From Bugula neritina (lineage: Eukaryota > Animalia > Bryozoa): DNA of 64,000 nt. Below the pieces are notes generated by a model that had not been told where the DNA came from, ran no database searches, and was given only the letters and a program-made list of their open reading frames with translations. The stretch covers positions 24,399,319 to 24,463,318 of the forward strand of contig OZ037768.1 of NCBI GenBank assembly GCA_964035545.1. Direction: 5' to 3'. This document shows, one piece after another, positions 1-64,000 of this stretch; the first letter of the stretch is position 1, and each line of letters starts with the position of its first letter. Made by a program: the position numbers and the translations under genes.

Positions 1-178
1 ATGATACACTAAACTTACACTAGCACCACAACACATACTAAACACAACATGACACAACTGCCATATTTTAGGACATACACAGCTTGGCAGGTTGTTGAAC
101 TTATAGAAATATTTTGACTGTTTTCACTGTAAAATTTATTTGCTCTATACTAATGATAGATTTCTAAAAGCCTGGTTT

Positions 179-275
179 AGATATACTAGGTATACTATAG
201 ATATACTATAGATATACTATAGATATACTATAGATATACTATAAATATACTAGATAATACTAGATATACTAGATA
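179..275. repeat. Short minisatellite, ~11-bp unit AGATATACTAT, ~8 degenerate copies
   Basis: Tandem repeat visible directly in the sequence. Confidence 0.85.
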
Positions 276-2706
276 TTTGCTGAATTACCATTAAAAATCT
301 GTTGATGTTTTCTTGTCAATTTCAAATTTTGAGTAATAGTAATTAATTTATTGGGAAACCATGTGTTGTTTTGAAAGCAATAGGTAGAAAAAAGGTCAAT
401 AAAGGTCAAATGCAAATGTGTATTATATGCGAGTGGTTATAGGGGGTCATTAAATAGCTTGTTAGCTGCATAGGGAAAAATGATGGAATTTAACTGAAAT
501 ATGAGTTAAATATGCTCTTCTACTGTCAGGAATTGAGGACCTAGCTAGTGAATACTAGGAGCACTGTATTTGGTTATGTAGCATAGAACCAAGCTCTTTT
601 CAGCTGAAAGTAGCCTGGAGGGTGATGGAAGACCAGAAACAAACTGGATAATATAAGAGTAGACTAATATATAAGTAATTACCTGACAGGTGTAGGGATT
701 CGTAGATTGAGAACATGCCTGGAATATGATGGTTTGATGAGTCGGATTTTGTTGTGTGTCTGTCGGTCTTTCACCTTCACTTTTGGCTTGACCTTCACCT
801 TTGGCTTGACCTTCACCTTTAGCTGAAGTCAGAGTTCTTTCCTGCCCCTTATTTTGCTGCTGTAGTTTACATAGTAATAATAAACATTTAAGTGTATGAT
901 AGTTAATATGTTGGGCATGTAATTGATACATAAACATGGCCTATTTTCTGGTATTTTCAGACCAAAAGCTACAATTAGACAGGATTATTCTTAGCAAAAC
1001 TGATAATTAATATTAGCAAATAAAAAGTAAATTTACACATTAACTAATGTCAAAGTGCCAGCAATTTATGTATTTCTTCATATCCACAAGAAAGCTAGTG
1101 AAAAAGCTTGATTTATTTTATAAGTTGAATGCATATATTCGTAATTTGTTTCAAAGAGACGCGGGTACCTCCGGTCCATGAATAACTTGAAACTCAACTC
1201 ATATAAACTTATTAAAATATGCTCAAGCAGTCAGCAGCTTCAAAGCCTTTTACCCTGTCCTCTATTTGTTCTAAAAGATAAACTTGTAGCATGTACAGGG
1301 ATTTATTTAAACATTATTAGAGCAGTTATGTTGCTTGAGTTTTCATTTATATCAGCTGATTTAGATGGCAGCCACATTGACCTCTCTGTAGCAAGAAGTC
1401 TGGGCAGATTATACCAAATAGTAGAGTTTTTTATCTGCTGGCCATTAAGACCTTTGTGCTGTAATGACTACTGTCAGTAACAAGGGCTATGTCGTACCAT
1501 TTGGTTCTTAATTGCAAATCTAGCCGAGCACAGCATTAATCATTCCCAGACCGCAGTTGACATGCTCTAGAGGAGTGAACAGCTACTAGACCTGCTGGTT
1601 GTAGACCACAAGCTAATGGATGTTGGCATACTTCAAGGCAAAGGGGAATCCCCTACATGCATATAAATCAATGCTAACCATCAACATTCTTGATAGTGCA
1701 AACTTAGTGCTCAATTACCATAACATGCCCTACATGCATTTCAACTAACTTGGCAGTTCCACGAAAAGGTACATAATCTCAATTCTTATGTAACAACAAC
1801 ATTCAGTATTTTTAACTAATAGTGTGAAAGATTACATAAACTGACTGGTAGAAGTGGAGTCAAAGGGGAAATATCTTTCTTCAACTTTCTAGAAACTTAG
1901 TAACCAAGCAACCCTTCAACAGCTAAACTCACTAAAGTGAAATGCCAAATGGCCAAACCAAGTACCTGGATGCCCAGTGACTCATCTCTAATCAGCTGAT
2001 GCTGTCAGCTGTATAGTTCTAGTGCTGACCCTAATGTTCACACTCAGACTACAAAATGGTGCCAACTTTATTGAAGCTGTTCCAGTAACTCATCAAACTT
2101 TCTTCACTAGATATGTTATGTATTCTTATGTATATGGCTATATGCATATACTCAACATATAATATGTTATGTATATGCATTGTAATAAATTCGATGGCCC
2201 TTTATCGTTAGTTACTGTTGCATAGGCATTTAATTTTTCATTTTTTTATTGATTATCAGCTTTGCTAGAAAATCCCTGTCTATTTATATCTTTTGATCTA
2301 AAAATACCAAAAAACCTGCCATGCATGTTTAGCAATCAAACTTAAAAAGTTATAATAAAATAATATATTACAACATGTGGTCCACTATAAGTTGTATTAG
2401 GAATGTGTATATTATATTATTATGTTGGGTTTTTAGCTCAATGTGTTAGATCTTTTTATAATAATTTACTATAAAGTTATACATACATTTAACTGTCTAA
2501 ATTAATAGTGTTATGTATATATGATACAATATTGTACACACATATTATTGCAAACAGTGTATTCATTTAGATAGGATATTACTTGCAGCAAATTATACCA
2601 GATGTGTACAAGCCATGGCGACATGTACAGAAAATCTTGTATTAGTGTATAGCATGTAGTATGTGTGGAAACGGATGACTAGCTAGTCAGTATAGTAAAA
2701 ATATAT

Positions 2707-3350
2707 AGTATAGTAAGTATAACATAGTATAGTAAGTATAACATAGTATAGTATAGTATAACATAGTATAGTAAGTATAACATAGTATAGTAAGTATAAC
2801 ATAGTATAGTATAGTATAACATAGTATAGTAAGTATAACATAGTATAGTAAGTATAACATAGTATAGTAAGTATAACATAGTATAGTAGGTATAACATAG
2901 TATAGTAAGTATAACATAGTATAGTAAGTATAACATAGTATAGTAAGTATAACATAGTATAGTATAGTATAACATAGTATAGTAGGTATAACATAGTATA
3001 GTAAGTATAACATAGTATAGTAAGTATAACATAGTATAGTAAGTATAACATAGTATAGTAGGTATAACATAGTATAGTAAGTATAACATAGTATAGTAGG
3101 TATAACATAGTATAGTAAGTATAACATAGTATAGTAAGTATAACATAGTATAGTAGGTATAACATAGTATAGTAAGTATAACATAGTATAGTAAGTATAA
3201 CATAGTATAGTAAGTATAACATAGTATAGTATAGTATAACATAGTATAGTAGGTATAACATAGTATAGTAAGTATAACATAGTATAGTAAGTATAACATA
3301 GTATAGTAAGTATAACATAGTATAGTAAGTATAACATAGTATATAGTAAG
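2707..3350. repeat. Minisatellite, 19-bp unit ATAGTATAGTAAGTATAAC (20-bp variants), ~33 copies
   Basis: Tandem repeat; explains the three overlapping Y/L/T-rich ORFs at 2679-3378. Confidence 0.95.
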
Positions 3351-4255
3351 TTATTATTGTGTCAAGTAGCAAAAACATAAAGTGTCAAATGCTTTGCATG
3401 TGCTCAGCGTACATAATTAATGTACTCATGCATAGGCAACTGTGTAGAAATATAAAATGGCTGAATAATGCATATTTATCGAAGCAGCTTAGTGGTTCCG
3501 CTGATATAGATGGAGGGTCATACATTTTTTGTCAAGCTCTGCTGTATTAATAAGTGGGTAAAATAATTAATTCGTAAACACACTTGTTTGACTAAAATTA
3601 GTGTCAAAATGTTAGCATAGCTCAACTGTCATGACTAAAACAGTAAGTCAATTATTTTATAAACAAATTTCATGTCCTTAAAGCTCTGTTATAGCTGCAA
3701 ACAGCTAAATTAAAGGAAATGAGAGCAAATATTGGGTCAATCATAACATACAAATATTCCCAAGTACCTGTTGGTTAGAAATCAGATACTGAGTTACAAC
3801 GTCTGGGGTGGGACTACAGTCTAGGAAAGCCTTGGCTCCTGTAAAATAGTTTAACAGTTGAGACTCTTAATACACCAATACAGCTGTGTTGTTGTGAATA
3901 TTAATTCCTTACAATTGTTGGTGCTATAAACCAATCATCTTCACAAGACATTTTACTTGTACTCTAATGCACTGAAACTATTAGGCTATCATTCATTTCA
4001 CTTATTCTAACATTTAAATCTCACAATTCAACGCATGAAGAAAGAAAATGGTGGTTCTAAAGCGTAATAAACGGTGAGTTACATGGTACACACTGATACA
4101 TTAGCAAGTCATCATAACTGGCATATTTTGCTGGTTATTAACTGTTAGGTTAATTGGGGCTATTTTAAATGACCCTTGACCAAAACAACATTTGTTGCTC
4201 ACTCTGTATATGATTGTAAAAAGAGATATTGTAAATTGAAATGTATTAACTTTTG

Positions 4256-5107
4256 TCAGCTGGTACGGTTTAAATTAATTCCAACACACTGCACAACACT
4301 CCACGTACTTTTAGACTTGTAAAAGTTGTAATCATAAACTGAGAATTCCCTTGGGTCTTCTAATTGCCAATATTTGTTGTAAGTTGATGTAGCATCACTG
4401 TAAGTTAGTGTAGCATCACTGTAAGTTGGTGCAGCATCATTGTAAGTTGGTATATTACTGTAAGTGGGTGTAGTATCACTGTAAGTTGGTATAGTATCAC
4501 TATAAGTTGGTATATTACTGTAAGTTGGTGTAGTATCACTATAAGTTAGTGTAGTATCACTATAAGATGATGTAGTATCACTGTAAGTTGGTGTAGTATC
4601 ACTATAAGTTGGTGTAGTATTACTATAAGTTAGTATATCACTGTAAGTGGGTGTAGTATCACTATAAGTTGGTGTAGTATTACTGTAAGTTGGTGTAGTA
4701 CTTTTGTAAGTTGGTGTATCACTGTAAGTTGGTGTAGTGTCACTATAAGTTGGTGTAGTATTACTGTAAGTTGGTGTAGTACTTTTGTAAGTTGGTGTAT
4801 CACTGTAAGTTGGTGTAGTGTCAATGTAAATAGTTCTAGTCTTCTCATTTCGGTGAATTCTTAAATCAAGAGCTTGTAAATTGTCTTCCCATTCTGATTG
4901 ATGTTCTCGAGCTAGAAAACTGGGTTGGCAGCCATTATCTACTTCTACAGAAAAGTTTTGGTCTTCATATAGAAATATTGAAACCAAGGTGACACTGCTT
5001 GCTAAGAGTAGTTTAAATATATTCATATTAGATATACCTTGAAAATACTTGACCTTGACTGATAAATCTAATGGTAAATCGTATCCATACCATTGCTGAC
5101 TCATCAT
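4256..5107 (-). CDS. Putative orphan protein with PLDLS / ALDLR (CtBP-binding-like) motifs and 22 YSDTTPT-type repeats
   Basis: 283-codon ATG-started ORF with unique sequence on both sides of the repeat. Repeat units are 21 or 18 nt, so frame is preserved. A possible in-frame GT-AG intron lies at ~4945-5037. CCAAT cluster immediately upstream. No homology recognised. Confidence 0.4.
   Translation of the reverse strand: MMSQQWYGYDLPLDLSVKVKYFQGISNMNIFKLLLASSVTLVSIFLYEDQNFSVEVDNGCQPSFLAREHQSEWEDNLQALDLRIHRNEKTRTIYIDTTPTYSDTPTYKSTTPTYSNTTPTYSDTTPTYSDTPTYKSTTPTYSNTTPTYSDTTPTYSDILTYSNTTPTYSDTTPTYSDTTSSYSDTTLTYSDTTPTYSNIPTYSDTIPTYSDTTPTYSNIPTYNDAAPTYSDATLTYSDATSTYNKYWQLEDPREFSVYDYNFYKSKSTWSVVQCVGINLNRTS
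4378..4822. repeat. 21/18-bp tandem repeat (GTAAGTTGGTGTAGTATCACT), 22 copies
   Basis: Seen directly; lies inside ORF 4256-5107. Confidence 0.9.
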
Positions 5108-5237
5108 ACCTGCTCTAGAAGGCTGACTTCACTGATAGTGCACATGCCCAGTCACTGCTCGTATGGTCTGATGTACTAAGGCGTGTGAAAGTTAGCGATC
5201 ATTTAGTAGGCGTGTCCTCAGCGTGTCCTGCCATTGC

Positions 5238-5381
5238 ATTGGCCAATTGGCAATGTACAACTCCACCAATCAGAGGCGAACCAACTCAACTACCTCACCC
5301 GACTTCTAAATTATTTCAAGCCTTCTAATTGGTCAGAGTCAGTCTATTAGATTGTCAGCCGAGTTGAGTCGGCCATATTGG
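5238..5381. promoter_or_regulatory. Cluster of CCAAT/ATTGG boxes, candidate promoter of the 4256-5107 gene
   Basis: ATTGG/CCAAT at 5238, 5243, 5246, 5266, 5328 and 5377 in a locally GC-richer patch 130-270 bp upstream of the ATG. Could instead be a transposon remnant. Confidence 0.3.
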
Positions 5382-7005
5382 AAATCAGTCAACGAAATAG
5401 ACTTCACAATATTCAATGAAGTGACGAACTATCAGCCTGTATAATTTTTCCATAATAATCAAATTTAATCTGAACTACATTTAAATGACTTTTATGAAAA
5501 GTTGAGTTTAAAATAGTTTTTGCCCTTAATCATTATCTTGGATCTAATTTATAGATTTATAAAATTGAGCGGCGCCTGAAGGCTTCACCATTGGTAGACA
5601 ATCTATAGAGAATAATTACTGAATATTACTTCATATGCCTTACCGAATATATACTCTGTCTCTGTGTAAATACAAGAAGTGTAAAATTAGGGTCACAACA
5701 CAGTTATTGCTTTTTCTTGCTTTGAAATCAAAATTGTCATGAATTCAAATTAGTTATTTTATTGCATGTGCAATACAAAGCCATAACTGTTCAATAAATT
5801 GAATGAAAAGCTTTTAGTAAAACTTTGAAAGCTGTTTTTGCATGCTCCTTATATTCTACAAATAGTTTAGATAATATTGACAAAATAAAGCTGCACTTTC
5901 ATGCCATTATTAATTTTTTCCAGCATACAAGTTTTATACTGGTATAAGAGTGGTTTGAGTGCCTGTTTTGGTAAGGGTGGGGTTCTAGAGCCATGGTAAT
6001 ATTTATGTAAAACAATCTATAAACCCAGACTATAACCACATCTCACCACAACTTGAAGTAAGGGGAATCCCCTTTATCCTTGCTTCCCCATTTTTAATGT
6101 CAAAACATAATTAATTCCCTTTTCTGCTAATACAGATCTTAACAGTTGGCCAGCTACACTTTCCAGTGAATGTATTTATAGCTGTTTTTTTCCATGACCC
6201 ACACCTGACATTTCTGTCACAATCAAATGACATTAAAAGAAATAACAATTGCTACCGATCAATATGGGTGCTGTATGATGTCACATGTGAAAGACTTCCT
6301 GTTTTAGAAAATGGTCAATTCTCAGATTGAATATCTGGAGAATGGTTAAAAGCACACCAGAACCAAGATGGAGGCAGAAACAAGGTACCTAGTCTTTGCT
6401 CTGCTATCATGTGAGCTATATAATTATGAAGCTTATATAGAGTACAGTTAGAGATCAAGGTTAGCTTTGATACTATGATCTAAGTATGAGAAACACTCCA
6501 TTACAGTTGCAGGTAATTGGAAGAACATGAAAGTGCTAAACTTGTGACAAACCTGTAGACTTTTAGTCCAGGGAAACGTTGCTGTATCAACTTAATGCTC
6601 AAAGTGATTTCATTAGCTTGTTTCTGTCAGCTTAAAGAATGCAGATAGATAACTTGTACACATTTATAATTCTACTTTAGCTGATCTTCATCTTTGCACT
6701 TGTCTGCTAAAACTCTGCACAAAGTAGTTTATACTGTTCAATGTTTCCACTTTGACTTTCATTTAAATGTCCAATTAAACTCTATCAATTTATCTTAGGG
6801 CATATACACTTAGATTTTCATGAGCTGGGGTCAAATTGACCAACAAAGAGTAATGTGTGGTGATAAATATAGCTAGTATAAGGAAATGTCATGTGATGCA
6901 GTGCTATTTCTAGTGCTTATAATACATATTATGCCATAAATAACGTCAGTTGTCTAAATGGCAGAATTGTTTACTTCGCCTGAGCATTGTCTTATCCAAC
7001 ACTTT

Positions 7006-7360
7006 CACTAACCCTCCTACCCATCTCTAGCCCCTCCCACCTACCACTAACCTTCCCACTCATCTCTAGCCCCTCCCACCTGCCACTAACCCTCCTACCC
7101 ATCTCTAGGCCCTCCCACCTGCCACTAACCCCTCCTACCCAAATCTAGTCCCTCCCACATGCCACTAACCTCTCCCACCTATCACTAATCTTTCTACCCA
7201 TCTCTAGCCCCTCCTACTTACCACTAACCCCTCCCACCTAATGCTAACCCCTCCTACTTACCACTAACCCCTCTCACCTACCACTAACCCCTCCTACCTG
7301 TCTCCAACCTCTCTCACCTATCTGTAACTCCTCCCACTTATCTCTAACTTCTCCCACCTG
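7006..7360. repeat. Degenerate C-rich ~20-bp tandem repeat (CCACTAACCCCTCCTACCT-like)
   Basis: Seen directly; the minus strand is rich in G-runs. Confidence 0.8.
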
Positions 7361-7795
7361 TCCTTGCCAGTACTATGTAAACTTTGTGTGATTGAGGATG
7401 TTTATACTGGTTTTTTATATCCTAAATTTATAAAAATATTGTAACTGTCACAATATTATTAAGATTAGACAATTTTAACTCTATATATAGTTAGTTACTT
7501 GTTAAAACTCACAATGACCACATATGGCAGAGACTACTTATATGGTAAAGATTATATTGTGTAATAAATACCATGATAAATATTTGAAACGTTTGGAATT
7601 TATTGCTATTCTTAATATTTTACAGGTAAATTATTCACATGTTATGTTTATAAAAAGGACTACACATGAAACACAAGTTATTAAAAGACTATAATATATT
7701 AGATAAGGCCATAAATTTCGTTGCTTTTCAATATTTTTAATTCAAGAAGCTGACTATGTAAAAGCAAGAACGCTGTTTATGAAACATGACTATTG

Positions 7796-8331
7796 TTAGA
7801 TCCTTCCCTTTACTATATATTTCTCTATTGCTCTAAATATTATGAAGTAGCCAAACCAAGTACCATAAGATTGCACCAGCTGCCACAGTCTCCTAGCCAG
7901 GGCCATCCTTCTTCGTTTCAGATTGTAGTTCGTCTCTTGCTCCAGACGGATTGTATCTGCTTGGATTCGTCTCCTCAAGTACATCGTCTTTTCTACAAAA
8001 TTGTCGATCTTTTGCAGGTCTCTCTCATACACCTGCCTTTGGTCAGCCAATGTCACTCGTTCTACGCCCTAAATAATCACATGAAACAACGAGGTAATAT
8101 ACTGGGTTGAAGTAGATGTGCACAGCTCTGCATGGGGTGTAACTACAGCAATGGGACAGTGTCTGACAGAGTGAAACAGAGTGAGACAGAATATGACAGA
8201 GTATGACAGAGTGTGACAGAGTGAGACAGAGTGAGACAGAGTATAACATAGTGTGACAGACTGTGACAGAGTGTGACACAATGAAGCGCAATGATAACTA
8301 TTAATTATTTAATTTTGAAACTCACCGCCAT
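7796..8331 (-). CDS. Small two-exon orphan protein (92 aa), charged helical region plus hydrophobic C-terminal segment
   Basis: ATG GCG|GTGAGT (8331-8326) joins in phase 0 to a TTTAG| acceptor at 8068, giving MAGVERVTLADQRQVYERDLQKIDNF...GTWFGYFIIFRAIEKYIVKGRI*. Locally GC-richer than flanks. Confidence 0.55.
8155..8280. repeat. 10-bp tandem repeat GACAGAGTGW in the intron of the small orphan gene
   Basis: Seen directly; explains ORFs 8043-8291 and 8069-8281. Confidence 0.85.
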
Positions 8332-8953
8332 ACTCACAAGTTCTTCAGAGAATATCGTTAAAAAGCTTTTCTACAGATGAAGTTGCAACTCTCTTCTTTT
8401 TGATCTAGTATATACTCCTCCGTCTAAGCTGTGTACCAGACTTGCTATAAGCTTTATACTCTTTGTAAATCTTGAATGTTTTCATGTTAACACAAATAAA
8501 AGCTTCAAAGCTTTGAAATTAAAACTTGGCTTTCATCTTTTTAAAGTTGTAGAAAAGTGGATACCGAAATTAACCCATAGAATGTGCATAATTGTAGTAT
8601 GGCCACAGACTATGTTATATATTAATATTATTATATTTTTACACTATAAATTATGGGGAAATATACCAAAGCATGTAAAACATGTATCAGAGTATCATAT
8701 ATTTTGTTGCATTGCATTTCTTTTAAAATTGTATATGGAATGTTGCAAACATGTTTCAGCACATCTATTTTGTTGCAGTCTGTTTATTTCCTGTTTGCAA
8801 TAAACTCCTAGCGGTAGCTAGTGCTTGTCTCCAACGTTGATAATTAGTTTGCACCAGTTTATAGTGTTGCTGTGTAACACACAATGTCTACAAAATTATG
8901 AACATTATTTGAAAATTAAAATTAACTGCTTTGTGTAGAACTGTTTAACTGTA

Positions 8954-9402
8954 AAGTTGCGTTTATACCTCTGCTGGAAAAAGTACCAAGTTTAAGTTAA
9001 TAATGCTTGTCCGGGTACCCCTTTATAGTCAAACTTAAAATCGTTGAAATCATATTGATGCGGAAGCTCACTTTCTGAAATTGAAATTTGACTCGCATAA
9101 TAGCTATTTGATGCCCTTTGTAAATGTCGTGAATTAGTGAAGCAGAAAGCATAAAAGCGATAATTGAGAAAGCGTAGGCTATATAATTATATCCGTATAA
9201 GTACGTTGTCTAATCGCCAAAGTAATAACTAAATAACGAAGTTTACAAGGAGTTATTACTCCTATTCTAAAATTGGCCGATTAAGTTATCACAGTACAAA
9301 AATTTCAACGGGTGGATTTTACAATGCAATGCAACTCGGAGAAATTTCAACCCGGCCAAATTGAAATTTTGACCGAAAATCGTGAAGGTATAAACGCAAC
9401 TT
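8954..9402. mobile_element. MITE-like non-autonomous DNA transposon, 17-bp perfect terminal inverted repeats
   Basis: AAGTTGCGTTTATACCT (8954-8970) is the reverse complement of AGGTATAAACGCAACTT (9386-9402). CpG-richer non-coding interior. TSD not clean (TAA vs TAT/TTA). Confidence 0.6.
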
Positions 9403-10117
9403 ATGTCTGGCGTACAGAATCTGAATATGTAATTTTAAAAGATATTAAATCAAGAGTATAGAACAGCCATGCTGAGTCTGTGGTCCACAATGTATTAATT
9501 ACTTTACCGCTTGCAGAAGTGAGTTTATTATAAATTTCAATGTTTATCTGATATTTTAGTTAAACGCTTTTTCAAGTGCAATTATAGTATTAAATTAACA
9601 GGTAGCACAAACCTACAATGTACAAATATGCAGAGCAACACAAAAATATATTAAATAGAAAATATTGTCAAGCGTTACAATTTTTAATAAGGATAAAAAT
9701 GTTTTAATACTTTCATACTTTAACAAAAATTACAGTTTAACAAAAATAAAAATAACTCATTTTTTATACTGTTTGACTCTTCATTGATGCAAATGGTGTT
9801 CAAAGGTCAAGTCTATTTTTGTTGCCATGGTGATAATAAACTCTGTACAAAGCAATTTATTGATCTGTTGACCCTATTTCCAACTTTCCTATTCTTAAAA
9901 ATTAATGTTTCATCTGGTAGATGCATGTCCAAACATGTCCTCTCACTCTTATTGTTACTTGGAAATTACATCATCATTCTAACAGTAGGCAGCTGTTAAT
10001 ATAGTCTTGGCTAGCTGCCAGTATTGCCTCATTTTGTCTAAAACCATCCAAAGGTCAAAACTATTCAAGTTCAACTATTTGTACATCTTCACTGACAGCT
10101 AGCTGTGCTTCTTGTCC

Positions 10118-13100
10118 TCATGCAGTTTTCTCTTTCTTCCTGTACTTAACAATCCTCAGCACTCCCTTACTGACAATTCTACCATCAGCCTCTGTATTGT
10201 TAGAACAGTATCAACACAGTTCTCTATTACGTAATAGATTGCTGCAGAAGGTAAAGATTTGGAAAGCAAACACTCTTTTATGATGCATACTTTGAAAATT
10301 TGCTTTATTCGTTCTTTTCGAAAGAGTTCAGAGATAGTTGCACAGAGATAAGAGAGAGGACGCGTGTTTGAATTACAACCATGTCGTAATCATTTTTTAA
10401 ATCAAACAGACTACTGAAACTTCTGACTCGTATGCTTTAATTTAGGCTTTAAACGTTTGCTCATAATTTCAATTTAGAAAGTTTCAAATATAAGCCAATG
10501 TTAGAAAATACATCTCAATTAACTTATAGACATCTGAATGTGCTATTACAGAAGTAACAGGACTTGAAAATTATTTTTTGAGAATTGAAAATTTAAAGCT
10601 GTTTTAGAATTAGTGGGTGTTGCCAATCTCATTGACCAGATTTGTAGTTTTGCTTAATTATGTTTAAAACTTAGCCTAGAGCCACACGGTGCGTATTTTC
10701 GCATGCGAAAATTGAAACCACAAGTAGCAAAGGCGTCCACTGTAGCGTCAGTGATGCGTGATAAATAAAGCTTTCATTTTTAAATCGCACTCGCTTTCAA
10801 TAAAACGCAATTTACTGGAATTTAGCACTAAAATAAAGAAATTGGGCTCGCTTAATAACTACCAGCCAATTAGGTGACGACGACAGAGACGATTCGCACT
10901 TGCGTTGAAAATGTAGAGCGACAAGTGCGAATGTTTTCGCAACGCGCACAGTGGACACCTTTGCTACTTGTGATTTCAATTTTCGCATGCGAAAATACGC
11001 ACAGTGTGGCCCTAGGCTTAATGAAATGTTTTTTAAAAACCAGCAAATGGAATAGTTGAAAGTTCCATGCACACCTTTGGAGTAGAGCTTTTGAAACTCA
11101 AGCAGTCGAGTTTTGCTAAAAGTTCTCTCAATATTGATGACAGTTCTGGCCCACTCCTGAATCCAGTCCTGGTGTGACTGCTCCATGGAACGTTCAAATG
11201 TCGTTGTCATCATAGCGATCGCCATGTTGAGCAGCAGTATTGGCAGCAAGAACATGAGTAGTATGAATAGTATCATAGTGAAGAAAGGAAACTTTGTTAA
11301 CTTGAATTCATCGTACTAAAAGTTATATATAAGATTTCATATTGATTGGTTGCATAGGTTGGTGTAAGGGCCAGCATGGCTCTCTTCTACTACAGCATGT
11401 TCTGTGCACAGAAAGCCAACAACTAAGTAGTAAGATGATGTGGTTCATAGACCACCAAGTAAATATTCTGTAGTCTAGTGCTTTTATAAGTTTTTACCTT
11501 TGTTTGTTTGCCTTTGATTTTGTGCATGTAGTGTAAGATGTTGGCTATTGTATTACTGAAGATTGCTTTACTCTACCTAATGGCTGCGGAACTGTACAGA
11601 ACTATGGAGAAACAACCTTTTACTTGTACTATTATAAAGATACTAGTAATCTATTATATTTCACACAGAGGTAGAGAATAAACAAACAAAAGTCATGAGT
11701 ATACACTGAAAGTCCTCTACAGTGCTGAGTTATAGTGGCATAGTGTGCTATAGTTATAGCCTATAGGTCACACTACAGTTCAAAGTGTGCTGTCGTTGCC
11801 CTAACTACATCATATCCTCTTTTTGGCTGCTCGCACTATAAGCAGCAAACAAACGTCAACTGATTTAAATGGTTGCGAAAAGTAGTGTAATACTAACTCA
11901 CTTCAAATTCACCATACATCAAATGGAAGATATCCATATATGAACCAAACCAGTGGTCAAAGGTGTCCACCTCTTTGCTGGCAGGGATTGGCTTGTACAT
12001 CAGATGGAAAGCTGCAAACAGATGTGGCCATAATATAAGGGCTACTACTGTTACAGTATGTATGTGGGACAGTAAGCAAAATATGTCACCAAATAACTTG
12101 TCATATACTAGGCAATGTAATAAGTACAGTTGCTAATTGCTAGTTGCCAGCTTCTAGTTGCCGGTTGCTGATTGCCAGTTGCTAGTTACCAGCTGCCAGT
12201 TGATTTAATAGAAATAGGTGTTACACCATAACTGTCCATAGTTGTTATTAATTTTAAAATAACATTCAACGGCTGACCAACCGTCATTATAGTATGTAAA
12301 ATGTACCTTATATATTCATTGATATTACTACACACACATCTAATTCACTAGCTCTAAGGTTTGGTCCTTTCAAGATAATAATGTTCTAAGAATCTGCATA
12401 CTTTTGTTAAAGAGGTTTACTTGAATGGCTGAAAGTGACTCACCGAAGGCAAACCCTCCACATCCAATCAGAATTATTATTAGAAATGGGAGCACATCTT
12501 TCTTTATGGCTAAGATAAGAAATTTTGCCAGTGGTCCCAGCTTTTTTATTCCGCTGCAATTAACACATCACCAGTGCAATGAGTCATTAAGTATAAGACT
12601 ATAAAAGAACTTGCATACGAACTATTGACTGGAAAGACTCACCTTAAGAAATACAAGATCATGGTCCAGCAGACAGGGACTGTGAGAAGGAGAATACTTT
12701 CCTCAATGGCCTGCAGACGGTTCAACGGCTCTGGTTGGGAGAAGTAAGCCATACTGACCAGTCGTATTGGTAGAATGAAAAGTTGAAGGATACAAGATAG
12801 CAGATAGAGAGTTTTAAACGGAGATCTGCCCTGGAGATGGAGCATACACTGAATATAGCTTATAGCTTAACATATAGTACATGTAAATAATTATAGTATA
12901 CAGGGCATGCAGTACATTAGTGAATGTAGTACATAGGATTATATTAGTGCAAGTAGTACATATAGTGCCATGTTTGAAAACTGCGTAAAAAGCGCTATGT
13001 TCAACTTTGTAATGGCAAAGCTAAGCTTTGTTCGCCTCAAAGTTTCTTCTTATAATTTCTAGCAAATACCGACATATTTAATGCATATAAGCACAATTCC

Positions 13101-16100
13101 CAAAATTCCAGAGAAGTCATGCATTGATCAAAAGCTAGATATCTAACCAGTAATCAATTTGCTTGTGAAGAAAGGACAGCACCAGTTGAATAAACTCTGC
13201 ATTTGAAAACTTGGCAGCTCTAATTCATGATTGCTTCATCTATGTAAAGGCATCACAACTCCAATTTAGAATGACTATGTCTACGTATGTAGCCTTACCA
13301 AATGTTTCATGGACAATAGAAACCCATTCAATGAAATCTCATAGACTAGCGCAATGAATTGAACCGAGCATGCCAAAAGAGTGAGAAGCTCTGAAATCAC
13401 TCTAAAGTAGTCTTTGGTGTTGAGGAGGAATATTGGGGAAGTCTTCCCTCGCAAGCAGATTGTTGCAGTGAGAAAGGTGAGATGCAGCACCAGTATCAGC
13501 AATAGAAGCAAAAATCTCTTCTACAGATTATAGAGTTGAGAATAGAGTTTAACGTAGAGAATTTAGTACAGTTTCTTTCGTTTATAATTTACATTCAGCT
13601 ATTCATCAAACTTTTAGGTAAAAATATTTGTCTGATATAAATAAATTTTTCCAACAAGTAGCTAATATAGCATATTATAATAAAATTAGTTCAGCATGAT
13701 ACGATATGATATGATAATTATCATCACATGGTATGATTATACGATATGATGTTATAATGTGATATGATACAATAATACAAAAATGATACAAGTTGATATG
13801 GTATGATACAATGTATTGTGTGGGCAGCAGTTTAGCACCGGAAACGCTACCTTGACATAGGTGGTCCATTTCTTATCCAAAAGGTACTGAAGCACTCCAG
13901 TCTCCAACATCATTGCGTGTTCCTTTTTTCTGCCGTTTATTGTAACCATTAAAGCTGAATTCCAGTCTATAGACATTTGAAAAATCATCACCTTTAAAAC
14001 TTAAATTGTCCATTTATTGATATAGAAATGATCAAATTTCAATGAGAGTTTTAAACAAGTATAATGCAGGCATATCCATTTGAACTTTGAATGATGTACA
14101 TGTAGCTTCTATAAAAGTACTGACATTCTATTTAACTGCCGTGATACAAGCCGAGTGTTCCTTATTGATTTAACTTTATACCATGTCACATGTTGAAAGA
14201 AAGCAAAATATGTAAAAATATTATTATGCTGGCAAAAATTTAGACGGAAGATTTTGGAAAGATTTAAAGAAACGATAACTTTTATTATAGGTAGGTAATT
14301 TTTTTATTTGAAAATAAACTTACTAAATTTTCCTCCTTCCCCGATAGTATCAATAGCATAGAGCTCATAGTCATAAGAGTGGGCCATGTTGAACTTCCAC
14401 ACTTCCTTTTTCTGCATCTCTATAATTTTGTCAAACATTCTTCTCCTCCCCAACTTGCACGCCAGACCCAGGGGGGTTAGGCCACCTCCTTTAACATATT
14501 TATCCACTCCCCTTGCCCTGCAGTTTAAAATTTTACAACTGAATCATGAGCTAGATATGATAGCATTAAGTTAAAGAGCAACTGAGAGTATAACACAACT
14601 ATGTTGTTTTTGGTATACATACAAGTACATACTGAGTAACACTTGTATACAAGTACATACTGAGTCACACTTGTGTACAAGTACATACTGAGTCACACTT
14701 GTGTACATACAAATACATACTGAGTAACACTTGTATACAAGTACATACTGAGTAACACTTGTGTACAAGTACATACTGAGTCACACTTGTGTACATACAA
14801 GTACATACTGAGTAACACTTGTATACATACAAGTACATACTGAGTAACACTTGTGTACAAATACATACTGAGTAACACTTGTGTACAAGTACATACTGAG
14901 TAACACTTGTGTACAAGTACATACTGAGTAACACTTGTATACAAGTACATACTGAGTAACACTTGTGTACAAGTACATACTGAGTAACACTTGTGTACAA
15001 GTACATACTGAGTAACACTTGTGTACAAATAATTCGTCCTTATCAGACAATTTGCCAATATTTTTAGTGATATAAATTTTAGAACATAATATAATATATA
15101 CGTGAGGCTTGTTTTAATGTATATAATAACAGTTTGGATGCTTGTTGAGTTTTTTGTGTAATAGCAGCTGCATTCAACATTTATAGCAGTGCTTATAGCA
15201 TGTATATGCATGCCTCATGCATGCCTCATGCATGCCTCATGCATGCCTCATGCATGCCTCATGCATGCCTCATGCATGCCTCATGCATGCCTCATGCATG
15301 CCTCATGCATGCCTCATGCATGCCTCATGCATGCCTCATGCATGCCTCATGCATGCCTCATGCATGCCTCATGCATGCCTCATGCATGCCTCATGCATGC
15401 TAGCTTACACATGCTTATACATGCTAATACAATGCTAATACATGCTTATACATGCTAATACGTACAAAATATATAATGCTGCAGATTTTTTTTTATAGTT
15501 TTTTCAAATAAATGCATTCATGTAGAATTAGAAAATATAAAATGATAACTGAGACAGAACATTATCATATTCTTACCTATATTCGTTACGTTCAGTTTGA
15601 TCGGCTGGCTTTGTCTTATGTTTCACAGCATGTTGATACATGTCAGGTCTGTCCTTTATTACAGCCATATGGAGCACTGTGTTGCCAAACATATCCTTTT
15701 TGTTGGGGCCAGCACCCTCCTCTATGAGGTAATCATAGATAGCAGTGAGCCCTAGGGAGGCAGCAAAGGCAAGCGGGTAACCTCCATAGTAGGCATATCC
15801 TGTGAAGTAAAGAACATGTTACACTGAATTTAATTGGCTCATATACAACTTAAATCTTCCATTACTTATTTTATATAAGTTCTGGTGCTTAAGCGGTACT
15901 TTCAAATACCCACTCTCTACTCTTTGCTTTTTAGTATATTACTTACTGTTAATTCTTACTTTTAGCCTCGAATTCTTAGCACTTTTGATTTCAACTTAAT
16001 TCTTAGGTATACATAAACAAGCTATATAGATTATATATAATATGTTGATTTTATGAGGTAATTTCACTTACTTATGACCCATAAGTAAAAGTTTAGTAAT

Positions 16101-18183
16101 TTTACCTTCAAAATCTGATGAGAATCTCTTTGATTCGTAAATTTTATAGTCTTCTGGAAGAAAGAATTTTCCAGAAGCCTCTTGGTTGACATCAGCCCCT
16201 TTTTCGACCAAATATTTTACAAGATCTAGGTTACCATTAACCACCGCAAAGTGTAGTGCAGTTTGACCTGCAATCACCATCTCTTTGTACAATATATCTT
16301 TATTAGAATAATTATATCAAAGCTGCTTTAACTTAGCTCAACTCAAGTCATACGGTTTAAATCATAACATAGCATCCTAAATTACAAGGAGCAGCCGTGG
16401 TCTAGGGGGTTAGAGCGTTTGCCTAGTAAACACGAGGTTATGGGTTTGAGCTATGACAAAGGCCATTGGTGATGTTAGGAAGAGCATCCAGTCATAATCG
16501 CTCCTGTGCTTTATTTAAAATAAGTCCTTAGCCTGCTTTAACAAAAACGCTTTCCACAGGGTTAGTGACTATAAACTTGCGTGAGTTTTTTTATAGCATC
16601 CTAAATTACAATAACACTTTATCAGACGTAATAGTAACACTGAGAACTCACCGCAGTATTCCTTTCCCATAAACATATCATTCACAAAATTTGGGAAGAG
16701 ATCAAGCAAAACCTTTGCTATTTTAAGATGTTCTTTTGACTTCTTTAAGAAACAGAGATAAAATGATGTTTCATCGACAGGTTGCCCCTTTTTAGGCTCT
16801 GAGTCATCTTGTCCCTTCTTAAACTCTGGGTCATCTTGTCTCTCATCTTCCTCTCCATCTTTCTAATAATACAACAGAAGTAACTAAAAAGAGCTAAGTC
16901 TCCAAATGCAAATTTCGATTTTCACTAAGATATGTGATTTTAAAACATTTAAAAGATCAGTAAAATATACTTATTTATTAATTAACTACCAGCTTATTTA
17001 GCATGAAACTTTTTGAGTTTTACGTAGTATACTACTTTTAATAACAGAAAAGTGTTTTTGTCATTTTACAATAAAAAATAAAATAAATAAGAAGACAGTC
17101 TCACAGTTAAACTGTTGCCTACTGGTATGAGTCATACTCTGGACTGCTTGCGTATTATGTAATAGGCCTGCAACTATTGTATTCTTTTATTCCTTTTCTC
17201 CCTTACCTTTCACCTTACCATGTTTTGTGTTCTTTCCACTTTGCATAAATTTTGGGACTGAACTTAACTATGGAAGTCATGATTGATAAAATGACAATAT
17301 AACAAAATTGGCACCACCAACGGTACCAATTTTGTTGTATTGTCATTTTATCAACTATACGGTAATTACCAAACGAGGTAGGTATGCATTTACTGTTTTG
17401 GTATATAATGAATTTTAGCAGATAATTCTAGCATAAAGGCTTTTGGCTACCTGGTTAAGAAGTGTGTGCTTCTATGTCAGACTCTAGGCTGAAAACTAAC
17501 AACTAAGGCTAACTTGAAAATAATATATTTATTTATGAGTGCCACTAGAAACATTTTTCATTAATTCTGGTAATTGGCAGCTACCTGTTGGAAGAGCATA
17601 AGCATGTATGGTATGCACATGGCTAGTTATTCTTAAGTTCTTTCCCTCTTAAACTATTTGTTTTAATTTTTTAACCAGTTTGTTGTTTTGAAAATCGAGA
17701 TGCATGCTGCTTGCCATGCTAATCACTCAACTAAGGCTGACAGCAAACAGAAGTTCAGGTGGTGACTCACTTTAGCAGGCTTGTTAAGGTACTGTGCTAT
17801 CTCCGTCTCACAGTAGCGTCTGAGTTCTCCTCCTTCATTAGCCTTCTCCAGTAGCTTCCGTTTATCTAGCTTAGCATCAATATGCTGATAAAAATTAATT
17901 TTCTGTAAAATAACAAGATTATTGACAGATTTCTATAAACTCTTTTAAATTTCTATAAAATAGACATTGAGTAATTTGCATGTGATTTTAATTAATAGCT
18001 TCTTTTCCATATTTGTCTAGTGCACTTATATCTGCTTGCAGAGTTGAGTCTAGGAAATCTCAAGCTCTCTTATGATATAAAAAAGTGATAGCAGAAGACC
18101 TTTGAACTTCTGACCCCTTAGTTGAGTTCCTATTGGCTGAGAAACATAGATCAACATACTTCCCTGTGGTGCTGGTCTTTCAT
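10118..18183 (-). CDS. TRPV-family cation channel (ankyrin repeats + 6TM + TRP helix; Nanchung/Inactive/OSM-9-like, divergent), ~668 aa, 13 coding exons
   Basis: Phase-consistent exons: 18160-18183 (start tentative), 17771-17902, 16652-16862, 16106-16267, 15577-15799, 14324-14517, 13851-13966, 13299-13520, 12643-12830, 12444-12553, 11902-12011, 11075-11315, 10118-10191. Motifs: [55 protein letters not shown], pore FHLMYGEF, S6 [13 protein letters not shown] helix [14 protein letters not shown]. Confidence 0.93.
10674..11017. mobile_element. MITE (PIF/Harbinger-type) with ~70-bp TIRs and TTA target-site duplication, in the last TRPV intron
   Basis: Left end GCCTAGAGCCACACGGTGCGTATTTTCGCATGCGAAAATTG... 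pairs with right end ...CAATTTTCGCATGCGAAAATACGCACAGTGTGGCCCTAGGC. TTA at 10671-10673 and 11018-11020. A 3-bp TTA/TAA TSD is characteristic of PIF/Harbinger. Confidence 0.85.
14617..15028. repeat. Intronic minisatellite, 28-bp unit CAAGTACATACTGAGTAACACTTGTGTA (32-bp variants), ~14 copies
   Basis: Seen directly in TRPV intron 14518-15576. Confidence 0.95.
15207..15400. repeat. Intronic minisatellite, 11-bp unit GCATGCCTCAT, ~17 identical copies
   Basis: Seen directly; explains the [11 protein letters not shown] ORFs. Confidence 0.95.
16388..16592 (+). mobile_element. tRNA-derived SINE (~205 bp) with 19-bp target-site duplication, antisense in a TRPV intron
   Basis: ATAGCATCCTAAATTACAA at 16369-16387 and 16593-16611. 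tRNA-like head with A-box-like TGGTCTAGGGGG and B-box-like GGTTTGAGCT; T-run tail. Confidence 0.85.
17283..17354. repeat. Near-perfect hairpin, ~29-33-bp arms
   Basis: TTGATAAAATGACAATATAACAAAATTGG ... CCAATTTTGTTGTATTGTCATTTTATCAA, one mismatch in 29 bp. Confidence 0.85.
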
Positions 18184-19730
18184 TCCATACCATTCCATAC
18201 TGCAGGATTGTGACACTGTAGACACTGTTTAGACAAGTTAAAAGCTGAAACCTTCAAACTCAGCATTGATCCACGACAAGCATCCCAGCAGCTTATATTC
18301 AGGTGATTACTTGATTTATTTTGAAGAACAATTAATTGTTTTTACACTCCAACACCAAACCACAAAGACCTGGCTAGCCGTTTTGTTTGCTTTGCACTTT
18401 GCAGAGTCTGGGTTTACAGCTACAACTTAATTGATCTCATATTGAGAATACAAATGTAATGAATTGTACTTTACAATAACCTCATTGATTTGCTTATAGC
18501 TCATCTCTCTGTATCAATATAAAGAAATAAGTATCAATATAAAGAAATATAAGTGCATGTATACAACTGGCCAGACATGAAGGTTGAGTGCAACACTTTG
18601 ATGGAAGGTGCATACTCCAAAGACTGTATGGTATGATTTGGGCAGCTTATAGTATAATAACAACTCACAACACAACTGAAACATGTCTTTATATAAAACT
18701 ACAGATTTGATTTAAGAATGTTAATTAATGGAAACAACATTATTTTTTTCACCATCATTTAGCGTAATGTATATTTTATGGTGACAAATGGTATGATATG
18801 AAGATCAACTTTCTACTTGCCATAATTTTTGTTTAAACTACTGTTAATAGATTTGAAATATTTAGATGAATTTTCAAAATAATACAGCTTTTGTGAATTT
18901 CCTAGCTTATAATGAGTATTCATTAATTAAAGGTAATGTTTATTATTAATACATTACTGTTTTTTTTCCCACACAAATCTATAAAAATCAGAATGTTATT
19001 CCAGATAATTCATGTTAGCTATTATAGCTATTAGCACTTTAGCTATTTGGCGATGAATGCAACAGTTATATAGGTATATATAGGTATATTACTATATTAT
19101 AATTATATGGCGCCCAAATAAAAATAGCGTCTATCTGGGATGAAACCGAGTTTACAGCTTTCTTCTGCAGCGGCCATTAAAATAATACCGAAATAAGCAG
19201 CATTCCGGGGTATACTAACAGTGCGCTTGAAATGAGCCCTTATTGTAACCCAACTCTCACAGAACAAACATGTTTCAACATGTGAATGAAAGACAGAAGC
19301 ATAACAGCTGCTTTCTGCAGTGAAAAACATTTTAGACAGAGGCAATTGGCTGGTTTTAGAATTAAAAATTTGTAATTTATTAGATTTTCACACATAGAAC
19401 ACTTTGTTTGAAAAATATAAAGGTAAAATAACATTAATGGTTGCATTACTCAGTACAACTCATTAATGGTTGCATTACTCAGTAAAACTCGAAAAGTTTG
19501 ATATAAAATCAATATATTTTGATACTCAAAAACATGTATGGAACTGAAACATTATGCAAGAAATTATTTATTATGTATATGGCAGCCTCAGTTGAACAAA
19601 TCTCCCCTGACGGAATTTACCTAAAATATTTATTAGGCAGCATTGATCTGGCAATATCACCTGCCAACAACAAAATATGACATGACAATCAGTGTGTCAT
19701 GCAGTAGATGCAGAAACCTGCTGCATAGAC

Positions 19731-22700
19731 ATGATTCGTGTCACCAAGTACCTGCTGCTACTTGTCCTACTAGCTAGTCATGTCACCGCGGCTTGCATGA
19801 CAGCTGATAGCAGTATAGAAGCTTCATTCCTGCTGAATGACACTTGCTACTGGGTGGTCTCGCCTAGCGCTTTCACTTCCTGGCAGTTTGCTAGGGAAAG
19901 CTGTGCTCAACATGGTGGAGATTTAGCTGTTGTGTGGTCAGAAGAGTTGAACACAAACATTACCGCCCATCTGACAAGGTATGCCCCTAGCACCTGTCAT
20001 TGCATGCCAAGTTAAATTATTTGAAATAAATTTTAGTGCTGCAATAAAATCATAAAAGCTAGGATTTGGAAGCTTTTTCAATAAGGCTTTGGTTCTGTTA
20101 TAATGTTTTTCAGTAATGAAGTGCCTACTTTTATTAGAAATAATATTTTGTTTAAGATAATTGATGAGTCTAAGTTGAGTAGCTCTTGGCTTGTGGAAGC
20201 ATAGCATGTGCGACAGGAAAATATGCTTTCATCTATTCTAAACGCACATTTTATTCTAAATATTTCTTAAAAAGCAGCAGCAGAAGAAATTTTGAATAGT
20301 GTTCTATAACTTTTGGTTTATATCTAATTTTGAAATAATCTTTCAATAATTTTCTCAATCTCTCTCACTTCTGCAGGTCTGTGTACATTGGGCTGTATAA
20401 GGATAATGACTACACTTGGCTTTGGCTGGATGGCTCCAAATATAATTATGACAAAGAGAAGATTTCTGGAAAGACCCATGTGACCAATCACGTGATAATG
20501 ACACCAGAGGGCAAGTGGGCTATGGTACCTCTGGATCTTGAAAGTCCAAATGAATATGGCAGCCTGTGTGCTATTGGTGAGAAAATTTTGTATTTTAATC
20601 GTAAGAGTAAATTACACAATTATGCATCTGGTTAATTGTCGATTGCATTTTGTCTAGTTCCATTTAGTCTAGATTTAGAGAGTATAAACAGGCCACACCC
20701 TCAAATTATTTATACTAAAGAAATAACATGTGTTTACATTGATATCTCTTTCTAGCCAAGCAGGTAGTAGAGCTACCATTAGTAACTTTATGTTACTCTG
20801 CATGTTCACTGCTTTGTCAAATATTAAGTAAGTTTCCTGTCAGAGTTTAATGTTTTCATAAACAGAATACAAGCTCTTGCAATGTCCAATGCTGGAGGAG
20901 GTAGAGAATGCTGTCATTACATCTGGGTCACTGCCGGCATATATAGGTCACTCTGTGGTCTACGAGTGTTCAGATCAGCACCAAACTAACCCCTTTGGAG
21001 AGACGGTGCAGAGACTAGACTGCATTGCTGGCCCCAGATGGAGCACAAACCTACAAAACTGTTTCCGTAAGCCAATCCAATACACCTTATAACGAGGAGT
21101 TTACTCTTGCTTCTGGGGTCAAGTTGCAACTAAGAGGCTCTGCATTAACTGAATCTTTTACTTTTAGTTTGATTTTGAAAAGCAGATTATCTTGTTTACC
21201 AAAATATAGAGACAAGTACAAGTTTAATTTAACTTGAATACCTCTACCCACATATTTAGGTGTACCCTCATACCTAACCTCATATCTACCCTCATACCTA
21301 ACCTCATATATATACCCTCATGTCTACCCCCATGTCTACCCTCATATCTACCCACATGTCTACCTCCATGTCTACCCACATGTCTACCCTCATGTCTACC
21401 CTCATGTCTACCCTCATGTCTGCCCACATGTCTACCTCCATGTCTACCCACATGTCTACCCTCATGTTTAGGTGTACCCACGTGTCCACAGCCCCCACCT
21501 CTGCTCCCTCAGGCCATAGTGACAGTATCTGACACCCACAATCTGTCCACCGCCACCTACACCTGTGTGGAGGGCTGGGGTCTGTCTAATGGGGAAGCGG
21601 ACGTTGCGATCACCTGCTCAGCTGACTCGGGGTGGAACAGCATGGCCATAGGCAGTCTCCACTGTGCAGGTAAGAAAGGAGGTGCAGGTAAGAAAGGAGG
21701 TGCAGGTAAGAAAGGGGGTGCAGGTAAGAAAGGAGGTGCAGGTAAGAAAGGGGGTGCAGGTAAGAAAGGAGGTGCAGGTAGGAAAGGAGGTGCAGGTAAG
21801 AAAGAAGGTGCAGGTAAGACTGCGTTGTGTAAGCTAAAGAGATCCGAAGACAAGTTTATTGGCATTTTATGTGCTCATTCACCAACATTATAATATTGTA
21901 ATATAAATATTCATATATATATACTTATCATATTGATGTTATAAGGTAAAAAATATATTCTTACAATTATATATATTTGTGTAGAGTAGATTGAGTTTGT
22001 TTTACATATTGTAACAATATGGCAATAGTATTCAATGAATAGCATACTTGCAGCTAACTGATCACCAGGGTATGATAACTCTTAATTGGTATGAATAATT
22101 GAATGCTCACTGTGTGACCTATTTCCCTCAGGGGTTGCTACCATGACAACGGAGTGTAATATTACACAGTTTAGGCTGCGTATAACACAGGGCTGTTACA
22201 GTTATACAATATTCAATATTCTAAAGCAATGAAATAAATGCTCCATGCAGTATAACTATCATGCATATTGAATTGGAAAACTTCAATATAATTATTCTGT
22301 AATCTAAGTTTATATTAATAATTAGATTTGAAAACAACCCAATATTATTACAACTATTAGGTATAAGTATAAGCTTCTATAAGAATAGTATAGTCAGCTT
22401 GTATAGAGAGAGAACTGTATAGTTAACTTGTATATAGACATGGATTGTTAACTGCCAGCCTCATTCCTTCAAAGCTATGATTACAGAGCTACTCTGCGAA
22501 GAAGATCTGGAGGTAAACTTGAACCAGTTTCTCAGTACAGAAGGACGGCAGGTTGGGGTGGTGAGGAGTTACTGGTGTAACCACGGTTTCCAGACGTCTG
22601 CTGGCAAACATGTGACAGACGTAACGTGTCTAAAACCTGGGGCAGGAGGGAAGCCCTATTGGAGCACCCCCAGACTTCCTTTGTGTGAATGTGAGATAAA

Positions 22701-25700
22701 TTCTGCTATAGGGAAATTGTTTGAGTAAAGCTTTGCTAAGCGGCTTTCTAGAACACAAATTCTGAATGTCATAAAAACACACCAACAGAAGTAATTGCAG
22801 AACAAATATTTCTAGGAAGTGTTGATAATGCATTTATTTAAAGGTTTTGCTTTTTCTAAAATGTCGGTTACAGCTAATTAGATGCTAGAAATGTAAAGTG
22901 AATTTGACTTCTTTGTTTCAGCTATGAGATGTGCCACTGTCTTGGTACCCAGAGCGTTTCTTAGAGGTTATGACGATGAGACGGTTTCCCACCAATTGGT
23001 TGGTCAGAGCCTTCTGTATCAGTGTAATGGGACCAATAGATTCCCTGGGAACAAGCAGCAGTACCAGACAACGTGTAGAGAGAGTGGCCAGTATGACAGC
23101 ATCCCTCCCCTTTCAGGTTGCACAGGTGAGCAAGGTGTCACAGGTGAGCAAGGTGTCACAGGTGAGCAAGGTGTCTCAGGTGAGCAAGGTGTCTCAGGTG
23201 AGCAAGGTGTCACAGGTGAGCAAGGTGTCACAGGTGAGCAAGGTGTCTCAGGTGAGCAAGGTGTCTCAGGTGAGCAAGGTGTCACAGGTGAGCAAGATTT
23301 CACAGGTGAGCAAGGTGTCTCAGGTGAGCAAGGTGTCACAGGTGAGCAAAGTGTCACAGGTGAGCAAGGTGTCACAGGTGAGCAAGGTGTCACGGGTGAG
23401 CAAGGTGTCACGGGTGAGCAAAGTGTCACAGGTGAGCAAAGTGTCACGGGTGAGCAAGGTGTCACGGGTGAGCAAAGTGTCACAGGTGAGCAAGGTGTCA
23501 CGGGTGAGCAAGGTGTTACAGGTGAGCAAGGTGTCACGGGTGAGCAAGGTGTCACGGGTGAGCAATGTGTCACAGGTGTTTTGGAAGAGAAGTCAACCAT
23601 GTAACAGACCTTCTGACCATAAAGAAATCATAATATCTTAAGATTCTTAATTTATATTTGAGATTCAGATGGAAATTCTCAGGGGAACTGATTCTGCTAT
23701 ATATATCCCTCATTTAGAATAGAGGCTTTTAGCAATGTCTTCCAACTCTACCTCCTCTATAAGAGCAGTTGGGATATATCGACTAATAGCTGCTAACTTT
23801 TCTTTCAGTCTGAGACAAATTTCCTTCCTTCCTTCCTTAGAAGAATAATTTGCGGTTATTTGCTGAAAACAAGTTCTTAGTATTATTATTGAACGGAACT
23901 GCTTAATGCTTCAGCTAAAGATGTAGGAGCAGAAATAGAAAAATTGAGAAATAGATCTGTCTTATAGATTAGAAAGAAGTTGTGTTCTCAAGAGAATTTT
24001 AACCCGCACCCTAAACCAATTAGACAAACTAAATAATTTAGACTATAGTACAGATTTCTCCACAACTCACATAAATGAAACTGAACAAACTACCATAACT
24101 ATTTTATAGTTTTGCAGTTTATGCAGTATACTGTGTAGACATTGTGCGATTGAAACTATCAACAAGCTTTGATAGTTTTTAAAATACTTCTTCTCATTCT
24201 GATTTGCAACATGTTGCAGAGGGTGAATGTCCATCTGGGTGGGAGGCGGTGCTGGGCAGCTGCTACTTTAGATCTGACCACACCAAGGCGGGACTGAGGT
24301 ATACCTCGGCAATGGCGTCTTGCAGAGAGAAACTCTCTTACTTGGCAACGGTTAATGATGAAGACGAGATGAATCTTTACTTCTCAAAATTGTTAGTATT
24401 AACTGGTTATACTCTGATACTAAATGTTAGATGTATGTTTGATTGTTAACATGGTGTTGTTTGGAATCCCGAAGCCCCTGTAGCGTAATTGGTTAGCGCG
24501 CCTGCTTGCAAGCCGGGGGAAATTATTTTACGCATGGAAAAGACAAAACCTTAATCTTTCTTAGCATTTTTCTGCTCACAAGCAGTTTCTATTTTATATC
24601 CCCGAAAATTTAACTTTGGTGTCGTCTTGTTGATGAAAAGTAGTTTTCTCCTGTCAGGTATGACTTGTACGGAGCTGACTATTGGATAGGGTATCACCTC
24701 ACAGGAAGTGGATGGGCGTGGCATGACAACTCCACTACAAACTACACCAACTTTGGCAGAAACTACCCAGAGCTTTACGATTGCGCCAGAAACGCTATCA
24801 ACGGCATATGGAAGGACTGGGAGTGCGACAAGCTGCTGTCGTACGTCTGCGAGAAACCAGCTGGTAGGTCAGCGGAGTGTGTGACTCACTGCATAGGGTG
24901 ACTCACGTTATGGCATGACTCACAGTGTACTGTACAACTTCTACTAACAGCTACTATTCTCTTGACAAATAATATTATCATTACATTTACACTCACTATT
25001 TAGTAGCAATCTTTTGTTCCGTTATAAGCATGCTGCAGGAAATTTTACTCCATTAACTTGTGAATGTTTCAGTGTGCGGGTCACCACCAGGAGTGGGCAA
25101 CTCCTTTCTAAAGGGATACAGTGCAGGGGCTAGCGTGGAGACGGGCACCACAGCGGAATATGAATGTTTCCATGGTTATGCATTGCCAGACGGCAGCAAA
25201 CAGGTCATATCTACGTGTATGCCTGGAGGTTATTGGTCGGCTGTTTCCAGCTGTCAGAGTGAGTATATACTATACTGTACCCTATATAGTAGCAATACTA
25301 TATTACTATACTGTACCCTATGCAGTAGTAATACTATATTACTATACTGTACCCTATGTAGTAGTAATACTATATTACTATACTGTACCCTATGTAGTAG
25401 TAATACTATATTACTATACTGTACCTTATGTAGTAGTAATACTATATTACTATACTGTACCCTATGTAGTAGTAATACTATATTACTATACTGCACCCTA
25501 TGTAGTAGTAATACTATATTACTATACGGTACCCTATGTAGTAGTAATACTATATTACTATACGGTACCCTATGTAGTAGTAATACTATATTACTATACT
25601 GTACCCTATGTAGTAGTAATACTATATTACTATACGGTACCCTATGTAGTAGTAATACTATATTACTATACTGTACCCTATGTAGTAGTAATACTATATT

Positions 25701-28700
25701 ACTATACGGTACCCTATGTAGTAGTAATACTATATTACTATACGGTACCCTATGTAGTAGTAATACTATATTACTATACTGTACCCTATGTAGTAGTAAT
25801 ACTATATTACTATACGGTACCCTATGTAGTAGTAATACTATATTACTATACGGTACCCTATGTAGTAGTAATACTATATTACTATACGGTACCCTATGTA
25901 GTAGTAATACTATATTACTATACTGTACCCTATGTAGTAGTAATACTATATTACTATACGGTACCCTATGTAGTAGTAATACTATATTACTATACGGTAC
26001 CCTATGTAGTAGTAATACTATATTACTATACTGTACCCTATGTAGTAGTAATACTATATTACTATACTGTACTCTATGTAGTAGTAATACTATATTACTA
26101 TACTGTACCCTATATAGTAGTAATACTATATTACTATACTGTACCCTATATAGTAGTAATACTATATTACTATACTGTACCCTATGTAGTAGTAATACTA
26201 TATTACTATACTGTACCCTATGCAGTAGTAATACTATATTACTATACTGTACCCTATGTAGTAGTAATACTATATTACTATACTGTACCCTATGTAGTAG
26301 TAATACTATATTACTATACTGTACCCTATGCAGTAGTAATACTATATTACTATACGGTACCCTATGTAGTAGTAATACTATATTACTATACTGTATCCTA
26401 TGTAGTAGTAATACTATATTACTATACTGTACCCTATGTAGTAGTAATACTATATTACTATACTGTACCCTATGTAGTAGTAATACTATATTACTATACT
26501 GTACTCTATGTAGTAGTAATACTATATTACTATACTGTACCCTATATAGTAGTAATACTATATTACTATACTGTACCCTATGTAGTAGTAATACTATATT
26601 ACTATACTGTACTCTATGTAGTAGTAATACTATATTACTATACTGTACCCTATGTAGTAGTAATACTATATTACTATACGGTACCCTATGTAGTAGTAAT
26701 ACTATATTACTATACGGTACCCTATGTAGTAGTAATACTATATTACTATACTGTATCACACATTTCATAGTCATCACGTGCACGTCAGTCAACGCTGCCG
26801 AGATGGTAGTCCCCAACACGCATGTCTCCAATTCAGCCTCCAACATTAACAGCCGAGCCACCTACACGTGTAACGACGGTTATGTGTTCCCCAGTGGACA
26901 GAAGAAAATGACTATACAGTGCATGGAGGATGGGGAATGGGACGCCATCCCTCCGCCGTGTCAAGGTAACACTAGATGAGGTCCCTAGTCTATATATCAA
27001 TATCTAAATGCTAGACAAGGAATGCTGAAGTTTCTGTAACAACTTATAAATTTATTGACTTTAAATATATGATTCTCAAAGATGAAACATTTAATTTTTC
27101 CTTTAAAATATCAATACCAACAGAGCAATTTTTGGCGTTGATATTAAAATAAGAACAAAATCTGTAGGCTTATAGAATTTTGACGAATAAAAAGAATCTT
27201 CTACTGTAACTCACTTAGTGCAGGATATCTCCTCAAGACATTCGCTCATATCATAACACGTTTAGTCATCATTTGTGGTTCTTGTGTAAAAGAAGGAAGG
27301 AATCCCCTTTCCTTCTCAGCACAGTGTATTTCTCAGCACACGTTAGTTGATAGAACAGAGCATCAACTTGATGGGTAGTCATGTGATCAAAGTCTCCTTT
27401 GAGTAGTGCTTGAACTCACTTGACCTTGAACTCACTTGACCTTGAACTCAAACATCCTGTAAAGATACAATATTATATCATTATTCACAAGTAGAAACAG
27501 CGTTGATATCATTTCTATATACTTCTATATACTTCACTATACTTCTAGATACTTCTATATACTTCTATATACTTCTATATACGTGACTGAGAGAGTTGTT
27601 GTGAGCCGCTGTGGTCTAAGAATTAGACGCATGAAGCTCTGATATACTTGCAGCCCTAAGATGCGATACACTTGGAATACCAAATGCCACAGCCGCATTC
27701 AACTACACAGGATACGGACAGAGCGACGTATTCACCTGTGAAGATGGCCACCGGTTCCCAGATGGGAGAAAGCAGAGAGTCTTGTATTGTGATGCTAACA
27801 GGAGATGGAATCCACCTGTATACTGTCAAGGTATAAACACCTGTATACTGTCAAGGTATAAACACCTGTACACTGTCAAGGTATAAACACCTGTATACTG
27901 TCAAGGTATAAACACCTGTATACTGTCAAGGTATAAACACCTGTATACTGTCAAGGTATAAACACCTGTATACTGTCAAGGTATAAACACCTGCATACTG
28001 TCAAGGTATAAACACCTGTATACTGTCAAGGTATAAACACCTGCATACTGTCAAGGTATAAACACCTGTATACTGTCAAGGTATAAACACCTGTATACTG
28101 TCAAGGTATAAACACCTGTATATTGTCAAGGTATAAACACCCGTATACTGTCAAGGTATAAACACCTGTATACTGTCAAGATATAAACACCTGTATACTG
28201 TCAAGGTATAAACACCTGTATACTGTCAAGGTATAAACACCTGTATACTGTCAAGGTATAAACACCTGTATACTGTCAAGGTATAAACACCTGTATACTG
28301 TCAAGGTATAAACACCTGTATATTGTCAAGGTATAAACACCCGTATACTGTCAAGGTATAAACACCTGTACACTGTCAAGGTATAAACACCTGTATACTG
28401 TCAAGGTATAAACACCTGTATACTGTCAAGGTATAAACACCTGTATATTGTCAAGGTATAAACACCCGTATACTGTCAAGGTATAAACACCTGTACACTG
28501 TCAAGGTATAAACACCTGTATACTGTCAAGGTATAAACACCTGTATACTGTCAAGGTATAAACACCTGTATATTATCAAGGTATAAACACCCGTATACTG
28601 TCAAGGTATAAACACCTGTACACTGTCAAGGTATAAACACCTGTATACTGTCAAGGTATAAGGTATAAACACTTTCCCTTCTAGCCGTGATGTGTCCACA

Positions 28701-31556
28701 ATACTATCAGGATAATGCCGGAGCTACTGAAGGAGGTGCTAAGTACCTGGATGTTATAACCGTCAGATGTAACGTCGGGTACAGACTGTCTGGTGGGGAG
28801 GAGGTGGAGAAGAAGATGACGTGCTCTGAGAATGGAACGTGGCTGGGAGATCAAAGGGAGTGTACAGGTAGGCTATATATAGTCACAAGAGAGAGTGTAC
28901 AGGTAGGTTATATAGTCACAAGAGAGAGTGTACAGGTATGTTATATAGTCACAAGAGAGAGTGTACAGGTAGGCTATATAGTCACAAGAGAGAGTGTACA
29001 GGTAGGTTATATAGTCACAAGAGAGAGTGTACAGGTAGGCTATATAGTCACAAGAGAGAGTGTACAGGTAGGTTATATAGTCACAAGAGAGAGTGTACAG
29101 GTAGGCTATATAGTCACAAGAGAGAGTGTACAGGTAGGCTATATAGTCACAAGAGAGAGTGTACAGGTAGGCTATATAGTCACAAGAGAGAGTGTACAGG
29201 TAGGCTATATAGTCACAAGAGAGAGTGTGTAGGTAGGCTATATAGTCACAAGAGAGAGTGTACAGGTAGGCTATATAGTCACAAGAGGGAGTGTACAGGT
29301 AGGTTATATAGTCACAAGAGAGAGTGTACAGGTAGGCTATATAGTCACAAGAGGGAGTGTACAGGTAGGTTATATAGTCACAAGAGGGAGTGTACAGGTA
29401 GGCTATACAGTCACAAGAGAGAGTGTGTAGGTAGGCTATATAGTCACAAGAGGGAGTGTACAGGTAGGTTATATAGTCACAAGAGAGAGCGTACAGGTAG
29501 GCTATACAGTCACAAGAGGGAGTGTACAGGTAGGTTATATAGTCACAAGAGAGAGTGTACAGGTAGGTTATATAGTCACAAGAGAGAGTGTGTAGGTAGG
29601 CTATATACAGTCACAAGAGGGAGTGTACAGGTAAGCTATACAGTCACAAGAGAGAGCGTACAGGTAGGCTATGCTGTAGTCACCTGTAGTGATACATGTC
29701 TCTTCAGCACAGGATCAATAACTCTCTATAAACAATCAATGATAAAGATTCACTTTGACCTTTCTTGTCGACTGGGTAGATTTTACTTCCACACTTGAAA
29801 TGTTCTACGTGGCAAGTGAGTTACTAGGCTAAAAGTGAAGGTCATTGCAATAGGTCAAGTTGATACATTGTTCATCACACACCTAAAGGTGAAGTGTATC
29901 ATATATCACACAGCTAGACACTGCCCGGGTGCCTCACCTCCGAATGTAACCAGAGCGTACAGGAACTCATTTGCCACGCTGGGAGGAAGCAGAGTAAAGT
30001 ACGGGTGTTGGCCCAGCTACATGTTCCTTGACGGTACAACAACCAGGACTGCGTGGTGTAGTGCGGATACGCTGGAGTGGACCGGTGTCCCAGAGGGGTG
30101 TGTAGGTGAGGGCCGTTGTTATCTGGTATGATAAAATAGAAATCAGTCTAAACTATACCTCATAGTGTTCTACAGTAACAACAGACTGCACGTATTTTCT
30201 TAAGAATTTAGAATAATGAGTGAGTAGATAAAAGTTAAGAAACAGTGCTAGGTTCAGGGTCAAGGAATGCCTAGTATAGAGAGAGCACAATACAGGGTAC
30301 ATTGTATTACGTGTTATGTATTATCTTACAGCTCACCCTTACTATTTCAGACTACGAGACATACCTCAAATCTCAACTGTTTGTCTACCCGAATGAATTC
30401 ATTGTGAGTTTGACATTTTATGGCAACAGTGTAATCGCTGCGCTTTTCCTTCTGCTGGCACTCGGCCAAATTGTCAGTTTCGCTTTGGACTACCCGGTTG
30501 TAGGAGCTTTGAGTAGGTAGGTTCCCCTTTACCTTCAATGGCATATACTCTGTAGCATACAGTAGCTGAGGACAGGGTTTGGGGCAGTGGAAGCTTGTCT
30601 GTCTGTATAACACAATAAAGTATGTTGAATATGATATCAGGTTATTAATCAAGTCATGTCTGATAATAAATGATCTTGGAGGTGAAAATAGTGATTGTAA
30701 ATGAAGAAAAATAGTTAGGCTTCATGCAACAAGCTCTGTGATTGGTCAAAAAGTGCCATTCAAACTGACTTACTTTAGTTTCTTCAGAGCCCATCCTTAA
30801 CACGTCAGCATCAAATCCACTGACTCCGATCAACACAGTGTTTAGTGCAGTTGAACACATGTTCTACAATTAGAAGGCAAACTGTTCAAATGAGTGCCAT
30901 TAAAGTGTTCACCTCACCATGTGTTACTTTCTTGCAGCTCTGAGAATAGGACCAGCGGGCTTGTTGATCTCAGCCGTGACCCCGCAGCTGTAGAACTTTC
31001 AGAGAAGGGTAAGTATATTGAATAGAACTTTCAGAGAAGGGTAAGTATATTGAATAGAACTTTCAGGGAAGTATGGTAAATATGATGTCTAGACTTACTT
31101 ACAGCTGTGGGTATTTACAGAGTAAGTGTATATATTTACTTACAGCTTTAACTATTCAAAGAATGAAGTGTAGATCTATATTTACAGCTCCTAGCACTTT
31201 CCTGTCTGAAAGCCAACCTGTGACAGACTCACAGCAAGCCTTCCCTTCTCAAGAACAAGGTCAAGGAGAAAGTGGAGAGTTGGGAGGACATACAGACAGA
31301 GTGTCTGAAGAAGTGACTCCTACTTCTACTCCAAATACCTCAGTGAGTGTTGTACTTTCTAGTCACCTGTAGGTACGTTACCTGTAGACACATTTCCTGT
31401 AGATACGTTACCCGCAGATACATTACTTGTAGATTATGCCAATTTCGTGATATTAGATGTGACTAAATTCAACAATGTAAACAAGTCATTAGTTTGATTT
31501 GTATGATATGACAGAAAAAGAGATTGGAGGAGGAAGTAGATGAGGTAGAGCTCTAA
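19731..31556 (+). CDS. Type I membrane C-type lectin / sushi (CCP) protein: SP-CTL-CCPx4-CTL-CCPx5-TM-cytoplasmic tail, ~999 aa, 17 exons
   Basis: Phase-consistent exons: 19731-19978, 20377-20576, 20866-21066, 21472-21669, 22487-22690, 22922-23125, 24220-24391, 24658-24863, 25073-25258, 26771-26965, 27654-27830, 28685-28867, 29914-30105, 30351-30516, 30938-31008, 31188-31342, 31515-31556 (3000 nt). Signal peptide MIRVTKYLLLLVLLASHVTA; CTL motifs CYW..SWQFARESC..GGDLA..YIGL and CPSGW..SCY..YWIG..WKDWEC..YVCEK; nine phase 1-1 exons with the 4-Cys CCP pattern; TM SVIAALFLLLALGQIVSFAL. Confidence 0.9.
21240..21480 (+). repeat. 12-bp repeat CATGTCTACCCW running into the acceptor at 21472
   Basis: Unit resembles the exon start GTACCCACGTGTC; the acceptor context TTTAG|GTGTACCC is duplicated at 21255-21267. 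Confidence 0.85.
21664..21819 (+). repeat. Splice-donor tandem array, 18-bp unit GTGCAG|GTAAGAAAGGAG, 9 donor copies
   Basis: First copy is the real junction at 21669/21670. Confidence 0.95.
23121..23578 (+). repeat. Splice-donor tandem array, 18-bp unit CACAG|GTGAGCAAGGTGT, 25 copies
   Basis: First copy is the junction at 23125/23126; in-frame reading is (GEQGVT)n. Confidence 0.95.
25268..26755. repeat. Intron-filling minisatellite, 36-bp unit TACTGTACCCTATGTAGTAGTAATACTATATTACTA, ~41 copies
   Basis: Occupies nearly all of intron 25259-26770. Confidence 0.97.
27813..28671 (+). repeat. Splice-donor tandem array, 25-bp unit CACCTGTATACTGTCAAG|GTATAAA, ~34 copies
   Basis: Unit is 18 exonic nt plus 7 intronic nt; the array is almost the whole intron 27831-28684. 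Confidence 0.97.
28853..29672 (+). repeat. Splice-donor tandem array, 33-bp unit AGTCACAAGAGAGAGTGTACAG|GTAGGCTATAT, ~25 copies
   Basis: First copy overlaps the exon end GGGAGTGTACAG|GTAGG at 28867. Confidence 0.95.
30991..31071 (+). repeat. Nascent splice-donor duplication, 32-bp unit TAGAACTTTCAGAGAAGG|GTAAGTATATTGAA, 2.5 copies
   Basis: Spans the junction at 31008/31009. Confidence 0.9.
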
Positions 31557-31611
31557 CATTATTCAAACCAAGACTAGAGAGTTTAACATACAGATTTCTG
31601 AGACTACACCA

Positions 31612-31977
31612 ATCCTGTGATATGTTATATTACTAGTATATTATATATTGTATAACATTCCTGTGATATGTTATATTACTAGTATATTATATATAATATA
31701 ACATTCCTGTGATATGCTATATTACTATTATATTATATATAATATAACATTCCTGTGATATGTTATATTACTATTATATTATATATTGTATAACATTCCT
31801 GTGATATGTTATATTACTAGTATATTATATATAATATAACATTCCTGTTATATGTTATATTACTAGTATATTATATATTGTACACCAATCCTGTGATATG
31901 TTATATTACTAGTATATTATATATAATATAACATTCCTGTGATGTTATATTACTAGTATATTATATATAATATAACA
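31612..31977. repeat. 46-bp AT-rich minisatellite (~8 copies) between two convergent 3' ends
   Basis: CCTGTGATATGTTATATTACTAGT... recurs at 31614, 31660, 31706, 31752 and onward. Confidence 0.9.
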
Positions 31978-32329
31978 ATTATTTTATATGTTGTTGTAGA
32001 GAATATTATGTAACAAATGTTGTACTATGATTTCTTTTCTTCTTCACTCATGAATAAAGCCACACCAATTGTAGTATTTACATTTATTGTTGTAATTTAG
32101 CTTCAACAAGAAATTTGGAACCAACACAAATATAATATCTAGAATAAACATTCCAAAATAAAACCATAAGAAAATAAACTGACTAACAAGAACCTGGTTT
32201 AGACTAATATCTCAGACTGAATGTTTGAGGGCAGAGAATACATCCAGGTGTGTAATGATCACCCGATATTGAGATTCATATATAGAGATAAGCTGTTTTC
32301 AAGCTAGAGTTAGAAGTGAGATAAACACA

Positions 32330-35300
32330 TCAGCTGAAGAAAGGTTTCAGAGAGGGTTTAGTTATCCAATCAGTGGATCTGATGAGTTGATACACGGAGA
32401 TGAAAAGGAGGGGAAATCGGGACAGGAAGTAGACGTGTGATTGGCCGAGTTGTGCTCTTAGATGAATAGATCTGAAACAATAGACATGGAGGGTTTGGAA
32501 GAGGTGGTGTGAGAGAGTATATATACTATATAGACTAAGAGGTGGTGTGAGAGAGTATATATACTATATAGACTAAGAGGTGGAGTGAGAGAGTATATAT
32601 ACTATATAGACTAAGAGGTGGAGTGAGAGAGTATATATACTATATAGACTAAGAGGTGGAGTGAGAGAGTATATATACTATATAGACTAAGAGGTGGAGT
32701 GAGAGAGTATATACTATATAGACTAAGAGGTGGAGTGAGAGAGTATATATACTATATAGACTAAGAGGTGGTGTGAGAGAGTATATATACTATATAGACT
32801 AAGAGGTGGAGTGAGAGAGTATATATACTATATAGACTAAGAGGTGGAGTGAGAGAGTATATATACTATATAGACTAAGAGGTGGAGTGAGAGAGTATAT
32901 ATACTATATAGACTAAGAGGTGGAGTGAGAGAGTATATATACTATATAGACTCAGAGGTGGTGTGAGAGAGTATATATACTATATAACTACATAGACTCA
33001 TAGTTATAATAAATAATAATGCTCACATTTTGCTGTAGTTTTGATTAGTCGTGTGCATAAACATCAGCAAATCACAGATGCTTTGGGAAACCTTCGGTTC
33101 AACTTTCATATCATCCAACAGTCTGCCGTCCACTTGCCTCGTCTGTATAATATATAATGATATAGTATATGAATGTGGACTAGTAATACTATATACTTAA
33201 CTGAGTGGTGGTACTGTGGACTAGTAACACTATATACTTAACTGGGTGATAATACTGTGGAATAGTAATACTATATACTTAACTGAGTGGTAATACTGTG
33301 GACTAGTAATACTATATACTTAACTGGGTGGTAGTACTGTGGACTAGTAATACTATATACTTAACTGAGTGGTAGTACTGTGGACTAGTAATACTATATA
33401 CTTAACTGAGTGGTAGTACTGTGGACTAGTAATACTATATACTTAACTGAGTGGTAGTACTGTGGACTAGTAATACTATATACTTAACTGAGTGGTAGTA
33501 CTGTGGACTAGTAATACTATATACTTAACTGAGTGGTAGTACTGTGGACTGGTAATACTATATACTTAACTGAGTGGTAGTACTGTGGACTGGTAATGAT
33601 ATATAATAAACTAGAGGGAAGCTCCACCTACTCACCCAATCTCTAACAGTCGGGTGTAGAATGATGGCATTGAGTTGTTCGGTCAGCTGTGTACTTTTCT
33701 GGCTAAATGAGTTTCCTACCTCCAAGAGCTCGTTACCAACGGCAACCAGCATCTCAAACTTCCTTTTCTCAGCCCAGAAGTAGGGATGCCTGAAGACAGA
33801 TATATAGAGTAAGCATACGGAGGGAGGGGGTGTCAAACCCACCCGTACTCGAACACATCAGAATACCAACTATCAGCCAGCTGGAGACAGGAAGTCAAAC
33901 TAAGAATCACGTCTAACCTGAGAACTGAGTTAATATCTGCCCGGTCCCGGGGTTCCTTAGCTATCATAGACAGAATGAGATGCTTAGCCTCAGGGCAAAC
34001 TCCCTTCAACTTGGGGCAGTTGCTGGCCATGTTGGTCTCAATCTCATAGATGCTGTCGCCAAACACGTGCTGCCCTCCAGTTAGGATGTAGTAGACGAGC
34101 AGACCGGCCACGTATATCTCAGAGTGCAGTGTGTAGTGTAGCATCACCATTTGACCCCCAACAGACTTACAACTGCTCAGACATTCCCGGGGTCTCCAGC
34201 AATTGTCTCCCCCTTTTCCAGAGTAAAACATGGTGAGTCCTACAGAGTACAGCTGAGGTGTGAATACTGAGAAATACACAGAGAGACAAGATAGGGAGGA
34301 GAGATAAGATAGGGAGGAAAGAGAGAGTGTGACATTGAAAGTGCCTACCGTCGGGGGCGACGTGGGAGAGCCCGTAGTCGCTCAGCTTCAGCTTGCCTTG
34401 AGAATCGACTAAGATATTGGTAGGTCTGAGATTTCTGTGTAACATAAGACACCGGCAATGCAACACCTGTAATACACAGAGTAGAGTGTGTAATACGCAG
34501 AGTAGAGTGTGTAATACGCAGAGTAGAGTGTGTAATACGCAGAGTAGTGTGTGTAATACGCAGAGGAGCGTGTGTAATACGCAAAGGAGAGTGTGTAATA
34601 CGCAGAGGAGTGTGTGTAATACGCAAAGGAGAGTGTGTAATACGCAGAGGAGAGTGTGTAATACGCAGAGGAGAATGTAAGGGATCAGTTTGAGTTTACT
34701 GCTACAAACTATTACCTGCAGCCCTTTCAACAGTTGGCAAACCAGTCTATAGAGTGTGGCAAAGTCCAGAGGGGATTTAGATGGAGCTCTCTGCAGAAGT
34801 GTGTTGATGTACCCGTCCAGTGTGTACTCGCATAGTTCTTGGGCTATGTAGCCATAGTGCTCATCTTCTGCTATTTCCTGTAACAATTCAACTACACCTT
34901 CAGACTACTAGCAGATGTTACTCCTACTAGCAGACGTACTCCCACAAGCAGACGCACTCCTACTAGCAGACGTACTCCTACTAGCAGACGTACTCCTACT
35001 AGCAGATGTTACTCCTACAAGCAGACGTTACTCCTACTAGCAAACAGTACTCCCACAAGCAGACGTACTCCTACTAGCAGACGTACTCCTACTAGCAGAC
35101 GTACTCCTACTAGCAGACGTACTCCTACTAGCAGACACACTCCCACAAGCAGACGTACTCCTACTAGCAGACGTACTCCTACTAGCAGACGTACTCCTAC
35201 TAGCAGACGTACTCCTACTAGCAGACGTACTCCTACTAGCAGACACACTCCCACAAGCAGACGTACTCCTACTAGCAGACGTACTTCTACTAGCAGACGT

Positions 35301-38300
35301 ACTCCTACTAGTAGATGTTACTCCTACTAGCAGACGTTACTCCTACTAGCAGACGTACTCCTACTAGCAGACGTACTCCTACTAGCAGACGTTACTCCTA
35401 CTAGCAGACGTACTCCTACTAGTGTCCCAACCAAAGTGTAGAAGCTCACCAGGTATTTAATCAGATGCTCATGGTGGTACTTTGGCTGCAAAAGTTTCTG
35501 CAGATTATCCTTGATAGGCGTGTACATGGGCAACGGGATTCTTTTAACAACTGCGGCACTGTTACTGACCCTGCCCATTAGCATGAGGATGTCTACGCCG
35601 TACATAGGGCTTGTCCCCAGTATATACGTGTTGTCCATACACAGGACTATATTCCCCTTAATCAGCAGCTTCTCTGCGGGACTAGACTGGAACTTCCAGA
35701 ACAGCATCTCGTATCTCTTAGCTGCCGCTAACGGCAGCATCGACACACACTCAGCCTCATTGTTGTTGTTGACACTCTTTACACCAGGGTCACCCGGCGC
35801 TGTCAGGGAAGACTGTTGGTGCTGGAGAGGCTGCTGACGCTGCTGATAGTGCAGTTTACCTGCCAGCTGGTACTGTGGGTGTTTGCCTTGATAGGACTGA
35901 GGCAAGCCTGTCTGCTGCACCATAGACTGAGCTCCGTGCTGCATTGGTTGCTGGTGGTAGGGGCGTCGCGGTAACGGCGAGTATTGGTAGGTCCTTTGGG
36001 ACTGTACAGACTGTGAAGGGGTTGCCATTGTCAACTGATATGCTGAAATACACAACTAGTGTGATTAGCTAGAACAAGCATGTGATTGGTCAGGTGTGTA
36101 GAAAGTAAAGTGATCAACTACGAGCAAAACTAGGTTATACATAAACTAATACGTCTGCAGAGCTACCTTGTTGCTGGTTGTTGATTGGCTGATTCCTCAA
36201 CATCACACCATATGGTATATAGTAGCCAGAAGAAAGGGAGGAGGAGCTACCATGACTATGGGCCACGCCCCCTGTGTTCATAGGCCTGCTACAAGCCAAT
36301 CAGAGAACTAAAATACTGTGTATGGAAAAGGGGATATTAGTATTTACGTAGACAAGTCAGGTGACTCTTTTATTCTCAATACTTTTGGGACATAATTTGT
36401 CGTGTTTTCCTCAACTATCTATTCACAAAACTGTCCAAACACTATCCCCCCCCCCCACCATAGTGGTTAGCATATTACTCAGAGGCTATTCCTAGAAGTC
36501 AAAGAAGATAATACACAACTTGTGTCATTGAGTCATTCAATATGAGAGAGACAGGGAGATGGAGCTCACCTCTGAGGAGGGGGCATTCTGAAACAGTTCT
36601 GGTACGAATAGAGCGAGTTCTTCATGTCGCTGCTTTTCACTTGAGCGAAAGTGCCAGTTGAGTTCACAGTGGTCAAGGTTCCCAGGCTAGGAGTAGTGTC
36701 AGTTCCATTCACACTATTTGAGTTGACTAGGGTGTTAGTAGATCCACCCTTCTGCTTGATAGAGAGAGATCTCTGGCTGGCCTGTTGCTCGTACAACTTC
36801 TACAGCAGAAGACAACTCCGTGTTTCTCTCTTGAGACAGAATTATAATTACTATGAAGGCTGGTTTATTAGAATTTTCACACAAGAACACAACTCCGATT
36901 TATCTATGATGTACTACAAGGTAAAGGCAAAACATTAATGGTAGAGCTAGAACACAGCAGCATGTTTAAACATACTGTCACTACACTGACACTATACTGT
37001 CACTATACTGTCACTATACTGACACCATACTGACACCATACTGTCACTACACTGTCACCATACTGACACCATACTGACACTATACTGACACTACACTGTC
37101 ACTACACTGACACTATACTGACACTACACTGTCACTACACTGACACTATACTGACACCATACTGACACTATACTGACACTATACTGACACTATACTGACA
37201 CTATACTGACACCATACGGACACCATACTGACACTATACTGACACTACATTGACACTATACGGACACTACCTTCAGGTGTCTGCCGAGCTCAGAAGTCAC
37301 ACTCAATGATGACTCATGTATTTTTGAAACTTGAGCTTCGTCTTCCGATGAGTCATGTGACAGGAAACCGATGTCATCCAGAGGTGACGGGGTGATCTCA
37401 GGAACACGAATATCCGTGAGAAAGTTGGTGTAACGAGGATCTGGGATCTTTGATGCAGGAAGCTGTAAAGTAGAGCACCCAGTTTACACTATAGGCCAAC
37501 CTGTACAAGAGAAGGGTGTCACAAGACGGAGACATATAAACAAGGAGTACCTCATCTAGTGCTAGCTCTACTTGGAAATATTCTACTGGACCAGTGTCTA
37601 CCACAGAAGTAGACATGCTCTGTGCGGGGGGTCTGATACACGCCCCACTAAACAGACTGGTACTCTCATGTAGGATGTTTGGTACCACAGGTCTACTGTT
37701 CAGCACTCCAGGTGAACCATCTGGAACCTTCTCTAAACTTTCATCAACAGTTTTCTCTACAAACAATCATCAATTACTATATGTATATTTCCATATAAAC
37801 ACGTAAATAGTACTTTTATTACTAGTAAAGACACTCAGTGAATAAATACTGTCTTAAAAGGATAGAGAAACACCCTCACTGCAGACGTACCTTTTTCATC
37901 GTCTGCTATCAGTCGACTTATGCTTGCATCAGACACCAAGTCTGACATTTGACCTTCACCTTCATATTCAGATACAACATCTTCCACCGCAGCCTTGACT
38001 GGAGTTTTCTCCACATTGCAGTTGATTTTACGAGCAACTTCCGGCAGGAGAAATTGACTTAGAGTGAAACACTCTTTATCCTGAGGTAAGAAAGGAGCCA
38101 TGATTGAAGGCAGAACATAATGAACGATTTGAACTTTTGATTAAATAATACAAAGCTTTTGAGTTGCTGTATTTTCTAGAACAATCCTCAGTATTATTTC
38201 AATCAAGCATTTGTTTGCACATTCAATTCATGAGCAGATAATTTCACTAGTTCTACTGATTCGGCCAAGTAGCTCCTGAACAGCCTCAAGAATCTGTAGG

Positions 38301-41300
38301 GATACAGAGACAGGAAACAGACTACTACCTTCCTAGCACTGGGGCTAACAGTGACTGTCTCAGTAGCCACTCTAAATACAGGTGCAGACGGACTAGCAGC
38401 GGCAGCGGCAGCAAACTTCTTCACTTCTTGACTTTCATCTGATTGCGTGACGACTTTGGGAAAATCAGAATCTACGACTAAAATAGATCACAGAAATAGT
38501 CTCCGCCTTTCAAGCCTCTCTTTCATCTCTAGTGTAAACTAAGCGACTAGTAGGGAGTAAACTAACCCTTTTGTTTGAGAAGATCTGCCCAGCTGGTTGG
38601 AACTGTGGATACAGTAGATATTGGTAAAGGTGGTTCATCTGACGCCCCCTCCACCTTCTCTGGTTGGCCTGGTGATGGTTCCTTGACTAACTTATGCAGA
38701 CAGTCTAGAGGGGTTTCAGTTGGCACATCGCTCTCTTCTGCATCGCCGTCTGCATCACCGTCTGCATCTTTGAGCTCTTCACTCTGAGTCACCTTGCTGG
38801 TCTCAGGAGATACTGTGTGACTCACCGGAGAAACTTCCTTTTGAAAGAAAATCCCAGAAATATTAGGTTAGTGACATTCTAATGTGTAGCTAGCTTGAGT
38901 GGTTAGCCAAAAACATCATAGCTGCATTCCTGTGAGTGTGTGAAATTAATTTATAAATAAATTATTACGCTTTATTAGTCAAAAAATTTAATATGATTTT
39001 CTCAATAAATTCTCATTCAATTGTAAAATCATCCTGTATGAAAGATTTACTGTAGAGTATTTCCTATGTTGAGAACATGAATATTAACTTACGACTTTCC
39101 AACAACATTAAACTTGTGCAGAGTCATACCTCTTTAGTAACTTCCACGTCTGCTGCTACATCATCCAGTTTGGCGGCCATCTTGGGAGAGACACCGGCAT
39201 GCTGCTCTACGTCACTCAGCACCACCGAGTTACTTTTCTCTGCAGTCGACACACTCAACACATTTGCAGACGGAGAAATAGACTTGCTTGATAAATTTGA
39301 CCTTGAAAATGATAAATCAAAGGTCATGTGGCAGAAAACAGAAGCAGAAAATAGTAGCAGAAGATAGTAGAAAGTAAGCAGAAGGCAAAAGACAGAAGCA
39401 GAAGATAGTAGAAAGTAAGCAGAAGCCAAAAGACAGAAGCAGAAGATAGTAGAAAGTAAGCAGAAGGCAAAAGACAGAAGCAGAAGATAGTAGAAAGTAA
39501 GCAGAAGGCAAAAGACAGAAGCAGAAGATAGTAGAAAGTAAGCAGAAGGCAAAAGGCAGAAGCAGAAGATGGAAGCAGAAGTATTTCAGTTTACTAATCT
39601 GAAGCATGCCTTGGACTCTCCGTGTCGTTGGCCCGCGGCTCAGTGCCAGTCTCATTCACGGTGATGGGCAGGGTCTTGGGGTCAACAGGAAATGTTAGGC
39701 CCCGCCTCCTCTGCTTTGTGGACCGCCTACTCAACACTGGCTCAAACTTGTCGCTGGTACCGGATTCCCCTGTAGCAGCAGACAACTTCTCTGGAACATA
39801 AGAGAAGGCGACTCGCACCTAAAACATCAGAGAAAGTGCTTTCAGAGCACAGCATTGCAGGACTTCATTCTTTGAGCTACTTTTCAGTCTAACCTGTGAG
39901 GTGCAAAGAGGAATAGTTTAAATAAAAATATTAAACTGAGAGTTGTAGGAGTCTTGCATCAACACAGACATTTCTGTGCAGATTATCAAAATTATCGAAA
40001 TTATTGTTTATCGGAGTTTGTGAAAACAGCAATGGCTGAAATTGGGTTCCATGAGTAAGTTGCTAACCTACTTTTCTTGACTTAAAACTCATTTCAATTC
40101 CTAAACCCTCAATTTCTATGACTGAAATACTTTCACAGCTGATTACCTCGTCTTCTATCAACATTCCTGGGGTACTCTCAGTATCCCCTTTTCCCTTCCC
40201 CTTTCGTCGACGTCGCTTTTTCTTTTTCTGCTTGCTGAGTTTAGAGTCGTCATCAGCCTCGTCTTCATCGTCTGCTACATCTGACACCTCATCCGTCTGC
40301 CTGGTTGACACCTCGCTGACACCTTGGACTGAGTGAGTGCTCCTGCTGATGCCCGTCACTTTGGGAAGAACATTACATACACTTGACTAGTAGTTACAGT
40401 ATGTGACATACACGTGACTAGTAGTTAGAGTGTGTGACATACACGTGACTAGTAGTTACTGTCTATATGAAGTAAGCAGTGAGATTATGATGAGAAAAGT
40501 TTATTGCGTTAACCTTCTGTTAAGTAGTTAACTATCTGCTTAACAGAGCTGGTCTGGTTTGTAGAGCCAGTCTGGTTTGAGGGACCAGCTTGGTTTGAGA
40601 AACTGCTCTGCTTTGATGAAGATGTCTGGTTTAAAGAGCCGAGTTGCTTTAAGTTGTCGGAACAATCCGGAGCGTCGTGCCAGTCACAGCCCTCCACTGA
40701 AGCGTTGTTGTTGCTCATCTCTTCTATTGGTAGAATGCCTGAAACAGATTTTAAGTCAGTTGACAAACACAATTGACCAATCAGGAGCTCTCTCTACAGC
40801 AGACAGCCAATTGTAAACTGTTTAGAAAAATTTACTTTCTAGAGCCTTCTTTCTGCTCTTTTTAGCCTTCTTCTTTTCCTTCTTTTCAATCTATAGAAAA
40901 AATAGAAACACAGTATTTTTATAATAAAAATAAAAGTTACTTGAAAGAAAGTGTATGACTTTGTTTTACATTGAATAAACTCCATCACTCAGCCTCCATA
41001 CCTTTGCTTTCTCCTGAGCCTCACTCCGCAGCAGTTCTTCACAAGCTATGTCCGCTTTCAGTCGCTGAATCATTTCAAATCTAACCTTGAACTCAGTCCA
41101 CGCGCTCTCTGTCATCACCCTGTTCTCCTCATACTACAAACAGAAGAATAAACCAGTGAGTGATTGAGTGAGTGAGTGATTGAGTGAGTGAGTGATTGAG
41201 TGAGTGAGTGGGTGATTGAGTGAGTGAGTGAGTGAGTGAGTGAGTGAGTGAGTGAGTGAGTGAGTGAGTGAGTGAGTGAGTGAGTGTATGTGAGAAAACA

Positions 41301-44300
41301 AGAAAGCAAGATAAAATGGTGTAAAGCAGACAAGACAAAACTAAAAATATTAAACCAAAAATTTTTAAAGTTAACAATTTAAAAAGAAATCACAAACAAA
41401 ATAGGGTATGAAATGCATGAAATAAAGTGGGCAGGGTTATAATTCCCAGCATTGCTGAGCAGCCAATAATTGAAACTTTTCAAAAGGTCTGAACTCACAT
41501 GCAATTGCAGATTCTTTTTGTCAAATATTTGAACAAAAGAGACGAGCTTGTTCCAGTTCTCGCGAAGCCAAGAGTGGGCTTTAGCGTGAGTGCAGGCGAA
41601 TATGAGAGGAAGTAGGAGGGAGATGATAGTGGCGGATTGTCTATGCTTGTTTGTTGACATGTAGAACTCCAGCGACTTTAGGATTATCTCCAGACACTAG
41701 AAACAGGAAATAGATATTCGTAACGATCAGAGAAGAGTATTTCCTGGAGAGTAATTAGACCTGATGAGATGACCTCTACATAAAGGAACCAAAAGAAGAC
41801 TCAACGCCACCTAAAAGTCTGATTCTCAGCAGAAACCTGAAGCACAGAATGTCCCTCAAAACACTGACTAGTTAAATAACAGTCTAGTCAGACTAGCTGG
41901 TCAACTATCAAGTGGCTGCACTTGAAAACTTTACGTGGCGTAAAGAAGTAAGTTACCTCTTTCTGGATGAACTCGACAATGACCTCAACTTCTAGTGACG
42001 TCATGTTATGCATCGTCATGGCGATAAGCTGAGCTGCTCTCTGAATGAACTCGTCATGCATGATGTAACGGCATATGGCGCTAATCATAGACACGGCGAA
42101 TCCGCGCTGCTGCAGCTGCCTGAATGATAGAGAAAGTCGACCTGAACAGTAAACTAGAGACCTATATATTAGTTAGTGTAGTTTTGTATGATTTAGTGTT
42201 CTGTCTAAACAGTAACTGAAGTTTAAGAGTCGCGTGCATACTTCCCCCTACTAACAACACTTGATGTGCAAGAGGCTAGCAAATCTCTCTACTTACTTGC
42301 GGAAGGAATCGTGCCACAGGAGTTTGTGAAAGACAGGAAATAGAGCTGTGAGGTAATAGTCGATATCCGTACTGAATCCGGCAAAGGAGGTCATGTTGAG
42401 CAGGTTCAGTTTTCCCTACAAGAGAAGACAATTTCTTGTGACTACATAATACTCACTATAACTATGTAGTACTCACTGTAACTATGTAGTACTCACTGTA
42501 ACTATGTAGTACTCACTGTAACTATGTAGTACTCACTGTAACTATGTAGTACTCACTATAACTATGTAGTACTCACTATAACTACGTAGTACTCACTGTA
42601 ACTATGTAGTACTCACTGTAACTATGTAGTACTCACTATAACTATGTAGTACTCACTATAACTATGTAGTACTCACTGTAACTATGTAGTACTCACTGTG
42701 ACCATGCAATACTCACTGTTACTATGTAGAGAAAGCACTAGTAAGTACTTACAGCAATATAAAGCTGCTTGTCAGATAAACTAATTTTCTTGGCAATCAG
42801 TTCAAGGACGTCTCCCTTCTTCTCTAATATAGCGACACACAAAGGGGTCTCCCCGGACTACAAGTCAAGGTCATACATTGTGACGAGGTATGAAATCTCA
42901 GCGAATATGTAACTCAGTGAACTGAGCAAACTAATGGTGTGTCTATGTACAAAGATTAACCCACTCTTAGTCCTTTCTGGTACTAAGACTTGTTGTGACT
43001 GTTAAAACGCTTTTAATGTCTTATTTCTTGTAAAATAGTCTACAAGCTTAGAGGTCTAGTCTAAATGAATCACAGTGACAGATGATTTCTCATCACCGGT
43101 ACAAGAGCACTCAGTTCTAATGCATACAGCCATATAGGTTGAGACATATTATGTCTGTCTGTGTGTCTCACCTTGTTTTCTGTGATGACCTTGACATTTG
43201 ACTGGAGCAGACGTTTCACGGACTTCTTGTCGTTAGCTCGAGTAGCTATAGCCAATGAGGTGTCACCGTGCTCACTCACCATGTTCTTATTGGCTCCTCC
43301 ACTCAGCAGCATGTTGATACACGACTCCCAGCTTTTCTCTGCTGCCAAAAGCAGCGCCGAGTACCCTTTCTACACAGACACAGGAGAAACCCTTTCTACA
43401 CAGACATAGGAGAAACCCTTTCTACACAAACACAGGAGAAACCCTTTATACACAGACATAGGAGAAACCCTTTCTACACAGACATAGGAGAAACTCTTTT
43501 GTTACATAAGATGGCAAGGAATTACTATTAAAACATTAAGTGGCTAAAAATTTAAATAAAATCAATTTATTAAGATTTGTTTTATAAATTAGACAGTTTT
43601 GTGAGTTGCAACACACTCTTTGTTAGTTACAACTTACAAGACAAACTCTGAAAGAATTAATATATTAAGGTTACTAGTATTATAAGCTAACTACAGTATA
43701 TTACATCCTTCTACACAGCAGGACGAATTGACGTCATCTTGACATACCCGATTTCTGTGATCGATGTCAAACAGCTTCCTGTGCTGCCAAAGGAGGTTCA
43801 CGGGAACCGGGGATCCTGTCATCACAGCAACCATGAAAGCATTATTACCTTCCTAGAAACAAGAGTTATTACCTCCTAGAAACAAGTTTTTTTACAGTAG
43901 GGCAGGTGTTTAATAATAACTGAAGATGACCAAATCATTAAAATCTACTATTCAAGGCTTATGATACCTGATTTTCAATACAGAGATTAGCTTTGTGAGA
44001 GATGAGCAGGTTCATAGTCGACGCATACTTCCCTCTCGTCGCCAGAATCAACGGGGTGTTTCCATCCTAAAAACAGCAACAATCATATATCAGTTTATAT
44101 TAACTGTAGTTCACTACTCATAGGTCAGAAAATAACTTCAATATTCTGCACAGCAATGTTTCTTGCAAATAGCAGTTGATAACATTATATAAACTTGAGA
44201 AAACTTTTATTCACATAACATTTTTTTAAACTATTGCAAATTAATCTTTACATTGAAAATAGATACTGATAATCATAGTATACTAATGACTAATCAGTAC

Positions 44301-46095
44301 AAATACGCTTAGGCTAAATTAGAAAACAAACTAAAAATCTTAGATTTCATAGAATATGAAATTGAATGCCAATGTGTTTGCAGTTATACTGTTATCATTA
44401 TTATTATATGTTATTTTATTTAAATCCAGAAGTTACCATAATAATTATAATGACAATCACAATAATAATGATAATAATCGTGATAATCACTCTATCGTAC
44501 TGATAGTGATACTCAGTAGCCGTAGGCCTATCAAATTGAAGTTCCCAATCAATAACACAATAATCATAATGTTAAGAAGTTTTAAATAAAATTCAATGTT
44601 AACACATTTGAACTGAGCAATGACTATAACTATTACTATAACTATAAGCATTGTAATTGTCCCTACCTTAGGCTTATAGTTCCAGTTATCATTGTGATAA
44701 TAATTGAATTATATAATTTATTGCCCGTTCTACTTATCGTCGAACTAAAGCTACGACTAGAAGTAGAAGCCCCATCACTCATCACACTCATCATAAACAT
44801 CGAATACAGTTTTAGTATGACTGGCTTGCAAATGTTGACTTTAAATCTATCCATTTTCCATCATGCACTCAGTGATAATAAAGATATCACATCAGCACGC
44901 GACTGCTTGTTAGTATAATTTTGGAAAAACCAATAGAAAGCCAACAATTGAATGCCCAAGAACCTTAAATTTCTATTGGGAGGAAAGTTAAAGCTCTTAA
45001 ACCCACACTAATTTTGTACAGCTTTATCTACGCCAATTAAAATTATACTCGCAAGGCACATAGAAAGAAAAGGGCATACAACTCCTTTGATATACTTGTT
45101 CATTACAGTAAATACTGTCATGATACAGGGTGTGACAAATAATTTTATTTTAAAAATTTCTTTGTCACAGGTGTTAAGCTTTTAAGCCAAATGCTAAACT
45201 AGATCAATACTGCTGATATAAGAAACATGATATGTATTTTGTGTTATATAGTTCATAATTTAGGATTATATTATGTACTGAGCTCAGAAAAATTACCACA
45301 TACCCTTGGGTTTTGCATGTTGACATTGGCTCCAGCTTCTAAAAGCTTCAGCAAGCCATCATTGTATCCTACTGAACTGACTAGAAGCAGCGGTGGGATA
45401 GATACCTAGTCAACAAATAACAGAAATATTACTTCCTATTGGCTATTACTAAGTATATTATACCAATAGTTTTATTGGCTTTAATGAAGACTTCAAACAC
45501 AGGTAATAGCATTAGTTAAAAAACATTGAGATATCATAAAATATTAAATAGAAAACACAGATAAACTGCAAACAATATAACAAAAACTGTAATAGAAATT
45601 AAGGCACATAATATTATAAAGCAGTGAATGATCTTAGTTATATATTAGAGTGATTGAGCATGTGCAATGTGTCACTTGTCAGGTGATGTAGCATAGTAAT
45701 GCTTCATAGATGGTAAGTACTGTAAGTACTTATTGATGTAATGTTTGAAGTGAAACCAAAATACTAATTTACATGATTGCAAGTTATAACATCCTATACT
45801 GTTTTAAGGCTATCATAATACAATAGCTCTAATGAGTATCAGCATTAATTAATGACAGTATGAGATAGCTAAGAGCAATGTTACACTTTACCCATTTGTT
45901 TCTAAATCCATTCTTGAGAATGTCTGATGCGCTATGTTCTCGGAACAAAATATTGAGTTGGTGGATTGTGCTGCCTTCGATGTTAACTTGTTGCTTTCCT
46001 TTTGAGTCGGTTTTCTTTGGTTCTGAAAACATGGCCGTCTTCAAGACCTCCAGTGAACACACCCCAGGGCAAGCTGGCTTGCAGTTGCACGGCAT
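32330..46095 (-). CDS. RNase L-like ankyrin-repeat / pseudokinase / KEN-domain protein (IRE1-RNase L superfamily), ~1750 aa, ~29 exons
   Basis: Exons: 45892-46095 (start uncertain), 45304-45405, 43968-44066, 43748-43852, 43172-43369, 42753-42857 (six ANK-like repeats), 42297-42415, 41957-42119, 41499-41696, 41002-41133, 40836-40890, 40514-40738, 40147-40358, ~39610-39818, 39130-39301, 38567-38837, 38329-38477, 37891-38080, 37551-37756, 37271-37462, 36570-36799, 36167-36288, 35450-36042, 34716-34877, 34349-34466, 33918-34239 (kinase: AVVKR, YIAQELCEYTL, HRNLRPTNIL, SDYG, YYILTGGQHVFG), 33636-33789, 33027-33142, 32330-32471 (KEN: HPYFW..VGNE..RDW..DLLMF..YFLSRFPLL..VY). No signal peptide or TM seen, so not IRE1. 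Confidence 0.88.
32500..32985. repeat. Intronic minisatellite, 38-bp unit AGAGGTGGAGTGAGAGAGTATATATACTATATAGACTA, ~13 copies
   Basis: Fills most of intron 32472-33026. Confidence 0.95.
33174..33597. repeat. Intronic minisatellite, 41-bp unit ACTGTGGACTAGTAATACTATATACTTAACTGAGTGGTAGT, ~10 copies
   Basis: Fills most of intron 33143-33635. Confidence 0.95.
34468..34678 (-). repeat. 21-bp repeat abutting the acceptor at 34466, ~10 copies
   Basis: Minus-strand unit ACACTCTACTCTGCGTATTAC; only the last copy ends TATTACAG. Confidence 0.9.
34905..35423. repeat. Intronic minisatellite, 18-bp unit ACTCCTACTAGCAGACGT, ~28 copies
   Basis: Fills most of intron 34878-35449. Confidence 0.95.
36972..37270 (-). 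repeat. 10-bp repeat (ATACTGACACT-like) starting exactly at the donor GT of exon 37271-37462
   Basis: Minus strand reads AAG|GTAGTGTCCG TATAGTGTCA...; ~30 copies. Confidence 0.9.
39332..39580. repeat. Intronic 41-bp purine-rich repeat AGAAGATAGTAGAAAGTAAGCAGAAGGCAAAAGACAGAAGC, ~5-6 copies
   Basis: Seen directly. Confidence 0.9.
41155..41286. repeat. (TGAG)n microsatellite
   Basis: Seen directly; intronic. Confidence 0.95.
42441..42729. repeat. Intronic 20-bp minisatellite ACTATGTAGTACTCACTGTA, ~14 copies
   Basis: Each unit carries A|GTGAGT on the transcribed (minus) strand. Confidence 0.95.
43363..43492 (-). repeat. Splice-acceptor tandem array, 26-bp unit TTCTCCTRTGTCTGTGTAG|AAAGGGT, 5 copies
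   Basis: The exon-proximal copy is the acceptor at 43370/43369; one copy has TAT in place of TAG. Confidence 0.92.
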
Positions 46096-48246
46096 GACTA
46101 ATCAGGTTTTTGTAAAGATATTTTAAATTTTTAAAAGATAGTAGCAAAATAAATCGTTCTATAAATATATCTTTTCAACAATAAATTATTCTCAATGTGT
46201 AAGATTCTCTAAAAACAAATTCAAAATTTATGATTACACAAGGAATAGCGCAGCGCTAAGCATCAAGCTGAAAGCATTACGTCGTCGCATCTCCTATGAC
46301 TTGAATGTTGCTACATATTTATATATGGAAATCTTGCAACATGAATGTGAAAAAGTGTCAAGATTTTAGCCAAGACAAATCACTTCTATCTGTCATTATA
46401 ATATTTTGCTTTTCTAATGCTGCAATTTAATAATAAAATACTTTTATCTATACCAATGCATTTCTTTTTATACTATTACAGAACAATATAAGTATTCTAA
46501 ATAAAGAAAACAAATTTATTGAAAGTGAAAATTTATTTTAAGAAAATTTATGTGAAAAAAACATAAAAACTAGTTGAGCAAATGTTGACAGAAACATTAA
46601 TTTATATAAAAATATTTAAAATTTGCAATTAAATTGCGATAAAAACTTTTCAAATGCAAAACGAAGTTCATTAACTAAATTTTCACATAAAACTAGATTA
46701 TAGCAGCAGAAATCAAATTACAAAATCAGATGACAGAAGGCAAGCTTGTAGCAATTCATATGAGATAAGAAAATTCACAACAATCTTCACATTAAAAAAG
46801 ACTTTGTTTCAAAAATCAAGAGTATAAAAATATAAGGTAATATATACTTTAGAAAATAGAGTTGAAAATAGCACACAATGTGACAAAAACATTGAGCAGT
46901 AAAAGAAAGATGCATGAATCAATATGTACTTTATTTAGATCACTTATTGCAAGGTCTCCCTTTAAAGTAATAGTACTTAAAATTAGCCTAACATAAAATA
47001 CATAGAAATTTTTTACTAGATATCTCTTGTTCTCTCACGGAGAAGATAGTTTAGACGCCAGAGGAGGCGGAGCCATATCTGAGTCCACTATCACCGGGAG
47101 TGGCGGTCAGGTGACTCAGATTCTTCGTACTTTTCAGACGTCTGCTAAACTCACAGTGCTCAGACACAAACTGCGGGTGAATCACAAATGAACCTTTCAC
47201 AGACGGCTGCGTAAACTAAAACAGGAAGTCAATGAAACTATTACATATTTATTTGATAGCATTTGAAAGTGATTTCATAAAATTGTTGGTCAAAACTTGT
47301 GTTTAAAAAAGTTTTGATGTAACAGAATGAGTGTTTACACAGCAGCTCTCTATTGTTAACTACTATGGATAGCAGCGTTAGTATACAATGTCAACCAAGC
47401 ATCCTGATAGAAGCTGCCGTGCTGATGTCAGCAAACAGAGCACTACTTTACAGAATTATACTTATACTGCAAGTCATCATAACTCCAGAATAACTTGTAC
47501 AATGTGACTTGAACTACTTGTTTTGTTATAATTTTATGAATTGGGTATAGACATGACCAGAACCTAGCTATAACTTCTATCTCTGCTACAGAAAATGTTA
47601 ATTGTTATCTCAAGTTGAATACATAATGTTGTGTTTAACAGGTTTATGGGAAACATGCTATAAATTTTATATTAGTCAAAAGTAACAAGAAATCCCATTT
47701 CAAACAAGTTGAACTATTGACCTTCAGGTAGACTTCTGACATTCTAAGCAATTCCTTCATTTAGAACAATATTGCTAATAAATAAATAGCCTCAGTGAAT
47801 GTTACATTGCAGGCAAGCAGCTACACTACGTTCTACCATAACACTGTCCAACCTGCAGCATGTTATGCAGTAGCCGGGTGCTTAGTCTAATATTCATTCA
47901 ATCTTAGCCCAAGCAGCTTTCAAATCTACCTCATATTTTAGTAAGTTTATGTAAAGCCGCAACCTTTGGTGAAGAATTGATTGCTTGAGTAAAAATGGCT
48001 GCTAGAGTGTATGAATATCAGACTATATAAATCGAGTGACATACCGTTACAATACTTCTTTAAGTCTAACAACCTAAATGACGAAGATGTTAGTGACAGT
48101 GTATTAGCTTAGAAGAGGGGATATAACTCTGTAACCTTCACCTTTACGAACTATTAGTGTGTCAAGTAACAAAGGCATCCTAAACTCTAGACTTCAAAAT
48201 GCATTGTTATGCAAAAGGTTTTGAACTTTACATTTTAAATTAATAT

Positions 48247-48431
48247 CTGTGGCCACAAATGAGTTGAGCTACATAGTGATGTGACTCTGTGGTCACAAAT
48301 GTGTTGAGCTACATAGTGATGTGACTCTGTGGTCACAAATGTGTTGAGCTGCATAGTGATGTGACTCTGCGGTCACAAATGTGTTGAGCTACATAGTGAT
48401 GTGACTCTGTAGTCACAAATGTGTTGAGCTG
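48247..48431. repeat. 40-bp minisatellite CTGTGGTCACAAATGTGTTGAGCTACATAGTGATGTGACT, ~4.6 copies
   Basis: Seen directly. Confidence 0.92.
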
Positions 48432-48457
48432 ACATGAATTCACTACTAAATACTAGA

Positions 48458-51400
48458 CTACAGAAGGAGTAATCTAAAGAACTGAGATGAGGTATTCAGA
48501 GTGTGAACAGACGATATTGAAGCTATTTGCAACATTTTAGAGCGTGAAACTGTTGTTGGTTTATTCATGATGTTTGACGAGTGTACCTGAAAGTGGCTGG
48601 AAGCAGCCTGATCTGGTCTAGCGATTCCATTTCTTGTAGGATGGTGGCTGACTGGGTAGTAGTCAATCTGAGGTCTAGCTGTCCTCTGGGAGTATGCTGT
48701 CGAGGCAGCATTTGATGGATCCATTCTATGTAAAAGACAGCATCTGACATTTGGAGAAATTATGCAAGCTAGCAGCTGGCACGTTGTGTGAATGCAAAGA
48801 TGTTTATTAGAGTGTTAAGATGTACTGCAGGGTTGAAGTATCGGAATTATATGTTGCTTTATATAGCACACAGATGATAGGAATATACTGTGGGTCTAAT
48901 AATATACTTTAGTTGGTGGAATATTCTCAATTTATACAGCGACTCTACACGATGGCCATTATGCAAACTGAGAAAAATATCCACAGATTTTATTATAATA
49001 AAAAGTGTAGCACCACATTCAGGTACTCATTACTAGTAGCTGATGAATATTTTAATACAAAGAGTGTTTAAGAGTCAGCCATTGTTTTCTGTTAGTAACA
49101 GATTTTACTGCTAACTGCTATTTTCTGTGCTTGCTGAGTCACTATCACAAATCTCACTCACTGAGTCACTAACACATATATCTCACTCACGAATACATTT
49201 TTCAGACATGGTTACACTTTTACACAACTGTGTAATTTAATCAATTAGACAAAGCTGCACAAAATAAAAGCAAAAATACAAATCCCTGTACGACAAGAGT
49301 AAGAGTATTCAGAAGAGTAAGACTATTCAAGAAAACTTGTTTCTGCAGACTTGAAGTCACCTTTTTCTGAACTCCATTTCTCCGTAAAAGTTACCATAAA
49401 ACTCTCTTGGACTGAAATAGAAAGTATAATAGGGTAAAGTAAAGCAGCGTAGAGATCAAGAGGGCTCTGAAAGTTTATAGGCAGCATATATATAGACAGC
49501 AGCACTTATATATTAGCGCCATATATTAATAATATAAATTAACTTAGTATTAGAATTGTGTGATTCAGTGGGCCTGGGTAGACAGCATATGTATAGACAG
49601 TACATATTTAGATACATAGTAAACATAAATATACACAGTAGCATACATTAATATATCATTAGTTCATAATATAATGATCAATCATTACCATTGAGATATT
49701 CAGTGGGTTTGATAAAATTAAATGCTTTCAATGTGAAAGAACTGTTTAGCTCATTGAACCCACTGAACTCATGTAAGCACTATAACTACATGCTGGGATT
49801 CTGTATGTTACATGTTTGTATAATAAACTCAAACCATGGGACCAGCTGCACAGTGGCTGCAAGATGAGCCGTTTGCAGACCATTTCACAGTTAGTAAAAA
49901 GTTATAATAACATGGTATGCAATGTAAGACTGTTATTATTTAAAACTTCATGCAATTTAAATATAAGACATAGTCTAGAATCTTAGCTCTATAGACTGTA
50001 AATTGGTATTGTTTATGAGAGATAATCCCTTAAACCATATACAAGTATAATAATGTGTCATTTTTTTAAACTCTTGATGAATTATATTGACTGAGTCAAC
50101 AAACTCTGATTCTTTTTTTAAATAAAACGTATTTTAGTTTTTTCAGAAAAAAATATGAATAGAAACAATCTAGCAAAATTATGATACTGTATATTATAAT
50201 ATTTAGCAATAGCAATGTTATATTTATGTATATAATGAAAATAATACTTTTCATACAATTAGACAATTATATGTTATACCAAACTATGTTGTATTTTATC
50301 AATCATACAATCATACTACATTAAATAATGCATTATGTGCTTACAGTTTGGATATATGAATACCACTTATAAACAAGTTTGAAGCTTTCTCCAATAAAAT
50401 GTAAATCTAACTTAACTAATTATGACAAGCAACTTGTACACAACAAAGGGTTGCAGTGCATGTTTCTAAGATGAGAACTACGGAATATAAATAAATCAAC
50501 ACATAGTTTTCACACTCTTTTAACTCTATAAGAATGTTGGACTAAATAGAAATAACTATTGAATATAATCTTACCAAGCCCCAGCCATTCTCTTCAGTTA
50601 AGAGCTAGCAGCAGTTCTGTTCAGAGAGGAGAGAGAGAATAATCTAGAGTGTCAACTTCCTAGCTAAAATCTGAAGCACTTAGCATAGTTCAATAGCTAT
50701 AATAGGTTGTAAGGCATTGTCAAAGCCCGAAATTTGATAAAAGTGGTTTAAGAACGTGGGCAATGCAGCTAGCTATTATGTTACAGATTTATTATAAGTG
50801 CTCAGTGAGTGCATATAAATGCTAGCAACGATCTGGAATAATCAATAATAGACTAATCAAAGCACTAATTATCTTAGGTGCATCATATATATTTTACTTC
50901 AAGTGTGAAAAGGACCATTCAATCATTACATAATCCAATAATACAATATTAATATTCAGTTGAACTCAAACAATGCCAGTTATCCATTAGCTGATGGGTT
51001 CTGTTTTGATTTATTGAAGTGGATAACCTATCAACCAAAGGTCGGTGTGGCAGCTATTGAACTGGGAGAGGAATTCAGTCACTAACCCTTCAGTTAATGG
51101 CACAACCTCAGCTGCTGTGTCATTGTGTTCAATTTATTATTCATTGCTTTGTGCTTTTCTGTCAACTTTTAAAATAAAAAAGCGGAAGCTTTAACGCATA
51201 TAAAACATTTATTTGTAAAATTTTATTATATAATCCGTTATCTAGAAAGTAATAGAAATTTTGTATAACAAAAAGTAAATAAAAATAATAAGACATGAGA
51301 ATTGAAGACCATTTATATGAAAAGTCACATAAAAATGATACAGAAAATAGGATTTCTTATTGAATTGTTATTATTATTGCAGAAACACCAAACACAGTAT

Positions 51401-54400
51401 GTCTGACTGTGAACAAACACTCACACTCACAGATAAGTCAATAATTCACTCCATTCCATCACTTGAGTCACAGAAAAGTTTATCAGTCACACTTACAGTC
51501 ACACACAAAGTTGTGAGTTACACTTACAGTCACAGCATTTAGTTATGAGTTACACTTACAGTCACATGCAGAGTTATAACTCACACTTACAGTCAAAGCA
51601 GCGTTAAAGAGTAAGTAACAAACAACTGGGTAGCCAATGGCCAACCAGATGCAAAAGCATAAAATAATAGAAATACTCAAAGTGATTTCCTTTGAACTGT
51701 GAGCTGAGTCTAACTCAAATTATTAAAAGGCAGCAGTCATATAGAGGCAGCGAGCCAAAACTCGAGCTGCTAAGACTGATATCATGCAACAGTGTTACCA
51801 AATCACTATAAACACTGTATGTATATTGCTTGTATATGTTGCTACTGTATCGGTACACTGTTAGTTTACACATCAACGCTCAGCTGCACTTCCAGCAGCA
51901 TGTTAAATTTATATTAAAATATCAAACAAAAGACATGCACGTCATCTCACTTCACCTATATAGCTTTTTGAACAAGTCTTTTCCTCTGAAATCAGTAATG
52001 TATCTTATTTACATCACTAGATATTATATATATGTTATATATTTGAATATCAGCTGCAACGACTGTAACTACAAAGAGCATCGATTTTCGCTATTTTACG
52101 AGTGTCTATTTGCTCTCAAAAACTCTTATTATGAAGTGAAGACAACTCTGTATCAAACATGTCAAGTAAACCCCCCTACCCCCCCCCCCGCCACCCTGTT
52201 CCAAACAACTTTTCTAGTAAAACAAAAACTTTTCTATGAACAGTTTGAAACTCATGCATTTGACTGGCTGATAGAAGACAACTCTAAACAGCAATGACTC
52301 ACCTCTCCAGACCCCGGTATGTTCCGTGCAGGATTTTCCTCTCGAAGTTGATTGGATGCTCATATCTGCCCGGCCTGTTCCGTCTCATGGTGTCCAGAAG
52401 TCGTGACTTGCCCCCGTAGAGGTGCTGCAGCATGTTATATGTCACTTCTGCCTCTGTTAGGTAAACAAATATACCTTTGAGGAAGGGTGGGAATGCACCC
52501 CTCCCTACCTTAGCAAATATGTACTAAGGCTATGCAATTGTTACTTTATGAGGAAGAGAATAGATAAAAATGGGACATTTTCTATTGAGTAAAACATGTT
52601 ATATTGATTTTCTCCCCTCAGCTAGAAAGTTGGCTCATCTCCAAATCTGCTGAGAAGTTAAAATCTTAGTAAACACTCTGAAAACCTAAAAATAATTTTT
52701 GCATAATATTTTCTAGACTCAACTTGTAACTCTTTAGAACTAATAAATTACATTTTTATTCAACAGATTTCTTCAATAAAGAGCAGAGAAGGAGGGTGGG
52801 GAGTTGTGTGTACACCCCTAGTTGAGTACTAATTATTATTTTAAACAATGTAATGTTTACACAAGATGTTTGTAAACACTGTATAGAAAAGACACTACTG
52901 TATATGATGTATCATGTTATGCTGATACAGAAATAAATGCTCGCCTATTGTTATAAGGATTGTGTGTTGATTGTGTTGTAAGAAAATGAATCGCAACGAA
53001 ATGAAAATGCTGGAAAATATTGTAAATTTATTGGCAGTCTTTTTTATTATATGTTAGTTTATTAAATAATAGTTATAGGCCTATTTGTTGTATTATGTTA
53101 GCACTTTTTACATCTTTATTATGTAACAGTTCACGTGAATAAATATTATAGTTATATTATTGGGTAAGAAGTAGGATGGCTTTTTAAATAGACTTATGAT
53201 CAAATTATGAGGAGAAACTCACGTTTACATTTTATGTAGTTAAACACAATAAACCTTGTTGTGATGAGAATGTATCATATATAGTAGATTATAATGTCAT
53301 ATTACTGTATATAGCATTACCCACTGGCTAATAGAACTTATGATTGTAGCATTATTTGATTGCCGTCATAAAACATTACTAGATGAGTAAAATATTTCCA
53401 ACCATTAGCACCTGGTCTGTTACCATCAGCAAGTACTTAAATAACTCAAGTTATAACTTAGTTACTTGAGTAACTCAGTTACATACTTGAGTAAAAGTTG
53501 CCAGTTGTGTATTATGAGTCACATCTATTTATACATTCAACATTCATGTTGCAAAATCAAATTGACACGATACTAACTGCATGGGTTTAAATGTATTTGA
53601 AATATATCATATGTAAACTTCAACTATGCTGATATTTAGCAATTAGTGTATACCACTACAAGTGTATACCACTACAAGTGTATACCACTACAAGTGTATA
53701 CCACTACAAGTGTATACCACTACAAATGTATACCACTACAAGTGTATACCACTACAAGTGTATATCATAGGAAATGTGTTTTTGTTGGTTTGGTTTTGGT
53801 TTATCAGAAGTTAATTTGTTAAGGTGTTTCAACCACCTACAATGAGGTAGAGAAATTTGTAGAGAACAGTTAGGAAATCTTTGGAGTAATCTGCTCAATA
53901 AGAGACCATTTTTACACACATTTTCAATTATGACTCAAACTCAAACTATAATATACTTTTCACACATTTGCATGAACGTGCAGAAGTTTAGGCATGTATT
54001 GTTGTATATATACTATGTATTATTGTGTACATTATGTATTACTGTATACTATTTATATTACTGTATATTATGTATTACTGTATCCTATTTATATTACTGA
54101 ATATTATGTATTATTGTATATTAGGCATTACTGCATTCATGTGTAAAACACAACGCATTCTACTCACCATAGTTGTTGCACTGGCTTGTATGCCATGATC
54201 GAAAGTGAGGGTGGGGCGAACTGCGCCCGTATTTAGCATTAATGGCTGCAGGCTAAAAATAATTGATATATATGTGTTGAAATATAGAATGGCATGTTTT
54301 GCAATGAGCTTAGCCTGACGTTTTAACTTTAATACAAACATTTATGATAACATCAAAACTCATAATATGTTGATACAAATACTGATACATGTACTGACAC

Positions 54401-57400
54401 ATATACTGACACATTTACTGATACATGTACTGACACATATACTGACACATTTACTGATACATATACTGATACATATACTGATACATATATTGACACATAT
54501 ACTGATACATATACTGTTACATACACTGACACATATACTGATACATATACTGATACATATATTGACACATATACTGATACATATACTGTTACATATACTG
54601 ACACATATACTGATACATATACTGACATATATACTGATACATATACTGACACATATACTGATACATATACTGATACATATACTGATACATATACTGACAC
54701 ATATACTGACACATATACTGACACATATACTGACACATATACTGATACATATACTGATACATATACTGACACATATACTGACACATATACTGATACATAT
54801 ACTGACACATATACTGACACATATACTGATACATGTCCGACACCAGCAAAAATAAATTGCATTTCTAAAAGAAAATATATGTAGCTTTTAGATATTGTAA
54901 CTAATTTACATCATTAAATTTTATTTAGTTCTAAGTGAAACCTTTTAGAGAAATGAATATGATATTTAAATAATGATGACAAAGAGCCAATTATTTCCAA
55001 TAGGTATATTAATCTGGAATCTTAATATGGCAGCGATGACTCAACATTATGATGCTGCCGCCTGTTATATGCTGCCAAATACTCACATTAGTATTTTTGA
55101 CGACATAGGATCTGCTGTCAACTGAGGCAGCTCTAGACTGAGCCCTGCCTTCTTGTAGCTGAGGGGTGGGCTGCCTTAATGTGTTAGCACACGTTTCCCC
55201 TTTATGTTGGTAGTTGGGGAGAGGTTCTGGGCTAGGGTAGGGTCTATGCAGTCTGGTCTGTAAGCCAGGAGGCTCCAAGTCCCCAGTGTTCCATGCCAGC
55301 CAGTGTGTTTCTTCTCTTCTGGGTGCAGGAGGGGGTGCGTCAGTCACGCCCCATACTGTTTCCTGACACTTGGCTGGCCGACTGAACTGTCTAGAGCGGG
55401 GCGGGGCAGAACCCGCCCGCAGGTCCTGTAGACTCACCGAGTCATCTACCAAATCATTGTTGGTTGTTAGAGATATCAAAACTATCTGTAAATCTCACTT
55501 CTAACTGTCTGATACATGCATAGAATTGTGGCAATCTTACAAAACGCTTCAGTTATTATGACACTACGTCATTCCATCAGCCTAACACACCGAAAATAGG
55601 TGCCCAGTTCCACTAGAATATGGTGTAAGAATGATCATCACCTTGAGATAATTTGCTAAAATTTTCTTTGTTTTAAGATATAACTTAATATAAATATTCA
55701 AATAGATTTTTCAGCACCGCCTTTACCTACTGCTATAACCAAAAGCTGTGACATATAATAAAAAAGGTTCAAGTTTGCTAGAAATAAGTTGAAATACAGT
55801 AACATGAGTTTTATATTAATATTATAATTTAGTATAACATTATAAAACATTTAGCTTAGAAACAATAAATAATCAGTTTTTTATAAATACTTACTCAAAA
55901 AATATCTGTCTAAATACATAACTTATGTCAGCTGTAGTGACTTGCTGGTGCTAATTATACTCACACATGTATGCAAATAAAGAGAAATGTAGGCTTTTAT
56001 ATAAAACAAATCCTGCCAAGTTTGTATCAACACTTTGAATGTTTGTTTTTAAAACATAGAAGGCACTTTGAAAACGCACTTGAGCTAATTTACGTTGAAT
56101 ACTCTCATTTGAACATGATATCGATATTTCTTATTCAATACTCTGTTGTTATTTGTCTATGGAAATTGAAGAATTCACCAGCATTGACATTCTAAGCAGG
56201 GTGTTGAATTTCTTTATTTTCATTATGTTTTAACACGCTTCAGTCAAACATTGCAAACACTGGGCAGGCAGTCTGCTGCCTATCAGTTTGTGCAGAATTA
56301 ACACTTTTCACCTGGAATCCGTTACCTTAGCATCACAATATTTGCAAATTGCACTGAGCAATCACTTGCTGACACTTGCTTGTCACTAGCACATGCATGC
56401 TACCAAATGTCAACCTCATCTCATTACATGCTAGTTTGTCATGCAGGCCAAGCAAGTGCCAATGCTTCATTACTGAAGTTGGTCACGCTTACTTGTTATA
56501 GTACCTGCAGCCACATGTCATCTTCTGACACAACACAGTCATTAACGTAAAGGAAAACCAAGTGCTTCAGACACCTGCAAGCACCTGCCAAACACTGAAT
56601 GTTGTCACTCACCGGGTTTTCTTGGTTTTAGAGTATCTGCTGAGTATTTTTTTAATATAGGAGTGTGATTTGACTTAGCTCTAACTACAGAGTGTGAGCT
56701 GTTAGTTCTGAGTATGACCATGCTGACTTTAGAGTGTGCTGCTACTAGCTTTAAGTCAGCAGTCTACATACACACTGATCATGCTGCTGTTGCTATGAAG
56801 CTATTATACAGCTACTTAGGTTATTTGAATATTTATTCTCTACATTTAAAAGGACATGCAAGATAACAAAGGGCAATGTTATTATTACATTATGTTACAA
56901 GTGTTGTATGTGTGTGCTAGGTGCCTATAGTTTACAGACATACTTAAAAATACATTGCTGTGCAAATATTAAAGTATTGGCCAATATTGATCAGCTTCAA
57001 ATTACAAACTGAAGGAAAGACAATTACTACTTTAGTCAAATATTTAATCACTTGGTTGCTGCTTACCTACTGTAAGACTGCTGTCTGCTTTATTTCTCTC
57101 TCCGTTATTCATCTGTAAAGCAACTTAAACTGTTGGTGTAAAATATTTTATGTTTTTGTTGATTATTTTATAAATATATAGATTATTTAGCATTCAACTT
57201 TTTCAGCTTTGGATAAATTAGAAATGTTTACGAACAAATGTTAGTTTATTTATTTTGTTAAATAATAAATTTGAAATCATCAAATAATGTCTACAAACAA
57301 TTTATTAAATTTTAGTCAACCCCTGAAACACTTTTGCATTAAATCTATTGATATACTGGACATGTTTTAATACTATTATTACATATAAGTCATATAAAAT

Positions 57401-58803
57401 GATAAGTTTAAGACTTTTATTTTAAAAAAATTATGTTCCATCTAAAATGTAAAATACTAAAATATTTCATCTCTTATCTAAAAGTAATTTAAAAACTACT
57501 CATATACATACTTTATAGTTGTGGTGCTGCTTATAAAAGAAAGTGGGAAGAGCGGAATCACATGTCCCGTCTTTAAGCAGTCCATCGAGATAGATTTTAG
57601 GCTTAAATGTAAACAACCAAAATATTATTTCATAAATTATAATTATGTTGCTGAGTTTAACAAAAATTATTAAATTGCGAGAATTTACAAAATAGATTTA
57701 TTCTAATGCTGGTTTGCAGGAAGGAAACCTTATAGGTGACAATGCTTATAGTGACTTCATATATTTCTAGACCTTTAAATCTTTAATAGTACAGGTTTCA
57801 AAGAGAAGCAATGTTGCCATGGAAACCAGAAGTCATGCTTTTCCTAGCAGTAAGTTGATTGGAGACAATGCACATGGACACAAGGGACGTAGTATTGCAG
57901 AGTTAAAAGTGTTATACTGTTATATTGTATTATGTTATTGTATTACTATCTATATATGATGACTCATTAAGTATAAAAAGGATATACGATATTACAGCTG
58001 AGTTAGATATGTGTAATATACGTATCATATCTTATGATGTGAAATATATGTATGATATATGATATGTGTAATATAAGTATGGGATGACTCATACATACAA
58101 GGGGCTGTTTGCGGTGTGGTTTGGCAATTGCCTTGGAGAATGAGTCAGTGTAGTTACTGACAGGAAATGAGAAGGGTGGCTCGTCATTCACAAACTGCTC
58201 GTCTTTGATAGAGTGTGGGAAGGGTTTCCCTGTGAGCGGACTGGAAATATAGACTGAGAGAGTGACATGTGTTGCCAACACCCAAAGTGTATATATTGCC
58301 ACCACGCAATGATCCAAAGTTATGAAGGAATTCTATTACAATTCTTAGTTGCAGTTTGAAATTGACTCATTCATTATATTGTTAAAGGTGGTGGGCATCC
58401 AGGCTGTCTATTACTTTGAGGATATCAAAAACACATAGTTGAACTAATCCATCGGCTTTTTATAAAATTAACTATACAAGAACACTAAGAAATGCAGGTG
58501 AATGTTATGGCTTTAGCAGCTTTAGACATGCCTGGACTTGCCCGCTAGTTCAGCGTTCTGACTTGGCCTTATTGTTGTAGCGCATACATTAGAATAAAAT
58601 AGACTCGTCAGGATTGGCTTTTCAAGACTTGTCAATCATATTGTGATTCATTTCATATTTCAACTTTGACCTTAGTGTGAATAGCTGAATTCTCACCACA
58701 AAGTGCGGGTGCTTTGTCTGTACCAGCCGCTACACCACAGTTTACTTGCCTCACTCAACTTAAAACAGTTTTGCGCAGCTGGCAAGCTTGAGTACCTCAT
58801 CAT
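48458..58803 (-). CDS. Uncharacterised multi-exon Pro/Arg/Ser-rich protein
   Basis: Phase-compatible exons 58697-58803 (MMRYSS...), 58099-58240, 55087-55485, 54168-54245; then 52303-~52453 and 48458-48725 (or an alternative short terminal exon 50598-50616). The 54168-to-52453 junction is out of phase, so an exon may be missing. No domain recognised. Confidence 0.5.
53647..53763. repeat. 16-bp repeat AGTGTATACCACTACA, ~7 copies
   Basis: Seen directly. Confidence 0.9.
54375..54835. repeat. 12-bp minisatellite ACTGAYACATAT, ~38 copies
   Basis: Explains the VSVY, ILIH and YQYM ORFs. Confidence 0.95.
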
Positions 58804-59351
58804 TTGTTTATCAAAAGTATCCCCAGCCCGTTGGGTGTTTGAGAAATTTAAATAAACTCTAAAAAATGTGTCCAGGAATTGCAAACATTCACCTTCAACA
58901 TTAATCAACTTTAGCAAACAGCCTTTTACTAGTTTTTTAATGCTTGATTTATTTAGTAGAATTTATTTGCATACCAACTGTTAGCAAAACAAGAATCAAT
59001 AGAAAATCAGAGAGAAGTGAAACTCAAGTTACATTTTGCTTCAACTTCAAATGCAATGAGGAGATAACTCTATATAGATGACAACTGAAATAAAATGGTA
59101 CAAAAATATAACTTTAAAATGTTGAGAATAATAATGCATATTTATAAACAGTTGCGAGCTTTCTGATGGAGCAGCAAAATTGGCTCCTAATAGCATTGAA
59201 TTTAAAACAAATAATAAACACAAACTTACAAAAATAAATTTTTAACAAAAATTAACTAATATATCAAACTATAATATATTTATATAGCAGCAATATACAT
59301 GAATATTGTTACACAGGCGCCGTGCAGTGTTGCTATGCAGACGACATCCTT

Positions 59352-61807
59352 CTACACTCGACGTCTGCGTTTTCTGGCAGAGGGGTTGGTGCCTTTAGAG
59401 GGGTTGTACCAGGGTAGACTGAACTCTGAGGGGGGCAGGTAGTCGACAGCGTGACCAAACACACTCACTGGAAGCGTGTCACACACCTCTATGTACTCCA
59501 CTACGAATATATACAGTACGTCACAGTATCACAATGTCACAGTATTACAATGTGTCACACTGTCACAGTATCACAATGTCACAGTATTACAATGTGTCAC
59601 ACTGTCACAGTATCACAATGTCACAGTATTACAATGTGTCACACTGTCACAGTATCACAATGTCACAGTATTACAATGTCACAGTATCACAATGTCACAG
59701 TATTACAATGTCACAGTATTACAATGTCATAATGTGTCACACTGTCACAGTATCACAATGTCACAATGTCACATGCCTACAACTTACTGGTCTCAGCTCG
59801 TGGAAATATCATCTCGACCTTCACCTCTCGTGCAGAAGAGGCTGACTTGGGGTGCTGATTCTGTTTGAGTTTCTCAATCACCTGCCTTTCTCTCTGTCTC
59901 TGCAGGTCCCACCTCTTTCTCTTCTTCTCATCACTCTCGTGTCTCTGATGTCTCTTGAGAAACGTTAAGTCCTCCGTATCTTCTGTCCCTTCCAGACTGT
60001 AGCAGTTACTGTACGTCTGCACTCTGAATGAAGGCACTGAAAGGAAGGACAACTCTACATTATTCTGACAACCTGCATAACTATGGGAGTTGTGTTCACT
60101 TGAAGATTGGGATAGCAGTTTTGTTTTCCACGACAATTAGATAAGTGCAGGGTTATTTCCCCCTGTACAATAGACAGAGATATTTATAGACCAAGTGATT
60201 ACCTTCAATAGACTGAGCATTTCTACAGTTAGGTATTGTCTCCTCGTGCAGCTCCTCAAACTCATGAACTTGACACGTATAGTAATCTTTCTCAACCTCT
60301 AACAAACGATTCTGCAACGAGGAGGACTTCCTGTGCAGACGTCTGCAAGATGAATTCTCTTCTATTGCAGATTTCGTGTCCAATTTCGACTTATTTTGAT
60401 TCGCAGGCTTTTCGATGGAGTGAGTGTTATGTTTGTCTTCCACAAAACCCTGGGAAGATTCATCAGGAATCACTTCTCTATTAAACCTTTTCCTTGTACT
60501 ATTCAGCTGCTTGAGTGGGGATTCTCCGGTAGTTACGGCATTACTGGATTTGCTGTTAGTAGACCTGTAATGTAATGTAAATGAATGACTAAAGCCACAT
60601 TTTAGGGAACTTATAAATTCCAAAGTAATATTTCCTATAAATAAAGATAACTACCTCGGTGTAGTTGCAGTTGATTTGGTCACTAAACGGCGATCCATTC
60701 GCTCTAACCTGGTTTTCAGCTAAAACACAAATCAAAAATCAGAAAAATATTTTATTGCAGCCAAGTTGTGAATAAGAAAGTGTGGCTTATTTTTAAACAG
60801 TTTCAACAGTTTGAATAAACAATTTCTTCAAAAAACAACATTATAAATGTTTACAAACTAAACTTTGATAGTTTACTTAGTCAAATATAAGATTATACTC
60901 TTACTGCTAAATTTTCAGCTCGTAACTCAGCTATTAGCTTGTCTTTATCATCAATAATACTTTGTTGTTCTTGAGCAAGATTTAAATGACAAAGAGTCCA
61001 TTCTTTCAAGTTCTTTAACTGCAATTCTGGTTTCACATTGATGGATGTTTTGTCACTTGAAATGATGCCCTTTATTTGACAATTCTTACAATCAGATGAT
61101 GACTGGAGTGTAGAAGCTGTTGAGTTTGTGAAATCTTCGGTTTGTTGAGATTCTAGAGTATTTCTAGCACCAGATGAGCCAGGAGTAGATAGTGGACCAA
61201 CTCTAGTGACATTTTTAACTCCATCAACAGGACTGCCACAATTCTGATGTTCTCTCGTCCTTTCATTTAGCAAACACACAGGAGTCAATGATAAATGAAG
61301 AGAATCGGCAGTTGTTTGATTGTTTGAAGAAGCTACAATTGCGTTGCGTTGAGGACGAGAACTTATTGGAAATTTATGACTTTTTATTGTAGATTTTGGT
61401 CCAGAAATATTTGAAGCACTTTTGTTTCTCCGCCTTTGGCTTTTGCTCAAGCCAATATTTCGAGATTCGTCTAATGAACTAGTTTTTAACAGACTAACAT
61501 TTCTAGCATTGCCAATACTAACAGTCGGAGTCTTATTCGATTGGAAATTTAGCTTCATTGGCTTCGTAATATCATCACGGTCTTTCGAAATTGAAGTGTT
61601 GGTCCCTAATCGAAAATTAGCATGTTGCGGCAAACTACCAGACTTATTACTACTAGTACTAGTAGTAGTGCTAGTAGTACCTGTAATACTAATAGTAATG
61701 GCTTGAACTTCAACTTGAAGATTCGGTCTCGTAGTTGTAGGCGTTCTTAAACCAAGAAGACTAGGTGGGAGAGTTATATCTCTACTAGATCTACTTGAGT
61801 GAATCAT
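59352..61807 (-). CDS. MSL1: Male-specific lethal 1 homolog (MSL complex scaffold; coiled coil + PEHE domain), ~587 aa, 5 exons
   Basis: Exons 60905-61807, 60655-60719, 60203-60564, 59788-60072, 59352-59500 (1764 nt). Coiled coil ...IAELRAENLALKTRLERMDRRL; PEHE VPSFR..EDLTFLKRHQRHESDEKKRKRWDLQRQRE; C-terminal LPVSVFG..LPPSEFSLPW, matching the recalled MSL1 motifs. Confidence 0.9.
59520..59772. repeat. Intronic repeat, 16-bp unit TCACAGTATYACAATG with 41-bp higher-order period
   Basis: Fills the last MSL1 intron 59501-59787. Confidence 0.9.
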
Positions 61808-62757
61808 TGCTTTAATTCTGAATTAACTAAATAATAAGTTTGCTTTTTGCTGTGAACCAAAAATTAAAGTTACTTGATTACAAATACATTTTAACTTTTA
61901 CTTTTAGAATTTTGAATTTTTTGTATGATTTTGGATTGAAATTGAGAATTATATATATAGGACTCGCTAAACGATTAAAGCCTATTTATCGTGCCTTATT
62001 ATGATGCTTTTTAAATAGAGGAAATAACTCTTTCACTTGGTGTGTTGCAGGAAATAATATTATGTGTCAAAAGTAACGCTAAACCGACCCCTGAGATCTA
62101 ACTTTCAGCCCAAGTATTTCCTGATTATTGCGGACGTAAAATGTTTTGTGCTGGCCGAGATAGGCCTCATACTACATGGTGGCTTAGGAGTAGCTGTCGA
62201 TCGATTTACGGCTCGATTGCTATCGAAGGCACGTCGGTCTAATTGCGACCGGCATGTATCAACAAGCTTGCTTTGGCGATTGAATTTTGGGCCTAGCAGT
62301 TAGTTGTGTTGTCTTGTTTTTCCATTTACTTTTGTCTTGCGCTCATAGTCACACTGAGTGACTCATAGTATTAGTTATACTCACAGATTTGCGACTCTGA
62401 CTCGTTTTTATTTTATAGCTTAATGCAGATGTAGCTACAAAATACCAAGTTCAATCACTTTATTGGTTGCTATTTTATTTAGTTTTATGCATATGTAATA
62501 TAAATATGTAAATGATTATGTATAGAAATAGAATTAGTATTACTATAACTATTAGGCCAGTAATTTTAGTAATTGTAAAACTTAAACTGCAAAAGTAAGT
62601 TTAGAATTACTATTACTATTAGTAATACTAATAGTAATAGTATTACTATTATTATTATAGTAGATTATTAATATTATTACTATTACTATTAGTATAAGTA
62701 ATACTATTACTATTAGTACAACAATAAGAGTAGCATTACACATTTACAGTAACACTA

Positions 62758-62796
62758 ACACAGTTACTGTAAGTGTAACACTTACAGTAACTGTGT
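62758..62796. repeat. Perfect 19-bp inverted repeat with 1-nt spacer in the MSL1/PIP4K2 divergent intergenic region
   Basis: ACACAGTTACTGTAAGTGT-A-ACACTTACAGTAACTGTGT. Confidence 0.9.
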
Positions 62797-63405
62797 GCTA
62801 GAGTAACAGTAACACGAACACTAAGTCTAGCTAGTAACTGTAATTCCAATGCTGTTAGTATTAGTATTAAACTTGGTATTAATAATAATATTACTATTAG
62901 TATTACTATTTCAATTTGTAATACTAATATTTATAATAATATTATTAATAATATCAATATTATTACATCGTCATCTCACAGGGATACGACTGCTGACTAG
63001 ACCAAGTCACGGAGTACCATACTCGTAGTCATAGTGATAGTAAACTAGAAGTAGAAGTAGACCTACAGCTACTCGCTGACTAGCGGTAGTATTACTAGTG
63101 GTACTTTAACTCTGGTAGTATCTTTCATCTTGAAACTGTTCTTTGAAATATAATGTTATATATATAATATACTAACATAGTTACACTCAATCTTAGCATT
63201 GTGACTATAAATTAATATTAAAGACCAACGTTATAAACTATCACGTTCGATTCATACTGATACTGACTCTGTGTTTAATTAGTAAATTATTGATGTGATC
63301 CTCGCTGGGCCTGCCGTCTACCCGCTTCTAGAGGTGGAAGTACTCTCACAGTTACTGGTAGATTGACTGCCATTATCTCACCAGATTTTAGCTAGATAAC
63401 ATTTA

Positions 63406-63525
63406 ATGTCTTCCAAATTGACCAAGCACAAGACCAAGAAGGTCAAAGCTGTACAGCAAAAGAAGAAGCTGTTTCGTGCAAATGAACCGGTGCTCAGCGT
63501 TTTTATGTGGGGAGTAAATTACAGT
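63406..63525 (+). CDS. PIP4K2: Phosphatidylinositol 5-phosphate 4-kinase type 2, first coding exon (gene continues beyond the window)
   Basis: MSSKLTKHKTKKVKAVQQKKKLFRANEPVLSVFMWGVNYS|GTAAGT matches the recalled PIP4K2 N-terminal motif [23 protein letters not shown]. Not in the ORF track because it is too short. Confidence 0.9.
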
Positions 63526-64000
63526 GTAAGTACCAAGTTAAGACTACTGTAAGTATTGACATGTTTGTATGTATGTTAGATTTAGTTGTGTAATTTTGAT
63601 GTTAATTACGTGCCACAGGACTCAAAATATATAGAATAAGGGAATGACATCGGTACTTAATCTTGATAGTTTGATTCAAGCTCCGCACAGAAGGGACGTC
63701 AAAAAATTCTTCGTTAAGTGATTAATAATTGCAAGAATATTTCTATGCAAGTAACCAGTGACTTGAATCTAAGTTCTTAAAAAAACCTAAAAACAAACAA
63801 ACATTAATAGGGTATTGCTCTTACTGCAGTCAAGTCACATACTATATGGAAATTTAACGCCCACTTACTGAGCTATCAAGTTGCTACTAACTGTAATATA
63901 ACATGGATATAGTTGAAAGTCCTATGAAGGATGTAGAGTTTACTAAAGTAGACCTAGTAGTGCAGTGTGCAAGGTCCCCCATGTAGTACTGATGGTGGTA

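Follow-up and report, generated by a model that had tools for sequence, protein, structure and literature searches.

Gene structure and domain organization

The window analyzed here, a 64,000-nucleotide stretch of Bugula neritina contig OZ037768.1, contains a minus-strand gene running from 46095 to 32330. It comprises about 30 exons, a count that is approximate in the linker and agrees with the ~29 exons of an earlier sequence-only reading. The locus is most probably a single protein-coding gene with a soluble product of ~1,700-1,900 residues. Its N-terminal part is built of 6-7 ankyrin repeats, followed by an armadillo-like helical domain and then a long basic helix. A low-complexity linker of ~900 residues comes next, and the C-terminal part consists of a pseudokinase and a full-length KEN (kinase-extension nuclease, HEPN-type) domain (Table 1). 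The six or so ankyrin repeats, kinase, and C-terminal KEN domain proposed earlier are all borne out by Pfam matches (Ank/Ank_2 and Pkinase) and a 262-bit kinase-KEN match. The RNase L architecture to which they had been assigned holds for the domain order but not for the spacing, as the ankyrin block lies >1,000 residues from the kinase, with the armadillo-like domain, basic helix, and linker between them.

Table 1. Features of the gene, in the direction of transcription
Feature	Position	Strand	Evidence
Exon 1, start ATG at 46095	45892..46095	-	First ATG following in-frame stop; GTAAAG donor
Exon 1 content: Cys/Lys-rich N-terminus, then N-terminal capping helix pair of ankyrin block	45892..46095	-	
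Ankyrin repeat exon	45304..45405	-	Family HMM positions 74-103; phase 0, TAG acceptor, GTATGT donor
Ankyrin repeat exon, 33 codons	43968..44066	-	Pfam Ank E = 6.2e-6; tblastn with Mytilus protein
Ankyrin repeat exon	43748..43852	-	Family HMM E = 1.7e-8; splice sites
Two-repeat ankyrin exon	43172..43369	-	Pfam Ank_2 E = 4e-7, Ank E = 6e-7; family HMM E = 1.6e-11
Final ankyrin repeat exon	42753..42857	-	Family HMM positions 239-271; splice sites
Armadillo-like helical domain and start of long basic helix, 3 exons	41002..42161	-	
Low-complexity linker exons, Ser/Thr/Gln/Glu/Lys-rich, with Lys/Arg run	36800..40890	-	Approximate borders
Linker exon	36570..36799	-	Aligns to relative L005: one in-frame 3-base indel, splice sites kept
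Linker exon	36167..36288	-	Confirmed against relative L005; end phase matches next exon
Gln-rich linker end and kinase N-lobe	35450..36042	-	Degenerate G-loop, VAIK-type Lys kept, alphaC Glu to Asn
Kinase exon, hinge and alphaD-alphaE region	34716..34877	-	IRE1/RNase L-type motif YIAQELC
Kinase catalytic-loop exon	34349..34466	-	Pfam Pkinase E = 1.4e-9
Kinase C-lobe exon, 99 codons	33918..34212	-	Amino-acid identity 100% in L005; query that found the family
KEN exon 1, starts RHPYFW	33636..33789	-	PDB matches only IRE1, at kinase/KEN border, E = 0.13
KEN exon 2, degenerate catalytic block	33027..33142	-	Block identical in L005
Final KEN exon, FLSRFP motif, ends KPFFS	32330..32471	-	TGA stop 32332-32330; PF06479 positions 95-117

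Among the seven C-terminal exons, borders follow the GT-AG rule and phases agree with one another, and the six N-terminal exons are in phase 0 throughout. Exon 1 is colinear with mollusc N-termini (P0017 residues 50-73). The armadillo-region exons, at approximately 42161-41957, 41696-41499, and 41133-41002 (minus strand), are colinear with mollusc residues ~270-500, and a fold model of the Mytilus armadillo-like domain is all-helical (pLDDT 94) and weakly matches beta-catenin and designed armadillo repeats. An extra small exon is possible near 42415-42297 on the same strand. Across the linker region 36800..40890 an open, phase-consistent GT-AG path is present, and homology to mollusc linkers was not detected.

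No span of membrane-helix-level hydrophobicity was found in a hydropathy scan of the confident exons, in line with the earlier statement that signal peptide and membrane helix are lacking. The top 19-residue value is 1.59, for a helix that the fold model places in the protein interior.

The connections from the ankyrin/armadillo region to the linker and from the linker to the kinase rest on orthologue colinearity and the open-frame path. Two adjacent genes could have been misread as one here, an ankyrin/armadillo gene followed by a kinase-KEN gene starting from an ATG near 36030. The linker's lack of detectable homology to mollusc linkers would fit this, as would an in-frame ATG (MATPSQ...) early in exon 36042-35450. 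However, two conserved, phase-matched coding exons lie directly upstream of this ATG; their dN/dS is 0.03, their indel is in frame, and their splice sites are kept. Moreover, both ends of the gene are colinear with mollusc and arthropod orthologues that hold them in one protein, in one case on a transcript-sized contig. This Logan contig of 5,473 bases encodes a member of 1,765 residues in which ankyrin, kinase, and KEN domains are all present, and must therefore be a transcript. We consider the two-gene arrangement very unlikely. Orthologue colinearity, kept splice sites, and the open path all support the single intact gene with ankyrin-kinase-KEN order that had been proposed.

The kinase and KEN domains lack catalytic residues

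Translation places HRN in the position of HRD (34439-34431) and DYG in that of DFG (34379-34371). Together with the degenerate G-loop, these changes agree with the earlier reading, and the alphaC position at which no clear Glu had been seen holds Asn. The picture of a degenerate kinase needs one amendment, since the VAIK-type Lys is still present (as VVKR). Thus the domain is without the catalytic Asp and the alphaC Glu, but three residues remain: the Lys that contacts ATP, the Asn of the catalytic loop, and the Asp of DFG. By the sequence definition of a pseudokinase, the loss of at least one of VAIK Lys, HRD Asp, and DFG Asp, it qualifies through its HRD Asp-to-Asn change.

Single KEN exons match weakly, the last one scoring 15.6 bits to PF06479. 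When the kinase and KEN exons are joined, the model gives one continuous match of 262 bits to a profile built from IRE1 and RNase L-like proteins with intact catalytic sites, and the catalytic block (33094-33038) is aligned with full posterior support. The Tyr position holds Lys by IRE1 spacing or Val by RNase L spacing (33094-33089), the Arg-Asn positions hold His-Thr (33055-33050), and the His position holds Asn (33040-33038). None of the four catalytic residues is kept, as had been read by eye, while the structural core motifs are; the C-terminal motif also occurs in molluscs. At the HEPN Rx4-6H motif, which is needed for activity in tested KEN, PrrC, and RloC enzymes (PMC3710099), the protein reads H-T-T-N-Q-N. 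From these substitutions we infer that the kinase and KEN domains form a putative double pseudoenzyme in which both activities are lost.

Purifying selection acts on both domains

As the sequence-only reading had recommended, dN/dS was calculated; the comparison sequence was contig L005 from a close relative, with ~90% DNA identity. Apart from the in-frame indel in linker exon 36570..36799, the exons align without gaps, and all splice sites are kept. The overall dN/dS is 0.054, with a value of 0.08 for KEN and a kinase dN of 0 over 282 codons; the two linker exons 36570..36799 and 36167..36288 together give 0.03. In the aligned introns, by comparison, 4-19% of sites differ and indels occur. 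The kinase and KEN domains are both under strong purifying selection.

The absence of all four canonical catalytic residues could also mean that the gene is a decaying pseudogene, or that KEN is still an RNase with unconventional residues; the His at the Arg position could in principle perform acid-base chemistry. The intact reading frame and splice sites in two taxa and the dN/dS of 0.05 rule out decay, and the Rx4-6H requirement in the tested enzymes argues against an unconventional RNase. Taken together, these two options are extremely unlikely.

An uncharacterized protostome family

The protein appears to be the counterpart, in a lophotrochozoan, of an uncharacterized family of protostomes (molluscs, arthropods) that branches separately within the superfamily of IRE1 and RNase L, a stress and an antiviral enzyme, respectively. 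We put the probability of this explanation as a whole, gene model included, at roughly 70%. Family proteins span ~1,200-2,000 residues and are already in public annotation as 'uncharacterized' proteins. The exon search found mollusc ones of 1,300-2,000 residues, all named 'uncharacterized' or 'hypothetical'.

The mollusc members, including those of Mytilus trossulus (XP_063441107.1, P0072), Lottia gigantea (LOTGIDRAFT_235319, P0144), and Solemya velum (KAL5021848.1, P0043), carry Pfam Ank, Pkinase, and Ribonuc_2-5A. The window gene is colinear with them at both ends and in the armadillo-like domain, and shares their layout, which runs from the ankyrin repeats through the armadillo-like domain, the basic helix, and a long disordered linker to the pseudokinase and a KEN domain ending in a ...KPFF tail. 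In profile scoring, the mollusc and arthropod groups rank highest, the mollusc group best at 257 bits. Nevertheless, kinase-KEN identity to mollusc members is only ~33%, which is the best value for any relative. The molluscs have HGN where the window protein has HRN, and in the KEN block they keep Tyr, Asn, and His, with Tyr for Arg, whereas the window protein has lost all four.

Among arthropods, members were found in Parasteatoda tepidariorum (XP_015918059.3), Athalia rosae (XP_048507813.1), Zophobas morio (XP_063921986.1), and Diploptera punctata (KAJ9576365.1). An N-terminal ankyrin block is present in the members from a spider, a sawfly, a beetle, and a stick insect. In every arthropod member, a long linker leads to a pseudokinase at the C-terminal end and a KEN region that is degenerate. 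They differ in being shorter (1,160-1,630 residues), in having a KEN below the Pfam threshold, and in other catalytic-block states. The kinase is a pseudokinase throughout the family, with HGN in molluscs and insects, while the KEN catalytic residues vary, all four being lost in the spider and the bryozoan.

A kinase-KEN tree puts the window protein on one side of a branch together with molluscs, insects, and the spider, apart from the IRE1, fish/lungfish, and octocoral clades. Support for this branch is moderate (SH-aLRT 91 in a quick tree, not starred), and long branches lead to the spider and to P0041. A constraint joining the window protein with IRE1 gave a p-AU of 0.039. The phylogeny that had been suggested as a check thus places the protein with the protostome family and not with IRE1 or the fish/lungfish RNase L-like proteins.

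A search for catalytically intact paralogues, also suggested earlier, returned only the genome's own IRE1, which lies on another contig and has an intact RAMRNK|KHHY block. An alternative is that the window protein works as a pseudo-IRE1: by pairing with the genuine enzyme through the latter's cytosolic kinase-RNase module, it would tune the unfolded-protein response. Many pseudoenzymes regulate their own active paralogues. Such pairing would be consistent with IRE1 being the only intact KEN gene found in the genome, with the KEN part scoring slightly higher against IRE1 than against other outgroups, and with the kept structural core motifs. However, the family is old and diverged, with 33% identity at best, so that there is no clear sign of a conserved interface for heterodimerization. 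We regard such pairing as improbable.

Proposed role

Most likely, the protein is a non-enzymatic dimerizing scaffold or sensor. Its kinase-KEN module would still fold and, by analogy with IRE1 and RNase L, would probably bind nucleotide and dimerize back-to-back, serving as a non-catalytic module for assembly, RNA binding, or partner binding. The flexible linker may tether this module to the ankyrin and armadillo protein-binding platforms, so that the whole protein would act as a scaffold or sensor and as neither RNase nor kinase. The dead sensor or scaffold of the sequence-only reading is thus retained in its predicted double loss of activity, while the RNase L pathway setting given to it is not.

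Alternatively, the protein could be a true functional analogue or orthologue of RNase L. It would then recognize 2-5A or some other nucleotide second messenger (e.g., a cGLR product) through its ankyrin repeats and pseudokinase, and signal through assembly instead of RNA cleavage. The order of ankyrin, pseudokinase, and KEN is common to RNase L, and the RNase L-like proteins of fish/lungfish and octocorals likewise have a VGNE motif past the KEN start. The unrooted best tree, from which mammalian RNase L is absent, also has the protostome and fish/lungfish clades on one side of a branch, but with a support of only 51. Furthermore, the mollusc family profile fits solved IRE1 (150 bits, 1e-42) better than RNase L (91 bits, 5e-25). 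IRE1 and vertebrate RNase L-like profiles score about equally against the window protein, with the KEN part slightly nearer IRE1. In a profile comparison, the ankyrin block, distant as it is from the kinase, was not particularly similar to the ankyrin domain of RNase L. An OAS1_C match was not found in the genome, a weak negative as control genomes are without a match too. A 2023 survey reports that the RNase L lineage is confined to jawed vertebrates, and mentions RNase homologues with ankyrin repeats outside that lineage (PMC10400998). An RNase L analogue is accordingly unlikely, and a role in a 2-5A/OAS pathway, as proposed in the sequence-only reading, is not supported.

On a broader and doubtful view, the ankyrin-pseudokinase-KEN fusion could be ancestral to bilaterians, with vertebrate RNase L as the nuclease-active survivor and the protostome version as a conserved non-cleaving sensor or scaffold. 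The protostome protein might then read a nucleotide ligand or RNA and signal through its ankyrin/armadillo platforms. If so, invertebrates would have an innate-immune or stress-signaling arm that has gone unrecognized so far.

Comparison with known systems

The scaffold or sensor proposed here resembles IRE1 (ERN1/Ire1p) in its kinase-KEN module, which can be aligned end to end, and its HRN corresponds to the Asp-to-Asn state of some crystallized human IRE1 constructs. IRE1, however, has a lumenal sensor, a membrane helix, and an active kinase and RNase. The window protein is without the sensor and the membrane helix and is predicted to have neither activity; its N-terminus consists of ankyrin repeats, and its kinase and KEN carry the HRN, alphaC Asn, and degenerate block described above.

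Vertebrate RNase L (PDB 4OAV, 4O1P) is similar in its domain order, its non-catalytic kinase, and the lack of a membrane anchor. It binds 2-5A via ankyrin repeats 2 and 4 together with the pseudokinase N-lobe, and its Tyr/Arg/Asn/His site is intact, whereas the window protein has Lys/Val, His, Thr, and Asn at these positions. In RNase L, of ~740 residues, the ankyrin block directly precedes the kinase, while in the window protein the armadillo-like domain, basic helix, and ~900-residue linker intervene.

The tandem kinase-KEN-Death proteins of octocorals (Xenia XP_046855943.1) and the ankyrin-kinase-KEN proteins of fish and lungfish (Protopterus XP_043924037.1) are likewise soluble members of the same superfamily and share the VGN motif past the KEN start. 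They differ from the window protein in keeping the Arg-Asn...His block, in their other accessory domains, and in forming separate starred clades.

Domains and active-site residues of the window protein

The protein encoded in the window carries a kinase-KEN module in which the structural core and the ATP-contacting residues are kept and the catalytic residues are lost. The sequence-only reading had described a double pseudoenzyme, and our analysis bears this out. The kinase retains the VAIK-type Lys, the catalytic-loop Asn and the DFG Asp. It has HRN for HRD and DYG for DFG, and Asn occupies the alphaC Glu position, where no clear Glu had been recognized. The KEN catalytic block, which aligns with full posterior support, has all four catalytic positions replaced, with His at the Arg position, Thr at the Asn position and Asn at the His position. 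At the Tyr position, the Val proposed earlier holds with the RNase L spacing, which is one residue shorter, but the IRE1 spacing places a Lys there instead. In the confident exons, no stretch of 19 residues is hydrophobic enough for a membrane helix, and the N-terminus does not resemble a signal peptide, consistent with the absence of a signal peptide and TM segment noted earlier.

Database, fold and family searches were run per exon or with database orthologues, and the joined kinase-KEN model was scored by local profile comparison only. In the HMM search that the sequence-only reading had proposed, single exons matched the Pfam models Ank (E = 6e-6), Ank_2 (E = 4e-7) and Pkinase (E = 1.4e-9); the KEN exons searched singly gave no Pfam match. 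Against the PDB, the first KEN exon matched only IRE1 (E = 0.13), right where kinase and KEN meet; by itself, the exon of the kinase C-lobe gave only borderline IRE1 matches, and the catalytic-block exon gave none. The last KEN exon alone produced chance-level matches only, and scored 15.6 bits to PF06479 in a six-frame genome scan. These single-exon KEN matches are weak because each KEN exon is too short for significance. The joined model gave one continuous match of 262 bits to a profile restricted to proteins with intact catalytic sites, drawn from IRE1, the fish/lungfish RNase L-like group and octocorals. We consider the identity and pseudoenzyme status of the protein likely, with a probability of about 0.85.

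Gene structure and continuity

The C-terminal exons were set by stop-to-stop frames and base-level reading of the junctions; all seven have matching phases. The six N-terminal exons start with an ATG at 46095 and show a TAG acceptor in all except the first.

Coordinates of the window gene and of its paralogue
Feature	Coordinates	Strand	Evidence and content
N-terminal exons	46095-45892, 45405-45304, 44066-43968, 43852-43748, 43369-43172, 42857-42753	minus	phase 0 throughout, splice sites
Helical (armadillo-like) domain exons	42161-41957, 41696-41499, 41133-41002	minus	mollusc proteins and family HMM
Linker exons	36799-36570, 36288-36167	minus	conserved in L005; phases fit next exon
C-terminal exon 1/7	36042-35450	minus	GT-AG, phase
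C-terminal exon 2/7	34877-34716	minus	GT-AG, phase
C-terminal exon 3/7	34466-34349	minus	GT-AG, phase; kinase catalytic exon, HRN...DYG
C-terminal exon 4/7	34212-33918	minus	GT-AG, phase; kinase C-lobe
C-terminal exon 5/7	33789-33636	minus	GT-AG, phase; first KEN exon
C-terminal exon 6/7	33142-33027	minus	GT-AG, phase; KEN catalytic block
C-terminal exon 7/7	32471-32330	minus	stop codon TGA at 32332-32330
Kinase-KEN paralogue	G000:C2:9639260-9642716 (loci L007, L008, L009)	minus	kinase C-lobe exon scan

Across the linker, a dynamic-programming gene model found an open, phase-consistent GT-AG path. This path has about 23 exons upstream, not all of them secure, is over-inclusive in places, taking A/T-rich intronic stretches as Ile runs, and serves solely to show an open route through the linker. 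A first model of this kind was dropped because it fragmented the gene into many tiny exons. Mollusc proteins and their HMM are colinear with the window over the ankyrin exons, the three helical-domain exons, a Lys/Arg-rich stretch, and the kinase and KEN domains. Judged from the sequence, the gene thus appears continuous across the linker, a reading that rests on this colinearity and on the open path. Two separate genes at the locus would be the alternative; the stretch between the Lys/Arg-rich part and the kinase is unmatched by the mollusc proteins and HMM. A mollusc member of 1,765 residues lies on a Logan contig of 5,473 bases, a length at which only a transcript is possible, so ankyrin repeats and kinase-KEN share one mRNA in a mollusc. 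A kinase-KEN gene beginning at the ATG near 36030 was ruled out, since the two conserved linker exons, with fitting phases, carry the frame upstream of the kinase exon.

Several further features of the locus were observed. All nine splice acceptors checked in the 5' half (46095-41002) are TAG, as are those of the linker exons at 36799 and 36288; from 36042 downstream five of six are CAG and the remaining one, at 34212, is AAG. Most introns are largely filled by tandem repeat arrays (32499-32990, 33174-33612, 34468-34678, 34905-35422, 36972-37269, 39356-39570, 41155-41286, 42450-42729 and 43363-43499, with periods of 38, 41, 21, 18, 11, 41, 4, 20 and 26, up to 33 copies and 88-98% matches). The predicted N-terminus (46095-46057, MPCNCKPACPGVC) has five Cys among its first 13 residues, which mollusc N-termini lack, and could be a lipidation or metal-binding site. 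In the linker, the open frame 40386-40066 encodes an acidic stretch and, after it, a run of Lys/Arg (KKKKKRRRRKGKGKG), which together look like a nuclear localisation signal; the basic helix of mollusc members sits at the equivalent place. A second ankyrin-repeat gene lies on the minus strand at about 16350-15570; the mollusc proteins and family HMM also match it through their ankyrin part.

Purifying selection on both dead domains

An exon search covering 1.8 billion representatives returned P0001, a 167-residue predicted product of the JGI metagenome contig L005. At the DNA level this contig shares about 90% identity with window positions 36849-32067, and is therefore from a close relative. 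It (sample 3300003318, 4,824 bases) is host DNA within the metagenome and holds the 3' third of the gene at a dS of about 0.15; the prokaryotic gene caller ran through an intron.

Across the seven C-terminal exons, L005 and the window align without gaps, and all seven retain their splice sites. The proposed dN/dS comparison, made over 525 codons, gave dN = 0.008, dS = 0.152 and a ratio of 0.054. Over the 282 codons of the kinase the amino-acid sequence is unchanged; the KEN domain has a dN/dS of 0.08 and an identical degenerate block. The two linker exons carry an in-frame 3-base indel, retain their splice sites and have a dN/dS of 0.03. In the introns, 4-19% of aligned sites differ, indels are many, and the tandem arrays differ in length. 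Purifying selection is thus strong on both dead domains and the adjoining linker, and the intact exons, retained splice sites and ratio of 0.054 exclude a pseudogene. Selection on the protein is as strong as on an enzyme though the RNase site is wholly eroded, and because of this combination the evidence points to non-catalytic use of the module. In a much less likely rival account, the KEN domain would work by unconventional catalysis.

Other genes in the genome

The PF06479 scan found two genes only, a genuine IRE1 on another contig, with an intact block (RAMRNK/KHHY), and the window gene. A protein scan with the kinase C-lobe exon added one paralogue, a shorter kinase-KEN gene on contig C2, with no ankyrin match within 7 kb upstream. 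Its block reads LLKFISDICDI and is therefore also dead. The genuine IRE1 is the only intact KEN gene found in these scans. A less likely reading of the protein is that of a receptor that binds 2-5A or some other nucleotide messenger without cleaving RNA. A genome search for OAS1_C gave no match, a weak result since control genomes gave none either.

A protostome family with eroded active sites

Mollusc proteins 1,300-2,000 residues long also came up in the exon search (Batillaria, Pomacea, Biomphalaria, Patella, Haliotis, Solemya, Mytilus); every one is labelled 'uncharacterized' or 'hypothetical', and they lie above the Pfam threshold for Ank, Pkinase and Ribonuc_2-5A. A word search with one of them added 24 mollusc members, with no functional name among its matches. 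Window and mollusc proteins share the ...KPFF C-terminal end. Relatives from a spider, sawfly, beetle and stick insect have an N-terminal ankyrin block and a C-terminal kinase, with a KEN domain too degenerate for Pfam; for a cockroach relative Pfam finds the kinase domain only. A fold model of the Mytilus helical domain (pLDDT 94) predicts about four repeats of armadillo type and then a long helix, and Foldseek gave only weak matches to beta-catenin and designed armadillo proteins (best E = 3.5e-3).

Every protostome member that we examined is a pseudokinase. The motif is HGN and the DFG Asp is missing in the members from molluscs, insects and the spider, and P0041, an unnamed sequence in our tree, has HRG. 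The mollusc KEN block is invariant, keeping Tyr, Asn and His with Tyr replacing Arg; one beetle has Lys-Asn...His, one cockroach keeps Arg alone, and the spider, like the window protein, has lost all four. The block varies among members, so erosion of the RNase site is a trait of the whole protostome branch, complete in the window protein.

Relation to IRE1 and RNase L

A quick-search tree of kinase-KEN sequences (37 rows, LG+C20) put the window protein, molluscs (100), insects (100), the spider and P0041 on one side of a branch with SH-aLRT 91; IRE1 (100), the fish/lungfish RNase L-like proteins (99) and the octocoral proteins (99) make up the remaining groups. Forcing the window protein with IRE1 costs 20 log-likelihood units (p-AU 0.039), and on this ground a bryozoan-specific duplicate of IRE1 was rejected. 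The protostome and fish/lungfish clades are adjacent in the unrooted best tree with a support of just 51, so the tree neither establishes nor refutes that the ankyrin fusion arose once. In profile comparisons the window protein scored 257 bits with molluscs, 243 with arthropods, 233 with fish/lungfish, 220 with IRE1 and 155 with octocorals. The resemblance of the KEN start to RNase L noted earlier holds for the short VGNE motif but not for the whole domain; the KEN part alone scores 62 bits with IRE1, slightly above the 55 with fish/lungfish.

A HEPN survey lists KEN and kinase fusions 'along with ankyrin repeats', and about 95% of the members conserve the motif (PMC3710099). Phylogenomic work from 2023 confines the RNase L lineage to jawed vertebrates, and gives just passing mention to some ankyrin-bearing homologues outside it, whose repeats were 'likely gained independently' (PMC10400998). 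Two further papers scored oyster, limpet and sea hare as lacking RNase L (PMC6307210, PMC9334734). The earlier suggestion of a possibly undescribed invertebrate OAS/RNase L-like pathway is not supported, and the protein should not be read as first evidence of one. Our literature search found no paper that treats this family of protostome proteins, with its armadillo-like domain and long linker, its inactive catalytic sites or a non-catalytic use of the kinase-KEN module. The window protein adds to a family that is annotated but has not been studied, and is a variant within a known superfamily. Overall, the original observation is confirmed with small corrections, and its interpretation is supported in part.

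Proposed role and comparison with known systems

IRE1 and RNase L are textbook cases of a kinase-like domain that turns on an attached RNase, and their nucleotide-dependent back-to-back dimers unite two KEN domains. By analogy, the module of the window protein may act as a regulated dimerisation, RNA-binding or partner-binding unit, which a flexible and possibly nuclear-targeted linker would tie to ankyrin and armadillo-like protein-binding platforms. We hold this scaffold or sensor mechanism to be plausible but tentative, with the odds slightly against it. Less probably, the protein may be a regulator that pairs with IRE1; an intact IRE1 is encoded in the same genome.

The protostome branch that includes the window gene is old and widely retained; all along it the kinase is dead, while erosion of the RNase site varies in degree. 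As an example of a conserved double pseudoenzyme the gene is well supported and can be tested, and the family offers researchers of pseudoenzymes and invertebrate immunity a defined gene set, including orthologues in tractable beetles, oysters and snails. Compared with RNase L, the ankyrin profile matches generic ankyrins, RNase L being absent from the best 60 matches. The mollusc profile matches RNase L at 5e-25 (91 bits) and solved human IRE1 at 1e-42 (150 bits), the latter over kinase and KEN in one stretch.
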